From NCBI GenBank assembly GCA_965658655.1, contig CBFHTA010000001.1:424722-488721 (forward strand): a stretch of 64,000 nt of DNA, read 5' to 3'. Positions within the stretch are counted from its first letter, which is position 1, and every line of letters starts with the position of its first letter. The notes beneath the pieces were generated by a model, which saw only the letters and a list, made by a program, of their open reading frames with translations, ran no database searches and had not been told where the DNA came from. Origin of the DNA: Candidatus Babelota bacterium. GTDB lineage: Bacteria > Babelota > Babeliae > Babelales > CAIQNR01. Below are positions 1-64,000 of the stretch, piece by piece. The position numbers were made by a program, and so were the translations under genes.

Positions 1-1627
1 GGTCCCCTTCACCAATTTTATCAAGATCACCTTCCATGTTTGCGGTGAACTGTGTGTCCATAATATGAGCGAAATTACCTTTTAAAACTGTTACTACTGT
101 CATACCAAGTTCAGTTGGCACAAAGCGCTTTTTTTCCAGTGTGGTATAATCTCGTGCACGAATGGTATTCATAACAGCACTGTATGTAGATGGTCTGCCA
201 ATTCCTTCTTTTTCCATTTCCTTAACTAAGGTTGCTTCAGAATAACGAGGAGGTGGCTGAGTGAAATGTTGCTTGGGATCGATTTTTTTAATATTTACAG
301 GATCGTCTTTCTGAATACCTTCAGGAATCTTTATAGTTTTTTCGTCATCTTCTTCAACATTGTAGACTTTTAAAAATCCATCAAAAATTAATGTTGAACC
401 AGTAACTTTAAATGTGTACTTGCCACCTTTTAAGACAACCTGTCTTTGTGCATATTCAGCAGAATTCATTTGAGATGCGAGTGTTCGCTGCCAGATTAAT
501 TCATATAAACGAGCTTGATCCTTAGTTGCATGTTTATGCACATGCGCTGGAGATACTACCATATCAACTGGGCGAATAGCTTCGTGAGCATCTTGCGCAG
601 CTGTTTTAGATTTTTTCCCATAAACAATTGCTTTTTTAGGGAGATACTTTTCACCAAAATTTTTTGAAATAAATCCACGCGCACTTTTAATAGCAGTGTC
701 AGACAATCGTAATGAGTCAGTACGCATATAGGTAATTAATGCAACGGGTGAGCCATCACCGCCAAGTGCAATACCTTCGTATAAATTTTGTGCAATTTGC
801 ATTGTCTTTTTAACCGAGAAGCCAAGTCTATTATATGCTGCTTGCTGTATGGTACTGGTCATAAATGGAGGCAACGGATTTTTAGAACGCTTTTTATCGT
901 TGATCTCAGTTATTTTAAAATCAGCTTTCTTTACTTCTGTCGTAATTTTATCAGCTGTTTTTTTATCTTTGATCTCTGCTTTTTTTGTGCCAATATGTGT
1001 CATTGGTGCCACCATTTGGCCTTTAGGGTGCTTAAACGTTCCTGTAATAGACCAATATTCTTCTGGCTTAAAATTACGAATTGCTTCTTCTCGTTCGCAA
1101 ATGAATTTAAGGGCTACCGATTGTACTCGGCCAGCAGATAAACCTTTTTTAATCTTTTTCCAGAGTAGAGGAGAGACTTCATATCCCACCCAGCGGTCTA
1201 AAACTCGACGAGCTTGCTGCGCAGCTACTTTTTCCATGTCTATAGAGTGTTGGTTCTCAATGCCGGCAAGTACGGCCTGTTTTGTAATTTCGTTAAAAGT
1301 GATTCGATGAATCGCGTCTGGATTCTTCATGACCTTCTTCATTTCTTCGGCCACGTGCCAGGCGATAATTTCTCCTTCACGGTCGGGATCGGGAGCCAGA
1401 TAAACTTCTTCAGCACTTTGTGCAGCTTTGCAAAGTTCAGCTATTACTTTAGTTTTATCCTTAATTGCAACATACGAAATAGTTATTGGATCGCGTGAAA
1501 CACCCATCTCACTAACGGGAAGATCTTTAACGTGACCCATAGTAGACATAATCTTAAATTCGGGCCCCAAGAACTTTTTGATAGTCTTGATTTTTGAAGG
1601 TGACTCAACAACTAATAACTTTTTCAT
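1..1627 (-). CDS. topA: DNA topoisomerase I (3' end beyond the window start; absent from the ORF track)
   Basis: Manual translation from ATG at 1627: MKKLLVVESPSKIKTI...GHVKDLP...APDPDREGEIIAWH...SAGRVQS...ITYMRTDS...AQDAHEAIRP...GIGRPSTY, all type IA topoisomerase motifs. Confidence 0.97.
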   Translation of the reverse strand, partial: MKKLLVVESPSKIKTIKKFLGPEFKIMSTMGHVKDLPVSEMGVSRDPITISYVAIKDKTKVIAELCKAAQSAEEVYLAPDPDREGEIIAWHVAEEMKKVMKNPDAIHRITFNEITKQAVLAGIENQHSIDMEKVAAQQARRVLDRWVGYEVSPLLWKKIKKGLSAGRVQSVALKFICEREEAIRNFKPEEYWSITGTFKHPKGQMVAPMTHIGTKKAEIKDKKTADKITTEVKKADFKITEINDKKRSKNPLPPFMTSTIQQAAYNRLGFSVKKTMQIAQNLYEGIALGGDGSPVALITYMRTDSLRLSDTAIKSARGFISKNFGEKYLPKKAIVYGKKSKTAAQDAHEAIRPVDMVVSPAHVHKHATKDQARLYELIWQRTLASQMNSAEYAQRQVVLKGGKYTFKVTGSTLIFDGFLKVYNVEEDDEKTIKIPEGIQKDDPVNIKKIDPKQHFTQPPPRYSEATLVKEMEKEGIGRPSTYSAVMNTIRARDYTTLEKKRFVPTELGMTVVTVLKGNFAHIMDTQFTANMEGDLDKIGEGD

Positions 1628-1821
1628 AATCCTCAATCTCGCTTGTTTATCGGTTTAAGATGCTACTTTACCTGATAAAATCGCATTTTTCAAACAAGGT
1701 CCTTTAATAGTAAGCTTTTTTGATCTTGTTTATTAAAGTATTATAGTTACTAGAATATAGAAAAAAATTACAAAGAGTCAAATTTGCTATGTGTTTTATT
1801 TAAAAAGGTTGGCGGAGAAGA

Positions 1822-1870
1822 GTTTTAATAAATATGGGGAGACAGAGGCCTCCCTCATATTTATTAAAAC
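1822..1870. terminator. Long hairpin with 15-bp perfect outer arms, probable terminator of the minus-strand orphan genes
   Basis: gttttaataaatatg...catatttattaaaac inverted repeat around a GC-richer core, just downstream of the 1916 stop. Confidence 0.65.
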
Positions 1871-1915
1871 AATAAGCTTTCTTAGTAATTTAGCCTTTGT
1901 GCTATTATACATTAA

Positions 1916-2521
1916 TTATTTTACCTCATCTGCAAGTATCTTTGGTCCACCATAGTAGGTTGCCTTTTGATTTGATTTTTCAGCTACTGGTTTTTTGGCA
2001 GGGGCTGCTTTTGATGGTTTTTGTTGTGTCTTAGAAGATGATTGATCAGAATTAATTGATGGAGTTGTAGCGGTTTGATCAATGGTTGCTCCTTGATGAT
2101 AGAGTGAACTGTAGTGCTCAACTTTATGTAATATCTCTGTTAATAAACTGCCAATAATAAATAACGACTCTTCAGACTCTACTCTGCTAATCAATTGTGT
2201 TAGTTCACTTGTGATGTTTGGTGCTAAAATTCCACTAGAGCTTTGTACGGCATTCAAGGTCGTTGTTTTTAACTTCTCTGCTCGTGATACATTATCTGAG
2301 TTTTTTGGATCTATATTTTTAATAAGATTTTTTAAACCTGTAGATATTAAAGATTCGTGATGAGTTCCTTGATTAGTATTTGTTCCGAGACCGTTTGGGG
2401 CTTCTATTCCTTGGCCAGGTGGATTCCATCCTTCAGGATTGTTAAAATTATTATTTCTTTGAGATGTACTTTGTATATTTGCTGCGCCTAATAATGTTAG
2501 TGCTAAGAATATTCTCTTCAT
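1916..2521 (-). CDS. Putative secreted hypothetical protein
   Basis: MKRIFLALTLLGAANIQS signal-like N-terminus, GGAG RBS, low-complexity C-terminus. Confidence 0.8.
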   Translation of the reverse strand: MKRIFLALTLLGAANIQSTSQRNNNFNNPEGWNPPGQGIEAPNGLGTNTNQGTHHESLISTGLKNLIKNIDPKNSDNVSRAEKLKTTTLNAVQSSSGILAPNITSELTQLISRVESEESLFIIGSLLTEILHKVEHYSSLYHQGATIDQTATTPSINSDQSSSKTQQKPSKAAPAKKPVAEKSNQKATYYGGPKILADEVK

Positions 2522-2595
2522 TTTTAGTTCTCCATTTTAGATATAATGAGAAGACCGAGGCCTCCGTTAATTTAACTGTTTTCTGTACTAGTCTT

Positions 2596-2838
2596 TTACT
2601 TTAATGCTTCTTTTCTTTTTGTTGCTGCTCTTTCTGCTCTTCTTGCTGCTCTTTTTGCTGCTGCTGCTGCTGCTCTTTCTGCTGCTGCTCTTTCGGCTGC
2701 TGCTCTTTCGGCTGCTCTTTTTATCTTGAGTCCTAATTCTACTCTTAATCCTGCTTTTGGTGCCTTTGCTACTCTTCCTGCTGCTTGTACAGGGGCAATG
2801 GTTAAGAGAGTGAGTGAAAGTGCTAATAATTTTTTCAT
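2596..2838 (-). CDS. Small secreted Ala/Arg/Lys-rich protein with AAAER repeats
   Basis: Signal peptide MKKLLALSLTLLTIAPVQA, 15-bp tandem repeats, leader shared with 2968..3405. Confidence 0.75.
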   Translation of the reverse strand: MKKLLALSLTLLTIAPVQAAGRVAKAPKAGLRVELGLKIKRAAERAAAERAAAERAAAAAAKRAARRAERAATKRKEALK

Positions 2839-2967
2839 TTTACATTCCTTTTTTTGTTTTTGCTCAAACCTCTATAGTAAGCATTTGTTAAAAAATCTAC
2901 TTGATAAAGAGTGCTAATAGCAGGGTCTTTTCATAAGTAATTTAGCCTTTGCGCTATTATACATTAA

Positions 2968-3405
2968 TTATTTGCTTAACTCTCTACTACCCATCATTGC
3001 ATCAGAATGCTTTGACTTTTGATTTAAATGTAAACCTACTGGTCTTCTGGCACCTGGAACTTGTGCAGTAGTCTTTTGCTTTCCTTTTGTTGCTTCTTGT
3101 AGGTTTATTGCTTTTTTTAGTAATGCTTCTGCTGCTCGTATTGCTTTTGATGTGTTTGCTGCTGTTGCTGCTATTATGTTTCCTGCTGTTTCCCCTTTTG
3201 TTTTTGCTTTATCGACTGCTGCTTTTGCTGCTCGTATTGCTTTTCCTGCTCCTTTTGTGTTTGCTTTATCGACTGCTATTTTTGCTTTTGTTTTTGCTTT
3301 ATCGACTGCTGCTTCTGCTGCTCGTATTGCTTTTCCTGCTGATTTTGTTGCTTGTGCGTCGGCAAAGGCTAAGAGAGTTAATGAAAGTGTTAATAATTTT
3401 TTCAT
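2968..3405 (-). CDS. Secreted Ala/Lys-rich repeat protein (KAIRAA / AVDKAKTK repeats)
   Basis: Signal peptide MKKLLTLSLTLLAFADAQA, internal repeats, paralogous N-terminus with 2596..2838. Confidence 0.8.
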   Translation of the reverse strand: MKKLLTLSLTLLAFADAQATKSAGKAIRAAEAAVDKAKTKAKIAVDKANTKGAGKAIRAAKAAVDKAKTKGETAGNIIAATAANTSKAIRAAEALLKKAINLQEATKGKQKTTAQVPGARRPVGLHLNQKSKHSDAMMGSRELSK

Positions 3406-3732
3406 TTTACATTCCTTTTTTGTTTTTGCTTAAACCTCCATGGTAAGCAGTTATTAAAAAGTTTACTTGATGGATAGCGCTAATAGCAAGGGTTTTACAG
3501 ATTTTTTTGCGCTGTGAGCTTATATTTTTAAAAAAAGACATCAAAGAGGATTGAAATAGCTTGTTTAAGCTTACAGCCTCATAAGTTTTAGATAGAGGCT
3601 CTCTTTTATGGTTGATAGAATTAATAGAATGAAATTAGATTGTTTTAAGAGTGGTTTTCAATTCTTTAGTCTTAAATTCTCTTTTTTTTTTGAGTATAGT
3701 GATGAAAATCATACTAACGCAGGAATATAAAT

Positions 3733-4725
3733 ATGTTTGGTTATTCAATTCGTTTTGCCTATTTGCCTGTTTTATACGGTGCTCTTCCGCTATTAGCTTT
3801 TGCTGCATGGTATCGCTGGCGGTACTATAAAAATCCTGTTTACAAATATTCTTTAACTTCCTTTTTAATAAGTCGGAATGTGCAGGTTAAAGTTCCTCAT
3901 AAAATGATTTTAGCTGCTATGCGTTTTATTACACTTGTGGGTTTAGCATTTTTGATTGCTCGCCCACAGTTGGTTGACGAACAATCAAAAGTGATGATTG
4001 AGGGAATAGACATTATGATGGTCCTTGATGTTTCGGGTAGTATGCAGCTTTTTGATGACTTAAAGGACCAACGGTCTCGTATTGATGTTGCCAAGACCGA
4101 AGCGGTTAAATTTATAGAAAAACGAGAGAATGATCCTGTTGGCTTAGTGTTATTTGCAAATGAGTCTGTTTCTCGTTGCCCTTTAACGCTTGATAAGAAA
4201 ATGTTACACAGTATTGTAGATGACACTGAATTGGGGGTGATTAATCCAGAAGGGACTATGATAGCAAAAGCGCTTATTATGGCACTCAATCGATTAAAGC
4301 ACTCTAAAGCAAAAAGTAAGATTATTATTTTAATTACAGATGGTGAGCCAACACCAGGAGATCTTAATCCTCGCGCTGCCATTGAACTGGCAAAAAAATT
4401 TGGTATAAAAATTTATACAATTGGTATTGGTGGCGATGGTGGCTTTTTTAAACATCCTATGTTTGGTATACAGCGCTACGGAGTAGGTCTTAATACTGAC
4501 CTTTTAAGTACTCTAGCAGAACAAACTGGAGGGAAGTTCTTTGAAGCTAGACGTTCGCAAGAAATGGGGAAAATTTACGATGAGATCGATAAGCTCGAAA
4601 AAACAGAATACGAAACTGATGTGTATCACAAATACTACGACGTTTTTATGCCGTTTCTTTGGGCACTCATTTGCTTGTTTTGTTTAGAGTTATTTCTTGC
4701 GCGCTTCCTTTGGTTTGGTGTTTGA
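3733..4725 (+). CDS. batA: vWA-domain protein, BatA-like
   Basis: N-terminal TM/BatA domain (LARPQ), MIDAS DVSGSM, ILITDG, KIYTIGIG, C-terminal TM. Confidence 0.9.
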   Translation: MFGYSIRFAYLPVLYGALPLLAFAAWYRWRYYKNPVYKYSLTSFLISRNVQVKVPHKMILAAMRFITLVGLAFLIARPQLVDEQSKVMIEGIDIMMVLDVSGSMQLFDDLKDQRSRIDVAKTEAVKFIEKRENDPVGLVLFANESVSRCPLTLDKKMLHSIVDDTELGVINPEGTMIAKALIMALNRLKHSKAKSKIIILITDGEPTPGDLNPRAAIELAKKFGIKIYTIGIGGDGGFFKHPMFGIQRYGVGLNTDLLSTLAEQTGGKFFEARRSQEMGKIYDEIDKLEKTEYETDVYHKYYDVFMPFLWALICLFCLELFLARFLWFGV

Positions 4726-4865
4726 AGGTTTTATGACTTGTGGAGAGAAAATCTCTTTATGTTTTAATTTTATTGCATCTTAAGTTCTAAGAATTTTTTG
4801 GGTATAGTAAATAACTATAACTTAACTATGAGTATTAGTACGGTGAACATAAGTTGGTGTGACGT

Positions 4866-5873
4866 ATGAAAAAAGTATTGTTTGGTATTACTTGGGCAGC
4901 AGCTCAAAATTCTTGGTGGCTTTTTGCGGCAGGAGCGTTGCTTGTACTTCTTGCTTGGTCAACACATGCCTATATTCAAAATCTTGCAAGGCTTGTGGCT
5001 TCTCAATGGCAAAAGCGTCTGCTTTTATACTTCTCAAAAACTAAAACATTCATTAAATCGTTTTTATTAGCCGCTGGTTTGGTTGCATTGTTTATAGCAT
5101 TGTTACAGCCACAGTGGGGGAAAAAAGAACAGCATGTAGAACAAGAAGGGCGTGAATTGTTTATTGCGCTTGATATCTCTCGAAGCATGTTGGCATCTGA
5201 TGTAAAGCCTCACAGACTTGCATTTGCCAAATCAAAAATAAAGAAATTAGTAAAATCATTACATGCAGAACGTGTTGGGCTCTTAGTTTTTTCAGGTGAT
5301 GCACTTATTCAGTGTCCATTGACACGAGATACTGCTGCTTTTAATTTGTTCTTAGATAATGTTGACGCAGAAACTATTTCTTCTGGTACAACTGCAATTG
5401 CACAAGCGTTAAACACCATTTTAAAGATGTTTAAAGGTATGCCTGCTCGAAGTAATAAAATTGTAGTACTGTTTACTGATGGTGAAGATTTTTCAAGCAA
5501 TTTGAGCGCTGTAAAAGCACAAGCTCAAAAAGAAAATGTACATATTTTTACGTATGGTATTGGAACTAAAGATGGTGCGCCAGTTCCAGTGCTTGATGAA
5601 GATGGTCGGCCTGTTGGGCATCAAAAGGATGCATCGGGAAAAGTGGTATTTTCTCGGTTGAATGAACCAATGTTACGTGCATTATCTCGAGAAAGTGGTG
5701 GGAAGTATATTGGTCCTACACAAAAAGACGACGACTTACATGAACTGGTTGCGCATGTTCAAAATTATGAAAAAGAAAAACTGGAAAATAAAGACTTTGA
5801 AGTAGAAGAGGATCGGTATCCTTATTTCTTAGCAATCAGCTTTGTGGCCTTTTTACTTGAGTGGCTTCTATGA
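4866..5873 (+). CDS. batB: vWA-domain protein, BatB-like
   Basis: ALLQPQWG, DISRSM, PLTRD, LFTDGED, GIGT..G..P motifs; follows batA. Confidence 0.9.
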   Translation: MKKVLFGITWAAAQNSWWLFAAGALLVLLAWSTHAYIQNLARLVASQWQKRLLLYFSKTKTFIKSFLLAAGLVALFIALLQPQWGKKEQHVEQEGRELFIALDISRSMLASDVKPHRLAFAKSKIKKLVKSLHAERVGLLVFSGDALIQCPLTRDTAAFNLFLDNVDAETISSGTTAIAQALNTILKMFKGMPARSNKIVVLFTDGEDFSSNLSAVKAQAQKENVHIFTYGIGTKDGAPVPVLDEDGRPVGHQKDASGKVVFSRLNEPMLRALSRESGGKYIGPTQKDDDLHELVAHVQNYEKEKLENKDFEVEEDRYPYFLAISFVAFLLEWLL

Positions 5874-7051
5874 AGAAATGTTTCATTCTTACTCTTTTTT
5901 TTGTTTCTACCGTACATCCATGGTTTGATGAATGGCGTGGTATAGATGCTTATAAAAAAGGTAATTTTGAAAAAGCGAAAAAACTGTTAGTACAGCAGCT
6001 CGCTGATGATCCTTTTAATGGGCAGCTTTTGTTTAATCTGGGCGATGCCTCATTTAAAGAAAGACAGTTTGGTAAAGCAGAGGCGTATTATAAAGATGCT
6101 CTTAAAAATCTTAAAGAGAACGATAGTTTAAAATCAAAAAGTTATTTTAATTTAGGTAATACGTATTTTGAAAAAAAGCAGCTAGAAGAATCGATTGAAG
6201 CATATAAAAATTGCTTAACGCTTGATCCTGGTAATAAACGAGCGGAACACAATAAAGCGATTGTTGAGAAAATACTAGAGGAACAGAAACAAAAAAATCA
6301 GCAAGAGAAACAAGATCAGCAAGAGAAAAGTAAGAATCAGGATAAGAAAGATCAGAAACAAGATAAAAATAAATCAGATCAAAAAGATAAAGCTCAGGAT
6401 ACATCCCAAAAATCCGATAAAGATCAAAAGCGGGATCAAGATAGTAAGGCAGAGAATCAGAGTGACCAACAGGGGCAACAAAACCAGCAACAAAATCAAG
6501 GACAACAAAGTCAAGATCAAACTAATCAACAACAAAAATCTCCTGAGCAAAAATCATCAAAAAAATCCCAGGATTCGAAAACTCCAGATGCATCCGGCCA
6601 GGAGAATGAAAAACCAGAGGATCTTGATCAAAAAGAACGCGAGCAAGATAGGAAAGAGGGCGGGGACAGTAACAAAGACCAATCCCAAGATCAACAGTCT
6701 TCCGGGCAAGGAGAACAAGAATCCCAAGGAAAACCTGACGACAGAAGCGGCAATGATGCAACTGAACAACAAGGGAACAAACAAGAAGATCATACTACAA
6801 CTCCAGAAAAAGAAACTACTTCTGGTAAGAATAGAGAAAAAGAAGGACAAGGACAACAGCAAGGTAAAAAACAGGAAGCATTGCGTGCTGAGCATGTAGC
6901 AGAAGATCAAGCTACAGAAGAAGAAAAAGGAGAGCCTGAGTATGAACTTCTACAGTTTATTAAGAATCAAGATAAACAGTCGGGAAAAAAATTATTTAAA
7001 ACAATGGTAAAACGAAGGATGCCTCATAATGATGGCGCAAAGAATTGGTAA
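5870..7051 (+). CDS. batC: TPR protein with Gln/Lys/Asp-rich low-complexity tail, BatC-like (start likely ATG 5870)
   Basis: TPR repeats (FNLGD, FNLGNTYF), Q/K/D-rich region, terminal KNW, ATGA overlap with batB stop. Confidence 0.8.
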   Translation: MKKCFILTLFFVSTVHPWFDEWRGIDAYKKGNFEKAKKLLVQQLADDPFNGQLLFNLGDASFKERQFGKAEAYYKDALKNLKENDSLKSKSYFNLGNTYFEKKQLEESIEAYKNCLTLDPGNKRAEHNKAIVEKILEEQKQKNQQEKQDQQEKSKNQDKKDQKQDKNKSDQKDKAQDTSQKSDKDQKRDQDSKAENQSDQQGQQNQQQNQGQQSQDQTNQQQKSPEQKSSKKSQDSKTPDASGQENEKPEDLDQKEREQDRKEGGDSNKDQSQDQQSSGQGEQESQGKPDDRSGNDATEQQGNKQEDHTTTPEKETTSGKNREKEGQGQQQGKKQEALRAEHVAEDQATEEEKGEPEYELLQFIKNQDKQSGKKLFKTMVKRRMPHNDGAKNW

Positions 7052-8756
7052 ACTTTTTCTTTTATTGTGTGTAATAACGTCATTGCAAGCAGATCCACAA
7101 ATCGCAATTGAGGTAACCGATGCAAATGGATATGAAACGGAATCTGTTGGGGTAGGTGTTCCTTTTTTAATTACGGTTGAAGTATCTGGTGATACATCTG
7201 GAATTGACGCTCCGGAAGTTGAAGCTTATCCACCAATTCCTTTGCAACAGTCAGGGACCAGTAGTAGCATTCGTACTATTAATGGTAACACTACAGTAAA
7301 AAAACAGTATCGTTATAATTCGCGTATTGATACCGAAGGTACATATACCGTTGGTCCGGCTCGTATAGAAAAAGACGGCAAAGAATTTGTTTCTGAAAAA
7401 GTAGAACTAGAGGTAACTCATAAACAGGCGCTTCCTGAGTCTCGTCAAGCAGCATTCTTAAAAATAGAAACATCAAAAAAAGATATATTCATAGGTGAAA
7501 AAATTACATTTAATTTGCGATTTTATTATGCAAATAATGATGTGCGCATTGAAGGTATAGATTCTCCAACATTTGATAAATTTAAATCTACAACATTAAA
7601 AGGCCCACGGACAGGAAAAGAAACCATTGATGGTGTTTTGTATCGTTATCAAGAATGGTACTGTGTTCTTTATCCTAAAGATGTTGGGGAAACAATTATT
7701 CCTGCTGTAAATGCACAAGTGAGTGTTGCTACTTCTCAAGCACGGGGTGCAGGAGACCTTTTTAGTTTTATGGATCAAATGTTGGGTGGGCGTTCTCAAA
7801 GGCAGATGATGTACTCAAATGCATTGTCATTGCAAGTAAAGCCGCTTCCTCAAAATGAGTCTTCCACTAATGCAGTAGGTCATTTTACCGGATTAACAGC
7901 AAAAGTTAATTTAGATAAAGCTGCCGAAGGAGAAGGGATTGTGTATACGTTAGAACTGATTGGTGACGGCAACTTTGCAATGATTAGTCATCCACAGTTA
8001 CAGGTTCCTGAAGGATTGCGGTTTTATGAATCTAATACTCATTTTAAAACGCTTGCAGCTAACACACACAAAAAAGACTTTGAATATGTTATTCAAGGAG
8101 TGCAGCCGGGTACCTACACCATTGAGCAGCAATCGTTTAATTATTTTGATACGCGTCAAAAAGTGTATAAAACATTGCGTACCAAACCGGTTAAAATAAC
8201 GATAACTCCAGGTTCTTTGGTTGTTCAAGCACCCGAGGAAGAGAAAGGCAAGAGCGTTGAAGTAGTACCAGAGCATGAACTAGAAGATCCTTTGTATGTT
8301 ACTAAATGGCGTTTTAGAGTTCCTCGATCAATTGATTGGTTCTGGTTTTTTTTATTAGTATTACTCCCGCCAGCGTTTTTTATTGTGCTTTTTGGTAAAC
8401 GCAAATGGGACGAGCAGCAAGAAAAATATGCTCCACATTATGGTTATAAAAATGCTTTTAAAAATGCAAAACATAAAGTTGAAGAATGCAGAAAGAATGG
8501 CTCAATTAAACAGTTGTATGCAATATGTAGAGATCTTTTTGCGGCACGTTTAAAGTTGCCCGTAGGTGAAATTTCTGAAGCCCGTATTGAACGCGCTCTT
8601 GAGCAAGGTGGTATGACAAACGAACAGATTGCAACATGGCGTTCTTTCTATGCAGATATTGCCGCATCAAGTTTTGGTTCTGATTCTGCGACAGGTAAAG
8701 ATCATTTATGTGTGGTGTTACTTGAATGGATTAAAAAGTTTGAAAGGGTTCTTTAA
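7029..8756 (+). CDS. batD: BatD-family protein
   Basis: Signal peptide, SSSIRTING, AVGHF, G.GN, beta-rich repeats, C-terminal TM; operon position. Confidence 0.85.
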   Translation: MMAQRIGKLFLLLCVITSLQADPQIAIEVTDANGYETESVGVGVPFLITVEVSGDTSGIDAPEVEAYPPIPLQQSGTSSSIRTINGNTTVKKQYRYNSRIDTEGTYTVGPARIEKDGKEFVSEKVELEVTHKQALPESRQAAFLKIETSKKDIFIGEKITFNLRFYYANNDVRIEGIDSPTFDKFKSTTLKGPRTGKETIDGVLYRYQEWYCVLYPKDVGETIIPAVNAQVSVATSQARGAGDLFSFMDQMLGGRSQRQMMYSNALSLQVKPLPQNESSTNAVGHFTGLTAKVNLDKAAEGEGIVYTLELIGDGNFAMISHPQLQVPEGLRFYESNTHFKTLAANTHKKDFEYVIQGVQPGTYTIEQQSFNYFDTRQKVYKTLRTKPVKITITPGSLVVQAPEEEKGKSVEVVPEHELEDPLYVTKWRFRVPRSIDWFWFFLLVLLPPAFFIVLFGKRKWDEQQEKYAPHYGYKNAFKNAKHKVEECRKNGSIKQLYAICRDLFAARLKLPVGEISEARIERALEQGGMTNEQIATWRSFYADIAASSFGSDSATGKDHLCVVLLEWIKKFERVL

Positions 8757-8781
8757 AATTAAAGAACCCTGATTTTTGTTG

Positions 8782-9027
8782 TTATTTCACTACTGTACCC
8801 TGAGGGAAATCAAACCTCTTTGTTCGCTTTGAGTTACTTCTCTTGTTTTTTCTGTTACTTCTCTTGCTTTGTTTTGTACGAACATTACGTGGGAGTTGTT
8901 CTCTTCTCTTTCCGTCTGCAAACACCGGATATTTGTCTCCTTTAAACATCTTACAAGAGATAACAGTCTGTGTTTGTGTATCTGTAATAAGAACGAAAAG
9001 CGAGAGTAAAAGTAGTTTTTTGTGCAT
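8782..9027 (-). CDS. Small secreted basic protein
   Basis: Signal-like N-terminus, AAGGA RBS, Arg/Lys-rich C-terminal half. Confidence 0.6.
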   Translation of the reverse strand: MHKKLLLLSLFVLITDTQTQTVISCKMFKGDKYPVFADGKRREQLPRNVRTKQSKRSNRKNKRSNSKRTKRFDFPQGTVVK

Positions 9028-9064
9028 TTCTGTTCCTTTTTTAGTTTTTCTTTTTTTTAGTTAT

Positions 9065-9340
9065 CTATCTTTTAATTTTAAGTTGCCCTTGATCATTAGT
9101 AATATCTTTATATTCTTCGGGAACCTTAACAGCTTTCTTTTCATAATAGTTACCCGAACTGTCCTTGCAATCGCAATTTAGGTACTTATTTTCTGGATCA
9201 AAACTACACTCTCCACATGAGCTTAGGTAAGATCCCTTAGGTACGTTATAATTAGAACCGCTATTTATTAAATCTGTATTGGTATAAGCGTTCACTCCTG
9301 TTAGACTCAACAATGCGAGTGAAAATAATAATTTTTTCAT
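9065..9340 (-). CDS. Secreted cyanovirin-N (CVNH)-like lectin-domain protein
   Basis: Signal peptide, then PKGSYLSSC...LNCDCKDSSG...DITNDQGQL, resembling a CVNH half-repeat. Confidence 0.65.
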   Translation of the reverse strand: MKKLLFSLALLSLTGVNAYTNTDLINSGSNYNVPKGSYLSSCGECSFDPENKYLNCDCKDSSGNYYEKKAVKVPEEYKDITNDQGQLKIKR

Positions 9341-9548
9341 TTACTTTTCCTTTTTTACTTTATAGTTATTATTACAATAAGCTTGATAATAACTATAGCA
9401 ATCCAATAGGTCGATCTGCAAGAGTTTTCCGTCATTTTTAGTCTTTAAGCTTAAATTCTTATTGTTTTTTGATAAACTAAAACAGTAATGCTTTTAGGTG
9501 TAGATAATTAATCTTTGCATCATAAATTATACTATTTGATAGGTTGTT

Positions 9549-10259
9549 ATGACTCGAAGTGTGTTGGTTGTAAGTGCAGTATTGCTATTTTCTCTTCATG
9601 CAAATAAATATGATGAAGTCTATCACAAGGCTAATAAGGATCTTAAGGCAGGACAGTATCAAGATGCTCTTAAAGGATATGAGTCGTTAACGCCACAAGG
9701 TCCGGTTACGTATTACAACACAGGCATTGTGTTATATTATCTAAAACAATATGGTAAATCGATTGCAGCATGGAGTAAAGCAGAGCAACACGCTAGCCCG
9801 GGATTACTTAAAAAGATTCAATACAATAAGAGTAAAGTATATAAGGTGTTAAATAGTGAAGCTCCAGCATCGTGGAGGGTTACAGTCCTTATCGTGCAAT
9901 CGTACTTTTCTCTTTTTTTATTACAGGTATTTTTTTTAGCTGCATGGTTAGGATATTGTTTTGTTGGGTATATTCCCAATAAAATAATTCAAAAGTATCG
10001 TACCTTACTCTTATTAATGAGTGTAATATGTGGATGTTTACTTGGATGTAAATATTGGGTGCACGCTTGTAAACGTGCGGTAGTAATTACTCCTCAAGCT
10101 AAGATATTTACGGGACCCAACGTAGAATTTGACACTATCGCCGATGTAAAAGAAGGTGAGTTAGTGAGAGTGGTTCAAAAAGAAAATACATGGTATAAAA
10201 TTAACGATGGTAATGCCAATGGTTGGATCCAAAGTGTGAATATAGAAGAAATCAACTGA
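9549..10259 (+). CDS. batE: TPR + TM + SH3b protein, BatE-like
   Basis: N-terminal TPR, two TM segments, C-terminal SH3b (WYKI...GWIQ). Confidence 0.8.
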   Translation: MTRSVLVVSAVLLFSLHANKYDEVYHKANKDLKAGQYQDALKGYESLTPQGPVTYYNTGIVLYYLKQYGKSIAAWSKAEQHASPGLLKKIQYNKSKVYKVLNSEAPASWRVTVLIVQSYFSLFLLQVFFLAAWLGYCFVGYIPNKIIQKYRTLLLLMSVICGCLLGCKYWVHACKRAVVITPQAKIFTGPNVEFDTIADVKEGELVRVVQKENTWYKINDGNANGWIQSVNIEEIN

Positions 10260-10278
10260 AGCAAGGAGCAAGAGTAGT

Positions 10279-11205
10279 TTGAAAAAAGTAAAAAAAAATA
10301 CAAACATTGCCTTTTCCCATCCCTTGCTTATAGGTGCCTTTCTTTGTGTTCTTCTTCCTATTTGTTTATTAATTTTTGAATATAAGCAGATGAAGAAAGC
10401 AACTGATCGATTATTAGATCTTAAAGAAGATTATCGATCTTATTCTATGACGCTTAAGCGGCTTATCAGAGAACATTCTAGAGAATCACAAAGCATGTCT
10501 TTCGATGTAAAAAAAAAGTCCATAATCGGTGATGTTTTTTCGAGTGATAGAGTTAGAGAAGATTTTTCTGTGATTAATCGTGATCCTGATTATTTGCGTT
10601 CTTCTGCGCTTACCTTTGCAAAAGAACATCAACTGGATAAAATTCTTGCAAAAATGTTTGATACAGACGATTGGGATGATCTACCTCCTATAAAAACTTT
10701 TCCTGGTAAAAAGAAAAAGAAAAAGCGTGGGGCAACTGTTTCTGGTGTTCCTGCGTGGGCTCGTTTAAAAAGTGCACCACAGCGTCATCTTTATAAAGAT
10801 TTTTTATGTTCTTGGCCGCTTGATAAAGGAACGTTCTGGTTTAGTTCTCCTTTTGGTCCACGTAAGATAGGTAAAAATAAATGGAAATTTCATTATGGAG
10901 TTGATCTAGCGGCATCTCGAGGAACGCCTATTAAAGCGGTTGCTGCAGGTATTGTTATTCAGTCTGAGTTTCATAAAGGCTATGGTAATTGCATAACTAT
11001 TGTGCATAATCGTAAGTATAAAACCAGGTATGCTCATTTGCATACGCGTAAGGCAGTAGTTGGACAAAAAATAAAACGTGGAGGAGTCATTGGAACAGTA
11101 GGGGCAACCGGATTTGTTAAAAAAAGTGGAAAAGATGCTTCCCATCTCCATTTTGAAGTGTATGCTTTTGGGAGGCACATTAATCCAGTTTCTGTTCTTG
11201 TATAG
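10279..11205 (+). CDS. M23-family metallopeptidase with N-terminal membrane anchor
   Basis: SSPFGPR, HYGVDLA, TRYAHL, HLHFEV motifs. Confidence 0.92.
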   Translation: MKKVKKNTNIAFSHPLLIGAFLCVLLPICLLIFEYKQMKKATDRLLDLKEDYRSYSMTLKRLIREHSRESQSMSFDVKKKSIIGDVFSSDRVREDFSVINRDPDYLRSSALTFAKEHQLDKILAKMFDTDDWDDLPPIKTFPGKKKKKKRGATVSGVPAWARLKSAPQRHLYKDFLCSWPLDKGTFWFSSPFGPRKIGKNKWKFHYGVDLAASRGTPIKAVAAGIVIQSEFHKGYGNCITIVHNRKYKTRYAHLHTRKAVVGQKIKRGGVIGTVGATGFVKKSGKDASHLHFEVYAFGRHINPVSVLV

Positions 11206-11210
11206 GAGTT

Positions 11211-12122
11211 TTGATGTTACAGAAAATTAGAAATTTTATTACATGGTGGAATCGACCAAATAAATCAACTATCGCTGATTGGATTCAATCTTTGATTGTC
11301 ATTTTACCGATTGTGTTTGTTATTAGAACTTGGGGGTACGGTTTGTATCAAGTGCCAAGCGGGTCTATGGAAACTAATATGCTCGTGGGAGAAAGTTATT
11401 TTGCAGATAAATTCTCTTTCTTGATCTGGAAACCTCAGCGTGGGGATATAATTTCATTTGATCAACCTGATTATCCTTATTCAAAGGATGCTTTAAGAAA
11501 CTGGTTCGAGCATTATGCTATGATTATTGGTGGACCACAAAACTGGACCAAACGTGTGATTGCTATTCCAGGGGATCATATACAAGGAAAAATAGAGGAT
11601 GGTAAAACGGCTGTTTATTTAAATGGTAAAAAACTTGATGAACCTTATCTTAATAAATATCCGTTAGTTCCTACAACCATGAAATTGAGTGCAAGTGGTT
11701 GGAAATCATATGATAAAAAGTATTCATATAGTGATCAGCCCTTTTATTATATGAATGGTATGATTGTAAAAGCAGCTCAAAGAATGTGGGAGTCACAGGG
11801 ATTTCCAAAAGAACAAGTACCAGGCACACCGCTTGATGGAATTTTAAAAGGTTCAGATGTATACGATGTCCACCTTAAGGACGATGAGTATTGGGTGATG
11901 GGTGATAATCGCCTTGGTAGCTATGATTGCCGTGGTTGGGGGCATCCTCTTAAAGCAAGTTTTATTCGAGGAAAGATTGTATTCAGGATCTTTTCTATCG
12001 ATGTGCAGGGAGATTCAATTATTTGGGATCTTCTCACTCACCCAATTAGTTTTTGGAGTCGAGTAAGATGGTCTCGTTTCTTTACCATTATGAAACAAGG
12101 AAAAGGTTGGCAGAAACAATGA
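11211..12122 (+). CDS. lepB: Signal peptidase I
   Basis: VPSGSM (catalytic Ser), KRVIA.PGD (Lys), MGDNR..S.D.R. Confidence 0.93.
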   Translation: MMLQKIRNFITWWNRPNKSTIADWIQSLIVILPIVFVIRTWGYGLYQVPSGSMETNMLVGESYFADKFSFLIWKPQRGDIISFDQPDYPYSKDALRNWFEHYAMIIGGPQNWTKRVIAIPGDHIQGKIEDGKTAVYLNGKKLDEPYLNKYPLVPTTMKLSASGWKSYDKKYSYSDQPFYYMNGMIVKAAQRMWESQGFPKEQVPGTPLDGILKGSDVYDVHLKDDEYWVMGDNRLGSYDCRGWGHPLKASFIRGKIVFRIFSIDVQGDSIIWDLLTHPISFWSRVRWSRFFTIMKQGKGWQKQ

Positions 12123-12168
12123 TTTATGCTACATTTAAGCCCTGTGAAACTGTAATCCAAAAGAAAGG

Positions 12169-12648
12169 ATGACGATGCAAGCTAATGGGAAAACGTATAT
12201 AGCGAGTCTTTTGGCGGTTATTTTGTTGCTTCCAGGTTGTTTTGGTGGTTCTTCTAAAGAAGAAGTTGGTCCAAAAGTTATCAATGTATTGGATAAGCAG
12301 TTTTATGATGATGCGCATATTCCAGGTTCAATCAATATCTCTATAATGGATGTTGAAAAACGTGCAGAAAAGTGGCCAAAAGACACAGAAATTGTAGTCT
12401 ATTGTTCTAACTATAAGTGTACAGCCAGTGGTATGATTGCAAAAAAATTGAAAAATATGGGCTTCGAGAAAGTTTATGCCTATGAAGCAGGTATGGCTGG
12501 ATGGAAGCAAGCTGGTCTTCCAGTTGATGGACCAGCAACGGAGAAATATCTTACACAGCCTAACGAAAGATTTTCTGATCGTAAGGATGCTGATATAGAA
12601 GATATTTCTACGGAGAAGCTAAAAACGTTGCTTGATAAAGACAAGTAA
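12169..12648 (+). CDS. Rhodanese-like lipoprotein
   Basis: Lipobox LLPGC, HIPGSINI, VVYC active-site loop, GMAGW. Confidence 0.85.
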   Translation: MTMQANGKTYIASLLAVILLLPGCFGGSSKEEVGPKVINVLDKQFYDDAHIPGSINISIMDVEKRAEKWPKDTEIVVYCSNYKCTASGMIAKKLKNMGFEKVYAYEAGMAGWKQAGLPVDGPATEKYLTQPNERFSDRKDADIEDISTEKLKTLLDKDK

Positions 12649-12653
12649 CAAGC

Positions 12654-12727
12654 GGCGGCATAGCCAAGCGGTAAGGCAGGGGTCTGCAAAACCCTGATCC
12701 CCGGTTCGATTCCGGGTGCCGCCTCCA
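12654..12727 (+). tRNA. tRNA-Cys (GCA)
   Basis: Acceptor GGCGGCA/TGCCGCC, anticodon loop CTGCAAA, GTTCGAT T-loop, U discriminator, encoded CCA. Confidence 0.97.
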
Positions 12728-12742
12728 GATTGAAATTTTTGT

Positions 12743-12829
12743 GCCGAGGTGGCGGAATAGGTAGACGCAAAGGACTTAAAATCCTTCGGGCTTTAGCCTG
12801 TGCCGGTTCGAGTCCGGCCCTCGGTACCA
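12743..12829 (+). tRNA. tRNA-Leu (TAA)
   Basis: GCCGAGG/CCTCGGT acceptor, CTTAAAA anticodon loop, long variable arm, GTTCGAG, CCA. Confidence 0.97.
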
Positions 12830-12969
12830 GTCTTTAAAAAAATGAGTAGTAAAAAAAATAATTGTAACTTCATGTGTAACAGAAACGAATAATACTTATC
12901 CTAGGGGCATTTTTTATAATTAGACGGGACATAAAGTATAAAGATTTTATTTTCAAGCTTAATTTTAAG

Positions 12970-12997
12970 TTGACAAAAGTAAAAGAATGAATAGTTT
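12970..12997 (+). promoter_or_regulatory. Sigma70-like promoter of the HU gene
   Basis: TTGACA-N16-TAGTTT. Confidence 0.55.
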
Positions 12998-13067
12998 ACG
13001 ATCTTAGTACTAGTTAATGTTTGCCAAGGGAAAGGCATTTTTCATAAAGAACATTTAAGGAAATTCT

Positions 13068-13340
13068 ATGAACAAAGCAATGTTAGTAGAAAGCATGGCG
13101 AAAATCACCAAACTCCCAAAGGCAACTTGTAAAGAGTGTTTGGAGGCATTTGTAGACAGCGTTAGCGATGCGCTAAAAAAGAACAAAGCAGTTGTATTGA
13201 CAGGCTTTGGTACTTTCCAAGTCTTCAAACGCAAAAAAAGAATAGGTATTAACCCAGCTACTCATAAGAGAATGGAAATACCTAGCAAAAAAGTTCCTAA
13301 ATTCAGACCAGGTAAGGCTTTAAGAAACCTAGTTGGTTAA
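13068..13340 (+). CDS. hup: HU-family DNA-binding protein
   Basis: MNKAMLV...GFGTF...R.GINP.T...PKFRPGKAL. Confidence 0.95.
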   Translation: MNKAMLVESMAKITKLPKATCKECLEAFVDSVSDALKKNKAVVLTGFGTFQVFKRKKRIGINPATHKRMEIPSKKVPKFRPGKALRNLVG

Positions 13341-13357
13341 GAGTTTAGAGCTCAGAT

Positions 13358-13390
13358 AAAAGGGAGAGGCCTCAAGGTCTCTCTTTTTTT
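13358..13390 (+). terminator. Rho-independent terminator
   Basis: gggagaggcc-tcaa-ggtctctct hairpin followed by a T-tract. Confidence 0.8.
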
Positions 13391-13502
13391 TAGTCTATTT
13401 TCCTAACTGAGCAACTTTTTATTGCTATTACTTAAAGGAATTGATTAAGCTTAGACACAGTAAGATCGATTTAAAAAGATTAAGGGATAGGGAGAAAGAA
13501 AA

Positions 13503-13898
13503 ATGCTTACACAAGGATTAGAGCCTCAGCAACCTACGCTGATGGAAAATATAAAGAATTTAGATTTTCAGGGTGTTGTTGATAACTTTAAAGCAATGCA
13601 TATTAACTGGGTAGAAGTTGGTATGTTTGGTGCGATTGGGTTACTCAGTGGCTTTCTATTTAAAAAATACTTCCAATTATTTTTGGTATGCACCATTTTG
13701 GGTGTGGGTCTTATTGCAGGTCTTGACCATTTTGGCATGATCAATATCAACTGGCAGAATGTGCAAGGTGTGGTAGGGCATACTCCTGCGCAGAATGTTG
13801 ATACTATTTTTCATTCAATGCTTGCATGGGTAAAGATAAATGCAAGTTTAGTTGCGAGTTTTGGTGTTGGTTTCATAACTGGTTTTAAAGTAGGTTGA
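13503..13898 (+). CDS. FUN14-family membrane protein
   Basis: G.IGLLSGFLFKK..LFLV..GVGLI..L.HFGMININW and terminal GFITGFKVG pattern. Confidence 0.75.
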   Translation: MLTQGLEPQQPTLMENIKNLDFQGVVDNFKAMHINWVEVGMFGAIGLLSGFLFKKYFQLFLVCTILGVGLIAGLDHFGMININWQNVQGVVGHTPAQNVDTIFHSMLAWVKINASLVASFGVGFITGFKVG

Positions 13899-14437
13899 TC
13901 ACCATGTCACAGTCGTTTGAAGAAAAGCTCTGCGGTATTTTGGTTAAAAATGGACAGATTACTGCGCAAGAAGCTTTAGATTTACAAAAGGATTTTGTAG
14001 GCCGTTCTAAAGAAGCATTTGACGATTTTCTTCTTTCAGAAGAGATTATTCTTAAAGAAGATTTACTTCAAGCTCTTTCTGAATGTTACGAAGTTCCAGC
14101 TTTTAATACGGTAGGGCATTTTTTCAAGCGAGACTTGTTGGTGCAATTTCCCAAGGACTTTCTTCTGCGTCATGCCATTGTTCCTCTCGAGCGTGAGGGA
14201 AATGTCTTGGCAGTTATTGCAAGCGATCCAGATCATTCGGACTGTTTAGCTGAAATGGGCGAGTATGTTTCTGATGATATTCGTTTCTTTGTTGGTATTA
14301 AGCAGGACATTTTTGATGCGATCGAAGAATATTATGAAGAATCTCCTTTTAATTCAGAAGGCGAGATTGACCCTTACGAGGAAGAGCAAGAAGATATTGA
14401 TCTATTCGAGCAAGTTCTTGATGATGACGATAGATAG
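13895..14437 (+). CDS. Stand-alone GspE/PilB N-terminal (MshEN + N1) domain protein
   Basis: KLCGILVKNGQIT MshEN-like motif, ...LLQALS..Y..P..., IVPLE..G..LAVIASDP; acidic tail; no Walker A. Confidence 0.7.
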   Translation: MITMSQSFEEKLCGILVKNGQITAQEALDLQKDFVGRSKEAFDDFLLSEEIILKEDLLQALSECYEVPAFNTVGHFFKRDLLVQFPKDFLLRHAIVPLEREGNVLAVIASDPDHSDCLAEMGEYVSDDIRFFVGIKQDIFDAIEEYYEESPFNSEGEIDPYEEEQEDIDLFEQVLDDDDR

Positions 14438-14516
14438 AATTTTTGAAGATTTTCTTTTTTTCTGATACTATCCTCATAGAGTTGTCTTTGATTGTAAAAT
14501 AAATGAGGGATATAGC

Positions 14517-14888
14517 ATGATTAATAAGCATATGTACTTGCTTCTGGCGTTGGTGGTTTCTTTTGGTTCTTTGCATTCGCAGGCTCCAAAGAGTAAGAAA
14601 AGTTCTTATGTAGTACGTAAATCACAGCAACTAAAAGATTTTTTATATGATCAAAGAGAAGAAATAGTAGCGGTAACCGTGGGAGCAATAGCTTTATATG
14701 CTTATACTTCTTATGTTTTTGGTTCTTCCAAAAGTTTTGTAGGTCTTGATTCTTATCATGGCTCTGAGAATGCCCATTCTCATGATCATTCAAATACTAA
14801 AGCTCATCACCATCATCATCATGGTCATGGTTGCTCCGCTGGTTGTAATGGTCACCATCACAACCAATCGTTTTCATTTCGCTTATAA
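14517..14888 (+). CDS. Secreted/membrane His-rich hypothetical protein
   Basis: Signal peptide, TM segment, HHHHHHGHGCSAGCNGHHH. Confidence 0.7.
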   Translation: MINKHMYLLLALVVSFGSLHSQAPKSKKSSYVVRKSQQLKDFLYDQREEIVAVTVGAIALYAYTSYVFGSSKSFVGLDSYHGSENAHSHDHSNTKAHHHHHHGHGCSAGCNGHHHNQSFSFRL

Positions 14889-14981
14889 TAATCATTAAGG
14901 TCTAGATCGCACCATTTACACAATAGTAAAATTCTTTTTTTCTGATACAATTCCCTCTGTATTTAAGCTTATTAACACCAA

Positions 14982-15632
14982 ATGTTCATGAGGAGAATTA
15001 TGAATAAAAGAAGTTTCTTAGTTGTTGGTTTATTATTTTCGATGAATGGAGTTTATGCGGGACAAGTTGGTACTGCAGCAGATCTTGAATCTATGAAATC
15101 TATAGTAAATGATATTGCAGACGAAGCTGCTCGTAAATATGCAGAAAATATTGTGAATGAAATTCTATCTGGTAATGAATCAGCGATTGATTCTTCCTTT
15201 AGTTCTATTCCCAAACAGTTTCAAGGCGATAAAGAAAAGATCTTTAACTATGTTCTAGAAACTCTTGATGAAAGATCTAGTAATGAGCAACGAGACGTAT
15301 TTGCTCCTGCTATTGCCAAAAAAGCGCTTGTTGAATCTCATAAAGAAGCTATTCTCACTCCAAACCCGCTATTAACTAGATGGGAATGTGCCAAATCATG
15401 GGCATGGGATAATCGAGAGACCTTACAAGCTGTAGGTGTTTTAGCCTTAGTATTCATAGCAGGAAGAGTAACTGCTCCCGATAACAAATTTCCAACTGCA
15501 GCACAGAATGCAGCAGAAACGCGAACAACGCTTACTACTGGCGATAATTGTTTAAAAATAGATATTATCACAGCTATTAATGAGGTAAAAGAAGCTATTA
15601 TTGCTGCTCAGGATCCAGGAGGCAGTGTCTAA
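14982..15632 (+). CDS. Putative secreted hypothetical protein (start probably ATG 15000)
   Basis: AGGAG RBS, MNKRSFLVVGLLFSMNGVYA signal, C-terminal hydrophobic segment. Confidence 0.75.
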   Translation: MFMRRIMNKRSFLVVGLLFSMNGVYAGQVGTAADLESMKSIVNDIADEAARKYAENIVNEILSGNESAIDSSFSSIPKQFQGDKEKIFNYVLETLDERSSNEQRDVFAPAIAKKALVESHKEAILTPNPLLTRWECAKSWAWDNRETLQAVGVLALVFIAGRVTAPDNKFPTAAQNAAETRTTLTTGDNCLKIDIITAINEVKEAIIAAQDPGGSV

Positions 15633-15658
15633 TTCGTATTCTATAGATAATATATTTT

Positions 15659-15688
15659 AAAAAGGCTGTCTTTGTGGCAGCTTTTTTT
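15659..15688 (+). terminator. Rho-independent terminator
   Basis: aggctgtc-tttgt-ggcagctt hairpin plus T-tract. Confidence 0.7.
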
Positions 15689-15706
15689 ATATTTTAATTT
15701 TTAAAA

Positions 15707-16012
15707 TTGGGAGCTATCATGAAAAAATCTTTGTTATTGTTTAGTCTTGTGTGGGGTGGTGGAGTAATGACAAAGCAAACTCAAAAGGACGACACAACGT
15801 TTTTAGAACAGGTAGACCATATTACAGATACTCGTAAGGTACAAAAAGAGGGAAGAGCTAACGTTTCCGATGTACGAGTTGCGGTAGATATTGCGAGTGG
15901 TCGGTATGAAGAAGAGGCTGATAAACAGTGGTGGGATAAATATCCTCTTTCTTTTGGGACTCTTTGTTTTGTAGGTGGGCTGATTACTACACGTATTTTG
16001 AACTCTTTGTAA
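15707..16012 (+). CDS. Hypothetical protein with signal-like N-terminus and C-terminal TM (start probably ATG 15719)
   Basis: GGGAG RBS, MKKSLLLFSLVWG. Confidence 0.65.
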   Translation: MGAIMKKSLLLFSLVWGGGVMTKQTQKDDTTFLEQVDHITDTRKVQKEGRANVSDVRVAVDIASGRYEEEADKQWWDKYPLSFGTLCFVGGLITTRILNSL

Positions 16013-16056
16013 TCCCTGGTATACTCTTTTAATATAACTTCTAGAAGGGTGTATTC

Positions 16057-16782
16057 GTGTTGAAAATAAATAATCTCTCTGTTTCGATTGGCAACAAGAA
16101 GCTTATCAATAATGTTTCTCTGAGGCTCGATCCGGGAACAGTTCATGCTTGCATGGGTCCTAACGGTTCAGGTAAAAGTTCTCTAGCCTCTACCTTGATG
16201 GGTCATCCAAACTACACAGTTACTCAAGGATCGATCTATTTAAATGAAACAGATCTTACTAGTCTCTCAGTAGATAAACGAGCAAAAGCAGGCTTGTTTT
16301 TGAGTTTGCAGCAGCCTTACGAAATTCCTGGGGTTATTCTTAGCACATTTTTACGCGAATCTTTTTGTGCAATGTATCCCGATGCATCTTTAGACTTGTA
16401 TCTTGATCGTTTGGCAAATGCTTGCAATGTGCTGAAGTTCGAACGTTCTTTTCTTGATCGAGCGGTACACGAAGGCTTTTCTGGTGGAGAAAAAAAACGG
16501 TGCGAAATGTTACAGCTTTTGCTTCTTCAGCCAAAAGTGGTATTGCTAGATGAAATCGATTCTGGTCTTGATGTAGACGCGCTCAAGTTGGTAGCTGCAG
16601 GATTGCATGAATTCAAAAGGCAAAGCCCTAATTCTATTATATTTTTGATCACGCATTATCAACGTATTCTCGATTACATTACTCCCGATGTGGTGCACAT
16701 TTTGCAAGATGGTATTCTTAAGCAATCAGGTGATGCATCGTTGGTTAAACGAGTGGAGCGGTATGGCTACAAAGAACTTTGA
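16057..16782 (+). CDS. sufC: Fe-S cluster assembly ATPase SufC
   Basis: [38 protein letters not shown]. Confidence 0.97.
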
Positions 16783-18100
16783 GGGTTTGAGCAAAGACGT
16801 TGTCGCTCGTATTTCAAAAGAAAAAAATGAACCACAATGGATGACAGACTTTCGTTTGCGATCACTCGAAATTTTTGAAAAAAAATCAATGCCACAATGG
16901 GGAGCAGATTTAAGTGAACTTAATCACGAGACAATTTGTTACTATTTAAACCCGGTAAAAAAACAATCAGATTCATGGGACACAGTTCCAGATTCTATTA
17001 AAAAAACATTCGAAGCTTTAGGAGTACCTCAAGCAGAGCGTTCTTTTTTGGCGGGGGTAGGAGCGCAATTTGAATCAGAAATTGTGTATCAAAATTTACA
17101 AAAAAAGTGGAAAGATCTTGGGGTTATTTTTTGTGACATAGAAACAGCTGTGCAAAAACATCCTGAGTTAGTACAAAAATACTTTGCCACCGTTATTCCT
17201 GCGCATGACAATAAATTTGCAGCTCTTAATTCTGCCGTCTGGAGCGGGGGAAGTTTTGTTTATGTTCCTGCAGGTGTGCGTATTGATATGCCCTTACAAG
17301 CATATTTTAGAATTGACGAAGAGCGTATGGGGCAATTTGAGCGAACACTTATTATTGCGGAACCAGGTAGTTATGTTCATTATGTGGAAGGGTGCAGTGC
17401 GCCGGTCTATCGATCAAGCTCTTTGCATAGTGCGGTAGTAGAGGTAGTTGCGTTAGAAGACGCACATGTACGGTATACTACCATTCAGAATTGGTCACAG
17501 AATGTGTATAACTTGGTGACAAAACGTTCTATTGCACATAAAAATGCAACGGTTGAGTGGGTTGATGGCAACTTTGGAAGCAAAGTAACCATGAAGTACC
17601 CGTGTATTGTATTAAAAGGTGAAGGAGCAAAAGGACAAATTATTTCTATTGCGGTTGCAGGAGAAGCGCAGCAACAAGATACTGGTGCAAAGATTATTCA
17701 TTTAGCATCTAATACAACTTCTAATGTTATTTCTAAGTCGATTAGCAAAAAGGGTGGCAGAACAAGTTATAGAGGATTGCTTAAAGTTGTTAAAGGCGCT
17801 AAAAACGTAAAAGCGCGGGTCCAGTGTGATGCTTTATTGCTTGATGACCAATCTCAAACAGATACGTATCCAACCGTTCAGGTACATGAGGAACGGACCG
17901 ACGTGGGGCATGAGGCATCGGTAAGTAAAATTAATGAAGAACAGTTATTCTATGCAATGAGCCGTGGATTATCTGAGCAACAAGCAAGAACCATGATTGT
18001 GAATGGTTTTATTGATGTGTTTGTGAAGGAGCTTCCTATGGAATATGCGGTTGAAATTAATCGTTTAATTGCACACGAAATGGAAGGTTCCATTGGATAA
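16763..18100 (+). CDS. sufB: Fe-S cluster assembly protein SufB (start likely ATG 16763)
   Basis: [46 protein letters not shown]. Confidence 0.97.
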
Positions 18101-18752
18101 ACAGTATTTGCCGAAATCTGGTTTTATAACTATTACTGTGCCTGCAAACAGAATGCTTGAATTACATGAGCCTAAAGATGGGGATGAACTTTCGGTAAAA
18201 ATTATCTTAAAACCTAATGCGCAGGTAGTGTATGTAACCGGTTCGTTAAAAAAGGTACAGTTAGAAGTAGTCCTGGCAGAGCGTGCACGGTTTGAACAAA
18301 CCTTTTCTGCTACGCAACAAGAGCAACGTAAACAAAGTTTTATTCTAGAGGGTAAGCAATCGTCTGTTCAGATGTTAGGCTCTTATCTATTACAGAAAGA
18401 AATGAGTACTTTTGATGTGCTACAACTGCATAAAGCACCACAAACTACCAGTTCTGTAGAAGTAAAAACAGTGCTCGATGGTACTGCACAGTTTGAATAT
18501 AAAGGTATGATTAAGATTGACCAATCAGCGCCTGGTTCAACCGCTCATCAAGAAAATAAAAACTTAATTATTAGTGATCAAGCAAAAGCTCTTTCTGTTC
18601 CAAGCTTAGAAGCTCTTAATAATGATGTGCAGTGTGGCCATGGAAGTGCTATTTCTTATATAGATCAAGATCATCTTTTTTATTTAGCTTCACGTGGTAT
18701 TGCACATGCTGCAGCAAAAAAGATGATCGTTAAAGGTTTTATTTATTTTTAA
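18093..18752 (+). CDS. sufD: Short SufD-like protein (likely TTG start at 18093)
   Basis: Beta-helix, [22 protein letters not shown]; follows sufB. Confidence 0.85.
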
Positions 18753-18981
18753 AGACCAGCGATCTCATTTTCTGTATGGCTTTATTCAGAAGCTTATTAG
18801 CTTTAATTGTTTCTAGAACCCATTTCCTCTCTTTTCTTTTTGTTAACGGTTTTGTGCTTCGTGCAAGTAGATTACCGTAGATTTTTCATGAATGTATAAC
18901 ACGACATAAAGGTATTTATAAGATCGTTAGTCTATTTTGAGCATAAATGAGTGTTAAGCTTAATCAGAACATAAGAGGCAA

Positions 18982-19009
18982 TTGACAAATAAGCTGTAAG
19001 GATTATCAT
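18982..19009 (+). promoter_or_regulatory. Sigma70-like promoter of sufS
   Basis: TTGACA-N16-TATCAT. Confidence 0.6.
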
Positions 19010-19078
19010 TAATAGTATGAATAGGAAGTAAAAATGAGCGTTTATTAAAAGAGGCGTTATCTTACCCTGGAGGCTTGA

Positions 19079-20284
19079 GTGATACATTTGAGAAAATTCT
19101 TTCCCATTTTTGCTCAGAAGCGTGAGCAGCCATTGATTTATTTCGATAATGCTGCAACTTCGCAAAAACCTCAGTCTGTTATAGATGCTGTTTCTCGTTT
19201 CTATACTTTTTCTAATGCAAATATGAATCGTGGTCTTTATGCTTTAGGCGAAAAAGCTACAGAGTCTTATGAATTTGTTCGTTTTAAAACTGCTCGTTTT
19301 CTAAATGCAGTTTCTTCTTCAGAAATTATTTTTACTCGTGGTACCACTGAGGGTATTAACACCGTAGTATATAGTTGGGGTGAACATGCTATTAAAGAGG
19401 GTGATGAGATTGTTATTTCACAACTTGAGCATCATTCTAATTTTGTGCCATGGCAACAACTTGCAAAACGTAAAAATGCGATCTTAAAAATTATTCCTGT
19501 TGATCGTGAAGGGGTGCTTGATCTGTCATCTTTGAATGATCTTATAACTGAAAAAACAAAGCTTGTTGCTATTACTCACGCTTCAAATGCGTTGGGTATG
19601 TATACAGATGTAAAAACTATTATTGCAGCTGCTAAAGAAGTAGGTGCGCGCGTTTGCATCGATGGCGCACAGGTTGCACCTTTTGAAGCACTTGATGTAC
19701 AAGATTTAGGGTGCGATTTTTATGCATTCTCTGGACACAAAATGTTAGCGCCAACCGGTGTGGGAGTTTTATACATTGCACGTTCTGCACAAAAAGAATG
19801 TATTCCTCATGTAACTGGTGGTGGTATGGTTTTTGATGTACATGAACAAGATAGTACTTTCTTAGCTGCTCCTACTTGTTTTGAGGCCGGTACTCCTCCT
19901 ATTGCGCAAGTAATTGGCTTTGGTGCTGCGCTTGATTTTCTTGCGCGTAATGATTTGTATGAAATCAAAAAACATTGTATTGGTTTAACTAAAAGAACCA
20001 TAACTGGTTTACAAAAACTTAAAAAAATTAAAATACTTGGTCCTGTTGAGCAACTTAAAGAATCTGCCCATTTGGTAAGTTTTATGGTTGATGGCATGCA
20101 TGCACACGATGTGGCCACCTACTTAGACCGTTATGGTATTTGTGTACGAGCTGGGCACCATTGTGCTCAACCGCTTGCTCGTCGTCTTGGATACGAATCT
20201 TCTGTTCGTATTTCTTTTTATCTCTATAATACTCAAGAAGAAGTTGATTACTTTTTAAAGGTTTTGAAACAACTTGTTGGTTAA
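19079..20284 (+). CDS. sufS: Cysteine desulfurase, SufS type
   Basis: YFDNAATSQKP, EHHSN, SGHKM (PLP Lys), RAGHHCAQP. Confidence 0.97.
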   Translation: MIHLRKFFPIFAQKREQPLIYFDNAATSQKPQSVIDAVSRFYTFSNANMNRGLYALGEKATESYEFVRFKTARFLNAVSSSEIIFTRGTTEGINTVVYSWGEHAIKEGDEIVISQLEHHSNFVPWQQLAKRKNAILKIIPVDREGVLDLSSLNDLITEKTKLVAITHASNALGMYTDVKTIIAAAKEVGARVCIDGAQVAPFEALDVQDLGCDFYAFSGHKMLAPTGVGVLYIARSAQKECIPHVTGGGMVFDVHEQDSTFLAAPTCFEAGTPPIAQVIGFGAALDFLARNDLYEIKKHCIGLTKRTITGLQKLKKIKILGPVEQLKESAHLVSFMVDGMHAHDVATYLDRYGICVRAGHHCAQPLARRLGYESSVRISFYLYNTQEEVDYFLKVLKQLVG

Positions 20285-20331
20285 TCTTTTCTTGTGTTAC
20301 ACTCCTGCTTTGTTTAATACAGAGGTTTGGT

Positions 20332-21270
20332 ATGTTACAACGTGGTACTTTACTCTCTTTTCTTTTGCTTCTTGTGGTTCATGCTCAAATAGTTCCACGA
20401 ACATGGACTGAGTTTTTTGTGCAAGATGCTAAAGATACCCTTTCTACTGGAATGCCCATTGCAATGAGTGCAGCAGTTTTATGGTATTGGGCTAATATGG
20501 TTCCTAATGATTGGTATACCGTAGAAGGTCCAGCATCAGATTTTATTTATGATACATGGAATCAGCAAGGATTTACAAAAAGTAAATCGATTATTTTAAA
20601 CCGTATTCCTCCCAATTCTGTATTCGGGAAAATGGTGGTGTATACACAGGAGCTTCCACGTTCTGTTGCGGTTGGAGAACCTTTTATTAAGCGCATTGAA
20701 AAACTCTTAAAGCAAAAACAAAATCTTTTAACTCAACTCAATACGCCGGAACGTACACGCAAACTACAAGAAGTAGAAGATGAACTTGATGAGTGCCGAT
20801 TTGTTTGTGGGCATGAGCGAGTACATAAAGAGCGAAATCATACATATAAATTTTTGGTATTACAGTTTATGGCTCCTTTTTTTATTTATAGCGGGCTTAA
20901 GCATGCACGTGCAGTTATGGTACACAACAATTGGAAAACTCCTTTTGAATGGTCTTTCTCTCGAGGAATTACTCGTTCCTCTGTTGAAATTTTAGTAGGG
21001 CTTATTTTTGCACGCTATGTGGAATGTAAGGCAGATATGTATGCCTCGAATGACATTAAAGTATTGCGAGCAGGTTTGCGTTTATTTGAAAAAGCTCAGA
21101 AGTATAAAGAAGAGAATCCTGCAAAGAAGCCAAGTCAGTATGTTGAGAAAATTTTAAAATGGATTTTTCAGTATGCGCATCCAACACTTATTGAGCGCAT
21201 TGTATATATGAAAAAACGTATTGAGTATTTAGAAAGAAGAGAGAGCAGAGAAAAAATTTCCGCTCTCTGA
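20332..21270 (+). CDS. M48-like zinc metalloprotease, divergent
   Basis: GHERVH (HExxH), E..AD.YA, HPTLIERI, TM segments. Confidence 0.7.
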   Translation: MLQRGTLLSFLLLLVVHAQIVPRTWTEFFVQDAKDTLSTGMPIAMSAAVLWYWANMVPNDWYTVEGPASDFIYDTWNQQGFTKSKSIILNRIPPNSVFGKMVVYTQELPRSVAVGEPFIKRIEKLLKQKQNLLTQLNTPERTRKLQEVEDELDECRFVCGHERVHKERNHTYKFLVLQFMAPFFIYSGLKHARAVMVHNNWKTPFEWSFSRGITRSSVEILVGLIFARYVECKADMYASNDIKVLRAGLRLFEKAQKYKEENPAKKPSQYVEKILKWIFQYAHPTLIERIVYMKKRIEYLERRESREKISAL

Positions 21271-21288
21271 AAGAATAGGTGTTTTTTA

Positions 21289-21825
21289 TTAGAGTGCGCC
21301 GTGCAATTCCAATTGCTGTCTCACTGATCCAAAATTGAAATCAGAACACAGAATACCTTTGGTAATCCCTGCGTATTCCGCGGCTTTTAGATTAATTTTT
21401 TGGTCGTCTATAAATACTGTGTTGCGAGCATCAAGGCGATGCTTGGTTAAAAGATAATTGAAGATACGAGGGTCTGGTTTACTGATGCCAATTTTACTAC
21501 TTAAAATAATATCTTCAAAATAATTAAAGAGACGCGCAGATTGCGGATCTGCAGAAAGAAAATCGAAACTTTCTTCACTTAAATTAGAAATAATAAAAAG
21601 TCTGTGTCCGTTTTTAATGCAGTCGAATAATAAACGTGTGCTTACGGTAGGATTAATTGGTTTCAATGCGCAGGCAAATCTATTTTGTACAGAGCAGGGC
21701 TTACTGGTATGCGTTTCAAAAAGAACACCACTTAAATCAAAAATTATATTCATAGGTTTGGCGTTATTTTGACTGACAAATGGAATAAGACCGGCGGCTA
21801 AATTACTTTGCGATTGAACTTGCAT
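21289..21825 (-). CDS. HAD-superfamily hydrolase
   Basis: IIFDLSGVL, IISN, KPDPRIF, FIDD. Confidence 0.88.
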   Translation of the reverse strand: MQVQSQSNLAAGLIPFVSQNNAKPMNIIFDLSGVLFETHTSKPCSVQNRFACALKPINPTVSTRLLFDCIKNGHRLFIISNLSEESFDFLSADPQSARLFNYFEDIILSSKIGISKPDPRIFNYLLTKHRLDARNTVFIDDQKINLKAAEYAGITKGILCSDFNFGSVRQQLELHGAL

Positions 21826-22003
21826 TATAAGAGACTCCCCTAAATTTTTTAAACATTACTATATTACGAACATAGCTAACATTCAAACTATTGCAATACG
21901 TTTGAGCAATTTTCTTATAGCCATTTTTGGCTATTGTTCTTGCGTAAGCTTGGCAGGTTAATTATTAAAATATTTTTTTCTATTTGAATGCATCGTTGAG
22001 CTG

Positions 22004-22819
22004 CTAAAATTTTAACCATCTTTTCTTTTTTTCTTTTTTAGTATTGTTGACAGGCACTTTTTGAAATCTATTTGAAGCAGCCTCAAGTTCATCAGCCATT
22101 CGTGTGAGTTCATTTACTGGGGGTGCAGTCTCTATTTTACTTTTAATATGTGCAAGAGCCGTTTCGTTTGTCAGTGCTGTGGTATCGCCCAACTCTTTAC
22201 GTGTTTTCATAAGAGTTGCTTGTATTGATTCAATCTGATCTTTAAGCACGGTAATTTGACTGAGAGGTGTTGTGTCGTCTCCCATGTCCTCTACAATAGT
22301 TGTTACTGCAGCTTCAACACTAGAAATTGCTTTTCGTGCATGTACTGAATTGTCCAGCGCCGCTGCAATTTTTGGTCCCCATGTATCCATCTTACTTTCT
22401 AGTTCTGTTTGGTGTTCTTGCACTTCTTTTATTACTGGAAGTAATTCTTTAAGTACTTTTGAAGATTGTAACATGTCTTCAGTTGCCTTTTCACGAAGGC
22501 TCCATTCTTCAAGCTTATCTCTTAATACCCAGATTCCGCCTGATCCAGCAATAATTCCAATTGTTCCTAGTATTACATATGAAGTTCCGTCACGGTGAAA
22601 AAGCTGGGGGAACATTTCTTGAAAGATACCAGTTCTAGAAAATCCATAAGCTCCGGCAGTAATTATTCCTGTAGTTCCTGCTTTTTTTAATTGTTGTCTG
22701 CCTCTGTGAACTGAGTGTTTATTGAGTGTTTCTTCGAGCGTGAGGCCTTGGGGTTTCTCAAGTGGTTTTGCGCCGTAAAGTGGACTGAAAAAAGTGAAGA
22801 GTAAAAAGTATTTTTTCAT
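22004..22819 (-). CDS. Putative secreted coiled-coil/TM hypothetical protein
   Basis: Signal peptide, two hydrophobic segments, coiled coil, basic C-terminus KKEKKKRWLKF. Confidence 0.75.
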   Translation of the reverse strand: MKKYFLLFTFFSPLYGAKPLEKPQGLTLEETLNKHSVHRGRQQLKKAGTTGIITAGAYGFSRTGIFQEMFPQLFHRDGTSYVILGTIGIIAGSGGIWVLRDKLEEWSLREKATEDMLQSSKVLKELLPVIKEVQEHQTELESKMDTWGPKIAAALDNSVHARKAISSVEAAVTTIVEDMGDDTTPLSQITVLKDQIESIQATLMKTRKELGDTTALTNETALAHIKSKIETAPPVNELTRMADELEAASNRFQKVPVNNTKKEKKKRWLKF

Positions 22820-22885
22820 AGAATCCCCGTTGATTTGGTTATTTTTAAGAAACTCGATTATACTTCTTACCAGAGGTACAAAACA

Positions 22886-23269
22886 ATGGACTATAAAAAA
22901 TTATATAATGAGCACCTTCTGGAGCATTATAATCATCCAAAAAATAAAGGTGTTCTCAAAAATGCTAACGCTAAATCGGGGGTGTATAATCCTTCGTGCG
23001 GTGATTCAATTGCTATGCAAGGTCTAATCAAAGAAACTGTCCTTGTTGAGTGCAAGTTTGAGGCGAGTGGTTGTGTGATCAGTTGTGCTGCGGCGTCTAT
23101 GATTGTAGATGCAAGTATTGGTAAAACTATGGATCAGATTATGGCGTTCGATAAACAAATAGTGCTAGATTTGTTACAACTTGACCTTGGCCCAACTCGA
23201 CTCCGTTGTGGCCTCTTGGCGCTCGAAGCCCTTCACAATGCAATCAAGGAGTATCAAAAAGGAGAGTAA
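22886..23269 (+). CDS. sufU: IscU/SufU-type Fe-S scaffold (start likely ATG 22886)
   Basis: LEHYNHPKNKG, NPSCGD, GCVISCAAAS, RLRCG. Confidence 0.9.
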   Translation: MDYKKLYNEHLLEHYNHPKNKGVLKNANAKSGVYNPSCGDSIAMQGLIKETVLVECKFEASGCVISCAAASMIVDASIGKTMDQIMAFDKQIVLDLLQLDLGPTRLRCGLLALEALHNAIKEYQKGE

Positions 23270-24394
23270 ATGCTCAATCGGACAAAAGTATTGCAAGAGC
23301 TGCAAGCAGTGTCTGACAAGTTATTTCTCGATCTTTCTAAACAACAAGAAATTGCCCGTAAAGCATGGCATCAACTTTCTGAAGATGTTCTCTTTCAGCA
23401 AAAGTGCAAGGCTGCATCATTACCATGGCCCACTCCAACCTGGCAGGGTAAACCAAACGTTTCTTATCCTGTTTCTTCTATCAATCAAGACTACCAGGTT
23501 GTTTCGGTTGATGGCTCTCAAATTTATCCAGATAAACACCAAGGCATTAGTTGTTTCTTGCTCAATATTGGTACTGTTGTTTTACGGTATGGAGCTACAG
23601 TTGGTAAAGCAACGTTTTCTTCTGAACCATCGCTTTTTGTAGAGCAAGATTTTGAGACAGAAATGAGTGGTGCTGTAGATATCGTTAATTGCAAACGCGA
23701 GGAGTTTGAGTTTCAAAAGGGGCTTGAGCAATGTGTGCAGCTTAAGCAAACATTTCCTAATCTTCCGTTACTCTTTTTATTTGATGGTTCGTTAATCTTT
23801 TGGCATTTAGAAAGCAAAGACCCTGTTGTGAAAAATTATTTTCTTAAACGTTATGCTGAATTATTACAGCAATTCTATGAGCACGACATTGCTATTGCGG
23901 GGTATATTAGTTTGCCTAAAAGCAAAGAGTTGGTTGGGTTAGTACGTGCTCAGGTAAGTAATTTTTCTGCTTCTGCTATGCAAAAACTTGAAGCGGTAAA
24001 GCATATTTCAGATGGATCTGTAGCTCGTTTTTTTCTAGAACCAGATACGTACTCAACTACATTTGAGAATCATGCATCGGTTTCAGAAACGTATGCTCCG
24101 CATTTAAAACCACATTTTCTTTATTATCACACAGGTTCAGAGATTGCGCGTATAGAACTTCCTGGGTATATGGTGCATCAGGAACGTGTAGCCCAGGTAA
24201 TGAGTTTAATAGCTAATCAAGTACGTAAAGGTAATGGGTATCCAGTGGCCATTGCAGAAGCACATGAGCAAGCGGTGGTTAAAGGACCAGATAGAGAGTT
24301 TTTTTATGCTGCGATAGAAAAGGTGGGGATTGAACATAAAAAGCGTGTTATTCCCTCACAAAAAAGTACAAAAAAAAGAAGGATGACAATATGA
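23270..24394 (+). CDS. nurA: NurA-family nuclease
   Basis: VSVDGSQI, LFDGSL, GYP..IAEAHEQAVV. Confidence 0.85.
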   Translation: MLNRTKVLQELQAVSDKLFLDLSKQQEIARKAWHQLSEDVLFQQKCKAASLPWPTPTWQGKPNVSYPVSSINQDYQVVSVDGSQIYPDKHQGISCFLLNIGTVVLRYGATVGKATFSSEPSLFVEQDFETEMSGAVDIVNCKREEFEFQKGLEQCVQLKQTFPNLPLLFLFDGSLIFWHLESKDPVVKNYFLKRYAELLQQFYEHDIAIAGYISLPKSKELVGLVRAQVSNFSASAMQKLEAVKHISDGSVARFFLEPDTYSTTFENHASVSETYAPHLKPHFLYYHTGSEIARIELPGYMVHQERVAQVMSLIANQVRKGNGYPVAIAEAHEQAVVKGPDREFFYAAIEKVGIEHKKRVIPSQKSTKKRRMTI

Positions 24395-24705
24395 AGAAAA
24401 GAGTTATAGTAGGTTTACTCGCATTTTTATTAACTTTTGGAACTCACATAAAAGCAATTGGCCTGCTTGATTTGTGTGCAACGTGTGTGGTGGCAAGCTA
24501 TGGATACCATGGATGGTGTTATTGGGCTAACGCACAACATGGCAAACCTTCCTCAGAAATAATAAAAGAGCTTCGAGCTTGCTTATCTGCTTTAAAAGAA
24601 AAAGTAAGTAAAGAGCAGCAAGATATAGAAGAGTGCCGAAAAACACTGTCGCATTTGCAAAAGGAATTAGAGTATTATAAAACTATGCTGGGTTTGAGAA
24701 AATAG
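24391..24705 (+). CDS. Putative secreted hypothetical protein
   Basis: Signal peptide, coiled-coil C-terminus, ATGA overlap with nurA. Confidence 0.65.
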   Translation: MKKRVIVGLLAFLLTFGTHIKAIGLLDLCATCVVASYGYHGWCYWANAQHGKPSSEIIKELRACLSALKEKVSKEQQDIEECRKTLSHLQKELEYYKTMLGLRK

Positions 24706-24733
24706 AAATTCATAGGGTAATAAAGGGGAAAGA

Positions 24734-25192
24734 ATGAAAGGTTGTCTAGGGATAGTTTTATTATTACAAGTGTATTCATTACAGGGCGTAAATCTCTTTG
24801 ACAAAGAAGCTAAGCCTTTATTATCAAAACAAAAATATACTCAGTTAGTACCAATTCCTGTTTCTGATGGATGTTATTATGTGCCTAAAAATCAAGCAAG
24901 AAAGGGTCTTCTTTGGACACGGAAAAAAGAGTTTCAAGCAACAGAAGATTTAAGTAGCGGACAGTCGGTATTGCATAAACTTGCGAGCCTAGTTGGGGGC
25001 GTTAACAAAAATATGAGAAAAATAGATGCCTTCGAGAACACGGTAACTCAACTTCGAGGCGAAAATGAGCAGCTTTCAAAAAGAGTAATAGAGCTTGAAA
25101 AAAAAGTAGTTACTATAAAGTCAGAACAAGATTTAGAAACCATTCAATTGGCATTTTTATTTCCTGAGTACGGCAAAGAACAATCCACTTGA
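24734..25192 (+). CDS. Putative secreted coiled-coil hypothetical protein
   Basis: GGGG RBS, signal-like N-terminus, heptad-rich C-terminus. Confidence 0.7.
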   Translation: MKGCLGIVLLLQVYSLQGVNLFDKEAKPLLSKQKYTQLVPIPVSDGCYYVPKNQARKGLLWTRKKEFQATEDLSSGQSVLHKLASLVGGVNKNMRKIDAFENTVTQLRGENEQLSKRVIELEKKVVTIKSEQDLETIQLAFLFPEYGKEQST

Positions 25193-25328
25193 CCTACTGG
25201 CCTTTCTTATTATAAGATCCTATGCATTCTTAACTTATTAAAAAATGTAATAACGGAAGGACCAAAGGCACGGAATTCTGGGTGGGGTGGGGTAAAGTAC
25301 TGATATTTTTTATAACAAAAGGAACGCA

Positions 25329-26066
25329 ATGAAAATAAAAATATTCTTATCTTTGTCTCTTCTCTGTTTTTCTCTTCAAGCAGCTGATGATGCAAAGGAA
25401 CTCTCTCTTGAAAGTGTTAGCGGTCGTATAGATATACTAGCGGGGGAATTGGGTGGCTTTAACGAAAGATTCGATAGAATAGAAAAGACTTTAAACGGTT
25501 TAAATGATCGTTTTGCTCCAAAAGGTGACTATCTTGCTCCCGATGCACTTGATGCGTATGTAACAACTCAGGTTTTTAATGCACAGTGCACTCAGAAAAC
25601 ACAAAGCGTTGATGATATACAACAACTATTAGATAAAAAAATTGAAGAAGTAAAAGAAAGCACAAAGCTTACAGGGGCAGAGATTCTTGCGTTGCTTGTA
25701 GGCAAAGAAAGCGAAGAGGGTTCTTTTATGGGTCAACTTGCTGCTGAATTGGTACCATCACTTACTGTTCCTGGAAGTAGCGTACGAAACAGTCTAACAA
25801 CAGCTGCGGCAGAAGATAAAGATGCGTGGAATAAAAAACATCCAAAAACTGGTGTACTTGGCATGGGTTCACGTAGACCATCTTTACATGCTGATTCGAC
25901 TGATACAGCTGTTGGAGGTAAAAGGAAGCAATCATTGAGCCAAAGAATAGGAAGCTTCAGAAGAAAAAGCAAAGCTTCTGTAGATAAAACCGTTCCTACA
26001 GAATCAAATGAAGATGGAGCTAGTTTCATTGCCCCTTCTGACCATAAAGATGACGAAACTGTGTAA
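25329..26066 (+). CDS. Putative secreted coiled-coil protein with disordered basic/Ser-rich tail
   Basis: Signal MKIKIFLSLSLLCFSLQA, AAGGA RBS, downstream terminator. Confidence 0.8.
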   Translation: MKIKIFLSLSLLCFSLQAADDAKELSLESVSGRIDILAGELGGFNERFDRIEKTLNGLNDRFAPKGDYLAPDALDAYVTTQVFNAQCTQKTQSVDDIQQLLDKKIEEVKESTKLTGAEILALLVGKESEEGSFMGQLAAELVPSLTVPGSSVRNSLTTAAAEDKDAWNKKHPKTGVLGMGSRRPSLHADSTDTAVGGKRKQSLSQRIGSFRRKSKASVDKTVPTESNEDGASFIAPSDHKDDETV

Positions 26067-26089
26067 TTAATATTTTATTTTTGTTATCT

Positions 26090-26121
26090 AAAAAGGCTCT
26101 CAATTGTGAGGGCCTTTTTTT
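26090..26121. terminator. Bidirectional terminator
   Basis: aaaaaggctctca-attg-tgagggcctttttt. Confidence 0.8.
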
Positions 26122-26237
26122 AGTTTATCTTTGTCTGTTTAATTGGGATAGGGATTATGAAGACAATTCAGCTGCACAAATATTGAGATTTGTTTCTAGT
26201 GTAAGTGAATTTAGAGCAGCTGAATTATAATCTGGTT

Positions 26238-27392
26238 TTATCCAAGAAACTTTTTAAAGAATCCTAAAATACTGTTGCCACCATCGGCTACATCGGTTCC
26301 AATTTCTTCAAAGTAATCGCCCAAAGCTTTTTTAGCAGCGGGTGATATTTTTTTAGGAATATGGCATTTAGTTATAACAACTAAGTTGCCGCGTACTTTG
26401 TTTCTTAAGTTTACAAAACCTTTTCCAGGAACCGTAACTTTTTCTCCAACAGGGCAACCCTTGGGAATCTTAATGGTATGTTTTGTGCCATCAATACTTT
26501 CTATCTCTACTTGAGATCCAAGTACAAGCTGTGGGTAAGTGACCATTACAGAGCATACAAGATCGTTGTCTATACGCTTGAATTTTTTATCTGGCATTAT
26601 ACGGATTTTTAAAAAAAGATCGCCAGATGGACCGCCATACACACCAGCATCACCTTTACCAGAAATGCGTAGCTCTGCGTCGTTGTATACACCTGCAGGA
26701 ATGTTTACAGAGAATTTATCGTATTTTTGTACGCGTGATTGTCCCTTACAATTTCTGCATGGTGAAGGAATTTTAAATCCTTGTCCACCACAGGGAGAAC
26801 AAGGTTGAGAGAATGCAAAAAATCCTTGGCGTGTTTGTGTTTGGCCAGCACCACCACAACTTGAACAAGTTGCAACTTTAGTGCCTGGTTCCATACCTTT
26901 ACTCTTACATATGTCGCAATTTTCAAAATGATAAAAATTGATTTCTTCTTTTTTACCAAGATAGGCATCTTTTAAAGTGATAGAAACTTCTTTAGAAAGA
27001 TCGTGACCACGTTTTGGCTCTGGTCCTGCAGCTCCTGAACGTTTGCGACGACCGCCGCCAAACATGTCTCCCATTCCGCCCATGCCACCAAAAATGTCAC
27101 CGAACTGTTCAAAGATGTCGTCCATATTCATGTGAGGACCACCAGCTCCGCCACCGCCCATGCCTTGGAATCCTGCATGACCAAATTGATCATATTGTTG
27201 ACGCTTACTGTCGTCAGACAAAATTTCATAGGCTTCTGCAGCTTCTTTAAATTTATCTTCTGCAGCTTTATTATCTGGATTTCTATCGGGATGATACTTT
27301 AAAGCGAGTTTTCGATAGGCTGCTTTAATGTCAGCTTTAGTTGCAGAACGGTCAACACCAAGAATGTCGTAAAAATCTTTTTTATTACTCAT
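26238..27392 (-). CDS. dnaJ: Molecular chaperone DnaJ
   Basis: HPD J-domain, G/F region, four CxxCxGxG-type repeats. Confidence 0.97.
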
Positions 27393-27491
27393 ACGTCTCT
27401 ATAAACCTTTTAGCATGGGATAAACTATCACCTTAGTATAGCATAAAAGCATAGAGAGCGAAATTGGGAATTTAAGTTAAAATTATAGTGA

Positions 27492-28259
27492 TTAAATCTG
27501 TGTATCATCTAGGGCCATAGTTTTTTTCTTAAGTGCAAGCAGATTAGGTAAAACATCACCATCGCTTCCTGCCGCGTGCTTGAGTGCTTCTTCTGTCTGA
27601 CTTAAAAGATCTTTGAGTCTGCCTTGGTCTCCTCCAATTAAGTGTATGGTTTCTTGTGTTTCATAGTTTTTGTGGACGTCAAGAATTTCTCCTACTCTCT
27701 TAGTAGTAGATTCGTCTGCGGGATCTTCTATCATAGCACCCCATGCTTGTGCGTATGTACAGATAGTTGTAATGGTTGTCCAAGTTGCTTTTCTTTTTTC
27801 AATTTCTGTAATTCCATTTTCTAAATATGTTATTGCTTTGTTATTAGATATTGTTTTGCGTTCTCTTTTATACCGCTTAAGCGACGACTGCATTGTTTCA
27901 ATGCTTTTTGTAGCTGGCTCAATGCGTTCTTTTATTATTCTGGCTTTAAAGTCTTCTGGCTTACTATTTTTACAAAAAATTGTATCTTCAATTTTTGTTT
28001 TAAAAGGTTTATCACAAGAAGCGCATTGGCCCCTTGTTAAGAGTTTGGGCGTACAGGTTTTGCAGCAGAGGGAATGGTCTAGAGCCTGTGAACAAAGATT
28101 GGTAAGAGTTGTTTCATTGCTTCTTTTTTCTCCACAAATAATACAGCAATTAAGAAGATTTTCGTCATTATAATTATCAATAAATTGGGCATCGGCAGTT
28201 ATGGTAAGTGTGGTTATGGTTCCACTATAAAGTAGAAGGAGAAGGAATGATTGTTTCAT
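27492..28259 (-). CDS. Putative secreted RING-finger-like protein
   Basis: Signal-like N-terminus; CIIC...C.....H..CCKTC.........CASC. Confidence 0.7.
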   Translation of the reverse strand: MKQSFLLLLLYSGTITTLTITADAQFIDNYNDENLLNCCIICGEKRSNETTLTNLCSQALDHSLCCKTCTPKLLTRGQCASCDKPFKTKIEDTIFCKNSKPEDFKARIIKERIEPATKSIETMQSSLKRYKRERKTISNNKAITYLENGITEIEKRKATWTTITTICTYAQAWGAMIEDPADESTTKRVGEILDVHKNYETQETIHLIGGDQGRLKDLLSQTEEALKHAAGSDGDVLPNLLALKKKTMALDDTQI

Positions 28260-28428
28260 ACAAGTCCCAAAAAGAGTTTTTAAAAAAGGGTACGGAGAGA
28301 TTGTTTTAAAGTAAATGTTTTTGAGTATTACAATTGTTTTAAAACTTTTGTTTGTAGTAAACCTATATTCTTTAGGGTTGTGATTTGCTCATATTAGAGG
28401 GTCTTGTTTATAGAAAGAACAATTCTGA

Positions 28429-29331
28429 TTAAAGTGTTATTCGATCGCTATCTATAAATTTAGAAAGTACGCGGCGTTTAAATAAACGTTTGCTGTCAAC
28501 GTGTAAAACATTATGAAGAAGATAATTTATATTGTCTCCATAGTACACGTACAAAGACTTGTGCGGGAAATCTATTTGGTGTTTGGCCATCTGTTTAAAT
28601 ACATGCTTTTTTGCATGGTAAAAGAAACCTATTTCTGTGTTATTGAGTGCCCCAAATTCTTTATTGAGTGCACTCAATATTTTAAAGTCGTGCGATGCCA
28701 AAAAGTGGTAGCGGCCTGAGGCACAGAGTTTACGTGCGTTTTGTAAATAATTTTCAGAAACGAGCGACCAATGTTTTATGTCACCAGAATAAAAACCTTT
28801 AACTAAACGAACGTGTCCATCCATGGCAAGTACGCGGTCTATTTTTTGATGACAGCTTTTGTTGTAGGTGCAAATAGTTAATCCAACATTGTTAAAGCCA
28901 TTTACACGTGCTTTTTTGTACATATCAAATTCGTAGTCTAAGTCGCGTGGCTTTACTGCGCTAATCCACACAAAGACGTTATTTTTTTGTGCGCGTTGCA
29001 ATAGAGACATAAAGTTTTGTTCTTGCTCGCGATCGCTATTGCCTATTTGGCGCAGTTTAACGGATATTTTGCTGCGTTTAAACATATCTGGTTCATTTTT
29101 ATCTTGTAGGGCAATGCGGTCAACTAACTTGTAAAAATCTTTAATATATTCGTGCTTGCTATAAAATACCGGCTTTAAGCTCAGAGAGACTTTAAAGTTA
29201 TGGTTGTACGCGGTTTCGACTTTTTTGTCTATGGTGCTGATGTCTTCTCTCAGGTCAAGGTCGAGATGTTTAAAGAAGTAAAGAGAGCTGGTTAGGCACA
29301 GAAGGGTGAGTGTAACCTTTTTTATCTTAAT
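28429..29331 (-). CDS. Divergent proline-dehydrogenase-fold flavoprotein; frame open about 83 codons upstream of the tracked ATG (29085), probable ATT start
   Basis: ISVKLRQIG, VRLVKGFY, ASHD, LYVYYG match PRODH barrel motifs; AAGGAG RBS 7 nt before ATT. Confidence 0.7.
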   Translation of the reverse strand: MKIKKVTLTLLCLTSSLYFFKHLDLDLREDISTIDKKVETAYNHNFKVSLSLKPVFYSKHEYIKDFYKLVDRIALQDKNEPDMFKRSKISVKLRQIGNSDREQEQNFMSLLQRAQKNNVFVWISAVKPRDLDYEFDMYKKARVNGFNNVGLTICTYNKSCHQKIDRVLAMDGHVRLVKGFYSGDIKHWSLVSENYLQNARKLCASGRYHFLASHDFKILSALNKEFGALNNTEIGFFYHAKKHVFKQMAKHQIDFPHKSLYVYYGDNINYLLHNVLHVDSKRLFKRRVLSKFIDSDRITL

Positions 29332-29362
29332 GATTCATCTCCTTAGATAAGAATTAGTAAGA

Positions 29363-30262
29363 TTATAACGTCTTTCTGAGTCTCTCATATAATGCTATGT
29401 CGGCACAAGAGTAATAGATATCTCCTTTATAAGCCGGCACAAAACAGGGAGCGTCTTCTTTATAATTAAATTTGAGCTTTAATTCATTATAAATGTCTAA
29501 GACAGTGGTTGTTTTTCCGGTCCCAATGTTTATAGGTTGTCCGTTACATTTATCTTTAGGTAACAGAGCAAGATGCATATTTGCTTTTACTACTTGTGTT
29601 ACTGGAATAAAGTCTCTACTTTGGTTGCCATCTCCAAAAATAGTAACGAGTTTATTTTCTGCCATAAGTTGAGAAAATTTTGCAAATACACCTGCGTAGG
29701 GTCCAGATGCACTTTGGCGTTCTCCAATTACATTAAAATAACGTAAACAAACAGAAGGGACACCATCGATTAAACCCGCGTATTGTTGGCAGAGAAGTTC
29801 TCCTATCCATTTAGAAGATGCGTAGGGTGATGCTGGATTACAAGGTGTAGTTTCTGCACAGGGAGTTGTTTGTTGTCCATATACAGCACAAGAAGAAGAT
29901 AATACAAAACGTTGTATTTTGTTTTTTCTCGCTGCATTTAAAAGATTAAAGGTTCCCGTAACATTCACCTCGTGGCAAAATTCTGGTTCGTGCATAGAGA
30001 GTGCAACAGATACACATGCGGCTAGATGAAAAATATAGTCTGATTCTTTGCTTGCGTTTAAACAAGTTTCTGAATCTCGAATGTCCCCTTCAATAAATGT
30101 GATAGATTTAATTGATTGTGCAAGGTTTTCTTTGTTACCCGTAGAAAGGTTATCAAGAACCGTAACTTTTGCTTCTGCCTTTACCAATGCATCAACTAGA
30201 TGTGATCCTATGAACCCTGCTCCCCCGGTTACTAACACTTTCTTGTTCTTGTATTGCTTCAT
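29363..30262 (-). CDS. NAD-dependent nucleotide-sugar epimerase/dehydratase
   Basis: TGGAGFIGSH, YASSK, LRYFNV, GDGNQSRDF. Confidence 0.93.
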   Translation of the reverse strand: MKQYKNKKVLVTGGAGFIGSHLVDALVKAEAKVTVLDNLSTGNKENLAQSIKSITFIEGDIRDSETCLNASKESDYIFHLAACVSVALSMHEPEFCHEVNVTGTFNLLNAARKNKIQRFVLSSSCAVYGQQTTPCAETTPCNPASPYASSKWIGELLCQQYAGLIDGVPSVCLRYFNVIGERQSASGPYAGVFAKFSQLMAENKLVTIFGDGNQSRDFIPVTQVVKANMHLALLPKDKCNGQPINIGTGKTTTVLDIYNELKLKFNYKEDAPCFVPAYKGDIYYSCADIALYERLRKTL

Positions 30263-31565
30263 TATCTTTTCCTGCTAATTGTTCTGCCATTGTTTTGCCA
30301 TCGAGTACCGCTTCTTGCATGCTTGAATATTTCCATGCACCATAACGCCCAATAGAATAAATTTTTTCTGTTTCGAGTGTGTTCAAAAGTAATGGTAAAT
30401 TTTTCTCTCTCCAGAAATCAAATACTACATACGCATGAGAGATAAACATAGTTCTTTGTGTAATAACTTGAGCATCAGAAACTTGTAGCAATTCTCTTGT
30501 GGCTTTTTTCCCATCTTCAACAATAGTTTTAATTTGCTCTGGTTTTTTATGTAAGTATGCATACTCTCCATAAACAGAGCTACAACCGTTTGGCACCATG
30601 CTGTTTGAAAAGTTGTGGTAAAATCCCATGCGATAATGGGGGAATTTGCTTTCTGGTAAGTATACCCAGTGTTTATCTGAAACGTTATCTGACTGTATTC
30701 CCAAATTAAAGTTAGCAACTGAGTTGCATAAAAGTTTTGGTGCTGCTTTTTTTAATGAGCTACTTGAAGCTTCTTTTGTCATGTTAAGTAAAGTGTCGAG
30801 CGGTATGGTGTTTACTAATGTTTCGTACTTTTCGAAATCGCCATTGGTAAAGGTTATTACTTTGTTTTTAGTATCAATAGATTCTACACAGTATTTTGTG
30901 TGTATTTCTGTTTTAACCTGTTCTGCAAATTTTTTAATCCAATAATTTATACCCCCTGTTTTAGGGTATAAAAATTGCCCGTTGTATCCAGTGCTACTAT
31001 TGGTTGTTGGTGCGGCAATACCCGCGATAATATCTTCTAAAGAAGTATCAGGGACAAATCGGCTGGTCCACGACGCTGCAATTTTTTTGCTGTCGTAGGC
31101 AAAGATTTTTTGTTGGTAGGGTGCAAAGAAATGCTTTACAATGCCGGCGCCAAATTTTCTTACTGCCCAATCATAAAACGTTTCATTGGTTTGTTCTTCT
31201 TTTGGTCGGAGGACGAATCCTTCTATACATTCGGCTATTACATCGATCGGTAAACCATGCAAATTAGATTGGAATGGATAATGTGTATAGGTGTTGTGTG
31301 AATATACATAAGAACGTCTTTTAATAGTGTTAAAAGATTCAAGGCCTACGATTTCTTTTAATAGTGTACTAAAGTAGGGATCGCTGCTGTGCAAAAGATG
31401 CCCTGTGTAATCAAAGGTAAAACCGTCTTGCTCAACAGAACGACAGAGCCCTCCAATGGTGCGCTCTTTTTCGTAAATTTTAAAATCGGTGAATCCAAGT
31501 TTTTCTAAATGATAAGCGGTCGAAAGCCCTGTAAGACCTGCCCCAATAATAACAACGCGCGCCAT
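30192..31565 (-). CDS. FAD-dependent oxidoreductase (protoporphyrinogen-oxidase-like / UDP-galactopyranose-mutase-like family)
   Basis: IIGAGLTGL, GGLCRS, FDYTGHLLH, FLYPKTGG, GRYGAWKY. Confidence 0.88.
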   Translation of the reverse strand: MARVVIIGAGLTGLSTAYHLEKLGFTDFKIYEKERTIGGLCRSVEQDGFTFDYTGHLLHSSDPYFSTLLKEIVGLESFNTIKRRSYVYSHNTYTHYPFQSNLHGLPIDVIAECIEGFVLRPKEEQTNETFYDWAVRKFGAGIVKHFFAPYQQKIFAYDSKKIAASWTSRFVPDTSLEDIIAGIAAPTTNSSTGYNGQFLYPKTGGINYWIKKFAEQVKTEIHTKYCVESIDTKNKVITFTNGDFEKYETLVNTIPLDTLLNMTKEASSSSLKKAAPKLLCNSVANFNLGIQSDNVSDKHWVYLPESKFPHYRMGFYHNFSNSMVPNGCSSVYGEYAYLHKKPEQIKTIVEDGKKATRELLQVSDAQVITQRTMFISHAYVVFDFWREKNLPLLLNTLETEKIYSIGRYGAWKYSSMQEAVLDGKTMAEQLAGKDNEAIQEQESVSNRGSRVHRITSS

Positions 31566-31674
31566 ACGTCTCCTTTTTATGTTGCGAAGTGTGTGTTGCC
31601 TAGTTATAGAATGAAAGTTTTGGTGTGTCTAGTTTTGTATGTGTACCATAATTGCAATTAACTGAACGAGCCTT

Positions 31675-31977
31675 ATGATTATAAAAAAATTATATATTTC
31701 ATCATTGCTTATAGCACAAGTTTGTTACGGAGCAGATGAGAATCTTTTTGTTAAAATATGTAAAGGTATGGAAGTGCAACAAGGTGATAGATAGATTTGT
31801 TGCGATGCTTTTGCAGTAGGTACCTATGCAGTATTAACGGTAAGTTATTTGTATTTTGGTTATTCTTTTGGGAGAGAACGACGATTATATTTAGCTAAAG
31901 ACCCATATCAGTGTGATGTATATACATTACAAAATGGTTGGAGGAATCATAGAAAAATACAATTCTTTAGCCAATGA
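31675..31977 (+). pseudogene. Secreted-type ORF interrupted by one in-frame TAG (31792-31794)
   Basis: MIIKKLYISSLLIAQVCYGADE...GDR*ICCD...FFSQ*; the frame fills the intergenic gap. Confidence 0.55.
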
Positions 31978-31982
31978 AATTA

Positions 31983-32588
31983 TTAACTAAGATGCCGTGT
32001 ACGTTTTCTTTTTTTAGTAGGTTTTACTAGAGCTAGTTTCTTCTGTTCTGTTTGTTTTGGTGGCTTTAAAGAAAATGAGAGCTTCTTTTTACGGGTAGTG
32101 TCTCTAAAGGCATAGGGCAATGATTCTTGTTTTAGAGCGAATTGGCCTTTGCGTAGTTTTGGTTCTAGTTCTTGGGGAATGGTTAAAACTAAACAGAAGA
32201 TAGTTACAGGATTAAGATTTTCTTTGTGGTTAAAATGAAAATGCAGCGTTTGATCTTTAGATTTCCACTGTCCGTCGCTCACTAGTGTTTCTTCGATAGG
32301 ATAAAATTGTTTGCCAGGTTCTTTTTTAAAGAGCGACCCTGAAAGATTATCTATAGATTCACCTTTCCATGAAACATCAAGATTGTGAAGCGAGACAGGT
32401 TCTTTGCTTCGTTTCCTAAAAACAAAGGTGCCAGATAAAATCCATTTACCTCCAAATTGTTGGATGTGCCGTTCTGAACTATCTAAATTTTTCCAACACG
32501 ATTCTATTGAAATTTCATGCGTCGGCGCAGCTTTTAAGAGCAGCGCCACACTGCACAGTGCGACCATAATAACGTTAACACGTCTCAT
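31983..32588 (-). CDS. Putative secreted beta-rich hypothetical protein
   Basis: Signal-like N-terminus, GAGGG RBS, basic C-terminal tail. Confidence 0.8.
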   Translation of the reverse strand: MRRVNVIMVALCSVALLLKAAPTHEISIESCWKNLDSSERHIQQFGGKWILSGTFVFRKRSKEPVSLHNLDVSWKGESIDNLSGSLFKKEPGKQFYPIEETLVSDGQWKSKDQTLHFHFNHKENLNPVTIFCLVLTIPQELEPKLRKGQFALKQESLPYAFRDTTRKKKLSFSLKPPKQTEQKKLALVKPTKKRKRTRHLS

Positions 32589-32667
32589 TTGTACCCTCTC
32601 ATAAGAGATATGAGTAAAACCTTTTTCTTAATCTATCATAGAGAGGTTGGGTGATGAAAGGTTCTGT

Positions 32668-33471
32668 TTAGAAATAGGTTCTAACTTCAAACCGAGCTAC
32701 GTTTTTGCCCAGTTGGTCAGGTAAAGGAGGAAACGGGGAAGCAGACCAAACATCTTGAATACAGAGTTCATCGTACGGTTTGTAGCCAGATGATAGAATA
32801 ATATCAATATCTTCTACATCACCTTTTTTATTAATGGTAATACTGCATTGTAGATGGTTTTTAATCAACTTATTAGAAAGCCATTGTTCAAGAGGAACTT
32901 TATTTTTAACCCGATTGAAACGAGCTGCATTATTTAAATGCTTCAAGAAGCTAGACCATAAGCTGTAATACTTAATATCTCCTTCTCGAATAACTAACGG
33001 TTGGCCGGCACCGTCCCCATCAACTTGAAGATTACTTTTTTGAGGCATCTTAAAGTTGCGTCTTGCTTGGTTAAGCATTTCTGCCAACGTTGGCTCTTGT
33101 TTTATAGGTGTTACTACTGAAGGCTTCTCTTTAACTTCCGTAATCTTCTCGGGTGCTTGAGCCGGAGGCCGATGAATTTTTTGGGATGCAGTTTGTTCGG
33201 TTTGTTCTGATGGCGGCGGTACTGATGCTCGGGCGGCTTGAGGTGAAGGTTGATGAGTTTGAGAGAGTGAGCCGGGAGCTTTATTTGGATCCATTTGATG
33301 ACCATAAAAAACGATAGGTGCAGGCACTTTAAAGGCGAATCTTTTTTGAGTTGGCTTGCGAACTAAGCTTGGCTTATTTTGAAGCGAAACAAAAATAGCA
33401 GCCAGTATTAGTAAATGGATACTGATAGATAGTCCAAACCATAGGAAATGATCATTTTTTGCAGTATTCAT
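32668..33471 (-). CDS. TonB/TolA-like protein
   Basis: N-terminal TM with SISIHLL, Pro/Gln-rich linker, C-terminal I...G......SSG...YD......V..ASPFPPLP. Confidence 0.8.
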   Translation of the reverse strand: MNTAKNDHFLWFGLSISIHLLILAAIFVSLQNKPSLVRKPTQKRFAFKVPAPIVFYGHQMDPNKAPGSLSQTHQPSPQAARASVPPPSEQTEQTASQKIHRPPAQAPEKITEVKEKPSVVTPIKQEPTLAEMLNQARRNFKMPQKSNLQVDGDGAGQPLVIREGDIKYYSLWSSFLKHLNNAARFNRVKNKVPLEQWLSNKLIKNHLQCSITINKKGDVEDIDIILSSGYKPYDELCIQDVWSASPFPPLPDQLGKNVARFEVRTYF

Positions 33472-33629
33472 AAAACCCTTTAAATCATAAACAAGCTTAT
33501 TTTGCAGTATACCGTTTAACTCGTATAATTGTCCAAGTTTAAAGTATTTAGAGCTTATTTTTCATCATCAGCCTCATTGACAAATAGAAATAATAATGTA
33601 CTGTTATCTATAGTATTAAACTTTTTTTT

Positions 33630-34232
33630 ATGGAGTATATTGTGAAAAAAGTAATAATTGTTATTTCTATGCTTATGTTTTTATCTATGACTACTTTTTC
33701 ATGGTCTCGTAGACCAGAAAATGTGTTTGTTTATAATGAGCAGAGAGTAGAGCAAGAAATTGCGCATCAAGATTTAAGAAGTTTTTCTATGTTAGGAACA
33801 CCTGCATGGCAAAGCGAAACAAATCAAAGAGATCGGCATCTTGATCAACTTTGTAGTGAATTAGATCGGGGGGGTGATGATCAATTGATGAGCGTATTGC
33901 CTTTATATAAAGAATCATTGGAGGCTTACTTTCAGAATATTTGTTCTGAAGTTCAAACTGTAATAAGATGTGTTGATTTGTTTGATTTTTTAAATCATAG
34001 AGATCGAGAAGTGATGGCGTCACGTTTAAAAAATGTTGTTGTTGAACACCGACAATTTCTACAGAGTCCTCCTCATACACATAATCTAACGAGGTTTCTT
34101 GGTTATTCTCACCAAGATATTCAAGAGGTTTTAGAAAGAGTTGGAATTTTAGATGACGCTTTTTCTGATATTTTGCCTCATGAGGCTGATAATGCAAGTG
34201 ATATTGGTGAAGAAAGTGATTGTAATGAATAA
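33630..34232 (+). CDS. Putative secreted hypothetical protein (start may be GTG 33642)
   Basis: Signal-like N-terminus, upstream TTGACA promoter. Confidence 0.75.
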   Translation: MEYIVKKVIIVISMLMFLSMTTFSWSRRPENVFVYNEQRVEQEIAHQDLRSFSMLGTPAWQSETNQRDRHLDQLCSELDRGGDDQLMSVLPLYKESLEAYFQNICSEVQTVIRCVDLFDFLNHRDREVMASRLKNVVVEHRQFLQSPPHTHNLTRFLGYSHQDIQEVLERVGILDDAFSDILPHEADNASDIGEESDCNE

Positions 34233-34881
34233 AAAATTATTAAGTATAGTTTTATTTACTGTAGTATTTTTTGTAAAGGGTGAAAATGTACCCAATCCTC
34301 TTAATGTTGAAGAGCAAATGGCAGAATTGCTAAGAGGTAATATTGCAAGATCTCAAGGTACACCATTTATTGTATTTCTGAGGCGGGGTACCAGTTTTGT
34401 TAGATTCAGTGAACTTCCAGGAAGGAACATGAATCACAATGTTAGGCAAGGGAGGCATTCTGCAGGGTCTGCTCGTACAAGAGGGGTTGCGATGACCTCT
34501 GTTCGAACTGTTCAAGGTAGAGTAGGTCGTCAATTACATTTTGAAGATAGTCCCGAAACACAAGCACAGGCAGATCAATTACGCGAAGACCGAATGAGAA
34601 GGGTTAGACCATTTTTACAACAACAATGGCAAGAAAATATCGCGGCAAGAGAAACGCTTCAAGGACGGGCTATTGCTGGGGATGCTCGGGAAATAATTGA
34701 AAGGTCACGCGCTAGACGAGCTGCAGGAATAGGGCAGCCAGAAGGGCAAGAAGTTGAAGTTGTTGAAGCAGGTGAAAATCATGTGGTTTTACAAGCTTTG
34801 AATGCAGAGCAATTGATAGAAGATGCTTTTCGTATGGCTAGAGATCAAGAATTGCCGGCTAATGAAGAAGAGTCGAGTTAA
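34225..34881 (+). CDS. Putative secreted Arg/Glu/Gln-rich hypothetical protein
   Basis: MNKKLLSIVLFTVVFFVKG signal from ATG 34225, overlapping the previous stop. Confidence 0.75.
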   Translation: MNKKLLSIVLFTVVFFVKGENVPNPLNVEEQMAELLRGNIARSQGTPFIVFLRRGTSFVRFSELPGRNMNHNVRQGRHSAGSARTRGVAMTSVRTVQGRVGRQLHFEDSPETQAQADQLREDRMRRVRPFLQQQWQENIAARETLQGRAIAGDAREIIERSRARRAAGIGQPEGQEVEVVEAGENHVVLQALNAEQLIEDAFRMARDQELPANEEESS

Positions 34882-34965
34882 AAGACTTTATACGATACAT
34901 GTTCAATTAAATTTTTTAGAAACTTACTTATAGTGATTCATCAATAATTATTACACAGGATAGAA

Positions 34966-35376
34966 ATGACAATGAATAAAAAATTAGTATTAATGAGCTT
35001 ATTAGTAACTACGTCGGTTGGTTTACAGGCTGCTCAGCCTAATCTTCCAGTGGATGGTTTAGTTGTTCTCGAAAACAGTCATGACAAGTATTTTGATCTA
35101 GTAGAACAGCATGGTCAGCGTGTACGAAACTTTTTACAAGAAAATAAATATGCAAAACAGTTGGCTGTACAAAAAGAAAGCACTGTTACAAGTTATTTTG
35201 AAACTATAAAAAAAATGTATGAAGAGTTGTCGGAGATAGATTTTAACGGACGTGCTTTTAATAAAGAGGCTGTTGGCATTCTTACGCTAAACACGCTTTC
35301 TGTAAAAAATGATCTAGAAGCTTTTATGGATACATTTGGTCTTTTGCCAGATGATTATGATAACGGTTTAATTTAA
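34966..35376 (+). CDS. Putative secreted hypothetical protein
   Basis: MNKKLVLMSLLVTTSVGLQA signal, AGGA RBS. Confidence 0.75.
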   Translation: MTMNKKLVLMSLLVTTSVGLQAAQPNLPVDGLVVLENSHDKYFDLVEQHGQRVRNFLQENKYAKQLAVQKESTVTSYFETIKKMYEELSEIDFNGRAFNKEAVGILTLNTLSVKNDLEAFMDTFGLLPDDYDNGLI

Positions 35377-35381
35377 TAGCA

Positions 35382-36302
35382 TTATCCAAAGAAAGCCTGA
35401 TTTTGTTTTTTGATAAGTTTCCAGTTTTGTCCCAATTGATGAGAACCTCCACGAGGACTTTCTAAGAATTTTAAGATTTCATTTAAAAACGAATGAGTAA
35501 GTGTGTGTGCTACACGTTGTCTTGTTAGCCAACGTTGTAGCACGCGTTTTTTTATGTACGGGTGTAGCTTTGAAAACACTTTTAAATCAAGTTTATTATT
35601 TCCCCCTAATAAAGATTCAAGTGTATGTTCGGTAATTTCTTGTAAGAAAAATTCTGCTTGCTGAATTTGGTCAAGTGAACGGGCAAAGTTAATCTCTGCT
35701 CGTGGGTCAATCGACTTGAAAGCTGGTACCACTGTTTTTCTAATACGGTTCCGTAAATATTTTTCTGAGTCATTGGTGAAATCTTCTAGGTAAGCAATTT
35801 TACGTTTTTTTAATGAGTCTAAAATCTCTTCTTTGGTAAGGTTCAAGAGTGGTCGATCATAAAAACCGTCTTGTGCTTTCATGCATGCAAGTCCTTGTGA
35901 AGTTGTGCCGCGTACCAATCGAATGAAAAAAGTTTCTATTTGATCGTCTGCATGGTGCCCCAAGAGTATTGCTTTTGCGTTGTATTCCAATAAGAGCATT
36001 TCAAGGAAATGTCGACGCATTTTTCTGCCAACTTCTTCTTGAGAGCCATTAGCTTTAATCTCAATCTTTAACTCAGATGTTTTTTTACTCACAAATTCTA
36101 CGTTTAGTTCTTTGCATAGTTGTTCACAAAATTTTGCATCTTTTTCTGACCCTTTGCGCCATTCATGATCTAGATGTGCAGCGACAATAGTAAGCTGTGG
36201 AAAGTTTTCTACCATGTGATACAAAAGGTACACCGAGTCTGGGCCTCCAGAAAGACCTAAAATATAGGTAGCATTAGGAATACATTGTGAATTAATTATC
36301 AT
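35382..36302 (-). CDS. tilS: tRNA(Ile)-lysidine synthetase (short form)
   Basis: SGGPDS PP-loop, HLDH, GHHADDQIET, RPLL, RNRIR. Confidence 0.93.
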   Translation of the reverse strand: MIINSQCIPNATYILGLSGGPDSVYLLYHMVENFPQLTIVAAHLDHEWRKGSEKDAKFCEQLCKELNVEFVSKKTSELKIEIKANGSQEEVGRKMRRHFLEMLLLEYNAKAILLGHHADDQIETFFIRLVRGTTSQGLACMKAQDGFYDRPLLNLTKEEILDSLKKRKIAYLEDFTNDSEKYLRNRIRKTVVPAFKSIDPRAEINFARSLDQIQQAEFFLQEITEHTLESLLGGNNKLDLKVFSKLHPYIKKRVLQRWLTRQRVAHTLTHSFLNEILKFLESPRGGSHQLGQNWKLIKKQNQAFFG

Positions 36303-36637
36303 TACTTACGGATCTCAAGACGTCTGTGTTGTGAATAAACGATAGCGATATTTTGTAATGTTAAAAGCTCACTTGCGTTTTCAAATCTCCCTATGTCAAG
36401 ATTATCTAAGATAGTTGCGGAAAAAGATATACATATAACACTATCAGGAATAGTTATATTACGTTTTTCATCGGTGTCTATGAATATTGTTTTTGTAGAG
36501 GTTTCTTTTTTTTCTTTATGGTGAATCTTACATTTAACTGTTAATAAAAAGGGGGTGTTGTTTTTAATAGTTAAAGGTGCTCCGCAAGCAATTTGACTAA
36601 AAGTGACTAATAATAATGTAAATAATGTTTTATTCAT
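36302..36637 (-). CDS. Small secreted hypothetical protein
   Basis: Signal peptide, TIKNNT motif, TAATG coupling to tilS. Confidence 0.7.
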   Translation of the reverse strand: MNKTLFTLLLVTFSQIACGAPLTIKNNTPFLLTVKCKIHHKEKKETSTKTIFIDTDEKRNITIPDSVICISFSATILDNLDIGRFENASELLTLQNIAIVYSQHRRLEIRK

Positions 36638-36645
36638 TTTGTTTC

Positions 36646-36990
36646 TTAATGGCTTATAGTTGCTATTATTAATTGTTTTGGTGCTGTCTGGTTATAGCAT
36701 ATTCTGAATATTCTACAGGAAGAATTGGCAGGAATTGAAAAATCTTGTTCAGTATCTTTTATTTTTACTTTTAATCCATATATGGCATCTTGCACTGTTT
36801 TTTCTTGTTGAGGTTCGATCGTCATAGATGGTATCCAAGCTATTCCTAAGATATGGTTCTTTTCGGCTTGATACACTACAATATTTTTATCGCTATCATT
36901 ACGAATAGTAAAAAAATTTGGATGATCCCCACCATCTGAACTAAAGAGAGATGAAGTACAAAAAAGTAGTGTTAATAACCAGGTGTCCAT
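36646..36990 (-). CDS. Small secreted hypothetical protein
   Basis: Signal-like N-terminus, TIRNDS motif, beta-rich. Confidence 0.65.
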   Translation of the reverse strand: MDTWLLTLLFCTSSLFSSDGGDHPNFFTIRNDSDKNIVVYQAEKNHILGIAWIPSMTIEPQQEKTVQDAIYGLKVKIKDTEQDFSIPANSSCRIFRICYNQTAPKQLIIATISH

Positions 36991-37009
36991 CTTTTTTGTA
37001 CTTCCAACT

Positions 37010-39484
<2,475 letters not shown>

Positions 39485-39563
39485 TCATAGTGTACCCTAA
39501 GAATCGATATTTTGCCAAAAATGAGGGTGTAAAAGCAAGAAATAAGCTTGAGGAACGGAATTT

Positions 39564-40049
39564 ATGGAAAATAAACATAACAAATATATGGATCAGGCAC
39601 TTGAGCTTGCACAGCAAGCGTATGATGCAGGCGAAGTTCCCATTGGAGCTGTAGTGGTAGATCAAGATGGCACGATCATTGGGCAAGGTTATAATACTGT
39701 AGAAAAAAATTTGACCCAAACAGCGCATGCTGAAATACAGGCACTGAAACATGCCGCTCAGACAAAAAATAATTGGCGCCTTCAGGATTGTACTTTGTAT
39801 GTCACCCTTGAGCCTTGTTCTATGTGTTTTTTTGCAACTAAATTAAGTCGTGTAAAGGCGATTTATTTTGGGGCACCTTCACCTTTATTTGGTTGTCACC
39901 TTGACAAGGATTGTTTTCTTTCGCTATACAACAATGATGCTCTTTTTATTACGGGGGGCATAAGGGAAGAGGAAAGTAAACAAATTTTGAAGCAATTTTT
40001 TCAGAAAAAAAGGAACGCGGGTGACCAAAGTAAAGGGTGCACAAACTAA
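39564..40049 (+). CDS. tadA: tRNA adenosine(34) deaminase
   Basis: EVPIGAVVV, HAEI, TLEPCSMC. Confidence 0.92.
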   Translation: MENKHNKYMDQALELAQQAYDAGEVPIGAVVVDQDGTIIGQGYNTVEKNLTQTAHAEIQALKHAAQTKNNWRLQDCTLYVTLEPCSMCFFATKLSRVKAIYFGAPSPLFGCHLDKDCFLSLYNNDALFITGGIREEESKQILKQFFQKKRNAGDQSKGCTN

Positions 40050-40404
40050 TCACAATGAAGTAAAAAGTATTCTTCTTATACGCAAGCAGGAGCTCGAAGA
40101 AGAGTTTTCTCATTTAGATGCAGATAGAGATGATGATCAAATTCAAGATCCTGCAGATCAAGCTTCTTCGTCTGCGCTTGAAACACTCAAAAGTTCGCTA
40201 CAAAGTAATGAGTATGAAGAGTACAAAATGATCATGAACGCACTTGAGATGATAGAAGAAGGTTCTTACGGTAAATGTATAGATTGTCATGAATGTATAT
40301 CTCTTAAACGTCTTGAGTCATATCCGAACGCCGCTCGTTGCTTAATTTGCCAAGAAACTGCGGAAGAAATGGTAGCTGGAAATCAAATTCATTCTTTTTT
40401 GTAG
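40021..40404 (+). CDS. dksA: DksA/TraR-family C4 zinc-finger protein
   Basis: DPADQAS coiled-coil tip, YGKCIDC...RL...P.A.RCLICQE. Confidence 0.85.
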   Translation: MTKVKGAQTNHNEVKSILLIRKQELEEEFSHLDADRDDDQIQDPADQASSSALETLKSSLQSNEYEEYKMIMNALEMIEEGSYGKCIDCHECISLKRLESYPNAARCLICQETAEEMVAGNQIHSFL

Positions 40405-40807
40405 ACGCTCTTTGTTTTGAGGGGGCTACCAAATGTAGTACTAATGGATCTTTATAGGGATCGTAGGTATCTTCTCGTAGCTTGCGCTGTACAAATAGAT
40501 TTTTAAGTGGTTCTCCAATTGTGTCAGGGTTTCTTTGTAGCATAATTTTTAAAACTAGATCACCGATAGTTTTTTCTTTCATATATTCTTGAACTAATGG
40601 TTTCATGTCTTTATATACATCTTCGATATTTTTTCTTACCGCCCATATTACAAAGTCATCAAAGATACCTGTGTTTTTCATATGTTTTTCAATTTCGCCT
40701 GGTGCAAGTAGGGGTTCTACAAATTGATCTTCATATGGATTGTAGGTATTTTCTGCAGCATGTACGTTCATTGTTATTAGTACAAATAATCCAATTAATA
40801 TTTGCAT
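40304..40807 (-). CDS. Putative secreted hypothetical protein with internal repeat
   Basis: Signal MQILIGLFVLITMNVHA; TYNPYEDQFV..LLAP / TYDPYKDPLV..LVAP. Confidence 0.65.
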   Translation of the reverse strand: MQILIGLFVLITMNVHAAENTYNPYEDQFVEPLLAPGEIEKHMKNTGIFDDFVIWAVRKNIEDVYKDMKPLVQEYMKEKTIGDLVLKIMLQRNPDTIGEPLKNLFVQRKLREDTYDPYKDPLVLHLVAPSKQRASTKKNEFDFQLPFLPQFLGKLSNERRSDMTQDV

Positions 40808-40828
40808 GTAATTCTTTCTTGTTGATTA

Positions 40829-41497
40829 TTATAATGTTTCTTCTTCAATACAATTATCTAAAAAACCATCTGCTAAACAATGAGAAACATCTGTATCTTT
40901 AGGAAGACTCAATAATGTGCGTATTGCGTCTTCAGTATCTTTCACATGATACTTTGCTGTTAGATGTGTTTTCGCCGAGCTTTTTTGATTATAGCGTTGT
41001 GAGCATATTTTGCATTTAAAGGGTTTTTCGTTGGTATGTATAAACTGATGTCTTTTGAGTTTGTACGGAGTAGTCCAACGTTTTAAACGTCCTGCTTCTG
41101 TCGGGCATAAATTACAACAAAGTATTGGTTTTGAATTGTCTGTAAAAATGGGTTTTTGTGCTTTGGCACTTGAGCCAGATTGTTTTTGTGCCATTTTAAC
41201 AGTTGGTAGAAGATGAGTTCCTCTTTTTGATTTAGCGACTGCAGCTGCCATAATTATGGCATCCCTCTTCATGCTTGCATTGTTTTTTTGCACGGATGGT
41301 GGTGGAACAGGCGGAAGAGTTAGGGAATCACCCGAAGTGGATAGAGTAGCAGCTTTTATAGGAACAGCTAGGACGGTTTGAGAAATGTTTTCTTGAGTTG
41401 CTTTATGGGGATTGTTAAGATCAACAGCTGAATTAAAACTAAAAAGTGGAATTGCTAAAATTAATAAAGGGCTTATTAAGAGCGTTTGTTTATTCAT
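40829..41497 (-). CDS. Putative secreted C2H2 zinc-finger protein (2 fingers)
   Basis: Signal peptide; CNLC...LKRHQFIH-TNEKPF-KCKIC..RYNQKSSAKTHLTAKYH. Confidence 0.82.
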   Translation of the reverse strand: MNKQTLLISPLLILAIPLFSFNSAVDLNNPHKATQENISQTVLAVPIKAATLSTSGDSLTLPPVPPPSVQKNNASMKRDAIIMAAAVAKSKRGTHLLPTVKMAQKQSGSSAKAQKPIFTDNSKPILCCNLCPTEAGRLKRWTTPYKLKRHQFIHTNEKPFKCKICSQRYNQKSSAKTHLTAKYHVKDTEDAIRTLLSLPKDTDVSHCLADGFLDNCIEEETL

Positions 41498-41587
41498 AAA
41501 TATTCCGTAGTAGTTGTGGTAAAAAAGAATTTTAGTTTGATTGCATAATGTACTAGAGTCAAGAAAATTTAATAAAAAGGGTGTTTT

Positions 41588-42283
41588 ATGAAGAGAGTAG
41601 TTGTACTGTCGTTGCTTGTTAACACATTTGCATATGGGTTCACTTCAGAGCCATTATCGGACACGCTTAAAAAAGAATTGGTTCAACGCAATGTTTGGAG
41701 TAGAGAATGTCCTGTTTCTATGGAGAGACTTAGGTTGTTGACTATGGCCTACATAGATTTTGATGGAAAAGAACACACTGATGGCAAAATGATTGTACTT
41801 GACGCTGTGGCAGATGATGTACTTGCTGTGTTTAAAAAACTGTATGAAATTAAATTTCCTATTGCTCGGATGGAGCTTATTACTCAATATAATGGTGATG
41901 ACGACCTTTCACTTGCAGCTAATAATACGAGTGCCTTTTGTTATCGATCCATCACCGGCGGAGGGCCTGTTTCGCTTCATGGTCTTGGAGTGGCAATAGA
42001 TATTAATCCCATTCAGAATCCTTACCTTGGGTTTGGAGGAGGCTTTAAAGGGACTGTATATTCGGGGAAAGTTTTAGTTTTGCCTTCCAAGGGGGCTGAC
42101 TATTTAAACCGAGCTCATGACCGTGTGGGTATGGCAGAACAAGTGGTCTCTATCTTTAAAGAACATGGTTTTACTGACTGGGGAGGCGATTGGGGAGATG
42201 GTGATCAAGGGGGCAGAATAGACTACCAGCACTTTGCTGTACCCAGAGAAAAGGCGGAGAATCTCGTAAAAATTGACAAATAA
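41588..42283 (+). CDS. M15-family peptidoglycan peptidase
   Basis: Signal peptide, NNTSAFCYR, SLHGLGVAIDINP, WGGDW, DYQHF. Confidence 0.9.
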   Translation: MKRVVVLSLLVNTFAYGFTSEPLSDTLKKELVQRNVWSRECPVSMERLRLLTMAYIDFDGKEHTDGKMIVLDAVADDVLAVFKKLYEIKFPIARMELITQYNGDDDLSLAANNTSAFCYRSITGGGPVSLHGLGVAIDINPIQNPYLGFGGGFKGTVYSGKVLVLPSKGADYLNRAHDRVGMAEQVVSIFKEHGFTDWGGDWGDGDQGGRIDYQHFAVPREKAENLVKIDK

Positions 42284-42300
42284 GGCCCCTCTGGTAAGCT
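42273..42300 (+). promoter_or_regulatory. Sigma70-like promoter of rpsI
   Basis: TTGACA-N16-TAAGCT with extended -10 TG. Confidence 0.6.
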
Positions 42301-42354
42301 AGATAAACGTAAAAATCAAACTATTCAAGCTTATTTGTAAGGTAGTAAAAGTCT

Positions 42355-42948
42355 ATGGTCAAGACAAAAACAGCAGAAAAAAAACCTGCTGCAAAAAAAA
42401 CGACAGTTTCAAAAACTGTTGCTCCTAAAAAAGCGGCTCCTAAAAAAACAGCTGAACCTAAGAAGGTAGAAGCTAAAAAAGTTTCTCCGGATAAGCCAGA
42501 GACAAAGGCTGCTTCAACAGCGGATAAAGTAGTAGCAACTCCTCGTAAAAAGGGTGCTATGGGAGCTGTAATTGGTGCGGTTGGTCGTCGTAAAGCTGCG
42601 GTTGCTCGTGTATGGGTTCGTCGCGGGAAAGGCGGAGTAGCGATTAATAATCAACGTTGCGCTGACTATTTTAACACAGATGAAACTCGTACTGCTGCAG
42701 TAAAAGGTCTTGTATCTTGCGATGTAGTAAACAAATACGACGTTATTGCAAACGTACAAGGTGGTGGAAAGGTTGCTCAATCTGAAGCAGTTAACCTTGG
42801 TATTGCTCGTGCGCTTGTAAAAGAAAGCGAATCTTACAAGGCAACGTTAAGAGCAAACGGCTCTTTAACAGTTGACTCTCGTAATAAAGAGCGTAAAAAG
42901 CCTGGTCAAAAAGGTGCTCGTGCGAAGTTCCAATTTGTAAAACGTTAA
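42355..42948 (+). CDS. rpsI: 30S ribosomal protein S9 with Lys/Ala/Pro-rich N-terminal extension
   Basis: GRRKAAVARV, GGG..AQ..A..LGIARAL, ERKKPGQKGARAKFQFVKR. Confidence 0.95.
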   Translation: MVKTKTAEKKPAAKKTTVSKTVAPKKAAPKKTAEPKKVEAKKVSPDKPETKAASTADKVVATPRKKGAMGAVIGAVGRRKAAVARVWVRRGKGGVAINNQRCADYFNTDETRTAAVKGLVSCDVVNKYDVIANVQGGGKVAQSEAVNLGIARALVKESESYKATLRANGSLTVDSRNKERKKPGQKGARAKFQFVKR

Positions 42949-42982
42949 TCGTATATCCAAGTTATCGAAAAAGGGTTTTCGG

Positions 42983-44830
42983 GTGTGTAGTGTTGTTGGC
43001 TATATTGGCAAGCAGCAGAGTCGACAGGTAGTTTTAGATGGTTTGAAACGTCTAGAATATCGTGGATATGATTCAGCTGGATTTGCGTGTCTTGATCAAG
43101 ATAGTTGTCAATTAATGTATGCCAAAGCGCCCGGAGCTCTTTCTAATTTGGTTGATATTTTTAACACCCAACCCATAAATGGATCGGTTGGTATTGGTCA
43201 TACTCGTTGGGCAACTCACGGTGTGGCGAATAAACAAAATGCGCATCCGCATTTTGACTGTCAAAAAACTATCTCTCTTGTTCATAACGGAATCATAGAA
43301 AATCACGTCGAGTTAAAAGCTCAGCTTTCTTCTAGGGGGCATGAATTTCATTCAGACACAGATAGTGAAGTGGTTGCTCATTTGTTAGAGCAAGCTTTCT
43401 TGGAAAAACCTAAATCGGTAGTGGCAGCGGTAGAGTCGGTAGTGTCTCAACTTGCCGGTGCATATGCTTTTGTAGCGGTGCTCAAAGAGCATCCAGATAT
43501 GTTGATTATTGCACGTAAGGGTTCTCCTTTGTGTGTAGGGATCGGTGAAGACGAGATGTTTGTAGCGTCAGATGTATTGGCATTTGCGGGCAGAACGCAA
43601 CGTGTTCTGTTTATGCAAGAGCAAACGTTTGCGCTGGTTTCTCGTAATAATGTTGCTGTTTATGGTTTTGACGGTAAAAAAATTAAACACGAAATTAAAG
43701 AGCTCGATGCGCAATGGCTAGCGGCTGAAAAAGACGGTCACGAGCATTATATGCTTAAAGAGATTTATGAGCAGCGAGAAGTTATTCACAAATCTGTTTG
43801 TTTTTATAAAACTATTAGTAGTGATATTTGGAATCATCTTGGTATTACCAAGTCGTTTGTTAAGAAAATAAAAAAAGTAGTTTTTGTGGCGTGTGGAACA
43901 TCTGCGCATGCAGGGCAAATAGCACAGTATTTTTTTGAAGAAGTCTGTGGATTGCCAACACAGACAGTGCTTGCTTCTGAATTTAGGTATCGATCGTTCT
44001 TCGAAGATAAGAACACACTCTATGTTGCAATTTCTCAATCAGGAGAAACTGCAGACACACTTGAGGCTATTCGCTTTTTAAAGGAACGGAATCAAACAGT
44101 TGTAGCGCTAACTAATGTTGCTTCGAGTACCATGGTTCGTGAGTGTGATGGTTTCTTGTTAACGCAAGCTGGTCCAGAGGTTGCCGTTGCTTCTACTAAG
44201 GCATTTTCAACACAAGTTGTTGCGTTGTATTGGTTGTCTCATCGCATGGCATATGAAAACGGTAACATTACTCAAAAAGCATTTGAGCAAGCGCAAGATG
44301 ATTTATTGATTGCTGCTGAGTCTTTAGAGAACGCTCTTGAGAATGTTAAACATACCATTGTGGAAACGCTAGCTCCTGAATATGCCCCTTATGAAAAATT
44401 TATCTTTTTAGGTAGACACATCAGTTTACCGTTTGCCCAAGAGGCGGCATTAAAGCTTAAAGAGATTGCGTACGTGTTTACGCAAGCGTACCCATCGGGA
44501 GAACTTAAACACGGCCCTTTGGCTCTTATTGATGATCAAACGCCTGTTTGTTTATTCTCTCATCCAGATCCTATTATTTATCAAAAAATGTTAGCTAGTG
44601 CACAAGAAGTTAAAGCGCGTAAGGGTAAAATTATAGCATTTCTTTTTGAGGGCCAAGATGAACTTACTGCGCTTGTTGACCATGCCATTACGTTCCCTCT
44701 TGTTGCAGGGAATCTTTCTATTCTTCCCATGACTGGTGTAATGCAAGTTCTTATGTATTATATTGCACGTATCCGTGGGTGCGAAATAGACAAACCTCGC
44801 AATCTTGCAAAATCTGTTACGGTTGAGTAA
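42983..44830 (+). CDS. glmS: Glutamine-fructose-6-phosphate aminotransferase
   Basis: N-terminal Cys, LEYRGYDSAG, HTRWATHG, SQSGETADT, PRNLAKSVTVE. Confidence 0.98.
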   Translation: MCSVVGYIGKQQSRQVVLDGLKRLEYRGYDSAGFACLDQDSCQLMYAKAPGALSNLVDIFNTQPINGSVGIGHTRWATHGVANKQNAHPHFDCQKTISLVHNGIIENHVELKAQLSSRGHEFHSDTDSEVVAHLLEQAFLEKPKSVVAAVESVVSQLAGAYAFVAVLKEHPDMLIIARKGSPLCVGIGEDEMFVASDVLAFAGRTQRVLFMQEQTFALVSRNNVAVYGFDGKKIKHEIKELDAQWLAAEKDGHEHYMLKEIYEQREVIHKSVCFYKTISSDIWNHLGITKSFVKKIKKVVFVACGTSAHAGQIAQYFFEEVCGLPTQTVLASEFRYRSFFEDKNTLYVAISQSGETADTLEAIRFLKERNQTVVALTNVASSTMVRECDGFLLTQAGPEVAVASTKAFSTQVVALYWLSHRMAYENGNITQKAFEQAQDDLLIAAESLENALENVKHTIVETLAPEYAPYEKFIFLGRHISLPFAQEAALKLKEIAYVFTQAYPSGELKHGPLALIDDQTPVCLFSHPDPIIYQKMLASAQEVKARKGKIIAFLFEGQDELTALVDHAITFPLVAGNLSILPMTGVMQVLMYYIARIRGCEIDKPRNLAKSVTVE

Positions 44831-44866
44831 AAAATATTTTTTATTGTTACTAGTTTTAGGGGTTTT

Positions 44867-46126
44867 ATGAAAAAAACGTATGTTTATATTTTGTTGTCAT
44901 TGTATGCTTCATTTAGTTTTTGTGCTTCTTCTGGAGTAGGTGGAAACATGTCTGAAGATCGTTTGTTCCGTATTCTCTGTTCTGTCAGTACTGATGAGAA
45001 GGCAGTGCAGACATTTCTTAATTCTGGAGTAGATGTGAATTCCAGAGACGGTTATGGCAGAACTTCGTTGTATTACGCGTGTCATAACAAGTGTCAGGGA
45101 ATGAAGGGAATGGTAGGAAAATTGATTGCTCATAATGCAGATGTAAATGTCAAAGAGAATTCTAAAGATACTCCATTGCATTACGCATGTCATAAAGGTC
45201 ATCAGGAAGCGGTATCGGCATTGATTGATAATAATGCAGAGGTAGATGCCCGTAATGCTAAAGAAAATACTCCATTACATTACGCATGTTTTTACGGTCA
45301 TCAGGAAGTGGCACAGCTCTTGATTGATAATAATGCAGAGGTAGATGCCCGTAATGCTAAAAAAGAGACTCCATTATATTATGCATGCATTAAAGGCTGT
45401 CAGGAAGTGGTAGAGGAATTGCTTGCTCATAATGCAGAGGTAAACTCAACGGATGCTTTTGGAGATACTTTATTGCATAAAGCATGTTGTGCAGAATATA
45501 AGACTGCAGTAGAAAGCTTGCTTGCTCACAATGCAGAGATAAATGCAACGGATGCTCTTGGAGAGACTCCATTGCATAAGATATGTTGCAAAGGAAATCT
45601 CGCTGCAATAGCATTCTTGCTTGAGAACAATGCAAATGTCAATGCGAAAGATTGTGGAGGGGAGACTCCATTGCATAAAGCATCTTGTAATAGTGAGAGT
45701 GAAGTAGTAAGGCGCTTGCTTACTCATAATGCAGAGGTAGATGCCCAAGATTCTTCAGGTGAGACTCCATTACATAAAGCATCTTGTAATGGTCAGAGTC
45801 GAGTAGCAAGGCTTTTGCTTACTAACAATGCAGAGGTAGATGCCCGTAATACTGAAAGAGAGACTCCATTACATTACGCATCTTGTAATGGTCAGATTCG
45901 AGTAGCAAGGCTTTTGCTTACTAAAAATGCAAAGGTAGATGCCCGTAATACTCAAAGAGAGACTCCATTGCATAAAGCATGTCGTAATAGTAAGTATAGT
46001 ACGGTAGATCTCTTGGTTCGTAACAATGCAGAGGTAGGTGCACAAGATTCTTCAGGTGAGATTCCATTAGATAAAGTTTCTTCTAAAGGCGATTCTCAAA
46101 TGGAGTTCTTATTAACGCAGAGGTAG
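44867..46126 (+). CDS. Putative secreted ankyrin-repeat protein
   Basis: Signal peptide and about 11 TPLH.AC 33-aa repeats. Confidence 0.93.
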   Translation: MKKTYVYILLSLYASFSFCASSGVGGNMSEDRLFRILCSVSTDEKAVQTFLNSGVDVNSRDGYGRTSLYYACHNKCQGMKGMVGKLIAHNADVNVKENSKDTPLHYACHKGHQEAVSALIDNNAEVDARNAKENTPLHYACFYGHQEVAQLLIDNNAEVDARNAKKETPLYYACIKGCQEVVEELLAHNAEVNSTDAFGDTLLHKACCAEYKTAVESLLAHNAEINATDALGETPLHKICCKGNLAAIAFLLENNANVNAKDCGGETPLHKASCNSESEVVRRLLTHNAEVDAQDSSGETPLHKASCNGQSRVARLLLTNNAEVDARNTERETPLHYASCNGQIRVARLLLTKNAKVDARNTQRETPLHKACRNSKYSTVDLLVRNNAEVGAQDSSGEIPLDKVSSKGDSQMEFLLTQR

Positions 46127-46166
46127 AGGTATAATTGTTTTTTATTGTTATGAGTTTAGGGGTTTT

Positions 46167-47111
46167 ATGAAAAAAATGTATGTTTATATTTTGTTATCAT
46201 TGTGTACTTCATTCATTTTCTGTGCGTCTTCTGAAGTGGTTGGAAATGTATTCGGAGATACACTATTACATCGTTACTGTTATAGTGGTAATAAGGAGTA
46301 CGTAGAATCATTTCTTGCTAACAAACCAGCAGAAGTAAATGTTAAGAATGATAGTGCTCAAACTCCATTACATAGCGTGTGTACTACTCATTATTGTGAT
46401 GTGGCAGCGGTTTTGCTTGATTATAATGCAGAGGTAGATGCGAAAGAACATCTTGGAGATACACCATTGCATAAAGCATCTTTCAGTGGTCATAAGGATA
46501 TGGCACAGCTTTTAATTGATAATAAAGCACAGATAAATATTAAGAATAATCTTGGAGAGGCTCCATTGTATTATGCATCTTGCAGTGGCCATAAGGATAT
46601 CGCAGCCCTCTTGCTTGCTTATAATGCACAGATAAATATTAAGAATAATCTTGGAGATACACCATTGCATAAAGCATCTTGCAGTGGTCATAAGGATATG
46701 GCAGCCCTCTTGCTTGCTTATAATGCACAGATAAATATTAAGAATGATCTTGGAGATACACCATTGCATTATGCATCTTTCAATGGTCATAAAGATATGG
46801 CACAGCTTTTGATTGATAATAACGCAGATAGAGAGGCACAAGATTGTTGTGGAGATACACCATTGCATAAAGTATGTTGTAAAGGCGATCAGGAGATGGC
46901 ACAGCTCTTGATTGATAATAATGCAGAGGTAAATCCGAAAAATAGTCTTAAGGAAACTCCATTGCATAAAGCATATTCTAAAAGTCATGTAATAATGTCA
47001 CAGCTTTTGATTGATAATAACGCAGATAGAGAGGCACAAGATGATTTTGGGAATACTCCATATCAAGCATATTGTAAGGCTCATCATTTAGTAATAGAGC
47101 CTATTGGTTGA
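46167..47111 (+). CDS. Putative secreted ankyrin-repeat protein, paralog of 44867..46126
   Basis: Near-identical leader and signal peptide, about 8 GDTPLH repeats. Confidence 0.93.
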   Translation: MKKMYVYILLSLCTSFIFCASSEVVGNVFGDTLLHRYCYSGNKEYVESFLANKPAEVNVKNDSAQTPLHSVCTTHYCDVAAVLLDYNAEVDAKEHLGDTPLHKASFSGHKDMAQLLIDNKAQINIKNNLGEAPLYYASCSGHKDIAALLLAYNAQINIKNNLGDTPLHKASCSGHKDMAALLLAYNAQINIKNDLGDTPLHYASFNGHKDMAQLLIDNNADREAQDCCGDTPLHKVCCKGDQEMAQLLIDNNAEVNPKNSLKETPLHKAYSKSHVIMSQLLIDNNADREAQDDFGNTPYQAYCKAHHLVIEPIG

Positions 47112-47169
47112 TAACAATGCAGATATAAAGGTATAACTGTTTTTTATTAGTAGGAATACTGAGGGTTGT

Positions 47170-47709
47170 ATGAAAAAATTTTTAGTTTTAGTTTTATTTT
47201 TATTTAGTACCGTGCAAGCGTCTCAAATTCCTGTCAGAGGTGCATATGAATTTCGATCAAAACCAGAACTTATGCCGAGCCCAAAAACATTAACAGAAGC
47301 TGTTCGTTGGGGAACGCTAGAAGAAGTAAAAATGTTTTTGTCCTGTGGGTGGAACCCTAATGCAAGTGACAAAAATGGTAGAACCTCTATGCACTTTGTA
47401 ATTTTTAGACAAGATAATCATGCTATTTTTATTTTACAAGAACTACTTTTTGCAGGAGGGAGTCTAACGGTGCTAGATAAAAATGAAGCGACCCCTGTAC
47501 ATGAAGCTCTTACCTTGGGTAATAAAAAGGCACTTAAAATATTTATAGTTTCTTATGGTTTGGTTTTTGATTCTTTATTAACTAAGAAATATCCGGTTAT
47601 AGATAAAGTTGCTGTTGAATTGGGTTTTCCTCCGTCACAGGCTACGGTACAAGAGTGCTCTGCTTCTGGTTCTTTTTCAAAAACTATAGCACGTCCAAGC
47701 CCTTTTTAA
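47170..47709 (+). CDS. Putative secreted ankyrin-repeat protein (2-3 repeats)
   Basis: Signal peptide, NASDKNGRTSMHF, DKNEATPVHEA. Confidence 0.8.
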   Translation: MKKFLVLVLFLFSTVQASQIPVRGAYEFRSKPELMPSPKTLTEAVRWGTLEEVKMFLSCGWNPNASDKNGRTSMHFVIFRQDNHAIFILQELLFAGGSLTVLDKNEATPVHEALTLGNKKALKIFIVSYGLVFDSLLTKKYPVIDKVAVELGFPPSQATVQECSASGSFSKTIARPSPF

Positions 47710-47794
47710 TTGTGGTCTGATAGATCTTGTTTTTACTCTTTTTATTCGTTTATACTTGGCTCGATTATTAATTCATCTATAAAGGGGGACGGGG

Positions 47795-48496
47795 ATGAAA
47801 AGATTCGTATTTTTATTTTTACTTACCATTTCACTCACTGCTGTAGATCATAAAAAGGTTCCAGACATTTATGTTCACGAAGAGTCGGTAGGGTATGAGC
47901 CAGGAGAAAGAGATAGAATTGCAACGGGAAAGACAGATTGTGCAACAGCAGAGAATTTTGAGCAGCTTATGGAAAACGGGCAATATGATTTATGTCGTGC
48001 CTATTTAGCAGGTAAAAAACCTGCAGAGATCACAGCTTTAAAATTATTTCTTCCGCGTAAACCTGGTAAGGTGTTAACCAAACAAGAGGAAATTGAGGCT
48101 GTTCAAAAAAGATCAAAAAAAATTGATCAAATCATGGGAGAACTTTGGGGGCTTCCTTCTGGAGAAGAAGTTAATCTTGCTGATGATGAAAAAGACTTTC
48201 TAAAAGGTGTTTGCGCAAGATTTCCTTTACATCATAGAGCATTTTTTGGAGATAAAGGAGCCGTTAATTGGTTTTTGAAACATTATCCAGGTTATGACGT
48301 TTCAACTACTACTGTAACAGGTTATACAGCTTCTGATGTTGCTTGTCACGAGGGGTATGTATCACTTGCAAATGAACTTAAGGCGTTAACTAGTAGACCA
48401 AAGAAACAGGGAACTTTTTCAAGGCCTAAAAAACGCTTGCTCTGGATTTTTTTGTTTCTGTTTAATTGTCATCTTTTATATGCAAGTCAGGCATAA
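47795..48496 (+). CDS. Putative secreted protein with degenerate ankyrin repeat
   Basis: Signal peptide, FPLHHRAFFGD...GYTASDVA..EG. Confidence 0.7.
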   Translation: MKRFVFLFLLTISLTAVDHKKVPDIYVHEESVGYEPGERDRIATGKTDCATAENFEQLMENGQYDLCRAYLAGKKPAEITALKLFLPRKPGKVLTKQEEIEAVQKRSKKIDQIMGELWGLPSGEEVNLADDEKDFLKGVCARFPLHHRAFFGDKGAVNWFLKHYPGYDVSTTTVTGYTASDVACHEGYVSLANELKALTSRPKKQGTFSRPKKRLLWIFLFLFNCHLLYASQA

Positions 48497-48521
48497 AAAA
48501 AGGCCACATTTAAGTGGCCTT
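48495..48521. terminator. Terminator hairpin between convergent ORFs
   Basis: aaggccac-tttaa-type loop-gtggcctt with flanking A-tract. Confidence 0.7.
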
Positions 48522-48525
48522 AATC

Positions 48526-48657
48526 TTATCTTCTTATATGATATCTCTGTTCGAGTTTCCTTCGAGGAGGATTCTTTTCGGTAATAATAAAAACAAACAT
48601 AAAAAACAAACTACACATGAATGCGGAGGATAACCACCTCTTGTGTTTTCGCCTCAT
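48526..48657 (-). CDS. Possible 43-aa basic membrane peptide (not in the ORF track)
   Basis: AAGGA RBS, MRRKHKRWLSPAFMCSLFFMFVFIITEK..., upstream TTGACA-N17-CATACT, ends at a terminator. Confidence 0.4.
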   Translation of the reverse strand: MRRKHKRWLSSAFMCSLFFMFVFIITEKNPPRRKLEQRYHIRR

Positions 48658-48738
48658 ATAGTCCTTTAAATAAGGGTTACCAAATATCAGGGGATCAAGT
48701 ATGACGGATTCCCTTTAATATGTCAAAGAGCCTTAGTT

Positions 48739-50193
48739 TTAGGATTTTATCTCTTGCAAATTAAGCTTACGGTCTACCACATAGTTCTCCGTTAGGAACG
48801 CTTTTTGAGCCTGACGGGTGATCATGGTTGGGTGAGCTTTTTTGCCTGCATTGAGCATGTCTATAATACTTACTGTGTTTTGAACCATATAGTCATTGGC
48901 AAGCATTTCTTTACGTTGTTCTTTCCATGGAGTTTTGTCGTCTTTCTTTTTCTTCTTTTCTTTCTTTTCTTCTTTTTCCCCGTGTGGCTTAATTGAGCCC
49001 TTGAGCGCTTTTTCTCTACCATAGGTTTCAGTCATCCATTTATGAGTATCACTTAATGGCAGTCTAGGTTCAATGACAAAATCTGGTGTTACTCCTTTTC
49101 CTTGAATGCATGTATCAAAAGGTAAGTAGTAGAGTGCGGTGGTTAAACGTAGTGCGCATTCATTAGAAAGTGGAATAACTTCTTGTACAGAACCTTTACC
49201 AAAGGTTTGAGTTCCCACTACAAAAACATGCAAATCTTTATCTTTTTCAGAATACACTTTCAGTGTTCCTGCCATAATTTCAGCAGCAGAAGCGGTGTAG
49301 TTATTTACAATAAAGAAGATTGGCATACCTTTTGCAATTGGTAGTGGATCGCGTGTTGTTTTCCAGCTTTCAGTTACTTTGTGTTCACGGTTTTTGGTAA
49401 CAGCAACTAATGTATCTTTTGGTAAGAACAGGCCAGCAATATCAAGTGCAGATTCAAAAAGTCCACCAGTGTTATTACGAAGATCAATAATAATGCCTTT
49501 ACACTTTTTCTCATGGGCTTTTTTTAGAGTGTCTGCTACATGTTGTGCTGATTTTTCGCTAAAGATAGAAAGCAATAAGTAATATACATTTTGATCTGGT
49601 AGATAGAACGAGAGTGAGATTTCATCTTTAATAATGTCTCGTTTTACTTTGAAGTCCATAGGTTCTGGGTATTTGTCTCGCATTACTTTTAGGTTTACGG
49701 TTGAATGACGTTCACCTTTAAGTTTATTCATAATCTGGTCAATTTTCATGCCTTTAATAACATCATCATTAATTTGCATAAGTTTGTCGCCTGCACGAAT
49801 ACCAGCTTTGTCAGATGGTCCTCCAGGCACAATTTCTATGAATGGTAAGAATTCATCATCTTCATCTTTTAAATCTCCTGGAAGAACAACTCCAATACCA
49901 GAAAATTCACCAGACATTTTTTGTTGAAGATTTTTCATATCGTCTGGTCCGAGTACACTAGAGTGAGGATCACGTTTGGCAAAGCTATTAAAGCTATCTA
50001 TGAATGCTTTTTGTACTTCTTTGGCGGTTAAATTTTTATAATATTTGTGATAAATCAGATTTACAACTTCGCTCAGAGTTTGAGACATTTTGATAATTTC
50101 TTGCTCTGCAGGCTGTAGGGTTGACTTGATAATCATGTTTGCTACTAGAGGTTGTATGCAGATGAGGGTGGCGAGTAAAAAAATCTTTTTCAT
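48739..50193 (-). CDS. ctpA: S41 carboxyl-terminal processing protease with PDZ domain
   Basis: DPHS, GIGV, IDLRNNTGG, TASAAEI, TFGKGSVQ. Confidence 0.92.
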   Translation of the reverse strand: MKKIFLLATLICIQPLVANMIIKSTLQPAEQEIIKMSQTLSEVVNLIYHKYYKNLTAKEVQKAFIDSFNSFAKRDPHSSVLGPDDMKNLQQKMSGEFSGIGVVLPGDLKDEDDEFLPFIEIVPGGPSDKAGIRAGDKLMQINDDVIKGMKIDQIMNKLKGERHSTVNLKVMRDKYPEPMDFKVKRDIIKDEISLSFYLPDQNVYYLLLSIFSEKSAQHVADTLKKAHEKKCKGIIIDLRNNTGGLFESALDIAGLFLPKDTLVAVTKNREHKVTESWKTTRDPLPIAKGMPIFFIVNNYTASAAEIMAGTLKVYSEKDKDLHVFVVGTQTFGKGSVQEVIPLSNECALRLTTALYYLPFDTCIQGKGVTPDFVIEPRLPLSDTHKWMTETYGREKALKGSIKPHGEKEEKKEKKKKKDDKTPWKEQRKEMLANDYMVQNTVSIIDMLNAGKKAHPTMITRQAQKAFLTENYVVDRKLNLQEIKS

Positions 50194-50290
50194 GGTTAGT
50201 CCTTTTAATTAGTTCGTGACTCTTCATATCTCTTTACCGTACACTGATCCTAAAAGCGGTGTGAAGACCTTGAAGAAAGGAGAGTCGAAA

Positions 50291-50569
50291 ATGGTCATTA
50301 CTAAACGGCATATGTTACGTATATTTTTCATGTTCGAAATTGTTATTTTTGCTTCGATCTATTTTTTTAGTGCTCAGGGGTTACGTGTTCTGCAGGGCAT
50401 GCAGAAAGAAAATGAGCATGTGTACCAAGAAATAACGTACCTTAAAAGTGAAATTGCCGTTTTAGAAGAAGAAGTTATCGAATGGGAAAACAATTCTTTC
50501 TATAAAGAAAAAATTGCACGTGAAGATTTGCAGATGGCCAAAAAGGGTGATGAGGTTTATTTCTTATAA
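50291..50569 (+). CDS. ftsB: Septum formation initiator (FtsB/DivIC-like; start likely ATG 50291)
   Basis: TM, coiled coil, EKIAREDLQMAKKGDEVY. Confidence 0.75.
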   Translation: MVITKRHMLRIFFMFEIVIFASIYFFSAQGLRVLQGMQKENEHVYQEITYLKSEIAVLEEEVIEWENNSFYKEKIAREDLQMAKKGDEVYFL

Positions 50570-50679
50570 TTTGTTTTTTGTATTTCTCTGAGTACTGTAT
50601 GGGTAGTGCATAAATTTGTGCGATAATAACAATTACGTTAACCTACCAAATTAAAACCATTTACTAAGAGAAAGAAAAA

Positions 50680-51291
50680 ATGTACGAATTACCAAAACTT
50701 CCCTATGACTACGGCGCTCTTGAACCATACATCGAAGCTCAAATCATGGAGCTGCATCATGCAAAGCATCAACAAGCGTATGTAAATGGCCTTAATGCAG
50801 CGCTCGAAAAACATCCTGAGCTCTTTAATAAATCACTTGATGAACTTCTTAAAGATTTAAATGCAATCCCCGAAGATATTCGAACAGCCGTTCGTAATCA
50901 TGGTGGTGGAGTAAAAAACCATACAGATTTTTGGCATGTTATGAAACCAGGCGGTGGTGGTGAACCTAAAGGCCCTGTGGCTCAAAAAATTAAAGAAGCA
51001 TTTGGTAGTTTTAATGCCTTTAAAAATCAATTTACTAAAGTCGGAAAGTCTCGCTTTGGTAGTGGTTGGGCATGGCTCTCTTTAGACAATAACGGTAAGA
51101 TGCTTATCTCTTCTACGGCAAATCAAGATACTCCCCTTTCGGAAGGCCTTCATCCTGTTTTAGGCTTAGATGTGTGGGAACATGCTTACTATCTTCAATA
51201 TTTTAATCGTCGTCCCGATTATATAGATGCTTGGTGGAATACCCTTAATTGGGAAAGAGTTGAAGAAAATTATCATAATCTTGTGGGGTAA
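50680..51291 (+). CDS. sodA: Mn/Fe superoxide dismutase
   Basis: LPYDYGALEP, HHAKHQ, FGSGWAWL, DVWEHAYY. Confidence 0.96.
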   Translation: MYELPKLPYDYGALEPYIEAQIMELHHAKHQQAYVNGLNAALEKHPELFNKSLDELLKDLNAIPEDIRTAVRNHGGGVKNHTDFWHVMKPGGGGEPKGPVAQKIKEAFGSFNAFKNQFTKVGKSRFGSGWAWLSLDNNGKMLISSTANQDTPLSEGLHPVLGLDVWEHAYYLQYFNRRPDYIDAWWNTLNWERVEENYHNLVG

Positions 51292-51321
51292 ATAAGCTTA
51301 TATTTTAAAGAGCCGGCCCAA

Positions 51322-51349
51322 TTGACAAATAGAAAACATTTATTATAAT
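51322..51349 (+). promoter_or_regulatory. Consensus sigma70 promoter of the 51377 orphan gene
   Basis: TTGACA-N16-TATAAT. Confidence 0.75.
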
Positions 51350-51376
51350 AAGTCTTATAGAGTTAGATTTTAATAA

Positions 51377-51862
51377 ATGGAGGTTTCTATGAAAAAGGTA
51401 TTATCGCTTTTAAGTTTATGTTCTTTTGTAGTGCTGCAAGCAGCTTCGATAGGTTCTGATTATAATAAGGTTATAGACTCTGAATTACGTATACAAAGTG
51501 ATGATTCCGGGCTTGTGGAATCACCGATAAGTTTTGATGATTCTTTAGATACCGAGGTTATTATTGCACTTGAAAAACCAATCGAGATTAACGGGAAAAA
51601 GGTTGGTGAAGTTACAGAAACTATAGGACAGCTTCAATTTAAATATAACAATATGCGGGTACTTATTGAGATGCTGTCTCCTTTTATCCATGAGCATGAT
51701 AAAAATCACATGAGAGCTATTTTGAAATACTCTCCTGAAGATAAAAAATCTCTTATTGATCTAGCTAGAGACAAGATGGAAAAACACGGTAACAAAGATA
51801 AAAGATGGGAAGCTCCAAATAATGCTGTGCAGAATTTTACATTTTTGAAGAGTTTAATTTAA
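51377..51862 (+). CDS. Putative secreted hypothetical protein (start likely ATG 51389)
   Basis: GGAGG RBS, MKKVLSLLSLCSFVVLQA signal. Confidence 0.8.
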   Translation: MEVSMKKVLSLLSLCSFVVLQAASIGSDYNKVIDSELRIQSDDSGLVESPISFDDSLDTEVIIALEKPIEINGKKVGEVTETIGQLQFKYNNMRVLIEMLSPFIHEHDKNHMRAILKYSPEDKKSLIDLARDKMEKHGNKDKRWEAPNNAVQNFTFLKSLI

Positions 51863-51883
51863 GATTTTAAACATAAAATACTT

Positions 51884-51920
51884 TTAGAGCCGGTCTATTG
51901 TAGGCCGGCTCTAATTTTTT
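51884..51920 (+). terminator. Rho-independent terminator
   Basis: ttagagccggtcta-ttg-taggccggctctaa plus T-tract. Confidence 0.85.
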
Positions 51921-51972
51921 GGTCTTCTTTTACGGTCTTTACAAAAGACTTGAATGGTAAAAGGGAATTTCA

Positions 51973-52230
51973 ATGGAAAGGTTATTCTTATTATTGAGTT
52001 TATGTACGATAGATTTTACACAAGCAGTAGTTGTATGGCCCAGTCTAGATAAGAAAAAAGAGGAATGAGTGACGGTTTATTTTGCTTCAAGTAGTGTTCT
52101 GACTATCTTCGAGGAATAAGATAATTTTCGGGGTGCAATATTGGTGAATCTGTGAAGAATTCAGGGAGTGCCTGAGGTTGATTCGTAGTATGTTCGGCTT
52201 GAAGAAGGGAACCCATTATTGTTCGAATAG
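51973..52230 (+). pseudogene. Decayed secreted-protein gene remnant
   Basis: AAGGG RBS, MERLFLLLSLCTIDFTQA signal, then several in-frame stops. Confidence 0.4.
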
Positions 52231-52310
52231 TTTGGCTAAAATCCCTAAAAACAGTATACTAAAAGCTTAATGATGGTATTAAAGTAACCGTAGCAAGGGG
52301 ATAAATCCCG

Positions 52311-53819
52311 ATGACCAAAGAAAAAGATCTAAACGTAGAAGATACTCATACTGTTAACCCAGATGCTTCTGAGGAGCACCATATTCGGGTTGAGAAAGTC
52401 AAAAAATTACGAGACCAGGGTATTGAGCCATGGCCTGAATTTAAGGAAGTGCCAAACACTTCTAAGCAGGTTATTGATGAATTTAAAGAAGATTCAGAAG
52501 TTGAGTATGCTATTGCGGGTCGTGTTGTAGCTTTGCGTTGGCATGGAAAAAGTGCTTTTGCGCAGTTGCAAGATCGTCATGGTCGTGTGCAGGTCTACTT
52601 TAAAAAAGATATTATTGGTGAAAAAACGTTTGATCTTTTTCAAGATAACTTAGACTTGGGAGACATTCTCTGGGTTAAGGGAATCACTTTCAAAACTAAA
52701 ACTGGCGAAACTACGATTAAAGCTTTTGAAGGCACACTACTTTCTAAGTGTCTTCATCCTCTACCAGAAAAATTTCATGGTATTGCCGATGTAGAGATTA
52801 AATATCGTCAACGTTATTTAGATCTCATCTCCGACCAAGAGAGTAGAAACAAATTTGTAGTCCGCTCAAAGCTCATTAGCGGACTACGTCATTATCTTGA
52901 AGACCATGAGTTTATGGAAGTAGAAACACCAATGCTTCATCCTATTCCGGGTGGTGCGGTGGCTAAGCCTTTTGTAACACATCATAATGCTCTGCATTCA
53001 GACCTGTATTTGCGTATTGCTCCAGAGCTTTACCTTAAAAGACTTGTCGTTGGTGGATTTGAACGTGTGTATGAAATTAACCGTAGCTTTAGAAACGAAG
53101 GTATTTCTACAAAGCACAATCCTGAATTTACTATGCTAGAGTTCTATATGGCGCACAAAGATTATCATTACATGATGAATTTTGTAGAAGATATGCTCAA
53201 AAAAGTAGTTAAAAAATCATGTGAGACAGATCAAGTTGCATTTGGTGAACATACCTTAGATTTTGCAAAACCATTTGAACGCATGAGTATCAAAGAAGCT
53301 GTGCTTAAACATGGTAATTACAAAGAAGAAGACGTTTCTATCGATAAAATTGACGATGAGATAAAAAAACATGGAGCAAAGCTTCAGGTTAAAGACGCAT
53401 CTTATGGGCAGAAGTTATTTTTATTGTTCGAAGAAGTTGCAGAGTCTCATCTTATTCAACCAACATTTATCACCGACTTTCCGGTAGAAGTTTCTCCACT
53501 TTCAAAGCGTGATGTAAATAATCCAAATTTTGTATCTAGGTTTGAACTGTTCATGGGTGGAATGGAACTTTCTAATTGTTTCAATGAGTTAAACGAACCG
53601 TTTGATCAAGAAGAGCGATTCAAAGAGCAAGCAGCGACTCATGCTGCTGGTGATGACGAAGCAATGCATTTTGACGGTGACTATGTTCGTGCGCTTGAAT
53701 ATGGATTACCTCCAACAGTGGGTGTTGGAATTGGTATTGATCGTCTTGCTATGATTTTAACCAATACTACTTCTATTAAGGACGTTATCTTGTTCCCAAC
53801 CCTTAAGAGAAAAGACTAA
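52311..53819 (+). CDS. lysS: Lysine-tRNA ligase (class II)
   Basis: PLPEKFHG, YRQRYLDLI, LRIAPELYLKRL, FRNEG, GIDRL. Confidence 0.98.
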   Translation: MTKEKDLNVEDTHTVNPDASEEHHIRVEKVKKLRDQGIEPWPEFKEVPNTSKQVIDEFKEDSEVEYAIAGRVVALRWHGKSAFAQLQDRHGRVQVYFKKDIIGEKTFDLFQDNLDLGDILWVKGITFKTKTGETTIKAFEGTLLSKCLHPLPEKFHGIADVEIKYRQRYLDLISDQESRNKFVVRSKLISGLRHYLEDHEFMEVETPMLHPIPGGAVAKPFVTHHNALHSDLYLRIAPELYLKRLVVGGFERVYEINRSFRNEGISTKHNPEFTMLEFYMAHKDYHYMMNFVEDMLKKVVKKSCETDQVAFGEHTLDFAKPFERMSIKEAVLKHGNYKEEDVSIDKIDDEIKKHGAKLQVKDASYGQKLFLLFEEVAESHLIQPTFITDFPVEVSPLSKRDVNNPNFVSRFELFMGGMELSNCFNELNEPFDQEERFKEQAATHAAGDDEAMHFDGDYVRALEYGLPPTVGVGIGIDRLAMILTNTTSIKDVILFPTLKRKD

Positions 53820-54437
53820 TTATTGATGTGTCTTTTCTAATCTTTTAGAAGAGGTAGATTTCATAACTTGTGAGAGACTTGGAGTCCCTTTTTTTCTTTT
53901 AAAAGATGAAGAAGTTTTTTCTTGATGCTTTAAAGTTTTTTTGTGCCTTTTAAGCGAAGAGAGTATTCCAAATGTTTGATTACAAGGAGCACATAAATAA
54001 ACTTTGCTTTTTGTATGTATCCTTATATGAATTTTAAGGGCACCTTTTCGGGCAAAGGTTTTATTACAAGTATCACAAGAAAACGGTTTCTCACCGCTAT
54101 GTTTTGATTGTGTATGAAGTTTAAGGTCACCTTTTCGGGCAAAGGTTTTATTACAAGCATCACAAGGAAACGGTTTCTCACCGCTATGTACTTCTTTTCG
54201 ATGTGTCATTAACCCTTTTTCTTGTGCAAATGTTTGATTGCATTCGCTGCAGCGAGCATTGATTACTTTTTCATGTGTTCTTGTATGTCTTTCCAAAGCA
54301 TTACTTGTTGTGAATATTTGACTGCAGAGATTGCAAAAAAGATCTTTAGAAAAAGTTCTGTTAGAAGATGCAGATTGAACAATAGATGTATTTGTTAAAA
54401 ATAATGCGAAAATTATAACTATTAATTTTTTATTCAT
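53820..54437 (-). CDS. Putative secreted five-finger C2H2 zinc-finger protein with NLS-like KRKK
   Basis: Signal peptide, five CxxC-x12-H-x3/5-H fingers, two HSGEKPF linkers. Confidence 0.9.
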   Translation of the reverse strand: MNKKLIVIIFALFLTNTSIVQSASSNRTFSKDLFCNLCSQIFTTSNALERHTRTHEKVINARCSECNQTFAQEKGLMTHRKEVHSGEKPFPCDACNKTFARKGDLKLHTQSKHSGEKPFSCDTCNKTFARKGALKIHIRIHTKSKVYLCAPCNQTFGILSSLKRHKKTLKHQEKTSSSFKRKKGTPSLSQVMKSTSSKRLEKTHQ

Positions 54438-54488
54438 TTAGGTTCCGAAAATTATAAGATAAAAACTTATTGTGACAGAAAGGGTATT

Positions 54489-54569
54489 ATGAATCAAGCA
54501 TTATTAATGAATCCTGAAGCAGGTTTTCAAGATCAAGAGTATATGGATACCAAAAAAAGAGGTGATTAG
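54489..54569 (+). pseudogene. Truncated duplicate of the 5' end of the DJ-1/PfpI gene
   Basis: MNQALLMNPEAGFQDQEYMDTKK versus MKQVLLMISEVGFQEQEYTDTKK at 55356. Confidence 0.85.
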
Positions 54570-54572
54570 TCA

Positions 54573-54620
54573 TAAGGACGTTACCTTGTTCCCAACCCTT
54601 AAGAGAAAAGACTCATTATT
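54573..54620 (+). repeat. Direct duplicate of the lysS 3' end (53777-53824)
   Basis: 48-nt match with 2 mismatches; the 796-nt offset equals the offset between the two zinc-finger stop codons. Confidence 0.92.
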
Positions 54621-55233
54621 TATTTGTACTTTCTAATCTTTTGAAAGAGGTAGATTTCATAGCTTGTGAGAGACCTGGAGTTTCCTTTTTTCTTTTAAGA
54701 GATAAACCTGCTATTTCTGGATGTTGTGCATTATTGTGCCTTTGCAGCCCATAGTGTCTAGTAAATACGGCGTTGCAAAGAGCGCATAAATAAGATCTGT
54801 GTTTTTTGTGTACTTCATTTATATGTCTGTTAAGAACGTTTTTTCGGCTAAATTCTTTCTTGCAGATATTACAAGAATGGGATGCTTTTTCGCCATGTAC
54901 TTCATCTGTGTGTCTTTTAAGACCCTCTTTTCGAACAAATTTTTTTGGGCAAAAACGGCAAGAATAGGATGCTTTTTCGCCATGTATTTCATTTGTATGT
55001 CGCTTGAGACCATATTTTTCTGTAAATGTACGTGCACATTGGGTGCAACTATAATATCCTTTTTCTTCATGTGTTTTTCTATGTTCTGTAAAATCTTTAT
55101 TTGTTTTAAACATTTGATTACACGTATTGCAGACAATATCTTTAGAAAAAGCTGTGTCAGAAGATGCAGATTGAACAGTAGATGTATTTGTTAGTAATAA
55201 TCCGAAAATTATAATTATTAATTTTTTATTCAT
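54616..55233 (-). CDS. Putative secreted five-finger C2H2 zinc-finger protein with NLS-like KRKK (paralog)
   Basis: Signal peptide, five fingers, HGEKASY/H linkers, termini similar to 53820..54437. Confidence 0.9.
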   Translation of the reverse strand: MNKKLIIIIFGLLLTNTSTVQSASSDTAFSKDIVCNTCNQMFKTNKDFTEHRKTHEEKGYYSCTQCARTFTEKYGLKRHTNEIHGEKASYSCRFCPKKFVRKEGLKRHTDEVHGEKASHSCNICKKEFSRKNVLNRHINEVHKKHRSYLCALCNAVFTRHYGLQRHNNAQHPEIAGLSLKRKKETPGLSQAMKSTSFKRLESTNK

Positions 55234-55355
55234 TTAGATCCCTAAAATTATAATATAAAAGTCTATGTGTTATACTTTGTTTGTTGATATGACTTTATTT
55301 AGGTTTGTGTATTATTTCTTTAAAAATAAAAATTCATTCTGACAGAAAGAGGATT

Positions 55356-55868
55356 ATGAAGCAAGTATTATTAATGATTTCTGAAGTAGGTTTTCAAGAG
55401 CAAGAGTATACGGATACTAAAAAAGTATTAGAAGAGGCAGGGGTTAAAGTTCTTACCACTTCAGATCATTCAAAAGAGGCGATTGGGCATAATGGAGTAA
55501 AGCAAAAAATAGAAGTGCAACTTGACCAAATTAATCCACGAGAATACGATGGTATCTTTGTAATCGGTGGTTCTGGTGCGCTTGATCATTTAAATGTCCC
55601 TAAAGTTCACAAAGTGTTAAGTGAATTTTTTGCTCTCGATAAACCGTACGGTGCTATTTGCATTTCTTCTCGTATTCTTGCTCAAGCAGAATTGTTGCAA
55701 AACAAAAAAGCTGCATGTTGGAACAAAGATGAAAAAGCACAAGCTATTTTGGAAGCTTATGGAGCAGAGTTTGTGGATGAACATGTGGTGACTGATGGCA
55801 AAGTAGTAACAGCTAATGGCCCCGATGCAGCAATAGATTTTGGTAAAGCAATTTTAGAAGTTATATAG
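55356..55868 (+). CDS. DJ-1/PfpI-family protein (start likely ATG 55356)
   Basis: GFQEQEY, YDGIFVIGGSGA, GAIC nucleophile elbow, VVTDGKVVTANGP. Confidence 0.9.
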   Translation: MKQVLLMISEVGFQEQEYTDTKKVLEEAGVKVLTTSDHSKEAIGHNGVKQKIEVQLDQINPREYDGIFVIGGSGALDHLNVPKVHKVLSEFFALDKPYGAICISSRILAQAELLQNKKAACWNKDEKAQAILEAYGAEFVDEHVVTDGKVVTANGPDAAIDFGKAILEVI

Positions 55869-55877
55869 AAAGATAAT

Positions 55878-57614
55878 ATGCAAACAGTGTCCGGCATTAA
55901 ATATTTATGGAAGCTCCCAGAGACAGACACGCAGAAAATGCTTGATATTGCATCTGAATTTAGTCTTTCTATACCTCTTTCTCAAATTCTTATCTCGCGT
56001 GGGTATACAACAAAAGATGCTATAGAGGATTATCTGTTTAGTTCAGAAACCAAAGATGTATCTTCTGCGGTGCTTATGAAAGATGCAGAGAAAGCGGTAG
56101 ATAGAATTTTAACAGCAATAAAAAATAACGAAAAAATCTTAGTCTTTGGTGATTACGATGTTGACGGAATAACTTCTTCTTCTCTTATGATGACGGCACT
56201 AAAACCCCTTGGGGCAGATGTTAATTTTTATTTGCCTCATCGTGTAAAAGATGGTTATGGCCTTTCAACTAAAATTGTAAATCGTGCAGCAGACAATAAT
56301 TATAAAGTTGTTATTACGGTTGATAATGGAACAACTGCCTTTGAACAAGCAAAAGTGGCAAAAGAACGTGGCATTGATTTAATTATTACCGATCATCACC
56401 AACCTCACGGTGACCTTCCAGATGCCTATGCGATTGTAAACCCCCATCAAAAAGATTGCGAGTATCCGTTTAAAGAGTTTGCAGGTGTTGGGGTAACGTT
56501 TAAAATACTTACACTGCTGTATGAGAAGTTAGATAAACAATTGCCTGAAAAAGCCTATGAGCTTTTGCTTCTGGGGACTGTTGCAGATGTTGTGCCATTG
56601 CTCGGAGAAAATCGATTTTGGGTTCGGTACGGTTTGCAGTGGGCCAATACCAAAGAAAGTCTGTCTTTACGTGTCTTAAAAGAGAACGGTAAGTGTACAC
56701 GACCTAAGCTGTCATCTCTTGATGTTGGTTTTAGGATAGCTCCTCAGATTAATGCGTTAGGTCGTTTAGAGGATCCACGACAGGGTGTTGCCTTTTTATT
56801 AGGGGTCGATGAAAAAGAGTCTCGGCATATTGGTTCTGTTTTATATCAACTGAACGAGGCAAGAAAACAGATAGAGCGTACCATATTCGAAGATGTTGAA
56901 ACGTTAATTGAGAATGGCACCATTGACCTGACCAAAGAAAAAATCATTCTTGCAGGTGGAAAAAAATGGCCTCCTGGGGTAATTGGTTTGGTGGCTTCTC
57001 GATTAGTGGGTAAGTATGGTCGCCCTGTTTTACTTTTCCATTTAACAGATAAAGGTAAAGCTAAGGGTTCGTGTAGAACTATTGAACCTTTTAATATTTT
57101 TGAGGCGCTGACAGAAAACTCAGAGTTGCTAGACCAATTTGGTGGGCATGCCATGGCTGCTGGTTTAGCGTTAGATCAAGATAAGTTAGCAGATTTAAAA
57201 CAGGCGCTTGAAAAGCGCGCAGAGCGTCTATTAACGGCAGAAGATTTGCAACAAAAATTAGTGTGCGATGCCGCAATTACTTTACCCGATGTTGGTGCTA
57301 AGTTGGTGCGAGACATGGAGTATTTAGAGCCATTTGGTGCAAAGAATTCTCAACCAACGTTTTATTTGCGTAGTGTATCGTTGGTTCAAAAGCCTCAATT
57401 GTTAAAGCTTTTGCATGTTAAATGCATGGTTTTTGCAGAAGGAATTATTAAGCCTGTTATTTTTTTCAACAGACCTGAATTGTTTGATATACTTAATGCA
57501 CAAGAAGAAGAACCTTTTGATTTGGCTGTTCAGGTGACAGAGAATCATTGGCAAGGACGTTCGCAGGTAGAGTTAATGGGAGTGGACGTTGCTAACACAA
57601 AGGAAGATGCATGA
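55878..57614 (+). CDS. recJ: ssDNA exonuclease RecJ
   Basis: GDYDVDG, ITVDNG, TDHH, GTVADVVPL, GGHAMAAG. Confidence 0.96.
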   Translation: MQTVSGIKYLWKLPETDTQKMLDIASEFSLSIPLSQILISRGYTTKDAIEDYLFSSETKDVSSAVLMKDAEKAVDRILTAIKNNEKILVFGDYDVDGITSSSLMMTALKPLGADVNFYLPHRVKDGYGLSTKIVNRAADNNYKVVITVDNGTTAFEQAKVAKERGIDLIITDHHQPHGDLPDAYAIVNPHQKDCEYPFKEFAGVGVTFKILTLLYEKLDKQLPEKAYELLLLGTVADVVPLLGENRFWVRYGLQWANTKESLSLRVLKENGKCTRPKLSSLDVGFRIAPQINALGRLEDPRQGVAFLLGVDEKESRHIGSVLYQLNEARKQIERTIFEDVETLIENGTIDLTKEKIILAGGKKWPPGVIGLVASRLVGKYGRPVLLFHLTDKGKAKGSCRTIEPFNIFEALTENSELLDQFGGHAMAAGLALDQDKLADLKQALEKRAERLLTAEDLQQKLVCDAAITLPDVGAKLVRDMEYLEPFGAKNSQPTFYLRSVSLVQKPQLLKLLHVKCMVFAEGIIKPVIFFNRPELFDILNAQEEEPFDLAVQVTENHWQGRSQVELMGVDVANTKEDA

Positions 57615-58285
57615 TTATAACAATTGACGGTCCTGCTGCAAGTGGAAAGTCTACTATTGCACGAATGGCGGCAGAGCATCTTAATTTTTATTATTTAAAT
57701 AGTGGTCTTTTGTATCGTGCGGTTACTTATATTCTTATTCATAATCATAAGTATACTCAGCATCAGTTACGGGAGGTAGTGCAGAAAGATATTGATGAAT
57801 GTACAGATATAAAACGTATTTTTTATGCATATAACCCTCAAGAGGGTTCTACTGTAATGTATGATGAGCAAGACATTACCCGCTTTTTAAAAGATCCACA
57901 GATAGATCAATGCGTTTCTATTATAAGTCCTCAAAAGATAGTTAGAGAGGCTCTTTCTGATTTACAACGCGCTATTGCAAAAAGTCATGATGTGGTCGTT
58001 GAAGGGCGAGATGTGGGTTCGGTTGTTTTTCCTCATGCTGATTACAAGTTTTTTCTTACAGCATTACTTGAAGTTAGAGCGGAAAGATGGCGTAAGTATC
58101 AAGAGAAAAAGGGTAATTCTTATTCTTTGGATCAGGTAAAAGAGCTTGTTGCGCATCGTGATTCTAATGATAAGAGTAGGAAGATTTCTCCTTTAATGGT
58201 TCCTGCTCAAGCAATTACCATAGATAATTCGAATCTAAGCCTCCAAGAAACAGTGCAGCAAATTTTAAAACATATTAAAAACTAA
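57611..58285 (+). CDS. cmk: Cytidylate kinase
   Basis: ITIDGPAASGKST, SGLLYRA, EGRDVGSVVFP. Confidence 0.95.
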   Translation: MIITIDGPAASGKSTIARMAAEHLNFYYLNSGLLYRAVTYILIHNHKYTQHQLREVVQKDIDECTDIKRIFYAYNPQEGSTVMYDEQDITRFLKDPQIDQCVSIISPQKIVREALSDLQRAIAKSHDVVVEGRDVGSVVFPHADYKFFLTALLEVRAERWRKYQEKKGNSYSLDQVKELVAHRDSNDKSRKISPLMVPAQAITIDNSNLSLQETVQQILKHIKN

Positions 58286-58315
58286 AAAAAGCCACCCTTA
58301 AGGATGGCTTTTTTT
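58284..58315. terminator. Bidirectional terminator
   Basis: A-tract gccacc...ggatggc T-tract between convergent genes. Confidence 0.75.
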
Positions 58316-58327
58316 AATAGCAGTAGC

Positions 58328-58576
58328 TTATGCAAAAAGAGCGTCTGTGTTGTCTAACTCGATGTGTACATGCTTTTTGTGTTTTTTCGTAGGAGTTGCT
58401 TTGTGCTTTTTCACAACATGCTTCTTATGAGCTGCTTTGTGTTTTTTTACTACATGTTTCTTATGAGCTGCTTTTTTGCTGTGTGTCTTAGCTTTGGGTG
58501 CATTTGAACGTTTGCAGCAACATCCTGGAAGTGCTAAAATTGCAATCGCGCAAAGAGTCATCATTAGTTTCTTCAT
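58328..58576 (-). CDS. Small Lys/His-rich lipoprotein
   Basis: Lipobox LPGC, AAHKKHVVKKHK repeated twice. Confidence 0.75.
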   Translation of the reverse strand: MKKLMMTLCAIAILALPGCCCKRSNAPKAKTHSKKAAHKKHVVKKHKAAHKKHVVKKHKATPTKKHKKHVHIELDNTDALFA

Positions 58577-58760
58577 TCTTCTTTCCCTTTCTTTTGTGAA
58601 GATAAACTATTACTTTTGACCTTTAATTATTTAGAAAATTAAAATCTTTTTTGAAGATAACGTATTCTAAAGAGCGAGTGCAATAAAATAGTCTTGAGAA
58701 GGGTGTTATTGTCGAATAATTTAAGGTAAAATAAATAAAATTAAATTCTTCGGGAGTATC

Positions 58761-60356
58761 ATGGCAAAGTATATATTTGTAACAGGTGGGGTGTTAAGTT
58801 CGGTTGGTAAAGGGATTGTTGCGTCTTCGCTCGGTAAGATCTTAAAAGAGCGAGGCATCAAAGTAGGTATTCAGAAGTTTGATCCGTATATTAACGTTGA
58901 TCCTGGGACGATGTCTCCTTATCAGCATGGAGAAGTTTTTGTTACCAACGATGGAGCAGAAACAGATCTTGACTTAGGGCATTATGAACGCTTTCTTGAT
59001 GTAAATTTACAACGTTCATGCAGTGTAAGTTCAGGGCAAATTTATGCACGTGTTATCGAAAAAGAACGTAGAGGGGATTATTTAGGTGGAACCATTCAGG
59101 TTATTCCGCATATTACACAAGAAATTAAAAATGCTGTTAAGCAAGCTGCAAAAGATACCGATTGTGACGTGCTCATTGTAGAAGTTGGAGGCACCGTAGG
59201 TGATTTAGAGGCAGCACCATTTTTCGAAGCACTTCGTCAATTACAGTATGAAGAAGGTCGAGAAAACACAGCTTTTGTACATGTTTCTTGGTTAGCACAC
59301 ATGGGTGCAACGGGAGAACTTAAAACAAAACCTTCGCAGCATTCATTACGTGAACTTAGATCTATTGGTATTATTCCAGATATTGTTGTTGCTCGTGCAG
59401 ATTATCCTATTGAACGTTCGCTTTGCGAAAAGCTTGGACACTTCTCTAATGTTCCGGGAGACCAAGTACTTTCTTTAATAACAGAAAAAGTTGCTTATAA
59501 GGTTCCTTTAACTCTTGAGAAACAAGGGCTCGGGAAATTTATGGTGAAACGTTTGGCATTAAAGGTGCAAGCGGCTACTCCAGATTGGTCTTGTTGGAAG
59601 ACGCTTATAGAGAATATAGAAACAGATAGTCAAAAAAAACTAACTATTGGTCTGGTGGGTAAATATACTCAATTGCATGATGCTTATTTGTCTGTAGTTG
59701 AAGCATTACGTCATGCTGGGTATGCACAAAGAGTTCAAGTGTCTATCGCTTGGATTAATTCAGAGGAGCTTACTGAAGAAAATGTTGAAGGAGCTCTTTC
59801 GGTATGCGATGGTATTGTGGTGCCGGGTGGTTTTGGGTATCGCGGCGTAGAAGGGAAAATTCTTGCGGCTCGCTGGGCACGTAAAAATAATAAACCATAT
59901 TTAGGTCTTTGTTTAGGGTTGCAAGTAATGTGTATTGATCTTGCTCGTGAGTGTATAGACAAAGCAGCAACGTCTTTTGAGTTTGATGAAAAAGCAAAAA
60001 CACCTATTGTTGCGCTTATGGACGAACAAAAGAAGGTAACCAAAAAAGGCGGCACTATGCGTTTAGGTGTATATCCATGTAAAGTTATTCCTGGTACAAA
60101 AGCAGCGTGCGCATATAATACAGAAGAGATTCAAGAACGTCATCGGCATCGTCTTGAATTTAATAACACATATCGAGATCAATTAGAGAAAGCTGGTTTG
60201 GTAATATCTGGACAATCTCCTGATGGTTCTTTAGTAGAGATTGTGGAGCTTAAAGATCATCCTTTTATGGTTGCGAGCCAATTTCATCCAGAATTTTTAT
60301 CACGGCCAGATAAGGCACACCCGTTGTTTTCAGCATTTCTGCAGGCTACCATTTAA
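58761..60356 (+). CDS. pyrG: CTP synthase
   Basis: FVTGGVLSSVGKG, DPYINVDPGTMSP, GLCLG, ERHRHR, QFHPEF. Confidence 0.98.
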   Translation: MAKYIFVTGGVLSSVGKGIVASSLGKILKERGIKVGIQKFDPYINVDPGTMSPYQHGEVFVTNDGAETDLDLGHYERFLDVNLQRSCSVSSGQIYARVIEKERRGDYLGGTIQVIPHITQEIKNAVKQAAKDTDCDVLIVEVGGTVGDLEAAPFFEALRQLQYEEGRENTAFVHVSWLAHMGATGELKTKPSQHSLRELRSIGIIPDIVVARADYPIERSLCEKLGHFSNVPGDQVLSLITEKVAYKVPLTLEKQGLGKFMVKRLALKVQAATPDWSCWKTLIENIETDSQKKLTIGLVGKYTQLHDAYLSVVEALRHAGYAQRVQVSIAWINSEELTEENVEGALSVCDGIVVPGGFGYRGVEGKILAARWARKNNKPYLGLCLGLQVMCIDLARECIDKAATSFEFDEKAKTPIVALMDEQKKVTKKGGTMRLGVYPCKVIPGTKAACAYNTEEIQERHRHRLEFNNTYRDQLEKAGLVISGQSPDGSLVEIVELKDHPFMVASQFHPEFLSRPDKAHPLFSAFLQATI

Positions 60357-60481
60357 TGGTTCAATAAATGAATCTTCAGCTTTCATGTGATTAATTATTG
60401 CTTTAGGAGGCCTCTTTATGGCATTTTGAATTTTAGGATGACTCATGAAAGTTACCTTAAGATAGGCATAGAGAGGTTATA

Positions 60482-61531
60482 ATGAAGAAAGTATGTGTTT
60501 TTATTCTATTACTTGTTGGAGGGTTTGATTTAGGCGCTTTGCCAAGTGCTTCTACATTGTCAAAAGACGATAAAGCAGAAATTGCAGCACTTCCGATCCC
60601 TGAACAACGAAAGCATATATTTAATTTTCCGTTACGGATATTATCCGATTCTAATGTTGATGTATCAACAGATGCCGCCCTTACAGCTCAATTATCGAAA
60701 CTAGATCTTTATCAATTGATATCATCTGAGCATCGAAGCAGAGTTTTTCAAACAGTAAAATCTTTGCTGCCGTTGATCCCTGATATAATGAAATATATTC
60801 AAGAAGTTTTAAAACACGAAGTGGTAAGCATTATATTTTATGGAAGCTATCTTTGGGGTTTTGAGCCACGGGATTTAGATGTTCTTGTTGTGGTTAACAA
60901 GCGAATTTTAACAATTCATGAGATTCAAGATCTTGATACACTATTGTCTAAAGAAACAAAGTTGGAAAAAAATGTAAAAAAAGTAAGCTTCCACATTATC
61001 GGTCAAGAGGTGCTAAAAAATAATGTTGATCCTTATATTCCTGCAGATGTATTATTTGATAAACCTGGTTTGATGATTAATTCTTATCGTACAAGAGGAA
61101 ATAAGACGCTTCTTGTTTTATGGGGGAAAAAATTTATTCTAACACCTCATCAAGTTGAAAATAATTTAGCCGATATGTCTAGACTATTAATTAGTGTTTA
61201 TCAAAGGATGAATAATACGTTTTATAAGAAAAAAACTGAAGATGAACATTTTAGAAAATCAGCCAAAAGAATGAGCGTTGTTGCAACAGTATTATCTCGT
61301 ATTCAAGGAAAATGGGTATTACCAAGGGAAAAGCGGGAAAGTTTAAGTGTAATCGGAATAACTGATCATCCATCTTCTGACCAGAAGCGTTTAATAGTTT
61401 CTGTTTATAGAGATGTTTTCAATGCATATCAGAAAATTATACAAAAGGTAGAGCAGGGAGAAATAACTAACATGGCACCTATGGAAGACTTAATTAAGGA
61501 AGAGAGGAATGATTTAAGCTTAAACAAATAA
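60482..61531 (+). CDS. Putative secreted pol-beta-superfamily nucleotidyltransferase
   Basis: Signal-like N-terminus, IIFYGSYLWG..PRDLDVLVV (GS...DxD), helical C-terminal domain. Confidence 0.7.
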   Translation: MKKVCVFILLLVGGFDLGALPSASTLSKDDKAEIAALPIPEQRKHIFNFPLRILSDSNVDVSTDAALTAQLSKLDLYQLISSEHRSRVFQTVKSLLPLIPDIMKYIQEVLKHEVVSIIFYGSYLWGFEPRDLDVLVVVNKRILTIHEIQDLDTLLSKETKLEKNVKKVSFHIIGQEVLKNNVDPYIPADVLFDKPGLMINSYRTRGNKTLLVLWGKKFILTPHQVENNLADMSRLLISVYQRMNNTFYKKKTEDEHFRKSAKRMSVVATVLSRIQGKWVLPREKRESLSVIGITDHPSSDQKRLIVSVYRDVFNAYQKIIQKVEQGEITNMAPMEDLIKEERNDLSLNK

Positions 61532-61622
61532 ACTTTAAGCTCGAGGTGCGCCAATTGTTGCTATAGGAGCTTTGATTGTGTTATTCTGGTTCATAGTAAA
61601 GAATAATTAAAAGGAGGAAACT

Positions 61623-62066
61623 ATGAAGAAAATATTAATTTTATCAATTGCACTTTTAGCAGCAGTTCCTGGATTGCAAGCTGATCATAATAATACTTGT
61701 TCATCAAGTAAAAAGCATGTTGCTAAGAAAGCATGTGCAACATGTGCCAATGCAAAAGTATGTAGAGCGTGTACAAGCCACGGTAAAGAAGCATGTTCTT
61801 GTAAGCACTCAGCACATTGTAAATGTTCAAACAAAAGTAAAGGTGGACCGGTAAAAAGAACTTTGAGAGCAACAGGAAATGTTGTTAAAGATACAGGAGA
61901 AGTTGTAGCGGCACCGTTTAAAGCTTTATTTGGTGACGACGAAGATGCAAAAGAATCACATCATGTGAAACACAATAATCATAAAGCAAGCAATGAAATA
62001 CACATTGATCAACTTGAAGAAAATGATATGGCAGAATCAAGTAATGATAGTTTCAGTGCTTATTAA
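61623..62066 (+). CDS. Putative secreted Cys/His-rich protein
   Basis: AGGAGG RBS, signal peptide, CATC...CRAC..H...CSC.H..HC.C. Confidence 0.8.
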   Translation: MKKILILSIALLAAVPGLQADHNNTCSSSKKHVAKKACATCANAKVCRACTSHGKEACSCKHSAHCKCSNKSKGGPVKRTLRATGNVVKDTGEVVAAPFKALFGDDEDAKESHHVKHNNHKASNEIHIDQLEENDMAESSNDSFSAY

Positions 62067-62085
62067 TTAAGAATAATATTTGTAT

Positions 62086-62118
62086 AAAAAAAGGCAGCTT
62101 TTAACGGCTGCCTTTTTT
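62086..62118. terminator. Bidirectional terminator
   Basis: aaaaaaggcagc...gctgcctttttt. Confidence 0.85.
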
Positions 62119-62140
62119 CTTTCTAAAAACTATCTAGAAT

Positions 62141-62290
62141 TTAATCTTCGATAAGTTCTTTAGAGTGTTTTCTTGTTACTTTTTTCTCAGTCTTAGGTTT
62201 CTTTTTCTCAGTTTTTTTACTTAAACATCCTGGTAAAAAAGCTAGTGTTGAAACGCAAAGTAATGCGAAAAATGTTTTGTTCTTCTTCAT
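62141..62290 (-). CDS. 49-aa Lys-rich lipoprotein (not in the ORF track)
   Basis: GGGAG RBS; MKKNKTFFALLCVSTLAFLPGCLSKKTEKKKPKTEKKVTRKHSKELIED. Confidence 0.7.
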   Translation of the reverse strand: MKKNKTFFALLCVSTLAFLPGCLSKKTEKKKPKTEKKVTRKHSKELIED

Positions 62291-62314
62291 AGATAAAACT
62301 CCCTGTTGTAACAG

Positions 62315-64000
62315 TTATTTCTTCTTCGTTGTTTTCTTCTTAATAGTTTTTTTCTTAGGAGCTGGCTTCTTAAAAGGGTTTTTTACCAACGCTTCTTTTA
62401 ATACTTCGTCCATAGTAGACGCGTATACAAGATTAATTCCTAAGTCTTGATCAATATCCTTAAGAACTTCAGAAACATCATCTTTGTTCTCATTTGGAAT
62501 AATAACCGTTTTAACTTTATGTTGCTTTGCTGCCAATAACTTTTCTTTTATTCCACCAATGGGTAGTACCCGACCACGTAAAGTGATCTCACCTGTCATA
62601 GCAAGATGAGGTTTTACTGCATTTTTACTTAACGCAGAAACTAGAGCAGTACACATGGTAATACCGGCTGAAGGACCGTCTTTTGGAACAGAACCTTCTG
62701 GTAAATGAATATGAATATCTTTGGTTGAGTGGAAAGTTTTTGGAATACCAAGATCTTGTGCACGAGCACGGATGTAACTCAATGCTGCATGTGCAGATTC
62801 CTGCATAACCTCACCAAGCTGACCAGTCAACGTTAAGTTTCCTTTACCCGGCAGAATAGAGATTTCTACTTCTAGAACATCACCACCCAGTTCAGTCCAC
62901 GCAAGTCCAGTTGCTAGCCCAATGTCTTTTTCGGTTGTTAAAGTTTGTTTTTTGTAGATCGGATTACCAAGCCATTCTATAAGCAGCTCTTTGGTAACAG
63001 TGATAGACTTTTGAGTCTTTTTGTCTAGTAGCTTTTGAATAACTTTTCGCATTACTTTAGTAAGTGTTCGTTCTAGTTGACGTACACCTGCTTCTTTTGT
63101 GTAGTCTTCAACAACAAGCTTTAAAATGTCATCGGGAAGTTTGCACTGTTGTTTTGTTAAACCATATTCTTTTAAATTTTTTGGTACTAAAAAGTCTTTC
63201 GAAATTTGTACTTTTTCCGTGTCAGTGTATCCAGAAAGCTGAATAACTTCCATACGATCGTACAATGGATACGGAATGCTATCCATATGGTTTGCTGTTG
63301 TAAGGAACATAACCTGTGAAAGGTCGTATTCAATTTCTAAGAAATGATCAGTAAATGCTTTATTTTGTTCTGGATCTAATACTTCTAATAATGCAGATGC
63401 AGGGTCACCATGAATGTCCATAGACATTTTGTCTATTTCATCGAGTAAAATCACTGGATTAACCGTGCTTGCTTTTTTCATAGCCTGAATAATTTTTCCC
63501 GGAAGAGCACCTATATAGGTTCTGCGATGTCCACGAATTTCTGCTTCGTCTTTAGTTCCACCGAGTGCAATACGCACAAATTCTCGGCCTAAACTCTCTG
63601 CTACAGAACTTGCCAACGATGTTTTACCAACACCGGGAGGTCCCACTAAACAGATGATTGGAGAACGTTCAAAAGATTTAGAGAATTTCTTTGCAGCTAA
63701 AAACTCAATAATACGTTCTTTAGGCTTTTTAAGACCAGCATGAAATTTGTTTAAAATTTTCTCTGCTTGCTTTAAGCTAATGCGATCTTTGCTCTTCTTT
63801 GACCAAGGCAATGATGCAATCCAGTCGATATAATGACGACTTACCACAGCTTCAGAAGAAAGTGGTGGCATCTGCTCAAGGCGTTTTAATTCTTTTTCTA
63901 CTTTATCAAGCGCTTCTTGCGTTGGTTTTAATGCTTTAATTTTTTCACGCAACTGAGTGAATTCAGTTTGTTGGTCTTCTCGACCAAGCTCTTTATGAAT
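62315..64000 (-). CDS. lon: ATP-dependent Lon protease (5' end beyond the window)
   Basis: [42 protein letters not shown]. Confidence 0.97.

Follow-up and report, generated by a model that had tools for sequence, protein, structure and literature searches.

Two adjacent genes, ZnF1 and ZnF2, in a 0.93-Mb genome of marine plankton origin from Babeliales (Dependentiae/TM6), whose bearer presumably lives inside marine protists, probably belong as lineage-specific representatives to a class of effector candidates found widely in this group, namely eukaryote-type C2H2 zinc-finger arrays carried behind a Sec leader. Our confidence in this explanation is moderate and covers it jointly as a whole, including every step after translation, all of which we infer. 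An initial annotation had regarded the two proteins as exported nucleomodulins, analogous to TAL effectors, whose targets change by finger duplication and mutation. The bacterial nature of the genes, their leaders, a Sec/T2SS-type route and a DNA-reading fold speak in favour of that reading, whereas change by mutation alone does not hold.

Locus and duplication scars

All positions refer to the window, the whole stretch of 64,000 nucleotides that was analysed. The pair is flanked by lysS on one side and DJ-1/recJ on the other, within a contig of 521 kb (Table 1), confirming the earlier description of two 205-aa paralogs flanked by bacterial genes. ZnF1 and ZnF2 are 48% identical (99/206, E 4e-54), and LysS has 63-74% identity to proteins named 'Candidatus Babeliales bacterium'. 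The lysS and DJ-1 scars are marks of a tandem duplication of the ZnF unit; at the nucleotide level, positions 54456-54557 repeat the 5' end of the DJ-1 gene with 86% identity over 102 nt. A promoter and terminator scan returned 6 promoter-like sites against 7.4 expected. One 10-of-12 promoter-like site is located directly upstream of ZnF1 (54478-54451), with the total number of sites below expectation. Rfam gave zero matches within positions 50000-59000.

Table 1. Features of the ZnF1/ZnF2 locus (window positions)
Feature	Positions	Strand	Description
lysS	52311..53819	+	context gene, converges on ZnF1
ZnF1	53820..54437	-	205-aa ORF with leader, five C2H2 fingers, KRKK and tail; Pfam PF00096 E 7e-22
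ZnF1 tail	53823..53924	-	residues 172-205, common to ZnF2; low AlphaFold2 confidence
ZnF1 KRKK	53889..53900	-	residues 180-183; putative nuclear import function
ZnF1 finger block	53925..54341	-	residues 33-171, five fingers; linkers EKVINAR, SGEKPFP, SGEKPFS, TKSKVYL, 7 residues each
ZnF1 87-nt tandem duplication	54026..54189	-	gives fingers 3 and 4; Tandem Repeats Finder period 87, 94% matches
ZnF1 leader	54372..54437	-	residues 1-22: n-region MNKK, hydrophobic core, VQS before ASS; positive by home-made Sec rule
DJ-1 scar	54453..54587	+	dead copy of DJ-1 residues 6-50, 2 stop codons (tblastn)
lysS scar	54573..54615	+	last 43 nt of lysS (53777-53819) repeated, 95% identity
ZnF2	54616..55233	-	205-aa ORF, ZnF1 paralog; Pfam PF00096 E 1.7e-20
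ZnF2 tail	54619..54720	-	residues 172-205, common to ZnF1
ZnF2 KRKK	54685..54696	-	residues 180-183; putative nuclear import function
ZnF2 finger block	54721..55137	-	residues 33-171; H-x4-H spacing in 4/5 fingers
ZnF2 87-nt periodicity	54809..55001	-	across fingers 2-4; Tandem Repeats Finder period 87, 78% matches
ZnF2 leader	55168..55233	-	residues 1-22; positive by home-made Sec rule
DJ-1/PfpI family gene	55305..55868	+	context gene, divergent from ZnF2; Pfam E 1.7e-34
recJ	55878..57614	+	context gene, ORF; ~90% like the recJ ORF of a same-genus genome, G001 (by eye)

It is extremely improbable that the locus is an assembly or binning artefact in which host DNA was joined to a bacterial contig, although the best protein matches of the fingers are teleost zinc-finger proteins (only ~40% identity) and the array of a sister family, described below, is positioned at contig ends. 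Both junctions are bridged by contigs that match at 100% identity and come from another sample within the same study (lysS|ZnF1, 53544-53897; ZnF2|DJ-1, 55158-55576), and the duplicated unit itself contains pieces of lysS and DJ-1. Moreover, the genes have no introns and carry bacterial leaders, Shine-Dalgarno sites occupy the spacers of the sister array, and arrays of relatives lie inside single-contig genomes. The GC3 of the pair (0.19-0.20) is even lower than the genome mean of 0.27. Comparison thus supports ZnF1 and ZnF2 as genuine genes of the bacterium and not as eukaryotic DNA in a chimeric locus, and the earlier argument that the lysS and DJ-1 scars make a chimeric locus unlikely is upheld.

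Finger arrays and their divergence

Both proteins score well above the Pfam cut-off of 25.2 bits for zf-C2H2 (PF00096; 77.0 bits for ZnF1 and 72.7 bits for ZnF2), in agreement with the five tandem fingers first ascribed to each. The pattern C-x2-C-x12-H-x3-5-H is present five times per protein, the zinc ligands are intact in 10/10 fingers, and the ligand pattern C-x2-4-C-x12-H-x3-5-H with an aromatic/Leu core occurs in all ten, finger 1 of ZnF2 having Phe instead of the core Leu. The helices read as originally listed: TSNALER, QEKGLMT, RKGDLKL, RKGALKI and ILSSLKR in ZnF1 versus TNKDFTE, EKYGLKR, RKEGLKR, RKNVLNR and RHYGLQR in ZnF2. All eight linkers between fingers span the canonical 7 residues from the last His to the next Cys, a spacing that lets the fingers of DNA-binding arrays track the major groove. 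Two of the eight carry SGEKP, two GEKAS and the rest are unlike TGEKP; the HSGEKPF linkers attributed to the first copy occur there twice. The AlphaFold2 model of ZnF1 (mean pLDDT 82) predicts five beta-beta-alpha units at pLDDT >90. Its top Foldseek matches are the DNA-bound arrays Aart, ZBTB24, CTCF, PRDM9 and ZFP568, with solved arrays at E 4e-12, and phmmer against the PDB places ZNF568 first (3.6e-65), followed by CTCF, Aart and PRDM9. Comparison therefore supports the view that the predicted fold, the spacing and the partly TGEKP-type linkers are those of DNA-reading arrays.

The same genome harbours a second tandem C2H2 family of at least eight genes, in which a leader, an acidic linker and KKRKR precede 4-7 TGEKP-linked fingers. 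The linkers are TGEKP or TGERP almost throughout, KKRKR stands 7 residues ahead of finger 1 in 5/6 genes, and the spacers of the array contain identical AAGGAGGT ribosome-binding sites (Shine-Dalgarno). Over 31 fingers of this sister family, all with intact zinc ligands, entropy peaks at -1, +3 and +6 (2.5, 2.7 and 3.0 bits). Among 15 nearest-neighbour finger pairs, contact dN is 0.253 versus an overall dS of 0.098 (Fisher p 0.003), the pairs being chosen by identity and the result open to inflation by recombination among fingers; framework dN/dS is ~1.0 (0.105/0.101). Contact residues of the sister family thus appear, with support from this comparison, to change faster than silent sites. Its acidic, hydrophobic linker looks like a putative activation domain. 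Searches with the sister N-terminal module recovered only its own paralogs from the word-indexed protein set (2 proteins among 41 candidates). Among 1.84 billion representatives there were four matches, namely its own paralog, a 183-aa relative that also ends in C2H2 fingers, a fragment and a weak repeat protein. ZnF2 is 28-31% identical to the sister family and 34-36% identical to a Heimdallarchaeota array (without gaps).

C2H2 fingers can bind RNA or protein too, and Chromulinavorax replicates wrapped in a host mitochondrion. The proteins might accordingly be exported and yet bind host RNA, proteins or organelle DNA instead of acting as nuclear transcription effectors, which we consider unlikely. 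This alternative draws on the versatility of C2H2 fingers, on the additional Pfam scores of the pair for the RNA-binding types zf-C2H2_jaz and zf-met, on a basic cluster that is not universal among relatives, and on the lack of an activation or repression domain in the pair. It is also in line with SGEKP in only 2/8 linkers and with H-x4-H spacing in four ZnF2 and two ZnF1 fingers. Against it stand the canonical spacing of all linkers, the best sequence and fold matches to DNA-bound arrays, and the position of KKRKR in the sister genes. Furthermore, both the variability and the excess of non-synonymous change in the sister family fall on known base-contact positions.

Each gene of the pair had been credited with its own 87-bp finger duplication. 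A period of 87 is found in both; judging from 94% versus 78% matches, the duplication in ZnF1 is clearly recent and that in ZnF2 weaker. The 77-nt core of the ZnF1 duplication contains 4 differences, all amino-acid changing and two of them at helix +3 and +6. Independence of the two events does not follow, as fingers 3 and 4 of ZnF1 and ZnF2 are all 60-65% alike across genes, and one ancestral finger duplication with within-gene homogenisation fits as well as separate duplications.

Judged by silent sites, the finger block of the pair has about five times the age of the ends and flanks. Codons for identical amino acids differ in 2/44 cases in the ends versus 14/53 in the fingers (p 0.005), and NG86 synonymous differences amount to 5 per 44 sites in the ends versus 37.5 per 82 sites in the fingers (p 6e-5). 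Contact positions have a dN/dS of 1.26 on ~20 codons, a non-significant value from small counts. The framework dN/dS is 0.58, which together with two intact ORFs suggests that the pair is still functional. Simple positive selection after duplication was rejected as the sole cause in the pair, since silent sites have diverged too. Because silent sites have diverged in the finger block as well, and much more than in the ends and scars, the pattern requires cassette exchange or else gene conversion of the ends. The sequences thus indicate that the block probably diverged by one of these routes and not by mutation alone. The proposal that the helices changed by mutation after duplication is contradicted, the whole finger block being far more diverged than leader, tail and scars. 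The mosaic pair suggests that cassettes may be swapped between leader and tail 'handles'.

Leaders, distribution and putative export route

The conserved leader of the initial annotation (MNKKLI.IIF.L.LTNTS.VQSASS) is found in both copies and appears Sec-type, the signal peptide call being based on a home-made Sec rule and inspection by eye. The rule comprises a basic n-region, a hydrophobic core of at least 9 residues and small residues at -3 and -1, all of which the pair displays, and the SPase I cleavage site is putative. In the AlphaFold2 model of ZnF1, residues 3-19 form a separate N-terminal helix followed by a disordered stretch. Since a positive n-region precedes a hydrophobic core, the fingers would lie outside the cytoplasm whether the leader is cleaved or not. 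By the same rule, leaders occur in 8/8 array genes of the genome versus 255/674 ORFs of at least 150 aa (38%), and 10/11 of its ankyrin ORFs have one as judged by eye. Among N-complete array ORFs of 24 relatives, 37/41 begin with a signal-like leader, an upper estimate because starts were chosen among upstream Mets. These counts overstate the argument from leaders, since such leaders are common here (38% of ORFs) and since paralogs and relatives do not provide independent observations.

It is very improbable that the proteins serve the bacterium itself as DNA-binding regulators or nucleoid proteins, with a hydrophobic N-terminus that is not an export signal. C2H2-like regulators do exist in bacteria (Ros/MucR), and small genomes have few regulators. 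The order of n-region and core, the leader modelled as a separate helix before a disordered stretch, and the absence of ROS_MUCR from the Pfam families listed for the two proteins (17 and 16, E<=0.01) all argue against this view. Additionally, arrays from other prokaryotic phyla have no leader (absent in ~11 of ~11 ORFs of Endozoicomonas, Heimdallarchaeota and Xenorhabdus, by eye).

KRKK and the conserved tail (LSQ.MKSTS.KRLE) are likewise present as annotated, KRKK at residues 180-183 in both proteins and the tails in alignment. KRKK conforms to the classical monopartite NLS pattern, K-K/R-x-K/R. The motif comprises only four residues within a basic protein, and K/R runs of at least 4 outside the fingers occur in only a minority of the array ORFs of relatives. 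Beyond ZnF1 and ZnF2 the genome yielded no further copy of either leader or tail, and no orthologue of them was found in 15 same-family genomes or in a word-indexed set of 5.8 billion proteins. A contig scan with the leader peptides as patterns matched 463 stretches, with 0 confirmed.

A census across related genomes, proposed with the initial annotation, finds zf-C2H2 arrays (PF00096, E<=1e-5) to be widespread, in 45/251 sampled genomes and 28/141 genera of the phylum, single-contig genomes included. Given this wide occurrence, the products of array genes are good candidates for exported proteins that would alter host gene expression. A contig scan with finger patterns gave 62 stretches, of which 9 were confirmed at 8 loci, with 0 in Babeliales; its patterns are narrow and it is not a census. 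A literature search found no description of such exported C2H2 arrays.

The patchy distribution (45/251 genomes), the lack of orthologues of the pair's leader and tail in the sets searched, the sister framework dN/dS of ~1 and the frequent position of the phylum's arrays at contig ends would also fit eukaryote-derived gene families whose members multiply and are replaced while doing little or nothing for the bacterium. We regard this as improbable. Genomes of only 0.7-1.7 Mb should lose useless DNA, no zinc ligand has been lost from the ten fingers of the pair or from the 31 of the sister family, and the framework of the pair is constrained at a dN/dS of 0.58. Moreover, leaders are kept across 24 genomes, and identical AAGGAGGT ribosome-binding sites persist in the sister-array spacers.

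With regard to secretion, the genome encodes two secretins, one GspE ATPase and Peptidase_S26 (Sec signal peptidase). VirB4, FHIPEP, DsbA and DsbB were not found in the 95%-complete genome, nor was a T3SS or T4SS. A Sec/T2SS-type route is supported by comparison. T2SS cargo normally folds in the periplasm, which counts against the export reading, and outer-membrane crossing by a zinc-finger array is putative. In the available portions of published accounts, all TM6 genomes studied are reported to encode a T2SS with gspD in two copies (PMC4776705), and Chromulinavorax is described as living in the host cytoplasm, budding vesicles and having signal peptides for 44% of its CDS, among them ankyrins (PMC6561590).

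Under the preferred explanation, that of exported effector candidates, ZnF1 and ZnF2 would be exported by SecYEG and the leader cut by signal peptidase I after VQS. Their cysteines would remain reduced in a periplasm seemingly without DsbA/DsbB. T2SS-type secretins or outer-membrane vesicles could release the proteins into the protist host cytoplasm, where zinc loading and then KRKK-driven nuclear import would follow. Five contiguous fingers, reading through helix -1, +2, +3 and +6, would occupy sites of ~15 bp. An effector domain, acidic or otherwise, is absent from the 205-aa pair, and action by occupancy or via the conserved tail is proposed. New specificities may arise from finger duplication, diversifying change of contact residues, and exchange or conversion of finger blocks between conserved ends.

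Comparison with known systems

A bolder and more tentative reading, to which we give somewhat less than even weight, is that of a phylum-wide Babeliales counterpart of TAL effectors, made from the eukaryotic zinc-finger code and switching chosen host genes. Its joint content would be Sec plus T2SS export of proteins that join a signal peptide to a polydactyl C2H2 array, in many cases together with an acidic activation-like linker and a putative KRKR nuclear signal; entry into the protist nucleus; contact residues under diversifying selection; and whole finger cassettes swapped by recombination between leader and tail 'handles'. Transcription-factor-like effectors are known from a few plant pathogens, with a repeat type invented by bacteria. 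If the reading is true, bacteria turn the eukaryotic C2H2 code against their hosts, and Dependentiae, a large and almost unstudied phylum of protist parasites, control host genes without type III/IV injection. It would also provide a clean example of bacteria domesticating a DNA-binding domain from eukaryotes, and a natural library of compact 2-12-finger arrays selected for new DNA targets. Furthermore, predicted motifs matched to protist promoters would offer a handle for host identification.

Like the pair, the TAL effectors of Xanthomonas and Ralstonia (AvrBs3, PthXo1, RipTAL) are bacterial proteins that combine an NLS, putative in the pair, with DNA-reading modules in tandem. After delivery into the host they target its promoters, and repeat variation and recombination shift their specificity. 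TALE repeats are helical hairpins of 33-35 aa read by two residues, and the proteins use type III secretion and an acidic activation domain. In contrast, the ZnF repeats are zinc-bound beta-beta-alpha fingers of 28-29 aa and eukaryotic type, the pair has Sec leaders and no acidic activation domain, and a search of the genome returned no FHIPEP. The pair thus has neither the repeats nor the secretion type of TALEs, and the analogy first drawn with them may be retained as one of proposed function, not of family, fold or secretion route.

Eukaryotic polydactyl C2H2 proteins (ZNF568/KZFPs, CTCF, PRDM9 and the designed Aart) share with the pair the Pfam family, fold, spacing and partly TGEKP-type linkers, and with the sister family the concentration of variability at -1, +3 and +6. 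Unlike them, the pair is encoded on a bacterial chromosome, carries a signal peptide, is 205 aa long, has no KRAB, BTB, SCAN or ZAD, and is no closer than ~40% identity to any eukaryotic protein. Ros/MucR proteins are bacterial, have a Cys2His2 zinc site and bind DNA, as the pair is predicted to do. They are cytoplasmic regulators of bacterial genes whose single atypical finger is embedded in a larger globular domain, whereas the pair has five classical fingers, no ROS_MUCR Pfam match and no such single-finger domain.

The ankyrin proteins of Chromulinavorax destructans come from the same phylum and are multi-copy, with eukaryote-like repeats behind a Sec leader; the accessible part of their description mentions no DNA-reading array, 'zinc' occurring once, about transport (PMC6561590). 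Ankyrin repeats bind proteins, whereas the ZnF arrays are predicted DNA readers. Prokaryote-encoded tandem C2H2 arrays are also present in Endozoicomonadaceae/Kistimonas, Heimdallarchaeota and Xenorhabdus innexi, the Heimdallarchaeota fingers having the H-x4-H 'RH...VH' style of ZnF2. Kistimonas is enriched in zinc-finger proteins, as stated in the available part of an Endozoicomonadaceae paper (PMC12491435). These arrays have no hydrophobic leader in the ORFs viewed, and any delivery would use another route. The rice blast fungus secretes MoHTR1, MoHTR2 and MoHTR3, which, in the portions of the reports at hand, are small, combine C2H2 fingers with a signal peptide and exert their action in the nucleus of the host (PMC10189765, PMC12488382). 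Unlike these eukaryote-made, ER-secreted proteins, ZnF1 and ZnF2 have a bacterial maker that must have acquired the domain, and their arrays are longer and form tandem gene families.

The zinc-finger pair and its genomic setting

ZnF1 and ZnF2, the two C2H2 zinc-finger genes of the window, are intact open reading frames arranged head to tail (Table). Their products share 48% identity, and the pair is flanked by lysS on the ZnF1 side and by a DJ-1/PfpI gene followed by recJ on the other, which confirms the initial annotation of two paralogs between bacterial genes. The five tandem fingers proposed for each protein were likewise recovered. The Pfam zf-C2H2 model (PF00096) scores 77 bits for ZnF1 and 73 for ZnF2 against a cut-off of 25.2, each protein holds five C-x2-C-x12-H-x3-5-H units, and the distance from the last histidine to the next cysteine is the canonical seven residues in 8/8 linkers. 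On re-reading, the ten listed helices, the KRKK motif (residues 180-183 in both proteins), the common tail and both HSGEKPF linkers of copy 1 were all correct. The AlphaFold2 model of ZnF1 (30 aligned sequences as input; mean pLDDT 82) features five beta-beta-alpha units with pLDDT above 90. Residues 3-19 form a helix of their own at the N-terminus, the stretch after it is disordered, and the tail is modelled with low confidence. By fold, the model most resembles Aart, ZBTB24, CTCF, PRDM9 and ZFP568, all solved on DNA; the solved structures closest to the pair by sequence are ZNF568, CTCF, Aart and PRDM9.

The genome comprises 928,713 bp in four contigs, with 37% GC and 95% completeness. LysS shares 63-74% identity with proteins labelled 'Candidatus Babeliales bacterium', and the organism is therefore placed in the Dependentiae (TM6, Babelota), whose members parasitise protists and are obligately intracellular. 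Public runs in which the locus occurs are metagenomes of marine plankton. A chimera with host DNA, already regarded as unlikely, is excluded for practical purposes, as identical contigs (100% sequence agreement) assembled from another sample of the same study span both the lysS|ZnF1 and the ZnF2|DJ-1 junction and the GC3 of the two genes (0.19-0.20) lies under the genome mean of 0.27. In G001, the one further genome of this genus, the place upstream of DJ-1 is taken not by the zinc-finger pair but by a gene of 471 aa whose product has a eukaryote-type PLA2_B lysophospholipase domain, so this place is a variable site for eukaryote-like genes. Between these two genomes DJ-1 is just 58% identical, and the adjoining recJ is about 90% alike by eye. 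Elsewhere in the window, an 82-aa ORF combines a lipoprotein-like leader (LPGCCCK) with a very basic repeated unit, AHKKHVVKKHKA; its sole Pfam match, TMIE, is weak and under the cut-off.

Table. Coordinates of the features discussed (window positions unless a contig is named; G000, the genome under study; G184, a relative in the same order but a different family)
Feature	Location	Strand	Remarks
Trio of adjacent ankyrin-repeat ORFs, 431, 331 and 190 aa	45155-47600 approx. (G000 contig 1: 469876-472274)	+	signal-like leaders
lysS	52311-53819	+	flanks ZnF1 side
ZnF1, 205 aa	53820-54437	-	ORF reading
Scar, copy of DJ-1 5' end	54456-54557		86% identity
Scar, copy of last 43 nt of lysS	54573-54615		95% identity
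ZnF2, 205 aa	54616-55233	-	ORF reading
DJ-1/PfpI gene	55305-55868	+	Pfam E 1.7e-34
82-aa ORF	58328-58576	-	lipoprotein-like leader
Sister C2H2 tandem array (L001, L002, L004)	G000 contig 1: 520259-521004 and contig 2: 1-3960		outside the window
PLA2_B gene	L023 (G001 contig 2: 29178-32729), ORF 2098-3513	-	24.4 bits, just above cut-off 23
Tandem C2H2 array, nine genes, 2-12 fingers each	L040 (G184 contig 1: 232500-243500)		11 kb

Duplication and mosaic history of the pair

Judging from its sequence, the pair originated when a unit of about 800 bp, including pieces of both neighbours, was duplicated in tandem. The lysS and DJ-1 scars reported initially are both present, and in tblastn the latter corresponds to DJ-1 residues 6-50 with two stop codons. 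Within the genes, an 87-nt periodicity is found with 94% matches in ZnF1 and 78% in ZnF2 (Tandem Repeats Finder), and the underlying duplication appears recent in the former and older in the latter. The 77-nt core of the ZnF1 repeat contains four differences, all of which change the amino acid, two of them at helix positions +3 and +6. Fingers 3 and 4 are 60-65% alike across the two genes in all four cross-comparisons, so that two independent duplications are no likelier than one ancestral event followed by within-gene homogenisation. The view that each gene underwent its own 87-bp duplication thus stands as to the periodicity, with a single ancestral event being equally likely.

Identity between the two units reaches 87-91% in the leader, tail and flanking scars and declines gradually to 51-60% at the centre of the finger block. 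Correspondingly, dS (Nei-Gojobori) is 0.05 in the leader, 0.21 in the tail and 0.71 in the finger block, and codons for the same amino acid differ at 2/44 positions in the ends and 14/53 in the fingers (Fisher p 0.005). Because silent sites of the finger block have diverged too, the helices were not just mutated after a recent duplication. One possibility is that one copy received its finger block from a diverged allele or paralog through recombination, the conserved ends serving as anchors. It is also possible that the duplication is old and that gene conversion has kept the ends, together with the scars next to them, similar. Positional orthology can nevertheless be traced within the finger block, with diagonal finger identities of 60-67%. 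The finger framework of the pair appears to be under purifying selection (dN/dS 0.58), and the four contact positions (-1, +2, +3 and +6) give a dN/dS of 1.26 that is not significant over 20 codons. For the pair, the initial proposal that targets change by duplication and mutation is not upheld in this simple form, given the diverged silent sites and the contact-position ratio.

Related arrays in the genome and the phylum

The 39 PF00096 matches of the genome fall within eight array genes, namely ZnF1, ZnF2 and six members of a sister family that forms a second tandem array. This array leaves contig 1 at its end, in the opening codons of a further gene, and continues from the start of contig 2, inside a gene; thus it comprises at least eight genes, with a defunct gene start beyond the final one. 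Neighbouring genes are set apart by 24-nt spacers that are identical and contain AAGGAGGT. Their products possess a hydrophobic leader, a linker of 66-79 aa with 10-14 Asp/Glu versus 0-6 Lys/Arg, and four to seven fingers with TGEKP or TGERP joints, and KKRKR lies seven residues ahead of the first finger in 5/6 genes. Such a layout is what an exported transcription activator would look like, and the acidic linker may be its activation domain. The pair belongs to a different subfamily, and ZnF2 shares 28-31% identity with the sister family.

Across 31 sister-family fingers, entropy peaks at helix positions -1 (2.5 bits), +3 (2.7) and +6 (3.0), which are the canonical base-contact positions, and is minimal at the ligands and core. 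Among 15 non-overlapping nearest-neighbour finger pairs (80-99% nucleotide identity), dN is 0.253 at contact positions, 0.229 at other helix positions and 0.105 in the framework, and dS over all silent sites is 0.098 (contact non-synonymous versus all synonymous changes, Fisher p 0.003), these values coming from small counts in recombining fingers paired by identity, with a framework dN/dS of about 1. The pattern is one that diversifying selection on DNA specificity would predict, and it provides indirect support for the same in ZnF1 and ZnF2.

The pair is the conspicuous part of a pattern that extends across the phylum. At E<=0.001, PF00096 matches occur in 13 of 15 genomes of the same taxonomic family and 5 of 25 from other families of the order. 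The census across related genomes proposed in the initial annotation was run at E<=1e-5 and detected zf-C2H2 in 45/251 sampled genomes of the phylum (35/189 when at least 90% complete) and 28/141 genera; several positive genomes are single-contig. The nine genes of the G184 array all bear near-identical MKT(L/F)SLFLLCLF-type leaders, suggesting an independent expansion with the same layout as in our genome. Among 48 ORFs with at least two fingers each from 24 related genomes, the N-terminus lies within the locus for 41, and 37 of these have a signal-like leader, an upper estimate because the start was picked among upstream methionines in favour of a leader. Several array ORFs of relatives (e.g. 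L017, L018, L042 and L043) read 'MEVIM...' ahead of the leader; as the EV(I/V) codons constitute the Shine-Dalgarno sequence GGAGGT, the second methionine is the likely true start, and automatic gene calls may be five residues overlong. By eye, no such leader was found in about 11 array ORFs of Endozoicomonas, Heimdallarchaeota and Xenorhabdus. The Heimdallarchaeota arrays (L035, L036) resemble ZnF2 in their H-x4-H 'RKD.L.RH...VH' fingers, at 34-36% identity without gaps.

Proposed export route and known systems

Of the genome's 674 ORFs with a length of 150 aa or more, 255 pass a home-made Sec-leader rule, and all eight array genes pass it. With a basic n-region ahead of a hydrophobic core, a leader of this kind, cleaved or not, would leave the remainder of the protein beyond the cytoplasmic membrane, and the fingers would therefore have no access to the bacterial chromosome. 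Genes for signal peptidase I, two secretins and one GspE-type ATPase are present. VirB4, FHIPEP, DsbA and DsbB were not found in the 95%-complete assembly, which does not prove their absence. In all TM6 genomes studied, a type II system is reported in which gspD is present twice (PMC4776705). Leaders are also common on ankyrin-repeat ORFs of our genome (10/11, by eye), and two of the three in the window trio are nearly alike. For Chromulinavorax destructans, signal peptides are reported on 44% of CDS, ankyrin proteins among them, as is a cell that lies free in the host cytoplasm and buds vesicles (PMC6561590).

In the route that we propose, the ZnF proteins would be exported by Sec, pass through the periplasm without catalysed disulfide formation and be released to the host cytoplasm via secretins or in vesicles. 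Zinc loading, import via KRKK and binding of about 15 bp would follow. The 205-aa pair has no effector domain, and it may act by occupancy or via the conserved tail. Based on architecture, comparative genomics and selection signatures, export as effectors is the best explanation and a reasonably probable one. The pair is a candidate DNA-reading effector, in which a borrowed eukaryotic module would be combined with the general secretory route.

A literature search covering the main text of open-access papers and judged partly by title gave, among the papers listed, no description of zinc-finger effectors in Dependentiae, TM6, Babeliales or Babelota; for nucleomodulins, Legionella effectors and intracellular bacteria, the papers listed, again judged partly by title, likewise held no bacterial C2H2 effector. 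In a 2021 review of bacterial nucleomodulins, zinc-finger mentions refer to host proteins or a MYND motif (PMC7819608), and 'zinc' and 'C2H2' are nowhere in the text of a 2025 single-cell study including Babelota (PMC12644861). Public databases give such proteins generic labels, e.g. 'C2H2-type zinc finger protein [Endozoicomonas sp.]'. Among the nearest published statements met in this search, two reports describe small C2H2 proteins of the rice blast fungus that are secreted and become active in the host nucleus (PMC10189765, PMC12488382).
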